Of a stretch of DNA of 64,000 nucleotides, positions 1-64,000 are shown piece by piece. The notes under the pieces were generated by a model that saw only the letters and a list, made by a program, of their open reading frames with translations, made no database searches and had not been told where the DNA came from. The stretch spans positions 186,001-250,000 of the IMG/VR virus record IMGVR_UViG_3300008261_000001, one strand, 5' to 3'. A program made the position numbers and the translations under genes. The first letter of the stretch is position 1; each line of letters begins with the position of its first letter.

Positions 1-113
1 ATGGGTGAGAGGAGGGGCATGACGAATATCGTCCCGACAGCTTTTACGCTGTGGTATCCGCCTAAGAAAAATCCAAAGAGCAAGATGGCTAGTTGTTGTT
101 CTTCGTGTGTCAT
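1..113 (-). CDS. partial hypothetical protein (runs off left edge)
   Basis: ATG at 113 with AGGAG RBS upstream; MTHEEQQLAILLFGFFLGG, frame open to window edge. Confidence 0.5.
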   Translation of the reverse strand, partial: MTHEEQQLAILLFGFFLGGYHSVKAVGTIFVMPLLSP

Positions 114-220
114 TTTATCTCCTTCTGTTGCCCACCTTATATGGTGGCTTCGAGGTTGACAATAACTTTCTTTATAGGAAAGTTGTGTAAACGATGGTAT
201 AATCCCATCGATGGTTCTAT

Positions 221-293
221 GCGACTATAGCTCAGTTGGTAGAGCATCGGTCTTACACACCGAATGTCACAGGTTCAAGCCCTGTTGGTCGCA
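221..293 (+). tRNA. tRNA-Val(TAC)
   Basis: Cloverleaf; anticodon arm TCGGT-CTTACAC-ACCGA; GGTTCAAGCCC T-arm; TGGTATAAT extended -10 at about 195. Confidence 0.95.
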
Positions 294-353
294 GTCTGAT
301 ACCCACAATCCCGTGGGTACAGAGCATACCCGCCTGGGTTGTGCGTGTTGTGG

Positions 354-408
354 TGGGGGGTGGTGGGTTTGGTCGTACCTCGTGTTCGGTCAGACCCATC
401 ACCCCCCA
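354..408. terminator. long GC-rich hairpin between convergent tRNA-Val and ORF
   Basis: TGGGGGGTGGTGGGTTTGGTCG pairs with CGGTCAGACCCATCACCCCCCA. Confidence 0.5.
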
Positions 409-734
409 TGTCCTTTTATAAGTTTATTAAGCTCTTCTATTAAGACTGAGATAAGGCTGAAGTGTAGTTGAATCGTTTCTCCTCTGATTGTAATCACAGC
501 CCTTTGGGTAGCGTGGTACAAACAGATACAATACTGCCCCTCTGCCATAACTTCCACATCGAAGTTGTTAAAGGACTTTTCACTTCGTTTTAAGCCTCTG
601 TTAAGAAAACCTTCGATATTAGCAAGTTCTCTAGGCGAAACCTTAACCTGTAGGGTCTCTGGGCTTACGCATCCGTGGTCATCAAGGTAAGCGACTTGGA
701 GGTACTCATTCTCTGTGATTCGACAAATAATCAC
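399..734 (-). CDS. hypothetical protein
   Basis: 111 aa ORF with RBS-like AAAGGGG. Confidence 0.6.
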   Translation of the reverse strand: MIICRITENEYLQVAYLDDHGCVSPETLQVKVSPRELANIEGFLNRGLKRSEKSFNNFDVEVMAEGQYCICLYHATQRAVITIRGETIQLHFSLISVLIEELNKLIKGHGG

Positions 735-808
735 TTTAGCCCCTTTGTTCTGCTGTTATAACACCCTCTCATGTTTATAGATTCAGCAGTAGGGCTACGA
801 CAGCAAAA

Positions 809-881
809 CGCTCTCTCTAGGACTTGAACCTAGAACCTATCGGTTAACAGCCGATTGCTCTGACCATTGAGCTAAGAGAGC
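809..881 (-). tRNA. tRNA-Asn(GTT)
   Basis: Reverse complement folds as cloverleaf with ATCGG-CTGTTAA-CCGAT and discriminator G. Confidence 0.95.
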
Positions 882-910
882 TTATTTATATACCAAGTAC
901 CCCTTAGCTT

Positions 911-1384
911 TTATTGGATACTTTTAAGCAGATTGGCTATTTCTTGTTGCTGATTGGATAAGTCGTATGTGGGAACACCAAATGCTTTTGCGGCTAGAAG
1001 GCACGCCCTAATATCTTCATCTTGTTCGTTGTCACAGAGGTAGATTAAGAAATCTCTACCCTCGACTAAAGCTACATGGCGTAGCCGATTGGATATTTCA
1101 ATGCCGATCATTTTCTCGATGCCCTCGTAGATATTACACCCCACATCGAGTACCGAGTCCTTAAATGGAAAGTGGTTTTCACCTTTGGGTAGGTTTACTT
1201 TATCTTCGTGGGCTGTGTTTATTATTTGCTCGGCAGACGAGTCACCCCGTGTCCAAAGGATGTACCCCTTATTGGATAAGTAGGCACCGATGCGTTCTAG
1301 GCGTTGGGACAGCTTACTTTCCAATAGGGTGTGTAAGTTGGAAACGAAGGCGTATGTTTTCATGACAGTATGATTTCCACCCAT
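911..1384 (-). CDS. SLOG/DprA-like protein, divergent (start probably 1363)
   Basis: ERIGAYLSNKGYILWTRGDSSAEQ and AAKAFGVPTYDL resemble the SLOG fold pattern. Confidence 0.5.
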   Translation of the reverse strand: MGGNHTVMKTYAFVSNLHTLLESKLSQRLERIGAYLSNKGYILWTRGDSSAEQIINTAHEDKVNLPKGENHFPFKDSVLDVGCNIYEGIEKMIGIEISNRLRHVALVEGRDFLIYLCDNEQDEDIRACLLAAKAFGVPTYDLSNQQQEIANLLKSIQ

Positions 1385-1503
1385 ATGCAGAAGCAGAGGG
1401 CCATCTCTTCACTGTAATAGCATTCCCACATGGAAGCTCCTTTTGTCAGCTTATAGATTTCTAGGTACTTGTATAGTACGCTGTTGGTTAGATCTTCGAG
1501 CAT
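1360..1503 (-). CDS. small hypothetical protein (47 aa, not in ORF track)
   Basis: ATG at 1503; TGA overlaps the ATG at 1363 (ATGA coupling). Confidence 0.35.
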   Translation of the reverse strand: MLEDLTNSVLYKYLEIYKLTKGASMWECYYSEEMALCFCIWVEIILS

Positions 1504-1559
1504 AAGATACTGCCTTGTAGACACACAAGCGGTGGTTATAAAGAGGTTAGGGTTAGCTT

Positions 1560-1916
1560 ATGAAGACCATACACAGACAAGCGATGGTAGCAGCACTATC
1601 TAATGGGGGAAAGTACCATGTGGCTTGTGTTCTCTATAGACGAGGGAAGCCAGTTTATATAGGCATCAATACGGATAAGACACACCCACGATTTAGGCGT
1701 ATAGCGGCAGATGGTACAGAGGTGTGTACGCTTCATGCTGAGATGTCAGCGTTGAGGTTTAGCCAGCCTGGAGACTCGTTGGAGGTGATGAGGTTTTTAA
1801 AGGATGGGACAAGGACGATGGCACAACCCTGTGTTCATTGTATGAACCACATAAGGCGAAGTGGGCTGAGTCGCGTGAAGTACACGACATGGGATGGTAG
1901 TTGGGGGAGCCTATAA
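1560..1916 (+). CDS. zinc-dependent cytidine/dCMP deaminase-fold protein
   Basis: HAE (LHAEMSAL) and PCxxC (QPCVHC) motifs. Confidence 0.85.
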   Translation: MKTIHRQAMVAALSNGGKYHVACVLYRRGKPVYIGINTDKTHPRFRRIAADGTEVCTLHAEMSALRFSQPGDSLEVMRFLKDGTRTMAQPCVHCMNHIRRSGLSRVKYTTWDGSWGSL

Positions 1917-1924
1917 AAATCGAA

Positions 1925-1954
1925 ACCCTAGTCTCCTATTCGGAGGACTAGGGT
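1925..1954. terminator. hairpin between convergent genes
   Basis: ACCCTAGTC...GACTAGGGT stem; T-rich tail on minus strand. Confidence 0.6.
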
Positions 1955-2010
1955 GTCCGACAGCACGACTTTTGTTATTAGGGGTCTAAAAGCGAGAGGT
2001 TGTTTAAGCC

Positions 2011-2205
2011 TTACTCGTTCTCAGTACGGGAGGAATCGAGGGAAGCCTTGCGAGCGTCCTTGATCTGATTAACTGCCTCAAGAAGAGCCTTGCGAACGCG
2101 AACGCCCGCCGCCTTGTTGCCTGCGTCAGACTTCTGTGCGTCCGCCTCAAGCTCAACAATAAGATTCTTAAGGGTAGCGATACGCTGTGACATATTAGCA
2201 CTCAT
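2011..2205 (-). CDS. histone H1-like protein, Hc1 family
   Basis: Signature GNKAAGVRVRKAL in a 64 aa basic helical protein. Confidence 0.85.
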   Translation of the reverse strand: MSANMSQRIATLKNLIVELEADAQKSDAGNKAAGVRVRKALLEAVNQIKDARKASLDSSRTENE

Positions 2206-2270
2206 AACGACTCCGTTGAGGGTCTTTGTGGTGAATGTGGTAGACCTCTCAGCTACCCTTATAATACTTG

Positions 2271-2612
2271 CTAGAACAAAGGCTCATGATTTTTTAATAA
2301 GTTCAGTACAGAATTTTTATCCTCCCCTAGTGCCATAACCTGTTCGTAAAGCACCCTGTCTTTCTTGAAGGCAAGAACCCTCATCTCCTCTATAGACGAG
2401 TAGTTCTTGGTTCTTAATAGGATAACTCCATCGTCTGTCATGTAGATGTCCTCGTCCCCCTTGATGAGCTTTTTGGTAAAAAGGATAATCCTTCCGTTCC
2501 TTTTTATCCAATCCTTAGCCTTTTGGATAGTTTCTTTGTCCTTCGAGTAGAGCCCTTTTAGGAGCGGAGGGGGTAATAGCCCTATGGGGGACACCATCCA
2601 CTCAATAGTCAT
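2271..2612 (-). CDS. hypothetical protein
   Basis: ORF 2271..2681; ATG at 2612 overlaps the upstream gene end and is the likelier start. Confidence 0.6.
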   Translation of the reverse strand: MTIEWMVSPIGLLPPPLLKGLYSKDKETIQKAKDWIKRNGRIILFTKKLIKGDEDIYMTDDGVILLRTKNYSSIEEMRVLAFKKDRVLYEQVMALGEDKNSVLNLLKNHEPLF

Positions 2613-2817
2613 AATAGTTTTTCCATTTAAATCTATCCATTTCGTTGGCGTTAACCCAGTCCACAAAACACAATCGGTCACCAGTTTTAATCTGTGAGGG
2701 GTCTACATAAACACAATTTTCCACATAAGGAAGTAGCTTCAGTTTAGGCTTTAACGCAGAGGGTACTACAACCTTGTAGCCCTCTCGGAACTTTTGAGTG
2801 ATTGTCAGTTCTATCAT
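2602..2817 (-). CDS. hypothetical protein
   Basis: 71 aa ORF with AGGAG RBS. Confidence 0.65.
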   Translation of the reverse strand: MIELTITQKFREGYKVVVPSALKPKLKLLPYVENCVYVDPSQIKTGDRLCFVDWVNANEMDRFKWKNYYDY

Positions 2818-2829
2818 ATTAGTTCTCCT

Positions 2830-3441
2830 TTACTTACCCATCTTAAATGTACCACCGACCTTAAGGGTCGGAGTAGGTGATGCCCACGGATCACTCGTAC
2901 TTACAGATTTGCCCACCCCTCCACCTATGTAGATTTCTTTAGGTGGAGGTGTATTGAAAGCCTTACTAGAACTCGAAGGTGCAGTCGTCTTAGGCTTACC
3001 TTCATCTATTGGATAAATGATGGGTGGGCTTGGTTCTGTTTTAGGTGGTGACTGAGGTGGATTTGGTGAGTCTATAAGCACCAGCTTGCTATCAGCACTT
3101 ATCCTATCAGCACTCAGCCCCATGAGTTCCTCTTTGCTTTTCCATTCAGAGCCCCACACCTCTATCCTATTTGGCTCTACGAATCCCTCAAAATTGGATA
3201 ACCCTTCCCACTGTGTACCTTGTGCATTAGGGACAATGTTGGGGTTCAGTATGAGTCTATCTACTTGTGTGGATATGCGTGATTCCCAGCTTGTAGATGC
3301 CCAACCTGCTCGACCACACTCTCTGTTTTTGCAGACCTTGCAGAAGATTTCTTGAACTTGTGTGTTGGTGATCTGAGGTTGTGCTTTTTTAGCGTCTTCG
3401 AAACACAGAGCGAACAAGTCTTTTTTCATGGGGGGTATCAC
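2830..3441 (-). CDS. hypothetical protein with Cys cluster and Pro-rich linker
   Basis: FCKVCKNREC motif; same strand and directly downstream of the polymerase. Confidence 0.7.
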   Translation of the reverse strand: MIPPMKKDLFALCFEDAKKAQPQITNTQVQEIFCKVCKNRECGRAGWASTSWESRISTQVDRLILNPNIVPNAQGTQWEGLSNFEGFVEPNRIEVWGSEWKSKEELMGLSADRISADSKLVLIDSPNPPQSPPKTEPSPPIIYPIDEGKPKTTAPSSSSKAFNTPPPKEIYIGGGVGKSVSTSDPWASPTPTLKVGGTFKMGK

Positions 3442-3467
3442 TCCAATCCCCCATGTGTAAGGGGGTG

Positions 3468-6104
3468 TTATTCTGTAAAGAGGGCGGTTATATCCCTTCC
3501 ACTATATTTAACCACAAAAGGCTTACCTGCTTGCTCTTTTATCCAATCAGCCACCATTTTGGCGGTGTGTTCAGATAAGTCTTTGACCTCATAGGTGGGC
3601 TTTGGTGGCTCTACAGGCTTAGGTGGAGGTGCAGGCTTGGGGTCTGGCTTCTTTCCACCGAAGATACGGATAAGATCCTCGCTTCCTTCCCCATTGAGTA
3701 CATCGCGTAGGTTGTCTTCGACCGTCCAATCTTTCCCTATCTCTACATCAACGGTGAGGGGTACATCCCAGTTCATGCGTTGGATAATCTTATTGCGAGT
3801 CATAAGCTCACAAAGCACAGGGACAGCTTCCGTTAACAAGTCCTTGTGTATCTCAAAGACGATTTCGTCGTGTACCGTAAGGATCATCTTAAAGCGGTCA
3901 AACCATCCATTCTTCTTGGCGGTTTTGTAGATGAGGCTCATGGCGAGCTTGGTTATATCCGCAGATGTACCTTGAACGGGTCCGTTCACAGCCTTGCGTT
4001 CGTCTTTAGAGCGGTTGCGGAAGTCTTTATCCTTTATGGAGGGCAAGGGCTGAACACGCCCCATAGCGGTCTTTACATATCCATTTTTCTTACCGAACTG
4101 ATGTTGGTGATCCCACCATGCGGTGAGTACATCGTAAGCCTTAGTGAAGAGCTTGTACTTTTCCTCGCCCTCTTCAGCCGTACAACCGATAGTGCGTTGA
4201 ACAGCTTTGCCCGTGCCACCATAGGATAGAGCGAAGTTGCACCCCTTTCCGTTTCCGCGTAGGGCTTTCCAATCTGGTCTGGACTTGGCAGACTCGCCAT
4301 AGAAGGCTACAGCGGTCACCGTGTGCAGATCACCGATCTTATCCGAGCCACAGACGCAGGTAGGAGGTGGTGCTTTACGGAAGCCCTGTTCGTCCATTTC
4401 TCTAGGGTACTGAGCCCCACACTCAGAACACTCGAAGAACGCCTTTATCCATTTAGGCTCACCCGATAGGTTGGTGACGAGGCGTAGCTCAACACCTGAA
4501 TAGTCTATCGCCACAAGATACCAATCTGGGTGCCTTACACCTATACACTTGCGTAGGTTAGAGATACACTCTGGCTTTGTTGGGTCGTATGTGGCGGGTA
4601 TGCCTTGAAATGGCACACGACACCCTCCGTCTTTGGTCTTTTTAGGGTCTGAAGTCGTCTTGCATGAGAAACGCCCTGTGTCAGCCGCGAACTGATCAAA
4701 CTTGGGCATGAGCGTTCCATCTTCAGCGACATCCTCAACAAAGGGAATAAGGTACTGACCGAGGGACTTTCCAAGCATACGGAAGCGTTTGACCTTTTCC
4801 ATAAATGGAAAAGTCTCGCTCGCCTTCTTAATGACCTCGTCTAGAACATCTGCCGATGTTGCGACTTGTCCAGATTTCTCTGTGGCGATGAGGTTGGGTA
4901 CGCCCAGCTCTCTGAATAATAAACCAAGCTGTTGAGGGCTCAACAAGTCGTACACAAGGGGGAAGTCCACATCTTCCATACCTCTACCCTCTTCCTCGCT
5001 GTACATCTCAATCTCTCCATCTTCATTTGTTTTAAAAGATGCAGTACTGAGCTTAGTGACGGATTTGGATAGTGACCCCTTAATGTCTGGGTACATACGA
5101 TCCGCTTCCTTGCGGGCTTCGTCTACACGGATTTTGTAGTTGTACCCATTTCCGACTTCCATGTGGTCAAAGCGATTAAGACCCTTTATGTCCCCCTTAA
5201 GAAGCCTAATGTAGTTTGGCATGATATCACGCCCTACGATTTCGCTCGCACCTGCATACACCTCTAAGAGAGAGTCAAACCACTCGCGTTGACCATCTTG
5301 ACAGAAGCGTAGGGCGGTCTTTTGATCCACATAGACACGATTACGATGAACCCACCGCACCGACACGAGAGTGGACTTCTCAAGAGCGTAGATGGTGTTG
5401 GTGTGGTATCCGCTGTTGGTGTACTGCTTATTGAGAACTTCAAATAAGCCGAGGGTACACATAGCGTCAGACGCTCCGTACCACTTACACGGCTCCCATG
5501 ATGGGTCTAGCTTGGAGAAGTTTTTATTCGGGCTGTCTGGCATGAGGTCATCAAGCTCAATCATCTCACGCTGTAGTAGCTCGTTGCTGAGATGCTTTAA
5601 GCCTCGTCCGCCTTTGGTGCGGGGGTCTAGCAGATACTTGAGAATATAGGTGTCGTGCCACTTACCACTATCCCAACGAGCTTCACCTAGTCCCTTATGA
5701 TATCCATTAAACTCAAGTACCTCTTGGTCGAATCCAGCGTTATGAAATATAGGCTGTGCTTCAACGGATAGGTCAAACAAACGCTCTAGAGCAGGTCCCA
5801 TGAGCCTCCACGGAACATTGTATTCAGAACCCTCTTGGTGAGCTATCGGAAAGTAATAGCCCCTGTTCTTTGTGGGGGCAAGGCACACGCCTACAACAGA
5901 CTCCCTTGTTCTGCCGTTGAACACCCTCAGATCAAGACCTGTTGTCTCAGTATCCAATCCATAGACTTTATCTGGTGCGTTGATACACTCGTTTATGGCT
6001 TGGTCTAGGTTTTCTCTAGTGCCGAGGATTAACTCACAGTCTTTCATCCACGACTTCTGCGTTATGTTCGGTCGCCTTAACGCCTCTAGCATATCCATTA
6101 ACAT
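3468..6104 (-). CDS. polA: family A DNA polymerase with 3'-5' exonuclease domain
   Basis: ExoI LDTETTG, ExoII FHNAGFD, ExoIII YGASDA; motif A DYSGVELR, motif B KGCNFALSYG, NGPVQGTSAD, motif C VHDEIV. Confidence 0.97.
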   Translation of the reverse strand: MLMDMLEALRRPNITQKSWMKDCELILGTRENLDQAINECINAPDKVYGLDTETTGLDLRVFNGRTRESVVGVCLAPTKNRGYYFPIAHQEGSEYNVPWRLMGPALERLFDLSVEAQPIFHNAGFDQEVLEFNGYHKGLGEARWDSGKWHDTYILKYLLDPRTKGGRGLKHLSNELLQREMIELDDLMPDSPNKNFSKLDPSWEPCKWYGASDAMCTLGLFEVLNKQYTNSGYHTNTIYALEKSTLVSVRWVHRNRVYVDQKTALRFCQDGQREWFDSLLEVYAGASEIVGRDIMPNYIRLLKGDIKGLNRFDHMEVGNGYNYKIRVDEARKEADRMYPDIKGSLSKSVTKLSTASFKTNEDGEIEMYSEEEGRGMEDVDFPLVYDLLSPQQLGLLFRELGVPNLIATEKSGQVATSADVLDEVIKKASETFPFMEKVKRFRMLGKSLGQYLIPFVEDVAEDGTLMPKFDQFAADTGRFSCKTTSDPKKTKDGGCRVPFQGIPATYDPTKPECISNLRKCIGVRHPDWYLVAIDYSGVELRLVTNLSGEPKWIKAFFECSECGAQYPREMDEQGFRKAPPPTCVCGSDKIGDLHTVTAVAFYGESAKSRPDWKALRGNGKGCNFALSYGGTGKAVQRTIGCTAEEGEEKYKLFTKAYDVLTAWWDHQHQFGKKNGYVKTAMGRVQPLPSIKDKDFRNRSKDERKAVNGPVQGTSADITKLAMSLIYKTAKKNGWFDRFKMILTVHDEIVFEIHKDLLTEAVPVLCELMTRNKIIQRMNWDVPLTVDVEIGKDWTVEDNLRDVLNGEGSEDLIRIFGGKKPDPKPAPPPKPVEPPKPTYEVKDLSEHTAKMVADWIKEQAGKPFVVKYSGRDITALFTE

Positions 6105-6192
6105 ATCGGTTGTCCCCCTTTCAGCAGGTATGTCCTCCGATGCCGAGTCCCTATATAAATAAACCTATAACGCCCTTGCCTCCCAACCCTCC

Positions 6193-6729
6193 TTGAAACA
6201 CCAAAAGGATGAGATAATGGATAAAACCTCTGCTCAATACTGTCTACAACTTATCGACGAGGTGGAGAGCTACCTTCGTTCGAGTACCCCCTCAGAAGAC
6301 AACTCAGAGGAACTGAGCCATCTAACCGAGGACATAGAGGGAGAGATAAACCTTCATCACCCACACAATATCGGTTTAACCTATCTTGGGCTTGTTTACT
6401 ATCTCGCCTTGTTAAAGGGACACTCACCTTATTGGATAGACGACCCTCAGGGAGTGCTTACAACAGAGCCTATTGTGGAGATGCAGTTAATCAGCCTTAC
6501 AAGAGCCGAGTGGATTGTGAAAATCTTTCCATTTACTGGGAACCTTCACATCGAGTACTTACGGCAGAAGGACTTTGATGGGGTGGTTGTCACTTTTGAG
6601 AAAGACGGCAAGATTGGAAACTTTAAGATTCCCACATATGGACTCGTAGTGGACTTCTACCCCACAGGTCTTAACACCTTTATTTTGGATGTTCCGTCAG
6701 TTCCAACCGCCACCAAAGGGGTTTCTTGA
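6193..6729 (+). CDS. hypothetical protein (start probably 6217)
   Basis: 178 aa ORF. Confidence 0.65.
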   Translation: MKHQKDEIMDKTSAQYCLQLIDEVESYLRSSTPSEDNSEELSHLTEDIEGEINLHHPHNIGLTYLGLVYYLALLKGHSPYWIDDPQGVLTTEPIVEMQLISLTRAEWIVKIFPFTGNLHIEYLRQKDFDGVVVTFEKDGKIGNFKIPTYGLVVDFYPTGLNTFILDVPSVPTATKGVS

Positions 6730-6969
6730 GCCGTAGGGGATCCTAGAGCTTGAGGGGGTAGATCTCCCTTGTACGAAATCAATACCCACGCCCTTTTTAA
6801 TGGTAAAGGTTACGCTAGGGAACTCTCGCTTTAGGCGAGATAAGTATCTCTCTCCCGTGCCTTCATAAAAGATGATTGTTCCGTCATATCTTGAGCCCTC
6901 CATAACGGAGTAAGACTCCTCAATAATGCCTTCGTCTAAGAAATCTTGTATTTGTTCTGCTAGGCTCAT
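6697..6969 (-). CDS. hypothetical protein
   Basis: 90 aa ORF. Confidence 0.55.
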   Translation of the reverse strand: MSLAEQIQDFLDEGIIEESYSVMEGSRYDGTIIFYEGTGERYLSRLKREFPSVTFTIKKGVGIDFVQGRSTPSSSRIPYGSRNPFGGGWN

Positions 6970-7017
6970 CTGATTCTGTACCTTGTGTTAGGTTGGGTTG
7001 TGGTGGTGGCTGACAAT

Positions 7018-8106
7018 TTACCACACTTGAAAAGAAAGACCTATTAACCAACTATTAGATTTATCCATACCAACTGCCCAACCGAGGTGGGGTGCTACAT
7101 TAAGGTGTTTCCCTAATACATAGGGGTGATAGGACAAAACACCTGCGAGCAGTAGACCCTTAGATGTCACAACCACTTGAGACCCCAATCTGTACTCTCC
7201 ATTGGATAGATTTAATAAGCTCGCACCGATAGAGAAGCCATACATCTGTTGTGTGTAGCTTGCACCCGCTAACAAGCTGGGTTCAAACAGCCTTAGACTT
7301 GTCTTGATGCTTGAGGGGGTGACTTTTGGGACATAGAAAAACCGAGAGTCGAGGTTTGGGTTGCCCTTTACGAGCTTATCTTCAGCTATAGTGACAAACT
7401 CCCCTTTGGCGTTCGTGTACCCCGCCATGATGTGTAGCCCTTGATTTCTAACAGCTCCTGCACCGAGGTTGGATTGGTCTTCAGCGTAATCAATAATAAC
7501 CGCTTTGAACTCTAGGCTGAGGTCGAGGTTGTATTCACCGCTCCATATGTTATCCGATGTGAAAGAAGCTAGGGGCTTTCCATAAGGCGTAGCCCAAGAG
7601 AACTCTAGGGGGTCGCATAGGTCAGGGTAAGCCACACAGCGAGAAGCGTCTTCTTTGGTCACACCTTTCCAAGAGGTAGGTGGGGGTGTTGTTTGACCAC
7701 TACCCACCCTTGCTTGTCCTTTGAGGCGGGTTTCCATAGAACTGATGCGAACGGATATCGAGTCTATCCTAGCACCTGTTTCTTGCTGAAACCGCTCTAT
7801 GCTCTCTCTTGTGTCTTTGCCTAGACCCCCGAGTATAGCTTCTACCCTATTGGATAGTTCTCGTTCTGTAAGCATGGATGATTGGACGGCATTTATTTCA
7901 TCCCTGGCTTGTGAGATGAGTCGAGCCGTTTCGGATAACTCGCCTTTGATTTGTCTTTGGATAGTTTCCGATAGGGTGTTTAGCTTATGGGCTTGATAGG
8001 CGTTTGCACCTACGCTTAGTAGGATAACCCCCACTAACCCATAGACTGCATACATAAAGAGCTTTGGGTTCATCTTGTGTGTCTCCCTCTCACTAAGAGG
8101 AGACAC
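7018..8106 (-). CDS. membrane-anchored coiled-coil protein with C-terminal beta-strand-rich (OMP-like) domain
   Basis: N-terminal hydrophobic segment, helical region, then amphipathic strands ending WLIGLSFQVW. Confidence 0.6.
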   Translation of the reverse strand: MSPLSERETHKMNPKLFMYAVYGLVGVILLSVGANAYQAHKLNTLSETIQRQIKGELSETARLISQARDEINAVQSSMLTERELSNRVEAILGGLGKDTRESIERFQQETGARIDSISVRISSMETRLKGQARVGSGQTTPPPTSWKGVTKEDASRCVAYPDLCDPLEFSWATPYGKPLASFTSDNIWSGEYNLDLSLEFKAVIIDYAEDQSNLGAGAVRNQGLHIMAGYTNAKGEFVTIAEDKLVKGNPNLDSRFFYVPKVTPSSIKTSLRLFEPSLLAGASYTQQMYGFSIGASLLNLSNGEYRLGSQVVVTSKGLLLAGVLSYHPYVLGKHLNVAPHLGWAVGMDKSNSWLIGLSFQVW

Positions 8107-8118
8107 TACTATAAACGC

Positions 8119-9582
8119 TTAAATGGTCGGTTCTACAGTCGGTTCTACAGTGGGCTTCAAAGGCATAGTCTCTAAGAGTAGCTTGGCGTAAGGGCATTTC
8201 TTCTTTTTGGCGTAGGTTTGGATAAAAGGCACATAGTCACGAGGTTTAACGAATAGACCGTGTGAGACCTCACCACTGTAAAGAAGCACATCGCCTATTG
8301 CTTTGTGGCAAGCCTTTACACAAGCAGGCTTGAATCCTAAGCCACCAGATAAGACTCTAGAGGGGGTTTTATTAAAGACACATGGCTTGGCGAGGGCTTT
8401 TGCCGCTGAACACCCACTTGCTTCGTTTCTGTTGGTGAAGTATGTGCCTGCCTCTGGGTGCTTGGTCTCTACAGCCCTTGCGATTTGCTCAACGCGATTT
8501 TCGAGTTTGCGTATAGCGGTCTCGACATCCCGCTGTACGGCTTTTGGGTAGCCAAACAGACCACCAGCCTCCTTTGCCCCTCTAATAGATGCCGTTCTGC
8601 CCATATTGGATAAGTCGTCTATGATTAGAACCTCATCCCCATAACCCTCTTCATCCCCATGATGACCATGACCATAACCTATAAACCGAGACACATCGGA
8701 TAGTGCGGCATGGGCGTGAGAAATCTTATCCTCAACCCAATCATCTAGGTCAGCGTCTTCTTCAAGGCTGTCTGTTAACATATCTAGCTGATCCTCCATT
8801 TCGTGGAGGTTTTGGATACTCATGTAAGATCCATGTTCGTGATCGTCACCGCCAGCCATGTGTTCTAGACCCATATCCAAATCGTCTATAATCTCTTCCT
8901 CTCCCGTATAACCACAAGCAAGCCTATCCTTGCGGTAGGCAGACTTGCCCATATCCTTTTTGTTTTGCTCGATACGAGACATATTCATCTCGCCAGACTT
9001 GGGGTCATAAGCCCCCTCGTACTCTAAAAACTCATCAGGTACGAGCCCCTTTTTCTTAGCGGACTCGTACTCCTTACTCCCCTTTTCACCCTCGCTATAA
9101 CGAGAGTGCTTTATGAGTTCACTCTCAATCTCCTCACCCATCATCTCAAAGCCCGTTAAATCATCCTCGATGATCTCATCACCCCAAGACTCACCACAAG
9201 CGATCAGCTCGTCCTCTACATTCCCTGGTCCTGTAAAATCTAAACCGCTGTCATAACCTGTGTTCACTTGAACCGCATTGTCCGCCATGAAGTCGTCAGC
9301 CTCAAGCTCGTCTGCCCACATCTCGTCTGCCCACATCTCAGAGGTAGGCTCCATAGTCCCCAAGAAATCTGCTGCGGACTTATCCGTTTCGACCACACCG
9401 TAGTCTCTACGGTTCATGAGGGGTTGTGTGAGGGAGGCGTGTTTGTCCGCAACCTTAGAGGCTAAGGTTTGAACCTTTGATGCTTGAATATAGCGATTAG
9501 CTAGGCTACGAGCCTGTGGGTGAACGCTTGCTTTCTTCTCGTTAAGAAATCCAGCAGTGATTCTATCAAAAATGTCTGACAT
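8119..9582 (-). CDS. acidic low-complexity putative internal head protein with xxA-S/D motifs
   Basis: KKAS, KHAS, RTAS and EMWAD repeats; long acidic tracts. Confidence 0.6.
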   Translation of the reverse strand: MSDIFDRITAGFLNEKKASVHPQARSLANRYIQASKVQTLASKVADKHASLTQPLMNRRDYGVVETDKSAADFLGTMEPTSEMWADEMWADELEADDFMADNAVQVNTGYDSGLDFTGPGNVEDELIACGESWGDEIIEDDLTGFEMMGEEIESELIKHSRYSEGEKGSKEYESAKKKGLVPDEFLEYEGAYDPKSGEMNMSRIEQNKKDMGKSAYRKDRLACGYTGEEEIIDDLDMGLEHMAGGDDHEHGSYMSIQNLHEMEDQLDMLTDSLEEDADLDDWVEDKISHAHAALSDVSRFIGYGHGHHGDEEGYGDEVLIIDDLSNMGRTASIRGAKEAGGLFGYPKAVQRDVETAIRKLENRVEQIARAVETKHPEAGTYFTNRNEASGCSAAKALAKPCVFNKTPSRVLSGGLGFKPACVKACHKAIGDVLLYSGEVSHGLFVKPRDYVPFIQTYAKKKKCPYAKLLLETMPLKPTVEPTVEPTI

Positions 9583-9656
9583 TTGTGTTCTCCATAGGTT
9601 GGTCTGATCTCATTGGATAAATCATAGAACGACTATTAAAGCAGTATAAAGGATAA

Positions 9657-18567: not shown

Positions 18568-19977
18568 TTACTTGTACTTACGCATAGAGGCTATTTTACG
18601 AGAGGCTACGCGAGAGGGGTTTATGTTGAAAGGCAGTACCTCAAAGTTTCCATTTTCATCGAACCCTGTGTATTGAAGAACCTCTAGCTGACAGATTGTG
18701 TCTTCTCCGTCTTTATTTACGAAGCGTTTCTCGTAGCCCAAGAAGTCTACATCATCTGGGATAAGGTAAACCGTCATTTTTCTTTCTAGTGGGTCGAACA
18801 TGATTTGAGAAGTTGAGTAGAGACCATCGGGTACTTTACGGACAGGAATAAAAGGGTCGTCCATTTTATCCCATCTGTATCCGTAGAGGGCGGGAGCCGC
18901 TTCTGAAATGTCTGTCACATTGGATAATATTTCTGTGGCTAGTTCTCTTCTGCGTAAAGAGCTATGTCTGTCGTCCCCCACTTGATAACCTGCGTCTGGG
19001 TGGTTTATGCCGTGATTGGTGCGGACATGGAGTTTGTTTCTTTGGAGTGTCTTAACGATGGGCTGATGGATAGAGGTTTGCTCTATAATCCTAGCTCTTT
19101 TGCCGTCAGTAATAATGGTGTGACCATGAACTGGAACATGAAAGGAGTTACCTTTTATGCAGTCCATAGCATCGTCTATGTTTTTGCATTTGAGTGCGTT
19201 CAATAAATAGTACCCATCCTCTGACATACGAGGTTCTTTGGATAGGTTGCGTGTCTGACCCTCTTTTTCGTCTTCACGCACATTTAGAGCCGAGTTAACA
19301 ATAGATATTCCGTAGCTGTTAATACCTTCGAGCCAGCCTGTCACATTGTCTATGTAGTAAAGCACCTCCACACCATCGTACATATCGTGATAGACTTTAA
19401 TCTCTGGGTTGTAGTTTCTATCCCTCACTTTGACTAGATAACGCTGATCGTTTAGATCAAGGCAAGATATAACGCAAGCGGTCTTCTTACGCATGGCTTT
19501 CCTCACTATATTGGATACTTTGGGTGTTGTGGGGGTTAGGCTAGACTTCTTTTTGAAGTGCTTTTCCTTCCATGCTTTCCATTTAGCGTGGGCGGGGCTA
19601 GACTTGAGAGAGGGGTCATGCCCCCAGTTTCTTAGACTTATTTCCCACTTGGACATACCGCTGTCTTTTACTGGGTCTCCAGGCTTGCCTCCCATCATCC
19701 TTCCATTGAATCCATTTTCTTGAGCAGCGTTGTCGAAGTCTTGAGCCGTCCAATCTTCAAAAGGCTTTTCTTTACGCCTTTTGATTCTATGGAAAGAGTC
19801 GTACCCAGATTGGATATCTCCACTATCTTTGGCTTCTTCCCGACTGAAAGAGGCTAGAAGCCTTCGGTCATCTTCTGCCCAGTTATCCAATGCGGTCTGA
19901 CTCATGTTAATGAGGTCATGCCACTTGTCGTAGATTTCTTTTTTCTCTTCTTCAGTTCGAGCTTTTGCATATCTCAT
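18568..19977 (-). CDS. DUF3140-like domain fused to Ntn-hydrolase (C45/C59-like) domain
   Basis: LINMS..SLRNWGHDP, then CVI..KVRDRNY..EGINSYGISIVNSAL..RTNHG. Confidence 0.75.
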   Translation of the reverse strand: MRYAKARTEEEKKEIYDKWHDLINMSQTALDNWAEDDRRLLASFSREEAKDSGDIQSGYDSFHRIKRRKEKPFEDWTAQDFDNAAQENGFNGRMMGGKPGDPVKDSGMSKWEISLRNWGHDPSLKSSPAHAKWKAWKEKHFKKKSSLTPTTPKVSNIVRKAMRKKTACVISCLDLNDQRYLVKVRDRNYNPEIKVYHDMYDGVEVLYYIDNVTGWLEGINSYGISIVNSALNVREDEKEGQTRNLSKEPRMSEDGYYLLNALKCKNIDDAMDCIKGNSFHVPVHGHTIITDGKRARIIEQTSIHQPIVKTLQRNKLHVRTNHGINHPDAGYQVGDDRHSSLRRRELATEILSNVTDISEAAPALYGYRWDKMDDPFIPVRKVPDGLYSTSQIMFDPLERKMTVYLIPDDVDFLGYEKRFVNKDGEDTICQLEVLQYTGFDENGNFEVLPFNINPSRVASRKIASMRKYK

Positions 19978-20034
19978 GGAGATACACCCCTTTGTCTAAT
20001 ACTAGACAAAGGTCTGACTATAAAAGGATAAACA

Positions 20035-20406
20035 TCATTTCCAAGAGGTGTTTGTACTGAATCGTGTGAAGCGAGGGATAACTAAATCTAAGCCAGTCGT
20101 GATGGGTGCGTCTGGGTCAGTCCCCACACCTATCTCTAGGGGTGAGTTTCCGTCCTCTGTTATTTTGGATAACTTCGTACCTAAATATCTCATAGGGGGG
20201 CTTACCGAGTCGTCCGTTGATTTAACACCTTTACCCAAAACGGATAAGACCACATACCCTTCGGGTACATCACCACCGCCCATCTCAACAGACTTGGATA
20301 GGTTTGCAGGTAGATACACCTTATCGCCCGTAGAACCCTCAAAGCGTACCCTATTGGATAAACCGAGCGTGTAGACCTTAATGAAGGAGGGGATGATGTC
20401 ACTCAT
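20035..20406 (-). CDS. putative structural protein
   Basis: Last gene of the coupled 23761-20035 cluster. Confidence 0.55.
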   Translation of the reverse strand: MSDIIPSFIKVYTLGLSNRVRFEGSTGDKVYLPANLSKSVEMGGGDVPEGYVVLSVLGKGVKSTDDSVSPPMRYLGTKLSKITEDGNSPLEIGVGTDPDAPITTGLDLVIPRFTRFSTNTSWK

Positions 20407-20420
20407 GTTGGCTCAACCTC

Positions 20421-22487
20421 TTAGATTTGGAAAGAAGCGGAGATATTAATGAAGCCCGCACCTGAGATGGTGACAGGTATGAGTGTATCGCCCGCCGCTG
20501 AGGTTGTAGTTGTCAGAGTAGTGAGCCCATTGGAAGTGAACACCGCATGATTGGCTGTGATTTCCAATCTAACGCTCTTGGCTACGCGGTCGCCATTCTC
20601 ATCATAGGTGTTAACGACCAAGTTTTTGGATAAGTTGGCACCTGTGAATACAAACTCACCTGAGTCCTGCCACACACACGAGACGAGGTTGGGCAAAGAT
20701 GAAGAAATAACATGGACGGACACCTCAAAAGTCTTAAAGCTCCCTGAGGCGAAGTTTCCATCGTTCGACTGAGCGGGTATGTCTTGGCTACTGACCGAGG
20801 TAGCCCAATATCTACCCAAGTCGTCAAAGGTCATGCCTGTGAAGTACCCAGCCTCATAAGCTGTCTTTGTCCAACCGCCAGCAGTCCAATCATAGATAGA
20901 GGCTTCGTTTTCGAACAAGCACATAAGGCGAGTGTTGTTCTGATTCTGTGGTGCGAACCCAAGCACAGGGAAGGTGTCCGAGCTATGATAGGTCAACGAG
21001 CTAAAGTCCGTGGGGTCTATCGAGAAGGTGGTGATCTTCTTCCATGTGGCTGTAGTGTTCAAAGCGAGCGTCTCAGGCGTAGTGTGTGAGTAGAACACAC
21101 TTAAGAAATAATCCGCTCCGCTCTTGGTAAGAACGCAGTTAAGCCTCATCTGTTGGTTGGTGTTGTCGTTGTACTGCTTATAGGTGACATAATCAGAAAT
21201 CGTCTCGATCCCAGCCATCGCCACCGAGCATATTTCCATTGTGAAGGTGTCGTTGGCTTTGTCCCACACACACAATAAGAAGCTAAGGGTGGGGGTAGTT
21301 GCCTTAGGACCAAAACAAGGCACATAGGCGTAATATATGTTGCTCTCTCCGCCTATGGGAGATGGCTCAAAGTGGGTGGGGGTATAGGTGTTGAGTTGAG
21401 CGTCTGCGATGTTCGTTGTAAGAGCGACATTTCCAACGAAGCCCTGATTTCCTCTCCTATCCGCTAAGAGGGTAGTCGTAGCGGTGGAGGCGTTGTACTT
21501 GTAGAACAGATACTGACCGAGGTTAGTTTTGGTGTAGTTGGCAGCATCGTAAATGACTGTGTGGTTTGTGCCTGCGTTGTCTAGTGGGATACTCCCATTA
21601 TTCTCAATAGACATAAGGAAGCAGTATTCGCCAGCGTTGTTTGTACCTGCATAGAAAATAGGGTTTGAGTCCATGTACCATGCAGACCCACCATAGGAGA
21701 GAGAAATCTTGGTGGGTGTGCCTATGGTGATAGATCCGTTATCCCCGCTCGTGGTGTAGGAGGCTTTCCAAAGCTCCGCTTTTCTGAAGTTTTGGAGAGT
21801 GCGTTGCGATGTGCCGTAGGTGGCATAAGCTCTCATCGCGTAGTAGGTCTTTCTGCCCGCCCCCCTCAATAAAAGGGTCTTATTTGTGGTGTCTACAGCG
21901 AGGATAGCGAACTGACTGATGTAGCTTGGGAGTCCAGCGTTGTAGGCGGCTAGGGTGTACCCCTCTTCTACTTGAAAGTTATACGCCCCTGTATCTTCAA
22001 CATCGGTGTCTGCTACTTCATGGATAGTTCCGTCATACATGAACACGCCATTGATGGTCTCGCCAGCGTTGAAGTTCATCGCGTTGATATCCGCACCAGA
22101 GTTATCCGTAAAAGTCATCAGCCCTCCCATGTCGATGCGGTCGGCTTTATCCATTGTGTAAAGCTGGCTCGCGTTCACCCACTCTGAGAGGTTCTCTCCA
22201 TAGTTCACTAAAGAGTCCGTGCCGTTGGTGTAAGGGGAATAAACCGTAGATTTATTAGACACGAGTGACCCCCTCACAGGGAAAACATTTCGTGTCCCAC
22301 CTAGCGGATAAAACGCCTCGTTGGGCTTATCAAAGATGGGGGATAGGTTCGTGTAGTCGAACGCTTGGTCACCTATCCATATGTAGTCTTGGTCTGGAGA
22401 AATGACTACACCCGTGGTGGTTTTGGATATGTGGTAGTTGGTTCCGTCATAGAGTCCGAATAGGCTTTTAATCTTAGGCATTTTCAT
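20421..22487 (-). CDS. beta-rich virion/tail-associated protein
   Basis: 688 aa rich in T/N/Y/G; Ig-like C-terminus. Confidence 0.6.
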   Translation of the reverse strand: MKMPKIKSLFGLYDGTNYHISKTTTGVVISPDQDYIWIGDQAFDYTNLSPIFDKPNEAFYPLGGTRNVFPVRGSLVSNKSTVYSPYTNGTDSLVNYGENLSEWVNASQLYTMDKADRIDMGGLMTFTDNSGADINAMNFNAGETINGVFMYDGTIHEVADTDVEDTGAYNFQVEEGYTLAAYNAGLPSYISQFAILAVDTTNKTLLLRGAGRKTYYAMRAYATYGTSQRTLQNFRKAELWKASYTTSGDNGSITIGTPTKISLSYGGSAWYMDSNPIFYAGTNNAGEYCFLMSIENNGSIPLDNAGTNHTVIYDAANYTKTNLGQYLFYKYNASTATTTLLADRRGNQGFVGNVALTTNIADAQLNTYTPTHFEPSPIGGESNIYYAYVPCFGPKATTPTLSFLLCVWDKANDTFTMEICSVAMAGIETISDYVTYKQYNDNTNQQMRLNCVLTKSGADYFLSVFYSHTTPETLALNTTATWKKITTFSIDPTDFSSLTYHSSDTFPVLGFAPQNQNNTRLMCLFENEASIYDWTAGGWTKTAYEAGYFTGMTFDDLGRYWATSVSSQDIPAQSNDGNFASGSFKTFEVSVHVISSSLPNLVSCVWQDSGEFVFTGANLSKNLVVNTYDENGDRVAKSVRLEITANHAVFTSNGLTTLTTTTSAAGDTLIPVTISGAGFINISASFQI

Positions 22488-22692
22488 CCCCTCCTATGGG
22501 TTGAGCTTCCGATGTTGTTTGGAAATAGGCTAGGGCTTCATCTATGGAAGCAAAGGGGGCGTTGGTAGGTGAGGTGGGGTTTCCCTTAGTGACATAGAGC
22601 AACACTCCGTCCTTAGAGACCTTGAGGTTGCCGTTATCCAAATCTAAGGTGAAGTCACCTTTGCCTTGCACACTCACGATGGTTGAGTTCAT
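22474..22692 (-). CDS. small hypothetical (tail-associated) protein
   Basis: Coupled in cluster; PFASIDEALAY. Confidence 0.55.
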   Translation of the reverse strand: MNSTIVSVQGKGDFTLDLDNGNLKVSKDGVLLYVTKGNPTSPTNAPFASIDEALAYFQTTSEAQPIGGDENA

Positions 22693-22712
22693 GGTGGGTT
22701 ATCCTGCTGTGG

Positions 22713-23063
22713 TTAGTTGTGATAGTTTATGGAGAAGATCAAATCCGCTCCGCCATAGTTGGCACACACGCTACTGACGATGAGGCTCATGGTATCCCCT
22801 GCTGTAAGGGTTGCCTCTGTCGTGTTTGTGACTTCTTGATCCCCCGCCTCGAAGTTCACTTGATAAATGACATCGAGTGGGTCAAAGTTTCGGATAAGTT
22901 TCACTGTGGTGAAACTAGCTCCTTCTGGTGCTTGGTCGAGCGTTACCTTATAGCCCTTCAAGTACATCGTCTTGAGGGGCTTGTAAGGGGTAGATGAAGC
23001 GAGCGGAGTTATCTCGCCCACAATGTAGGCGTGAGTTTCCAATTTGGTGGTGATACGGCTCAT
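22713..23063 (-). CDS. small beta-sandwich structural protein
   Basis: LTAGDTMSLIVSSV..GADL; TAATG coupling at 23063. Confidence 0.6.
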   Translation of the reverse strand: MSRITTKLETHAYIVGEITPLASSTPYKPLKTMYLKGYKVTLDQAPEGASFTTVKLIRNFDPLDVIYQVNFEAGDQEVTNTTEATLTAGDTMSLIVSSVCANYGGADLIFSINYHN

Positions 23064-23761
23064 TAGACAATCTCCCATAGGCTATCAGTAGTGTTAGCGA
23101 CTAGGGTTATCGAGTCATACTGCACATCTATCGTGTAGCTTGCAGACCCATTTATTAAGTCGCCACCTGACCTTTGGATAACGAGGTTATTACCTGCTGC
23201 CCTTGCTCTGAGATAAAAACGGATAGTGTCTCCATCATCTACGCTTGAGAGTAGGGGGAGTGTAGCGGTGACTTGCCCAGCCGAGCTATTTACGCTGTAG
23301 TGAGTCCCCACGACTGCGTTGAAGTTAAGGCTTTGTCTTGAGAACTCCAACCCACCTGCGGTCGCTAAAACGCTGTCTATGGCTGATAGATGTGTACTTA
23401 GCGTGTCTGTGTTGAGTGCCGTGTAGTTAACGGGAGACACATTTGCAATCACATCGTCTGAGGTGATGGTCGTGTTTATCCAATCTTCACCGTCATAGAC
23501 GAGGAAGTTCCCTGCCACTGGTGCGTCAAGGGCTACATCGGATAGTGTGTCTATAGACCCAAGACTTGTGAGGTTTGCTCCACTCAGTGCGGGCAGTGTA
23601 TTTGCCACGGATAAGAGCAGGACATCACCTGCTCCTGTACCAGCGTCTAGCGAGGCACATGAGCCAGCATCCCCTATGTCGGCAAGATTAAGGGAAACCC
23701 CCTCTAAGTACCCTGTGTTGTACTTGAGAAAGTTCCCCCCATTGAGCTTTATTACCCACAT
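23063..23761 (-). CDS. tail-fibre-like protein
   Basis: LSDVALDAPVAGNFLVYDGEDWIN repeat; VTATLP..GDTIRF..DLING C-terminal domain. Confidence 0.7.
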   Translation of the reverse strand: MWVIKLNGGNFLKYNTGYLEGVSLNLADIGDAGSCASLDAGTGAGDVLLLSVANTLPALSGANLTSLGSIDTLSDVALDAPVAGNFLVYDGEDWINTTITSDDVIANVSPVNYTALNTDTLSTHLSAIDSVLATAGGLEFSRQSLNFNAVVGTHYSVNSSAGQVTATLPLLSSVDDGDTIRFYLRARAAGNNLVIQRSGGDLINGSASYTIDVQYDSITLVANTTDSLWEIV

Positions 23762-23847
23762 GATTGTTCCCCCCTTTGGTGTTTATCCAATAGGAGGAAA
23801 CCTCATAAAAGATTTAACGCTTTAGTGTCTTTAGTCCTACGACCCTC

Positions 23848-24066
23848 TTACTCCTTGTCCTTGATCGGAGCAGGCTGACCCTCAGGGTACTTTCCAATCC
23901 AAAAGGTACCAGTTCCGTTGGACTTTTCGAGCCACTCTTCAAAGTTGGCTCGGAGAAAATCTTTAAAGTTGGGGTTGTGGAAGTTTCCACCGATGTCGGA
24001 GTGAACTCCCTCACCCTTCTCGTTGGTGTACTCAATCTCTCCGATGACGAACTTAAACTTCTTCAT
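23848..24066 (-). CDS. hypothetical protein
   Basis: GAGGAGG RBS. Confidence 0.65.
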   Translation of the reverse strand: MKKFKFVIGEIEYTNEKGEGVHSDIGGNFHNPNFKDFLRANFEEWLEKSNGTGTFWIGKYPEGQPAPIKDKE

Positions 24067-24092
24067 GTGACCTCCTCAACACACCCAATAGG

Positions 24093-24626
24093 CTAGGGTT
24101 GGGTGTGTGACAACAGCTTATAAGAAATGTCGTGCATGAGGATTCCACTAGCCGTGCCTACATTGAGCGACCTCACGCTTCCATACTGGGGGATATAGAC
24201 GCATAGGTCACAAAGGGCTAAGACCTCTTGAGATATGCCCATCATCTCTTCACCGAAGATGAACAAATCGTTGGGCTTAGGTGTGAAGTCATTAATGGAT
24301 AGTGCGTTGGGTACTCCATTTTCGATAGCGATGAAGCGGTGGGAGTCTTTAAGGGCTTTTATTTCTTCGAAGCTGTCTAGGTGGGTGAGTTGTTTGTAGT
24401 TGTGTGTGCCGACAGCCCCCCTTCTGTCCCACTTCCTTTTTCCGTAGTAGTAGATTTCTCTCACCCCAAAGGCGTTTCCATTTCGGATAAAGGTTGAGAT
24501 GTTGAAGTCCCCATGTATGTGTTGCATCATGACGCTGTAGGGCAGAGCCTTACGCTCAAGGTCTTCTTTAACGAGGATTGTTTCCCAACCCTTGTAGGCA
24601 TCTATCACATTCTTGTCATTATTCAT
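24093..24626 (-). CDS. SPOUT (TrmH/SpoU) RNA 2'-O-methyltransferase
   Basis: NISTFIRNGNAFG, FGEEMMGIS, IPQYGSVRSLNVGTA. Confidence 0.9.
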   Translation of the reverse strand: MNNDKNVIDAYKGWETILVKEDLERKALPYSVMMQHIHGDFNISTFIRNGNAFGVREIYYYGKRKWDRRGAVGTHNYKQLTHLDSFEEIKALKDSHRFIAIENGVPNALSINDFTPKPNDLFIFGEEMMGISQEVLALCDLCVYIPQYGSVRSLNVGTASGILMHDISYKLLSHTQP

Positions 24627-24683
24627 TATGGCATTTTATCCATTTGCATGAGTTGTTTATTTTGGCATAAGTCGTTTTTCTCG

Positions 24684-25283
24684 TTACGCCCGCGAAGAGT
24701 TATCCATTTTCAGATAATGTTTGTGCCAATTTAAGCCGTGAGCGGTGAGCATAATAACCATCGCCACACCAAAGACCTTAAGCGTCTCTCCCGTGTCACA
24801 AAACACAGAGATGAGGGCAACCAAGATCCCACCTAAGATGTTCCCCAAGCTGTAGCGTACATGAAGCCAATAACGGAAATCTCGGAAGGTCTGTAGTCCG
24901 TACTTCTCTACCGTGTACGCTTCCCATCCAATAGACCGAAGGTTGAAGAAAACTCCACCCGCTACGGTCAATACAGCTTCTAAGACAAGAAAGGCGTTAA
25001 TGCTGAAAAAGTACACGAACAAGCTCAGAGCATAGATGACCGATATGAGGATGTCTATGAGGCTTGCTTTGCGTAGGGGCATACCCTTAAACAAAGGGAG
25101 TATCAGTCCTGTGGAACTGACCGTCATGTGATAAATGGATATGTAGGCGGTCGTCCAATACAGCCCTTGTAGTTTGTGGACCACAGGTATGACTAACGCC
25201 CATGTGATAGAGCTTATCAGCCCAACCCAAAGTTGCCACTTTAAGAACGAGTCGAACCCTCGGTAAGTATCCAATATCTTCAT
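24684..25283 (-). CDS. multi-pass membrane protein (half-MFS-like)
   Basis: About six hydrophobic segments. Confidence 0.65.
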   Translation of the reverse strand: MKILDTYRGFDSFLKWQLWVGLISSITWALVIPVVHKLQGLYWTTAYISIYHMTVSSTGLILPLFKGMPLRKASLIDILISVIYALSLFVYFFSINAFLVLEAVLTVAGGVFFNLRSIGWEAYTVEKYGLQTFRDFRYWLHVRYSLGNILGGILVALISVFCDTGETLKVFGVAMVIMLTAHGLNWHKHYLKMDNSSRA

Positions 25284-25350
25284 TTATCAGTATCCAATAG
25301 GCTTTGAGAAGTGCCTATTTATACCCCACACCTTTTGAGAAAACTTGAGG

Positions 25351-25968
25351 CTAATCCCTATGAGAAAACTTGAGGTTATAAACCGCATCTAGATAGGCTT
25401 CCTCGGACTCACGAAGCCCCTTTACGAGAAGGGCTTTGGTTCTATCCTTTATCCTATCGAGCATACGATGTACAGCCGCTCGCTTCAGATCGTTGGTGTA
25501 CTCCATAGCTTCGAGCCTTTTCCAACCTGCTCCTTCTAAGAGTTCGATGATCTTTTTGCGAGCGGTAAGGCTCTCTACCACGAGGCTAGTCTCATATTCG
25601 TTGAGGTGTTCGCTAATCAGTCCCGTGGTTTTACACACGGTGATTTGGTAGCCCTCGTAGTCGGTCACCGTGTAGGAGTCCCCGTTCACTTCCCAATGAA
25701 CCTTCTTGCCCTCTACATCGAAGTATCCATTCTCGGTGGGGGTGAGGAAATACTCTTGGACAAGAACTGGGTCATCACTCGTAGCTTCCCAATCATGGAG
25801 CTTGGTGTATGTAGCTCCGCTGATGGTGGGCTTTGGGTGTCCTTCGCCAATGATGCGAGTGGTGAGGGCTGGAGAGTTGACCATGCTGAGGAAGGTTTGA
25901 AACTCCTCGTCGAAGTCGTGGCTTGTTTGCCGACCCCACAGATAAAAATCTTGATTAACGATAATCAT
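25351..25968 (-). CDS. hypothetical protein
   Basis: 205 aa; local similarity to 37784..38359. Confidence 0.65.
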   Translation of the reverse strand: MIIVNQDFYLWGRQTSHDFDEEFQTFLSMVNSPALTTRIIGEGHPKPTISGATYTKLHDWEATSDDPVLVQEYFLTPTENGYFDVEGKKVHWEVNGDSYTVTDYEGYQITVCKTTGLISEHLNEYETSLVVESLTARKKIIELLEGAGWKRLEAMEYTNDLKRAAVHRMLDRIKDRTKALLVKGLRESEEAYLDAVYNLKFSHRD

Positions 25969-26035
25969 GCTTTTCCTTTTTAAGGTGAAGCGACCCTAAT
26001 GAGCTAGGGCTTGTCTTCACCTATATAGGAAATGC

Positions 26036-26878
26036 TTATCTACGCCCAGGTCTCTCTTCAGGAGCCCTCTTGATGCTAGGGGAGTCCATCCACTCCTCTC
26101 TATACCTCTTGTTGTACTCCTTCTTGTTTTTGGATACGCCTGATCCATAGGGGTTATGGAGGCGATAACAGGTTTCACCCTCACCAGGCTTGCCGACACC
26201 TTCCCAATTGTCGTCTGAGTAGCAATCGGGCTGATTCTTTGGAGCAGGTGGCTTGTTGTAGTTCTTTTGGTCGCCCTTGCCGTCCCAAGTACGACCTGCG
26301 AACATCTCGTCCGCCTCTAACTCGTCCGCCCACATCTCGTCTGAGAAACGCTCTAGGCTCGCCCTCCTTCTCCTTTGTACATCGTCATCGTCATCGTCCT
26401 CGTCATAATCTTCCTCGACATAGTAGTGCATTTTATTTCGTTCATTACTTTCTTCCTCGGCTATCGGTTCTACATAAAGCATCTCTGCGATGTGTTTGGT
26501 AAACCCAGCCACCTTCTTCAGAAACTTAGAACCAACCTCACCTCTGCTCTCGTCATAAACTACTTTGTCTGTGTCTGCGTTTATGATTCGAAACCCATAT
26601 CTGGTACCAGTCTGAAACAGATCAAAAATCACTGCCAGATTTCCGTTAATGACCGTGATTGAAGCACTTGACTTGTTGTGTTTTAGCTCTCGGCTACTTG
26701 AGGGGAACACGATGTCTGTATCTACCCTCTCTTTTAACAGTTTACTTACTTCTTTCTCTAAGAATGCTTGTGTCTTTTTAGCGAGATCCGCGAAAAAAGG
26801 GTTCAAGGATCCCCCTTGCTCAAGGCGGGCGATCCTCATCTCTAACTCATGTAAAACTTCACTGGCTGTTCTTCTCAT
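26036..26878 (-). CDS. RTAS-leader family protein
   Basis: Likely start ATG 26878 (MRRTASEVLHELEMRIARLE) after GGAG RBS. Confidence 0.75.
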   Translation of the reverse strand: MRRTASEVLHELEMRIARLEQGGSLNPFFADLAKKTQAFLEKEVSKLLKERVDTDIVFPSSSRELKHNKSSASITVINGNLAVIFDLFQTGTRYGFRIINADTDKVVYDESRGEVGSKFLKKVAGFTKHIAEMLYVEPIAEEESNERNKMHYYVEEDYDEDDDDDDVQRRRRASLERFSDEMWADELEADEMFAGRTWDGKGDQKNYNKPPAPKNQPDCYSDDNWEGVGKPGEGETCYRLHNPYGSGVSKNKKEYNKRYREEWMDSPSIKRAPEERPGRR

Positions 26879-26885
26879 GTTTATC

Positions 26886-26939
26886 AACTCCATAGAGGGG
26901 GTTGTAGTTTTCCCCTCTATGGAGTTAATAAACAAACTA
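26886..26939 (-). promoter_or_regulatory. TTTAT box plus RBS-occluding hairpin
   Basis: Sense TAGTTTGTTTAT followed by a 15-bp stem AACTCCATAGAGGGG/CCCCTCTATGGAGTT containing GGAG. Confidence 0.7.
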
Positions 26940-27125
26940 TTAGCGAACACGCTCCCAAGAAGCCGTCTTAACCTCGACACGAACAACGCTCGTTCCCTCG
27001 TTATCCTTTAAGAGCTTCTTAGCTTCACGAGCGGTGTTTCTGCTTGTAAAGAAAGTTCCACTTGGGGTGGTGGCTAGGCTCCCGTCTGCAAGCAATATCG
27101 CGTACACATAGGTCGTATCAGACAT
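26940..27125 (-). CDS. hypothetical protein
   Basis: AGGAGGAG RBS; TGGTATA -10. Confidence 0.65.
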   Translation of the reverse strand: MSDTTYVYAILLADGSLATTPSGTFFTSRNTAREAKKLLKDNEGTSVVRVEVKTASWERVR

Positions 27126-27193
27126 CGTGGTCTCCTCCTTGTTGGGTGGTGTGCGGACTCAGAACAATATACCACAAGATATCTGTCTTGTGA

Positions 27194-27619
27194 CTAGCCC
27201 TTATATGCCTTAACTATACGGGCTATCATATCTGCTCGCCTCATCGCACTTGTCTGATACACAACCCCCTCAGATAATGGATACTTTTCTTTTACCTTGT
27301 CGAAGCACTTCATAAGGCAAGACTTTAACAGATGCTTGAACCGAGGGTCACTTACTGGGTCGGATATGTCCCTCCACCGATCCATTTCCATCAGTAAGTC
27401 TCCCTTGTAAGTAATGGATAGTTTTGGTGGGACTTGTGAACTAAGGGTGAGAGTTAATCCATGAACCATTTTTCCGTCTTTTATTATGGATAACCCCTTA
27501 ATCTGTATGTGGCTCGTTCCATCCTCTTTGATCTCTTGTGTCACCCTTCCGCTGTTAGGACTTATCTCCGAGAGCAGATCACGACATATGTCGATCAACG
27601 CAGTGTGGCTCATATCCAT
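27194..27619 (-). CDS. hypothetical protein
   Basis: 141 aa. Confidence 0.6.
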   Translation of the reverse strand: MDMSHTALIDICRDLLSEISPNSGRVTQEIKEDGTSHIQIKGLSIIKDGKMVHGLTLTLSSQVPPKLSITYKGDLLMEMDRWRDISDPVSDPRFKHLLKSCLMKCFDKVKEKYPLSEGVVYQTSAMRRADMIARIVKAYKG

Positions 27620-27622
27620 ATC

Positions 27623-28300
27623 CTATAGGTCGAACACTATGGGTGCATTGACGCACTTATAGCCCTCATCACATATAGAAGCATTAACAAAGCTCGTACC
27701 ACCACTCTCATACAGCCCATATCCATTATGGATATGTCCGAACACATGAAGCCGAGGCTTTATCCTATTGGTGACTTCTTCTAATAGCGACTCGCAACCA
27801 ACCCTCTCCCCCGTAACGAGCAAATCTCCAAATCCCATCGGTGGACCATGAGTGATAAGAACCTGAGTGTTGGTGGGGATATTACTCCATACTGCTCTGA
27901 TAGGTAGCCCCCTCCTTACATTGAAGCCCCAATCTCCAAAGGTGGGTGTGACTGGACTCCCATAAAAGGATACACCCTCTACAACGATAGACTGATCCTC
28001 TAAATAATGGATAGATGACTCCTTCATGACATAGGCTTTTAGGTCATGAGCGGGTTCAGGTATTCGATGAAACCTCCACCATTGAGCCTCGTAGAGAGAG
28101 CGGTCTAGAGTCACCTCGTGGTTACCCGCTATGAGGATTTTGTGCTTGTGTGGTAAAGAGGCGAACCAACGGATAAACTTAATCACCTGTTGTTGAGTAC
28201 CTGATCCTGTCCAATCGCCCGAGTGGATTACGACATCCCCATCTGGTACTTGGACTTTCTCATGTAGATTGTGTGTGTCGGACATACAGACGATACGCAT
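27623..28300 (-). CDS. calcineurin-like metallophosphoesterase
   Basis: SDTH, HSGD, AGNHE, THGPP, FGHIH motifs. Confidence 0.95.
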   Translation of the reverse strand: MRIVCMSDTHNLHEKVQVPDGDVVIHSGDWTGSGTQQQVIKFIRWFASLPHKHKILIAGNHEVTLDRSLYEAQWWRFHRIPEPAHDLKAYVMKESSIHYLEDQSIVVEGVSFYGSPVTPTFGDWGFNVRRGLPIRAVWSNIPTNTQVLITHGPPMGFGDLLVTGERVGCESLLEEVTNRIKPRLHVFGHIHNGYGLYESGGTSFVNASICDEGYKCVNAPIVFDL

Positions 28301-28383
28301 AGTCGTTCTCCTTCTAGGTCTTATTTATAGTATTTTAATACTTATTAGTGGGGGAAGCACTTACCTACAAAGGAGTTTCAAAC

Positions 28384-47382: not shown

Positions 47383-47775
47383 TCAAATAAATTTATCTAG
47401 TATCGGCTTTCTGTCCTTTGGGTGGAGCTTGCAGTTAGAAAGATACGAGAACGGAACCCATTTCCACTCGTCATTTTCGTTATCCAATATGGGAGTAAAC
47501 TTAGTCGATACTTCTGCCAAATAGAGCGTGTACCCCGAGCCATACAACTCGTCGTAAATCTGAAAAGGAACCTTCTCCACTCCAATCAAGTTCTCTGAAG
47601 GATCTCCCCCTACCTCTTCGTAGAGTTCACGCATAGCTGTTTCGTAGTGCGTCTCCCCGCCCTCGGTTTTACCTCCAGGGAAGTTCCAATATCCGCTCCA
47701 TCTGTCCTCTGTTTTGGATACCCTTCTTAGAATCAGCGTGTCCCCACCGCTTATGAACATAACACCTGCACCCAT
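47383..47775 (-). CDS. NUDIX hydrolase
   Basis: PGGKTEGGETHYETAMRELYEEVG Nudix box. Confidence 0.93.
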   Translation of the reverse strand: MGAGVMFISGGDTLILRRVSKTEDRWSGYWNFPGGKTEGGETHYETAMRELYEEVGGDPSENLIGVEKVPFQIYDELYGSGYTLYLAEVSTKFTPILDNENDEWKWVPFSYLSNCKLHPKDRKPILDKFI

Positions 47776-47863
47776 AGCGACTCCTTTTATGTTTAGGTTG
47801 TAGGTTTTATTACCATAATAAACCTTTTATGTTTTTTCAGCCTAAACAATCGGAGAGAAAAAG

Positions 47864-48232
47864 ATGAAGTACTTATATCACTACGAAGCTGAGGTGTTAT
47901 CCGTTTACGATGGGGACACCTGTACCCTACAGATTTGCTGTGGGTTCGATATGTACACAAGGGTGACTTTTAGACTCACAGGCATAGACACCGCTGAGAT
48001 GAAGTCCAAAGACCCCTTAAAGAAAGAGGCAGCTCTACAAGCTAGAGACCACCTCAGAAGTCGTATCCTCGGCAAGAAGGTCATCGTCAACACTAGAGAG
48101 CGAGAGAAATACGGAAGGTGGCTTGGATACATTTGGGCAGACGAGGGACAAGATGAACTAGGGGAGTCCATCAACGACGAGATGATTCGTCTCGGTCATG
48201 CCAAGCCCTACGATGGTGGTAAGAAAGAATAA
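47864..48232 (+). CDS. thermonuclease (SNase-like)
   Basis: VYDGDT, RLTGIDTAE, KYGRWLG. Confidence 0.92.
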   Translation: MKYLYHYEAEVLSVYDGDTCTLQICCGFDMYTRVTFRLTGIDTAEMKSKDPLKKEAALQARDHLRSRILGKKVIVNTREREKYGRWLGYIWADEGQDELGESINDEMIRLGHAKPYDGGKKE

Positions 48233-48238
48233 ACTGCT

Positions 48239-48895
48239 CTATAGAGCTTTAGGGGAGGGTACTAAGGGTATTAGCTTATCAAAGCCCTTAAAAGCAGACT
48301 TGTGGGTTACATCATTACTTTTAATCAGTGTGTCGCTATAGTTATCAGAGTCGTTTAAGACGCTAACATCTGCAATACCACAGATGTAAAAATCTAGTCC
48401 CTCCTTCATTACGATCACTTGAGGGTACTCGTGCTTTTTAGCCGTGATAGAAGGTTTCTTCAGCAAAGGATAGTCGTACTGATCCCCCTCTTTAGACCCA
48501 GTCTTAACGCCTATGGATAAACCACCACGCTCTAGATCTGGACTGTCGAAGTCAGCAGACTCACCCACAGAGAAATCTACCACCTCTCTGTGGTCTAACC
48601 CAAGATACACACAGACTGCTATCTCACCTAGCTTTCCTGTAGTATGCCTCTTCCTTATAGACCCACCATCGTTTTTGTACCCACCCTCACCCCTCTTTTT
48701 CTCTATGATGGGTGAGACCATCTCGGATACATACTGTTCAATATCTTCTGTTAGGGTGATTTTTGGTTTATCCGACACATATTTCCAAATAGTATGTGGG
48801 TTGTTTTGTGACCACCTTGATTTGTTTAGCCTCTCCGCCCAATCGCCATTCTTGTCCTCATCCCCCAAGCTCTCTAGAATCTTATCTAAGCTCAC
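48239..48895 (-). CDS. putative PD-(D/E)xK nuclease
   Basis: GKLGEIAV..SPDL..IGVKT. Confidence 0.55.
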   Translation of the reverse strand: MSLDKILESLGDEDKNGDWAERLNKSRWSQNNPHTIWKYVSDKPKITLTEDIEQYVSEMVSPIIEKKRGEGGYKNDGGSIRKRHTTGKLGEIAVCVYLGLDHREVVDFSVGESADFDSPDLERGGLSIGVKTGSKEGDQYDYPLLKKPSITAKKHEYPQVIVMKEGLDFYICGIADVSVLNDSDNYSDTLIKSNDVTHKSAFKGFDKLIPLVPSPKAL

Positions 48896-49006
48896 GCTGA
48901 CCTCCTTTGGTTTCTCGTAGTTATTATGGGATTTAGGTGCTTAATAATTTGTTTATATACCCACAAAACATTGTCCAAATAACCCCAACAAGAGAGTATA
49001 TAGAGT

Positions 49007-49390
49007 ATGCCCCTAGTCCATCAGCACATCGTTGTCCGCTCCCATGTCATGAAGCCTCCCATGAGCGAGGAGGAGACGAAGAACTGGCTCAAAGAGCTTA
49101 TTTCTAAAATCGACATGAAGATCCTAAACGGTCCTCATGCGACTTATTTAGATAAAGAGGGTAATAGGGGTGTGACGGGCGTCTGCATTATCGAGACTTC
49201 TCACATTGCAATCCATGTGTGGGATGAGGAGTCTCCAGGTCTTATTCAGCTTGATGTGTACTCGTGTAAGGACTTCGACAAAGAGGTGGTGTTCAAGCAC
49301 TTTGAGTGCTTTGAGCCTGTCTCGACCGAGTGGTTCATGCTCGACCGCACCGACAAGTTATCCATTACGGACGACATACAGAAGAAATGA
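49007..49390 (+). CDS. speD: pyruvoyl-dependent AdoMet decarboxylase proenzyme-like
   Basis: GVTGVCIIETSHIAIHVWDE..LDVYSCK. Confidence 0.88.
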   Translation: MPLVHQHIVVRSHVMKPPMSEEETKNWLKELISKIDMKILNGPHATYLDKEGNRGVTGVCIIETSHIAIHVWDEESPGLIQLDVYSCKDFDKEVVFKHFECFEPVSTEWFMLDRTDKLSITDDIQKK

Positions 49391-50052
49391 GCGATCCTCG
49401 TTGTGTGATAGGTGCGGATGTAAAGCTCATCGAGAAAACCCCTGAGGGTTGGATTCTCGATGGGGCTGTGTATGTATCGGATATATCCGATTGCATAATC
49501 ATGCCCTCACCACACGACAGAAGGATAGTCTTGTCCGTATTGGAAAAGAAGCCCATGCCCTCTAAGCCCAATAAAGTTATCCCTCCTCTACCCCCTTTAC
49601 CACCTAGCTCTGTGGGTGTGGCTGAAGTACCCCCACCCCCTCCTCACTTAACGGAGTACCCCTTGTTAAGTGAGGAGATTGTAGAAGTCGTACAAGACAC
49701 CTTATTGGATAAGTTAGGGGACAAGTTAGGAGAGAATATGTGGGCAGTAGGTTTAGCCATAGGTTTTACGCTGTTAAAGAAGTTAATGACTCAACAAGGT
49801 CAACAAGCGAGCAAGGCTCAAGAGGAAATGGATAAAAAGTGCAAGGGGAGGCACTCAGACTCAGAGAGCTATAAGGCTGAGATGGAAGCTCGCATAAAGG
49901 AGCTTACTGAGCAACTGCAAGCGAGGGACTTAGAGCTTAAGGGGTTCGCTTCGAGGCAATCCCTTAGAGCTACAGACGAGAGGTTAAAAGCCTTGTATGA
50001 GGAGTTCCATAAGTTCAAGAAGGAACTGCTCTTAAACATAGACGAGGACTAG
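49387..50052 (+). CDS. single-TM coiled-coil protein, paralog of 45171..45839
   Basis: ATGA coupling to speD; CVI..WILDG..SDISDC, Pro linker, TM, coiled coil. Confidence 0.7.
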   Translation: MSDPRCVIGADVKLIEKTPEGWILDGAVYVSDISDCIIMPSPHDRRIVLSVLEKKPMPSKPNKVIPPLPPLPPSSVGVAEVPPPPPHLTEYPLLSEEIVEVVQDTLLDKLGDKLGENMWAVGLAIGFTLLKKLMTQQGQQASKAQEEMDKKCKGRHSDSESYKAEMEARIKELTEQLQARDLELKGFASRQSLRATDERLKALYEEFHKFKKELLLNIDED

Positions 50053-50081
50053 CCTCAGTCCTCATCCCCTCAAGAGCCGTA

Positions 50082-50954
50082 TTAGTATCCAAAGTCCTCT
50101 GAGTTTTGGGAGATGACTTTCTCGATTTGGTCGATGTGCTTTTTAAGCACCACTACTGAAACACCACGAGCCTCTGCCCAATCGTTCTGGTTTTGGAAAG
50201 TCTCGTCTACCTTGTCACGATAGATTTGGTAGCGGATACCCCCCTGCTCTTCACCGAACTTTTGGTTGAGAAGGCGTTGGACATGGTTAGAGACCGATTC
50301 AGCTTCGGCTATCTTTTCAGCCTCGGTGGAGTAGTCGGCATAGAAGTAGTCGGTTTCCGTTTTTTCAGGGTTGTCCTCGTTGGTTCGGATAACCTGCTTG
50401 GCTGAGTTTTCCGATATGTAGGCGTAGCGTGAGCCTCGCTTACACTCTTGTTGGGTCTTACGACCGCGTTGGCGTTGAAGAGCGTCTTGCCCCTCCACCA
50501 TGCTCGCCCGCCAGATGAACTGCTTAAAGTGGTAGAAGATGCTGTTAAAGGTGGGGTCTTTGCCCTTAACCAACATTGGAGAGAGGTTGTCTTTCTCACA
50601 CAGAAAGACAACAAAGTCGTGGTAGTAGTCCTCAAGGTCTTGCATTGCAAATGCGGTAGTGCTGTCCCTTGCCCCATGACGGAGGCAAAAGTCCTTGAGC
50701 TTCTCGTAGTTTACAGACTTGCCCCCAAAGAGCCAATTTTCAGTCGCGTTCGTCTTACGCTTTTGACCGAAAGCCTTTGGTCTCTTAACTTGAGATGTGA
50801 CCTCATAAGATGCCACCTGTAAGAGCACATCCGACCAATGCTCTTCCTTGAGAGTCGCCCTTGAGATTTGAGCCTCCACTTGAGCGATCTGCTCTTTCAG
50901 AGCGTCCGCTTGGGCGTAGAGGCGGGTAAGAGTATCCTTTAAATTTTTCAACAC
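50082..50954 (-). CDS. divergent sigma-factor-like protein
   Basis: Region 2-like DLEDYYHDFVVFL and region 4-like HTH WAEARGVSVVVLKKHI. Confidence 0.5.
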   Translation of the reverse strand: MLKNLKDTLTRLYAQADALKEQIAQVEAQISRATLKEEHWSDVLLQVASYEVTSQVKRPKAFGQKRKTNATENWLFGGKSVNYEKLKDFCLRHGARDSTTAFAMQDLEDYYHDFVVFLCEKDNLSPMLVKGKDPTFNSIFYHFKQFIWRASMVEGQDALQRQRGRKTQQECKRGSRYAYISENSAKQVIRTNEDNPEKTETDYFYADYSTEAEKIAEAESVSNHVQRLLNQKFGEEQGGIRYQIYRDKVDETFQNQNDWAEARGVSVVVLKKHIDQIEKVISQNSEDFGY

Positions 50955-51179
50955 TATGGGTCTCCTCGTACAGAGGGTTAGGTGTGCCTTAAGGGTTAGT
51001 CACCAGGCACGGGAGTACACATAGTAGGTACATCGAACATAAAAATCAAGTTCAAAATCAACCCCCCCAGAAAAAAGATCGTAGAGGTGTGGGTGTGGGG
51101 GGGAGACTCGAAAAAGATTTTTTTTTGTTTATACCCCTGCTCTTGCAAACGAAACCGATCTGAGAAATGGATACTTATA

Positions 51180-52787
51180 ATGGATAAGCAACTACAACGA
51201 GTGGGCATGATGTTGGAGCTTAGTGGTCTAGCTGAGACCAACAAGCAAGCCTCAGAAATCTTAGGGCTGTTACGCAAGCAAGCTGGAGTAGACAAGTTCG
51301 CCATGATGCCGACGAAGTGGAAAGACTCAAAAAAGAGTTATCATGGCACGATACCCTTAGACTCTTTACAGGGTTATTTCGTTCAGATGTGGTGGGGTGC
51401 TTTAAAGAAGCTAGGTTTGACAACTCTTGAGTGTCCACCTACATCGGACATAAAGGTACTCAGTCGTGCTTTGGGTGCGTCCTCTTTGTTCGGTAAGCTC
51501 ATTAAGAATCCGCTTCCAGATTCAGACCCTCGTAAAGTCCTTTGGGCTTCATTAAGGGAGGCTTGGAACAAGCACAGCACGGATTTCGAAACCTCTTGGA
51601 ACAGGATTTTCGAGAGAGCTTATAACGCCACGAACTACATCAGAGGGGATAAAAGGATACCTGACTCTGAAACACGAACACAGCTTGAGATGGAGCAAGC
51701 CTCTGCGGTGTTCGATAGGTACTTTAAGGGCAATAAACTTTACACATTTGTGCAGAGTCTGAACCTTAGTAATCCCGAGTCTGTTTTTGAGCAAGCCTCG
51801 GCATTGGTGGTTTCTAATATCGCTAATGGGAACCACTCTTCAAAGTCAGTCTCTACAAAGCCCACGGACTTTGAGGCTCCAGAGGGTGGTGAGGCTTACA
51901 ACTTCAGTGCTGAGGATGCCTTTATTCCTTACGGTTACACAAGGGACAGTGGCAACACTCCACTTACTGATGCTCAACTACAAACCAACCAACAGATTTT
52001 GGAGGAGGCGGAGAAGCAAGAGGATTGGGCCGAGCTTGTTCGTGATATGCAAAAGAACGATCCAGATTTCTACAAGGACTTAATGGATATTGTATCCGAA
52101 ACTGTAGAGATCAAGAGGTTGTCTCCTGAGGCGGTTTTATCCACAAAGATTACTACTCTAGCACAGATGGAGATCCTTGCTACGCTCATAGACGACTGCT
52201 TATCGGCAGAATCTAGGGATAGGATAAAGAGGTCTGCTCTTTCAAGCATCAAGGCAGGCACATACGCGATTCTCTATGCGTATCTTGTGATGGCAGGTTT
52301 CACTTTTAGCACTCGTGAAGGGGAGAGCGTCACCATTAAGTTATCTGGAAACCCCTTCTTGGTTAACTACAGATCTTTCCAAAGGGATGTGGCAGTACCG
52401 CTAAGGTTAGCGGATGACTTTGAGAGGGTGGTCTCACGCTTGTGGGGGCTCATTGAGAAGTACATACCCAAAAAGCTCTTTAAGGCGGACTTAGAGACCT
52501 TTAGCACACAGATGCAGAAACTTGTGTTCGGTGGTGTTCACCCTGGTGTTGCTTTCCCTGAGATCACCCTAAAGGACAGCCGTTGGTTCTTGGTTTCTTG
52601 TCTTAAAGAGTTCATTCGTTTGAGGATGATTCTTGAAATCTCGGACGAGGATGTTTTAGAGGAGTTCGAGCCAGAGATGGATGGGGATTTGTGTATTAAG
52701 GCTCTTAGGGCTATCACGATTGCTCCCACACAGATTGTAGAGGAAGCGAGATTAGCCCTCATTAGTAGTATCGAGAAGAGAAGGTAA
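51180..52787 (+). CDS. hypothetical helical protein
   Basis: Long ORF; N-terminus RVGMMLELSGL..RKQAG; likely start 51180. Confidence 0.7.
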   Translation: MDKQLQRVGMMLELSGLAETNKQASEILGLLRKQAGVDKFAMMPTKWKDSKKSYHGTIPLDSLQGYFVQMWWGALKKLGLTTLECPPTSDIKVLSRALGASSLFGKLIKNPLPDSDPRKVLWASLREAWNKHSTDFETSWNRIFERAYNATNYIRGDKRIPDSETRTQLEMEQASAVFDRYFKGNKLYTFVQSLNLSNPESVFEQASALVVSNIANGNHSSKSVSTKPTDFEAPEGGEAYNFSAEDAFIPYGYTRDSGNTPLTDAQLQTNQQILEEAEKQEDWAELVRDMQKNDPDFYKDLMDIVSETVEIKRLSPEAVLSTKITTLAQMEILATLIDDCLSAESRDRIKRSALSSIKAGTYAILYAYLVMAGFTFSTREGESVTIKLSGNPFLVNYRSFQRDVAVPLRLADDFERVVSRLWGLIEKYIPKKLFKADLETFSTQMQKLVFGGVHPGVAFPEITLKDSRWFLVSCLKEFIRLRMILEISDEDVLEEFEPEMDGDLCIKALRAITIAPTQIVEEARLALISSIEKRR

Positions 52788-52794
52788 AATCCCT

Positions 52795-52852
52795 TATCTA
52801 TTTATGATGACACCCATGTAGAGAAAACACACTCTTCGTGGAGTGACATCAT
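52795..52852 (+). promoter_or_regulatory. TTTAT box plus RBS-occluding hairpin ahead of baseplate operon
   Basis: TATCTATTTAT, then ATGATG..CAC.CCATG../..CGTGG.GTG.CATCAT enclosing GGAG. Confidence 0.6.
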
Positions 52853-52855
52853 ATT

Positions 52856-53896
52856 ATGAGTAAAGACTTACAGATCGCATATGCGTGTCCGCATTTGATA
52901 CGATATGAAAGAGTTTCTTTGGACAGCGGTCGGTTTGTATCTGCCTCTAGTCCCATAGAGGGGGATAACCTACTTGTTCTTAGACGAGATGGTGTCGAAC
53001 TGCCCGCTGAGGGACTCTTTAGGGAAGCATTTATCCAATGCCCTCTCAAAGGTCCTTATCGGATAAAGACGGATAAGAACTCTCTTACGCTTGTCTTGGA
53101 GGGTGGTGCTACATATCAGGTGTCTATCCCACCTAAGATTTACAGCACTACGGCACTCGTGACTTTACTTAATGGAAAGTTCGGTGAGATTTCTGTTTTG
53201 GAGGATAACTTATCGGTTCGTTTTACGGATGAGCAAAGGGGTGTTGGTTTTAGTCTTTATGGGACAGCGATGGAGAGCTTGGGTTTTGTGGTATCCAAAG
53301 TCAGAGCAAAGCCTTTACGCCTAACGCCCTCTTGGAAACTGCGGAAAAGCACAACTGGGGGTTATTTAGTAGCTTTCGATAAGCCTCTCGATCCGGAGGG
53401 CTTATTAGATGTCACCTATACGACCACAAAGAGCGAATGTCGTAGGTGCAACGCCACTGGGGTGGAGAACGACATAAGGTTCTCTATGGATGGTGATTTA
53501 TCCACAATAGAGGGTTATGACTTATTGTATCAGAACATAGCAAAGACGCTTTTGACCATACAAGGGAGCAATCCTTATCACGAGTGGTATGGGTCGAACG
53601 CTGTAGGTTTGGTGGGTAAGAAGTCCACCACTGCTTTACCTTCTCTGATCCGACAGAGCGTTAAAGAGGCATTGGATAGATTTCAGGGTCTTCAGCGAGA
53701 GCAGGCGAAGTTACAGAGGGTATCTAATGAGGAACGCTTATTGAGCGTAGACAGCGTGACGGTGGAACGCATAGGGTCAGATGAGACATCTGTCTTGTGT
53801 ACGGTCGTCGTTCGGGCGGCAAGTGGTTCGCCCGTTAACATAAACATTGTGTTTGCTGTACCTGGCAGTATTCCACTTGATGGAGATCTAAGATGA
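52856..53896 (+). CDS. baseplate wedge protein with gp25/GPW-like C-terminal domain
   Basis: LLTIQGSNPYHEWYGS..EERLLSVDSV; precedes baseplate J-like gene. Confidence 0.8.
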   Translation: MSKDLQIAYACPHLIRYERVSLDSGRFVSASSPIEGDNLLVLRRDGVELPAEGLFREAFIQCPLKGPYRIKTDKNSLTLVLEGGATYQVSIPPKIYSTTALVTLLNGKFGEISVLEDNLSVRFTDEQRGVGFSLYGTAMESLGFVVSKVRAKPLRLTPSWKLRKSTTGGYLVAFDKPLDPEGLLDVTYTTTKSECRRCNATGVENDIRFSMDGDLSTIEGYDLLYQNIAKTLLTIQGSNPYHEWYGSNAVGLVGKKSTTALPSLIRQSVKEALDRFQGLQREQAKLQRVSNEERLLSVDSVTVERIGSDETSVLCTVVVRAASGSPVNINIVFAVPGSIPLDGDLR

Positions 53897-56800
53897 GCCT
53901 TTTTGAAATAATCAAACCTGATGGGGTTAAGACTTCCAATCCCTCTGTCGTTTACTCTACTCTCAAAGACGAAGTGACCATTAGGGGTAACATCGAGGGA
54001 TACACGAGTATCGTCATAACTTTTAATGGAACCACCTACACTTCCACCGGTATAGACTCAGATATAAGCATATTGGATAACTCTTGGTTATTCCCATCTG
54101 TTGGTGGTATAGACATCACTCAAGGTACGAACTCTTTTGAGATAGTAGCCTCAGGTGTGGGTTTATCCAATAAGTCCATACGGCTAGACATAGTATCTCC
54201 AGAGAACGAGCAGATATCTCCACCTGCTCCACCCACGAACATCAGAGTTTCTCGTCTCCAAAACGCTGTAGAGATTTCTTTTAACCACTCGGACACATCC
54301 GTGAGCTATTACAATGTGTATGGCTCATCAGCAAGTGGTGGGGGTCTTAATGGATACTTTTTGGTAAACGCGGTTCCTTTAGATCCAGTGACTTACGGTG
54401 TGCGTGTTGAGCAGTCTACAACACTTGGTGACTTGAGTGTGGATTTGAGTCCACAAGATGCCGACCCTTTATTTGTGGGGGTGCAGGCGTTGCAGAGTTC
54501 TAGTTCTCAAACCTTATCTACTACTAGCTTGGGGGATATTGAGATTCCAGAGGGTGCTATAAGGGTGAGGGTTACCTCTGTGGTTTCTTCTCTAACTCTT
54601 AATGAGACAGTTAAGTTTAAGCACTCTAGGACAGCCACCCCCAACTCACAACCACCGACCTATCAGATAGGTGAGTTCTCGACCTTACCCGCGACTACTC
54701 CCATTTATTATGTGGTCACAGCAGTTAAAGTGGCTGACGATGTTGAGATAGAGTCCTCTTACAGCATAGAAGTGGCAGGACAGCCCATAGAGGTTCAATC
54801 CACCAATCTGAGCCTCCCCAATGTATCGGATAACGACATCACAACGAGTCTTATCCAATCAATCTACGCGGCGGACGAGGATGCGAGCGTTCAAGCTGGG
54901 TCTGCCATCCGAGACTTGATGATAGACCCTATGGTGTCTGAGCTATCTAGGGTGCGTTTTGTGTTGGACTACACCTATCGAGCCACGAGCTTTTTGAGCC
55001 TATTACGGATAGACGACCCCTTAAACACAGGTGCTTCCATTTCTGTGTCTGCGAGTTCTTACAAGCTCGCTCTGAAAGACGCTTTGTTTTTACAAACGGA
55101 TGCTCAGACACAGAACCTCATAGACTCTTCCTTTGACCGACTTGCCTCTAACTTTGGCTTGTCCCGCAGAATAGGCGTAAAGGCGAGGGGAGAGGTGGTG
55201 TTTTATGTTTCCGCTAAACCCACCTACACTATATCAGTTCCTCTAGGGACAGTTCTGACAGGCGGTGGAGTTTCCTTTAAGACGACTGAAACGGATAGCT
55301 TTAGTCCAGAGAACGCATCGAGCCTCTACAACCCTATCCGTAAACGATATGAGCTTACTTTACAAATAGAGGCGATAAATGAGGGTTCAAGCGGAAATGT
55401 AACGAGCGGTCAGATCACACAAGGTGCTCCAGCAGGGTTGAGGGTTTCCAATACCGCACCAACTTTTGGGGGACAAGACACAGAGAGCAATAGTGATCTG
55501 TCCGCAAGAGCTTTGGGTTATTTATCTTCTGTGGATGTCGGCACTCGTAATGGATACTATCGCGTAGCACGAGAGACAGCAGGTGTATCCTCCGTCCTCA
55601 TTATTGACGCAGACAGCCCCTACATGGTCAGAGATGATGGGATCGGTGGCAAAGTGGATGTGTGGGTAAGGGGTGAGAGCATAGCGAGTGTCACCGATGT
55701 GTACGCCCCCACCTACAAAACCAAACGCGGTGCTAGGTTCTTGCCCCTCATTAGCGAGGGGGCTTACATCTTCAAAGTGGCAGACATCTCGTCCCCCTCT
55801 ATCTTTGAAATGATCGACAGAGAGGACTTGGGTCTTGGACTCCGTAACGCCACCACAAATGAGTTCTTCGACTTATCCAATGTGGTCATATCTAATGGGA
55901 ATACAATCACATTGGATAGTTCGATAGTACAGCCCTCTTATGTGTTTGGGGATGTGATACTAGGTGACTATAGGTCTAGCACCTCGGCAAATATCGTCTT
56001 AGATAGACAGCCTGTAAGAGAAGTCTTATCCGTGGCGAAAGAAGATGGGACACTCTTGGGTTTTGAGTTTGTTAAAGCTGAAGACCCCTTGAGGCTTGGG
56101 CAGTCAACTAGAGCTTCCGATTATGTGGTGGTGACGAATGATGGTTTGGATAAGTTTAAAGAAGTCTCCCAAGAGTCTCATACGCTCATAGGATTTTACG
56201 GAGACCGTTTAGCCTATTTGGGTGTCGATGTGAACAGCATAGTGGTGACGAACACATCGGGTGTTGTGTTCGATAGCCCTCTCGACCCAAGTGTTTCCCA
56301 ACCCCATTATGAGATCATCTCAGAAGTCGATCAGGTTTCTATACGCAGAACGAGCGTCAGTGGCGGTATAGCAGATGGGCAGATAGTGCTAGTCTCTTAT
56401 CGTTACATAGAGAATATCACCATCACCTACAAGACGAACCTCGTTTTATCCAATCTACAATCAAACCTAGATGCGAATAAGCACTTAGGGGCGGATGTAT
56501 TGGCTAAAGAGGTTTCTCCAGTATTTGTGGACATCAAAGCTGTGGTGGTCTTAGAGCGGGGTACACCCATCTCCACAGCGGACTCCCTCATACGCAACAA
56601 CTTATCCAATCTTATCTTAGGGCAAGTACTCGGTGGGACGCTGAGAGTCTCAGATGTCATTAGGGAGATAGATAGCAGTACAGGCGTTAGCTATGTCATC
56701 ATGCCTCTCACACAACTCGCTCTACAGCAAGGGTCTAGTGTACTAAGAGAAGAAATCTTAGTGGGTTCTCTCCGAAACATCACCCAACTTAACAACCCAA

Positions 56801-57195
56801 CACATAACTTATGGTTATTGGATAGCCCTTTATCCAATGTGGTGGGGGTCGGAGGGGGTGCGACCGCTCGTGTGTTTTTAGATGGAGCGGAGATACCCCT
56901 CTTGAGCGTCTCACAGAGGGGACTCAAATCAAATTGGATAACCACGAGTGCATCGCTCATAGGTTTGGAGGGGTTGAGTGTTTACGACTCAACTATCTCT
57001 GCGTATGTGAACATAACAGCGAGCCAAAATAAGGTTTTGTTGTGTTTGCCTATAGGCGATCACCCTAGCAATCATCTTCTGAGTGCCAACTACACAACTG
57101 GAGACTCCACAGGTGTGGTGTCGGACATAGTGGTGAACGAGTTTTCTTATTTACAAGTGGGCGACTTGAGCTTTACTTACGAGGAGGAACGATGA
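53893..57195 (+). CDS. baseplate J/gp6-like wedge protein with Fn3-like N-terminus
   Basis: FDRLASNFGLSR..ARGEV..GSSGNV..GGQDTESNSDLSAR. Confidence 0.88.
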   Translation: MSLFEIIKPDGVKTSNPSVVYSTLKDEVTIRGNIEGYTSIVITFNGTTYTSTGIDSDISILDNSWLFPSVGGIDITQGTNSFEIVASGVGLSNKSIRLDIVSPENEQISPPAPPTNIRVSRLQNAVEISFNHSDTSVSYYNVYGSSASGGGLNGYFLVNAVPLDPVTYGVRVEQSTTLGDLSVDLSPQDADPLFVGVQALQSSSSQTLSTTSLGDIEIPEGAIRVRVTSVVSSLTLNETVKFKHSRTATPNSQPPTYQIGEFSTLPATTPIYYVVTAVKVADDVEIESSYSIEVAGQPIEVQSTNLSLPNVSDNDITTSLIQSIYAADEDASVQAGSAIRDLMIDPMVSELSRVRFVLDYTYRATSFLSLLRIDDPLNTGASISVSASSYKLALKDALFLQTDAQTQNLIDSSFDRLASNFGLSRRIGVKARGEVVFYVSAKPTYTISVPLGTVLTGGGVSFKTTETDSFSPENASSLYNPIRKRYELTLQIEAINEGSSGNVTSGQITQGAPAGLRVSNTAPTFGGQDTESNSDLSARALGYLSSVDVGTRNGYYRVARETAGVSSVLIIDADSPYMVRDDGIGGKVDVWVRGESIASVTDVYAPTYKTKRGARFLPLISEGAYIFKVADISSPSIFEMIDREDLGLGLRNATTNEFFDLSNVVISNGNTITLDSSIVQPSYVFGDVILGDYRSSTSANIVLDRQPVREVLSVAKEDGTLLGFEFVKAEDPLRLGQSTRASDYVVVTNDGLDKFKEVSQESHTLIGFYGDRLAYLGVDVNSIVVTNTSGVVFDSPLDPSVSQPHYEIISEVDQVSIRRTSVSGGIADGQIVLVSYRYIENITITYKTNLVLSNLQSNLDANKHLGADVLAKEVSPVFVDIKAVVVLERGTPISTADSLIRNNLSNLILGQVLGGTLRVSDVIREIDSSTGVSYVIMPLTQLALQQGSSVLREEILVGSLRNITQLNNPTHNLWLLDSPLSNVVGVGGGATARVFLDGAEIPLLSVSQRGLKSNWITTSASLIGLEGLSVYDSTISAYVNITASQNKVLLCLPIGDHPSNHLLSANYTTGDSTGVVSDIVVNEFSYLQVGDLSFTYEEER

Positions 57196-64000: not shown

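What the first reader, a model, noticed from the sequence alone, without database searches (positions are those of the whole stretch)
18568..19977. Polyprotein in which the putative [KR]xA cut site would expose an Ntn-hydrolase catalytic Cys
Seen: a DUF3140-like domain, a basic linker, then RKKTA|CVI (Cys codon 19474-19476) starting an Ntn-hydrolase-like domain; the C-terminus has RVASRKIAS. Known: Ntn hydrolases need an N-terminal nucleophile. Inference: cleavage at the same motif seen in the leader family would release two proteins and activate the enzyme during head maturation. This independently supports cleavage after Ala, though autoprocessing is an alternative.
Basis: partly seen in the sequence, partly recalled or inferred. 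Interest (0 to 1): 0.62.

Follow-up and report, generated by a model that had tools for sequence, protein, structure and literature searches.

The report
Phage polyprotein carrying a masked Ntn hydrolase
A freshwater jumbo phage encodes a two-part protein whose second half is an amide-cleaving enzyme that works only once a cut frees its first cysteine, and comparison with relatives suggests the phage's own capsid-maturation protease makes that cut.

Summary
Window 18568-19977 (minus strand) is one 469-aa ORF: a DUF3140-family helical module (1-~140), a Lys-rich linker, RKKTA|C168, a Cys-Ntn hydrolase domain and a tail with RVAS and KIAS. An AlphaFold model (pLDDT 89.7) superposes on NAAA, acid ceramidase, PVA, BSH and IAT at Z 15-19. 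Cys168 falls on the first residue of their mature chains. Seven of the 29 protein-search homologues and most of IMG/VR loci L053-L069 start M-C. Every other homologue has one of two tripeptides before the Cys. One is [KR]-x-[A/S/G], in jumbo-phage contigs that carry this genome's type of prohead protease and its MRTASEVLRSLE leader family. The other is x-x-E, nearly always [I/L/M/V]-x-E, in T4-like contigs that carry a Peptidase_S77 (gp21-type) protease, which cuts after Glu. In this genome [KR]-x-[A/S] is also 11-fold enriched just after the leader of 13 of 14 leader proteins. The two modules are separate, syntenic genes in most relatives and are fused repeatedly. The fusion is intact in four independent metagenomes. 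Cleavage by the prohead protease is therefore the best-supported reading (about 0.55). It remains unproven. Autoprocessing, the rule for this enzyme superfamily, remains the main rival (about 0.3). A ribosome-binding site and ATG at M162 may also allow separate translation.

The parts
18568..19977 (-). Whole ORF, 469 aa plus stop (P0002): DUF3140-like module, linker, Cys-Ntn hydrolase, basic tail
   Evidence: the same ORF in a second IMG/VR contig (L010) and in 4 independent metagenome runs without indels
19558..19977 (-). Residues 1-140: all-helical DUF3140-family module. In most relatives it is a separate ~155-aa gene, 60-82% identical
   Evidence: AF2 pLDDT >90 over most of 7-140; no solved-structure relative (best Z 4.1)
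19477..19557 (-). Residues 141-167: Lys-rich linker, low pLDDT, with [KR]-x-A sites R159-K-A and K165-T-A
19492..19504 (-). Shine-Dalgarno-like GAGGA (19504-19500), 5-nt spacer (AAGCC), ATG of Met162 (19494-19492): the retained, possibly still used, start of the once-separate hydrolase gene
   Evidence: an SD core precedes 48% of predicted starts but 14% of internal in-frame ATGs; relatives start M-x-[KR]-x-A-C at this point
19474..19485 (-). K165-T166-A167 | C168: proposed scissile bond and the Ntn nucleophile codon (19476-19474)
18622..19476 (-). Residues 168-452: Cys-Ntn amidohydrolase domain (AAT/NAAA/CBAH fold). Invariant D210, E217, D236, E299, V-R-T-N-H-G 318-323, S339, R343; near-invariant C168, K183, R185-D186-R187
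18571..18621 (-). Residues 453-469: basic C-terminal tail with R456-V-A-S and K461-I-A-S. N-P-x-[KR]-[IV]-A-S is conserved in close homologues, and in L021 it is internal, followed by a further ~200-aa domain

Best explanation
The gene encodes a two-module polyprotein of a roughly 290-kb freshwater jumbo phage. Its C-terminal module is a Cys-Ntn amidohydrolase. It is a zymogen, because the catalytic Cys168 must become the free N-terminus. Most likely the protein is taken into the prohead and cut there by the phage's prohead protease (461 aa, G000:154859-156244, outside the window). The cuts fall after [KR]-x-[A/S/G]: K165-T-A|C168, probably also R159-K-A, and the tail sites R456-V-A|S and K461-I-A|S. 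This separates the DUF3140-like module from the enzyme and switches the enzyme on at head maturation, ready to be delivered with the DNA. Shown: domain make-up, the fold, the nucleophile position, conservation of the pre-Cys motif, its association with protease type, and the reality of the fusion. Inferred: that this protease has [KR]-x-[A/S/G] specificity, that the protein is packaged, and that the enzyme is ejected. The substrate is unknown; it would be an amide bond.
For: Model residue 9 (Cys168) aligns with residue 1 of mature NAAA beta (C126), acid ceramidase beta (C143), PVA (C1), BSH (C2) and PGA beta (S1), at Z 15-19.4. Seven protein homologues and most IMG/VR loci L053-L069 begin M-C. 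All other homologues fall into two classes. There are 36 distinct [KR]-x-[A/S/G]|C sequences. There are 15 distinct x-x-E|C sequences, 14 of them [I/L/M/V]-x-E (three rows its script left under 'other' re-read). Background is 2.4% and 1.7% of tripeptides. Peptidase_S77 is found in 5 of 10 x-x-E contigs (E 1e-28 to 1e-31) and in 0 of 13 [KR]-x-A contigs. The x-x-E phage MA9V-1 also has it. This genome's protease type is found in 6 of 13 [KR]-x-A contigs and in no x-x-E contig. T4, phiKZ and SPN3US proteases cut after Glu, for example T4 Alt at ITE-6 and LTE-619 (PMC5694885). At least 14 proteins here share the leader MRTASEVLRSLExR[IVL]ARLE. [KR]-x-[A/S] is 11-fold enriched in the 10 residues after it (24/140 vs 1.6%, 13 of 14 proteins). 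The leader occurs in 5-27 copies in six related contigs and once in two more. It is absent from all T4-like and M-C contigs and from five other [KR]-x-A contigs. Some homologues carry a ~20-aa N-terminal tag (HRIAS...HIAS) ending R-E-A|C. The modules are fused and split repeatedly with the motif kept at each junction: DUF3140-HExxH-Ntn in L011, DUF3140-Ntn-RVAS-extra domain in L021, PAP2-Ntn-TopoIB-RVASRWL in L031. This genome has no HExxH homologue, so a built-in metallopeptidase is not the processor here.
Against: There are no proteomic or biochemical data. Every characterised propeptide-bearing Cys-Ntn hydrolase (IAT, PVA, NAAA, acid ceramidase) cuts itself. P0002 has no MRTASEV leader at its N-terminus, so packaging is inferred only from the RVAS/KIAS tail and from relatives. 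In the tree the [KR]-x-A class is one clade and the x-x-E class one or two, so the covariation amounts to very few independent events. Lys-rich N-termini are common for translational reasons and could explain part of the M-x-K-x-A pattern. An SD site plus ATG at Met162 suggests independent translation. The protease-linker co-fold gave no verdict.
Confidence: 0.55

Rival explanations
1. Autoproteolysis. As in IAT, penicillin V acylase, NAAA and acid ceramidase, the Cys168 thiol attacks the A167 carbonyl (N-to-S acyl shift) and the enzyme frees its own N-terminus. The prohead protease plays no part at this bond. The conserved tripeptide would then reflect requirements of self-cleavage or something else.
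For: The nearest structural relatives include precursor and self-activated forms of IAT, NAAA, acid ceramidase and PVA. The catalytic set is conserved. The enzyme family also exists in M-C form, needing only Met removal.
Against: Self-cleavage gives no reason for two sharply different pre-Cys motifs that each match the resident protease family. It also does not explain why the same [KR]-x-[A/S] follows an unrelated leader on 13 other proteins. P1 is Gly in IAT and PVA (from memory), not Ala/Ser with a basic P3 or Glu with an aliphatic P3.
Confidence: 0.3
2. Two products by internal initiation. The fusion is a recent stop-codon loss. The hydrolase is still translated from Met162 behind its own ribosome-binding site as M-R-K-K-T-A-C..., like its stand-alone relatives. 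The 469-aa form is a minor or neutral by-product. The five-residue propeptide must still be removed by one of the other two routes.
For: GAGGA lies 5 nt before ATG-162. An SD core is 3.4 times more frequent at real starts than at internal ATGs. L011 and L021 fusions also keep a Met 5-6 residues before the Cys, and stand-alone homologues start there.
Against: P0005, a separate fused lineage, has no Met before the Cys. The fusion is kept intact across independent samples. Fusions recur in at least three subclades. This reading does not by itself explain how the Cys is exposed.
Confidence: 0.1
3. A cytoplasmic, non-packaged enzyme. The RVAS-type tails and the [KR]-x-A motif are unrelated to capsid maturation, for example recognition by a host or other phage factor.
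For: P0002 has no N-terminal leader. It has no PHROG or structural-protein annotation. Class-B relatives combine the domain with kinase and nucleotidyltransferase modules that could act in the cytoplasm.
Against: Class-B polyproteins begin with leaders ending [LI]-x-E that resemble (from memory) the T4 capsid-targeting sequence. The tags sit at the termini of unrelated proteins in genomes rich in the leader family. The neighbouring genes include tail-fibre-like proteins.
Confidence: 0.05

Closest known systems
T4 internal proteins and Alt (capsid-targeting sequence removed by prohead protease gp21)
   Same: These are non-structural proteins or enzymes carried in the head. Short terminal peptides are cut off by the maturation protease at a three-residue motif. 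Alt is trimmed at both ends, at ITE-6 and LTE-619 (PMC9958956; PMC5694885). The T4-like relatives of this hydrolase have exactly such [ILMV]-x-E junctions and a gp21-type protease.
   Different: Here the proposed motif is [KR]-x-[A/S/G], not x-x-E. The protease does not reach the Peptidase_S77 model. The leader is a different, longer helix-like sequence. The cut would create the catalytic residue itself rather than merely remove a tag.
phiKZ / SPN3US ejection-protein propeptides
   Same: Jumbo phages in which many head-internal proteins carry propeptides removed at a short motif, often with several sites per propeptide (PMC5694885, PMC10052503).
   Different: Those proteases cut after Glu ([S/A/G]-x-E). 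No Ntn hydrolase cargo and no activation-by-cleavage of a cargo enzyme is described there.
Polyvalent proteins of phages and conjugative elements (Iyer et al. 2017, PMC5512222)
   Same: Unrelated effector domains are strung together in one polypeptide, predicted to be packaged and proteolytically released. Relatives here join PAP2, topoisomerase IB, zeta-toxin-like kinase, nucleotidyltransferase, HExxH and ChaC/GGACT modules to the hydrolase.
   Different: That survey does not mention Ntn hydrolases (0 occurrences). It stresses built-in metallopeptidases, whereas this genome has no HExxH module and the junction motif tracks the prohead protease instead.
Self-processing Cys-Ntn hydrolases: isopenicillin-N acyltransferase (PF03417), penicillin V acylase/BSH, NAAA, acid ceramidase
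   Same: Same fold. The nucleophile Cys is the first residue of a strand. Basic and acidic residues lie about 17-18 residues downstream. The precursor must be cut immediately before the Cys.
   Different: Only 10-17% identity, with no sequence-level PDB hit. The Pfam AAT score is just below threshold. The pre-Cys residues look like viral protease sites. The enzyme is embedded in phage polyproteins.

Membership tests
Cys-Ntn hydrolase superfamily (AAT/IAT, CBAH-PVA, NAAA/acid ceramidase) | Four-layer alpha-beta-beta-alpha fold | tested here: met
   AF2 model pLDDT 89.7; Foldseek E 9e-9 to IAT, 43 PDB hits at E<=1e-3, nearly all Ntn hydrolases or Ntn-fold proteins; VIA Z 19.4, rmsd 3.0, 201 aligned to NAAA beta
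Cys-Ntn hydrolase superfamily (AAT/IAT, CBAH-PVA, NAAA/acid ceramidase) | Nucleophile is the first residue of the mature chain, at the start of a central strand | tested here: met
   Model residue 9 = Cys168 aligns with chain residue C126 (6dxx_B), C143 (5u7z_B), C1 (3pva_A), C2 (BSH) and S1 (1jx9_B). The strand starts at model residue 10. Cys is near-invariant, and homologues start M-C.
Cys-Ntn hydrolase superfamily (AAT/IAT, CBAH-PVA, NAAA/acid ceramidase) | Conserved catalytic helpers (Arg/Asp about 17-20 residues after the nucleophile, oxyanion Asn) | tested here: inconclusive
   R185-D186-R187 and T-N-H-G 320-323 are (near-)invariant. No residue-by-residue superposition was available to prove equivalence.
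Cys-Ntn hydrolase superfamily (AAT/IAT, CBAH-PVA, NAAA/acid ceramidase) | Precursor is actually cleaved before the nucleophile | not testable with these tools
   Needs proteomics or expression.
Pfam PF03417 (AAT) | Score at or above the gathering threshold | tested here: not met
   22.7 bits against 23.2. A T4-like relative scores 23.1. Several homologues carry a precomputed PF03417 hit. It is best called a distant sister family.
Pfam PF11338 (DUF3140) | Score at or above the gathering threshold | tested here: not met
   13.9 bits against 25 for the window protein. 18 of 26 close homologues match at E<=0.01, best 4e-8.
Prohead-protease-processed head cargo (T4 CTS type) | Terminal targeting peptide shared with other cargo of the same phage | tested here: inconclusive
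   No MRTASEV leader at the N-terminus. The C-terminal RVAS/KIAS resembles the core R-x-A-S of the leader and the [KR]-[IV]-A-S-x-[YFW]-L tails of relatives.
Prohead-protease-processed head cargo (T4 CTS type) | Cleavage motif of the resident protease at the junction | tested here: inconclusive
   K-T-A|C fits the motif enriched after the leaders and kept in all clade members. The protease's specificity is itself inferred.
Prohead-protease-processed head cargo (T4 CTS type) | Presence in virions | not testable with these tools
   Uncultured phage. Twenty DNA runs hold the gene; no run on record as RNA holds it and no proteome data exist.
Polyvalent proteins (Iyer et al. 2017) | Two or more unrelated functional domains in one phage polypeptide | tested here: met
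   DUF3140-like plus Ntn hydrolase. Relatives have 3 or more domains.
Polyvalent proteins (Iyer et al. 2017) | Built-in processing peptidase (e.g. zincin/MPTase) | tested here: not met
   No HExxH homologue anywhere in the 290-kb genome. One is present in relatives L004 and L011-14 (weak Zincin_1 hit).

The most novel reading that the evidence does not exclude
A viral maturation protease creates the catalytic N-terminus of an Ntn hydrolase in trans. The capsid would then be the activation chamber for a packaged zymogen. The three residues before the Cys have been re-tuned whenever the gene moved between phage lineages with different proteases ([KR]-x-[A/S/G] versus [ILMV]-x-E). If so, the junction reveals the previously unknown, non-glutamate specificity of a widespread freshwater jumbo-phage protease clade. 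It also ties that clade to a new cargo-addressing system: the MRTASEVLRSLE leaders and the portable R-[VI]-A-S-x-aromatic-L tags.
Probability: 0.45. Interest if true: 0.75.

Novelty: new variant of a known kind. Interest (0 to 1): 0.62.

Why it matters
Ntn hydrolases are the textbook case of enzymes that activate themselves. An example where a second, viral protease makes the nucleophile would be a new activation logic. It would guarantee that a potentially harmful amidase becomes active only inside the sealed capsid. The finding also yields a testable cleavage rule ([KR]-x-[A/S/G]) for the prohead protease of an uncultured jumbo-phage clade that is common in freshwater (20 runs, 15 studies). 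It points to dozens of leader-tagged cargo proteins per genome. Finally, it shows that gene fusion and fission are nearly neutral when products are separated after translation.

Tried and rejected
- PHROGs gave no family for the protein.
- A sequence search of the PDB gave only spurious MvcA hits (E 0.04, linker region). A profile search gave only eS31 noise.
- tblastn against cultured phages found only two Chryseobacterium jumbo phages for the hydrolase. It found nothing for the N-terminal module and no near-identical DNA.
- Pfam models for T4 gp21 (PF03420), HK97 protease (PF04586), HK97 capsid (PF05065) and gp23 (PF07068) found nothing in this genome. The protease and capsid genes were found with PHROGs instead.
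- Fold searches for the DUF3140-like module found no relative (Foldseek best E 2.5; VIA wide best Z 4.1).
- The co-fold of the protease domain with linker residues 136-190 gave no verdict (score 0.39, a control scored 0.58). It is not evidence either way.
- The HExxH metallopeptidase of relatives was considered as the processor and rejected for this genome, because no homologue is present.
- Covariation was tested on a tree. The classes are clades, so it cannot be counted as many independent events.
- Literature searches for DUF3140, for Ntn hydrolases in virions, and for Ntn plus prohead found nothing relevant.
- The first related-loci run with the wide alignment failed for lack of a conserved block. 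It was repeated with a narrower alignment.

Full report
**What is there.** The coordinates enclose a single ORF on the minus strand (19977 down to 18568, 469 aa). The window is bases 186001-250000 of a 290,179-bp IMG/VR virus record that is 93% complete. This is a jumbo phage. It has a large terminase, a portal, a prohead protease (461 aa, phrog_18299) and a 292-aa major head protein (phrog_2522) at 145-160 kb. Near-identical copies of the gene occur in 20 sequencing runs from 15 freshwater, lake and drinking-water studies.

Contigs from four of those studies cover the domain junction with no indel and no stop. The only nearby change is T148A. A second IMG/VR contig carries the identical ORF (L010). 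The fusion is therefore real.

**Anatomy.**
- Residues 1-~140 form an all-helical module (AF2 pLDDT above 90 over most of 7-140).
- Residues 141-167 are a Lys-rich, low-confidence linker.
- Cys168 (codon 19476-19474) follows R-K-K-T-A.
- Residues 168-452 are the enzyme domain.
- Residues 453-469 are a basic tail containing R456-V-A-S and K461-I-A-S.

**The enzyme domain.** Pfam AAT (PF03417) scores 22.7 bits against a cut-off of 23.2. A model built on 29 sequences is confident (pLDDT 89.7, pTM 0.89). Foldseek finds isopenicillin-N acyltransferase (E 9e-9), bile-salt hydrolases, penicillin V acylases, NAAA and acid ceramidase. VIA-align gives Z 19.4 (rmsd 3.0, 201 residues) to NAAA beta and Z 15-19 to the others.

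In every mature chain the alignment begins at model residue 9, which is Cys168. That residue lies opposite the chain's first residue: C126 of human NAAA, C143 of acid ceramidase, C1 of PVA, C2 of BSH and S1 of penicillin G acylase beta. Cys168 is near-invariant among homologues. So are K183, R185-D186-R187, D210, E217 and V-R-T-N-H-G 318-323.

**The N-terminal module.** Alone it scores only E 0.075 against DUF3140. It has 45 homologues at 52-82% identity, mostly stand-alone proteins of 140-250 aa on phage-sized contigs. Of 26 aligned homologues, 18 match PF11338. No solved structure resembles it. Its function is unknown. It is far more conserved than the hydrolase, which is about 40% identical across the same set.

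**A fusion of neighbouring genes.** In at least 14 of the related IMG/VR loci the DUF3140-like gene lies upstream of the hydrolase on the same strand. It is either adjacent or separated by one gene. That intervening gene is an HExxH protein in L004 and L011-14.
- In L011-14 all three are one 909-aa ORF.
- In L021/22 the order is DUF3140, hydrolase, N-P-A-R-V-A-S, then a further ~200 aa.
- P0005 is a second DUF3140-hydrolase fusion.

On the tree these fusions sit in three different subclades. In the window, GAGGA lies 5 nt before ATG-162, five codons ahead of the Cys. Stand-alone relatives start at that point (M-N-K-S-A-C, M-K-K-Q-A-C). An SD core precedes 48% of predicted starts but only 14% of internal ATGs. 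The old start signal survives and may still work.

**The junction motif.** Twenty-nine protein homologues, the Chryseobacterium phage MA9V-1 protein and 64 IMG/VR loci were sorted by what precedes the Cys. A few loci could not be parsed.
- Class C proteins start M-C.
- Class A proteins have [KR]-x-[A/S/G]|C, with 36 distinct sequences.
- Class B proteins have x-x-E|C, with 15 distinct sequences. Fourteen of these are [I/L/M/V]-x-E and one is Q-S-E.

Apart from two M-C-clade rows (L052, with Ser at the nucleophile position, and L060, probably a non-ATG start), no homologue falls outside these classes. Background frequencies are 2.4% and 1.7% of tripeptides. Only 2.6% of the 870 cysteines in this genome follow [KR]-x-[A/S/G].

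**Link to the protease.** A Peptidase_S77 (T4 gp21) domain was found in 5 of 10 class-B contigs (E 1e-28 to 1e-31), in 0 of 13 class-A contigs and in 0 of 2 class-C contigs. It was also found in phage MA9V-1, whose homologue has L-N-E|C. This genome's protease type was found in 6 of 13 class-A contigs, including every one at least 63% complete, and in no class-B or class-C contig.

T4, phiKZ, 201phi2-1 and SPN3US proteases all cut after Glu. T4 Alt is cut at ITE-6 and LTE-619 (PMC5694885). Class-B proteins are 800-1500-aa polyproteins with zeta-toxin-like kinase and nucleotidyltransferase modules. Their N-terminal leaders end [LI]-x-E, which from memory resemble the T4 capsid-targeting sequence. 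The pre-Cys residues in that clade are therefore what a gp21-type protease would cut.

**The leader family.** At least 14 ORFs of this genome, five of them in the window, begin M-R-T-A-S-E-V-L-R-S-L-E-x-R-[IVL]-A-R-L-E. In the ten positions after L-E, [KR]-x-[A/S] occurs 24 times in 140. That compares with 1.6% in the proteome (binomial p about 7e-18, though paralogues are not independent). It is present in 13 of 14 proteins. The leader occurs in 5-27 copies in six class-A contigs and once in two more. It gave no match in five other class-A contigs, including two that carry this protease type, or in any class-B or class-C contig.

Shorter tags of the form [KR]-[IV]-A-S-x-[YFW]-L share the leader's R-x-A-S-x-hydrophobic-L core. 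They sit at the C-termini of stand-alone DUF3140-like proteins, of the HExxH protein and of the hydrolases. In other phages they sit at the N-terminus just before K-x-[A/S]. I could not decide whether R-V-A|S is itself cut or is an addressing element.

**Mechanism.** The best reading is that the polyprotein enters the prohead and is cut after [KR]-x-[A/S/G] by the prohead protease. The cut frees Cys168 and activates the amidase (confidence 0.55).
- The main rival is autoproteolysis (0.3). It is the rule in this superfamily, but it does not explain two lineage-specific, protease-like motifs.
- Internal initiation at Met162 (0.1) may contribute, but still needs a cut.
- A non-packaged enzyme seems unlikely (0.05).

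The evidence has limits. The tree shows class A as one clade and class B as one or two, so the covariation reflects few events. The protease's specificity is inferred. P0002 lacks the N-terminal leader. The co-fold test gave no verdict. The substrate is unknown. Fusions to ChaC/GGACT in some relatives hint at unusual amide bonds, but that is speculation.

**Comparison and novelty.** The system works like T4 internal proteins and Alt (PMC9958956), like phiKZ/SPN3US propeptides, and like the polyvalent proteins of Iyer et al. (PMC5512222). None of those describes an Ntn hydrolase cargo, a non-Glu motif, or a cut that creates the catalytic residue. Searches of the held literature found no description of this family. 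I rate it a new variant of a known kind.

Noticed in passing
window 26036-26986(-), 28348-29139(+), 29140-29877(-), 32975-33745(-), 42569-43690(-); nine more elsewhere in G000: A family of at least 14 otherwise unrelated ORFs shares the N-terminal leader MRTASEVLRSLExR[IVL]ARLE, followed by [KR]-x-[A/S]. The five window ones have no Pfam hit. Two of them (26036.., 28348..) probably start at an internal Met, at about 26878 and 28384. The leader occurs in up to 27 copies in a related 375-kb contig.
   Followed up: partly
G000:154859-156244 (locus L005:14859-16244), outside the window: The prohead protease (461 aa) is related to Bacillus phage G gp19, Tunturiibacter phage Tunturi_5, a 485-kb uncultured phage and cluster-C mycobacteriophage proteases. 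It does not reach Peptidase_S77 or S78. Its catalytic region carries a Cys-rich, zinc-ribbon-like insert (weak Pfam hit). It has V-R-V-A-S near its own N-terminus, an acidic linker and a long helical C-terminal part.
   Followed up: partly
L011:1207-3939; L021:2539-4470; L031:1969-4854: Relatives encode larger polyproteins around the same hydrolase: DUF3140-HExxH-Ntn (909 aa), DUF3140-Ntn-RVAS-extra domain (643 aa), and PAP2 phosphatase-Ntn-type IB topoisomerase ending RVASRWLFKELK (961 aa).
   Followed up: partly
L035:1906-6450, L044:2569-6633, L041:1906-5586, L033:2098-5010: In T4-like contigs the hydrolase sits inside 970-1515-aa proteins with AAA_33/zeta-toxin-like kinase and cytidylyltransferase-like modules. 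These proteins share a conserved C-terminal block, except in L033, and most have N-terminal leaders ending [LI]-x-E. They look like undescribed head-cargo polyvalent proteins.
   Followed up: partly
P0009, P0015, P0018; L026:2998-4422: Some hydrolase homologues carry a C-terminal ChaC/GGACT (gamma-glutamyl cyclotransferase-like) domain. This is a possible hint at the substrate class.
   Followed up: no
window 220-294, 809-881, 10554-11282, 46836-46908, 47271-47344: Nine tRNA genes lie in the window, including a cluster of five (Arg-CCU, Asn, Leu-UAA, Leu-GAG, Met).
   Followed up: no
window 53893-57195(+) and 57192-64000(+, runs on to G000:250547): Two overlapping giant ORFs of 1100 and 2451 aa. 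More ORFs of 1066-1862 aa follow just downstream in the genome. They were not analysed.
   Followed up: no
window 3468-6104(-): A family-A-like DNA polymerase (phrog_17, E 6e-94).
   Followed up: no
L052:3001-3738: One M-C-class homologue has Ser where the nucleophile Cys should be (M-S-I-I-A-C-K-Y against M-C-V-V-A-C-K-Y in L053). It could be a Ser-Ntn variant or an inactive copy.
   Followed up: no
window 19472-19492(-): The consensus scan flags a 7-bp stem (GCGTAAG...CTTGCGT) spanning the codons for R163 to V169, exactly over the junction. It is followed by a T-rich stretch. It is probably chance, since the number of such sites in the region is within that of shuffles.
   Followed up: no
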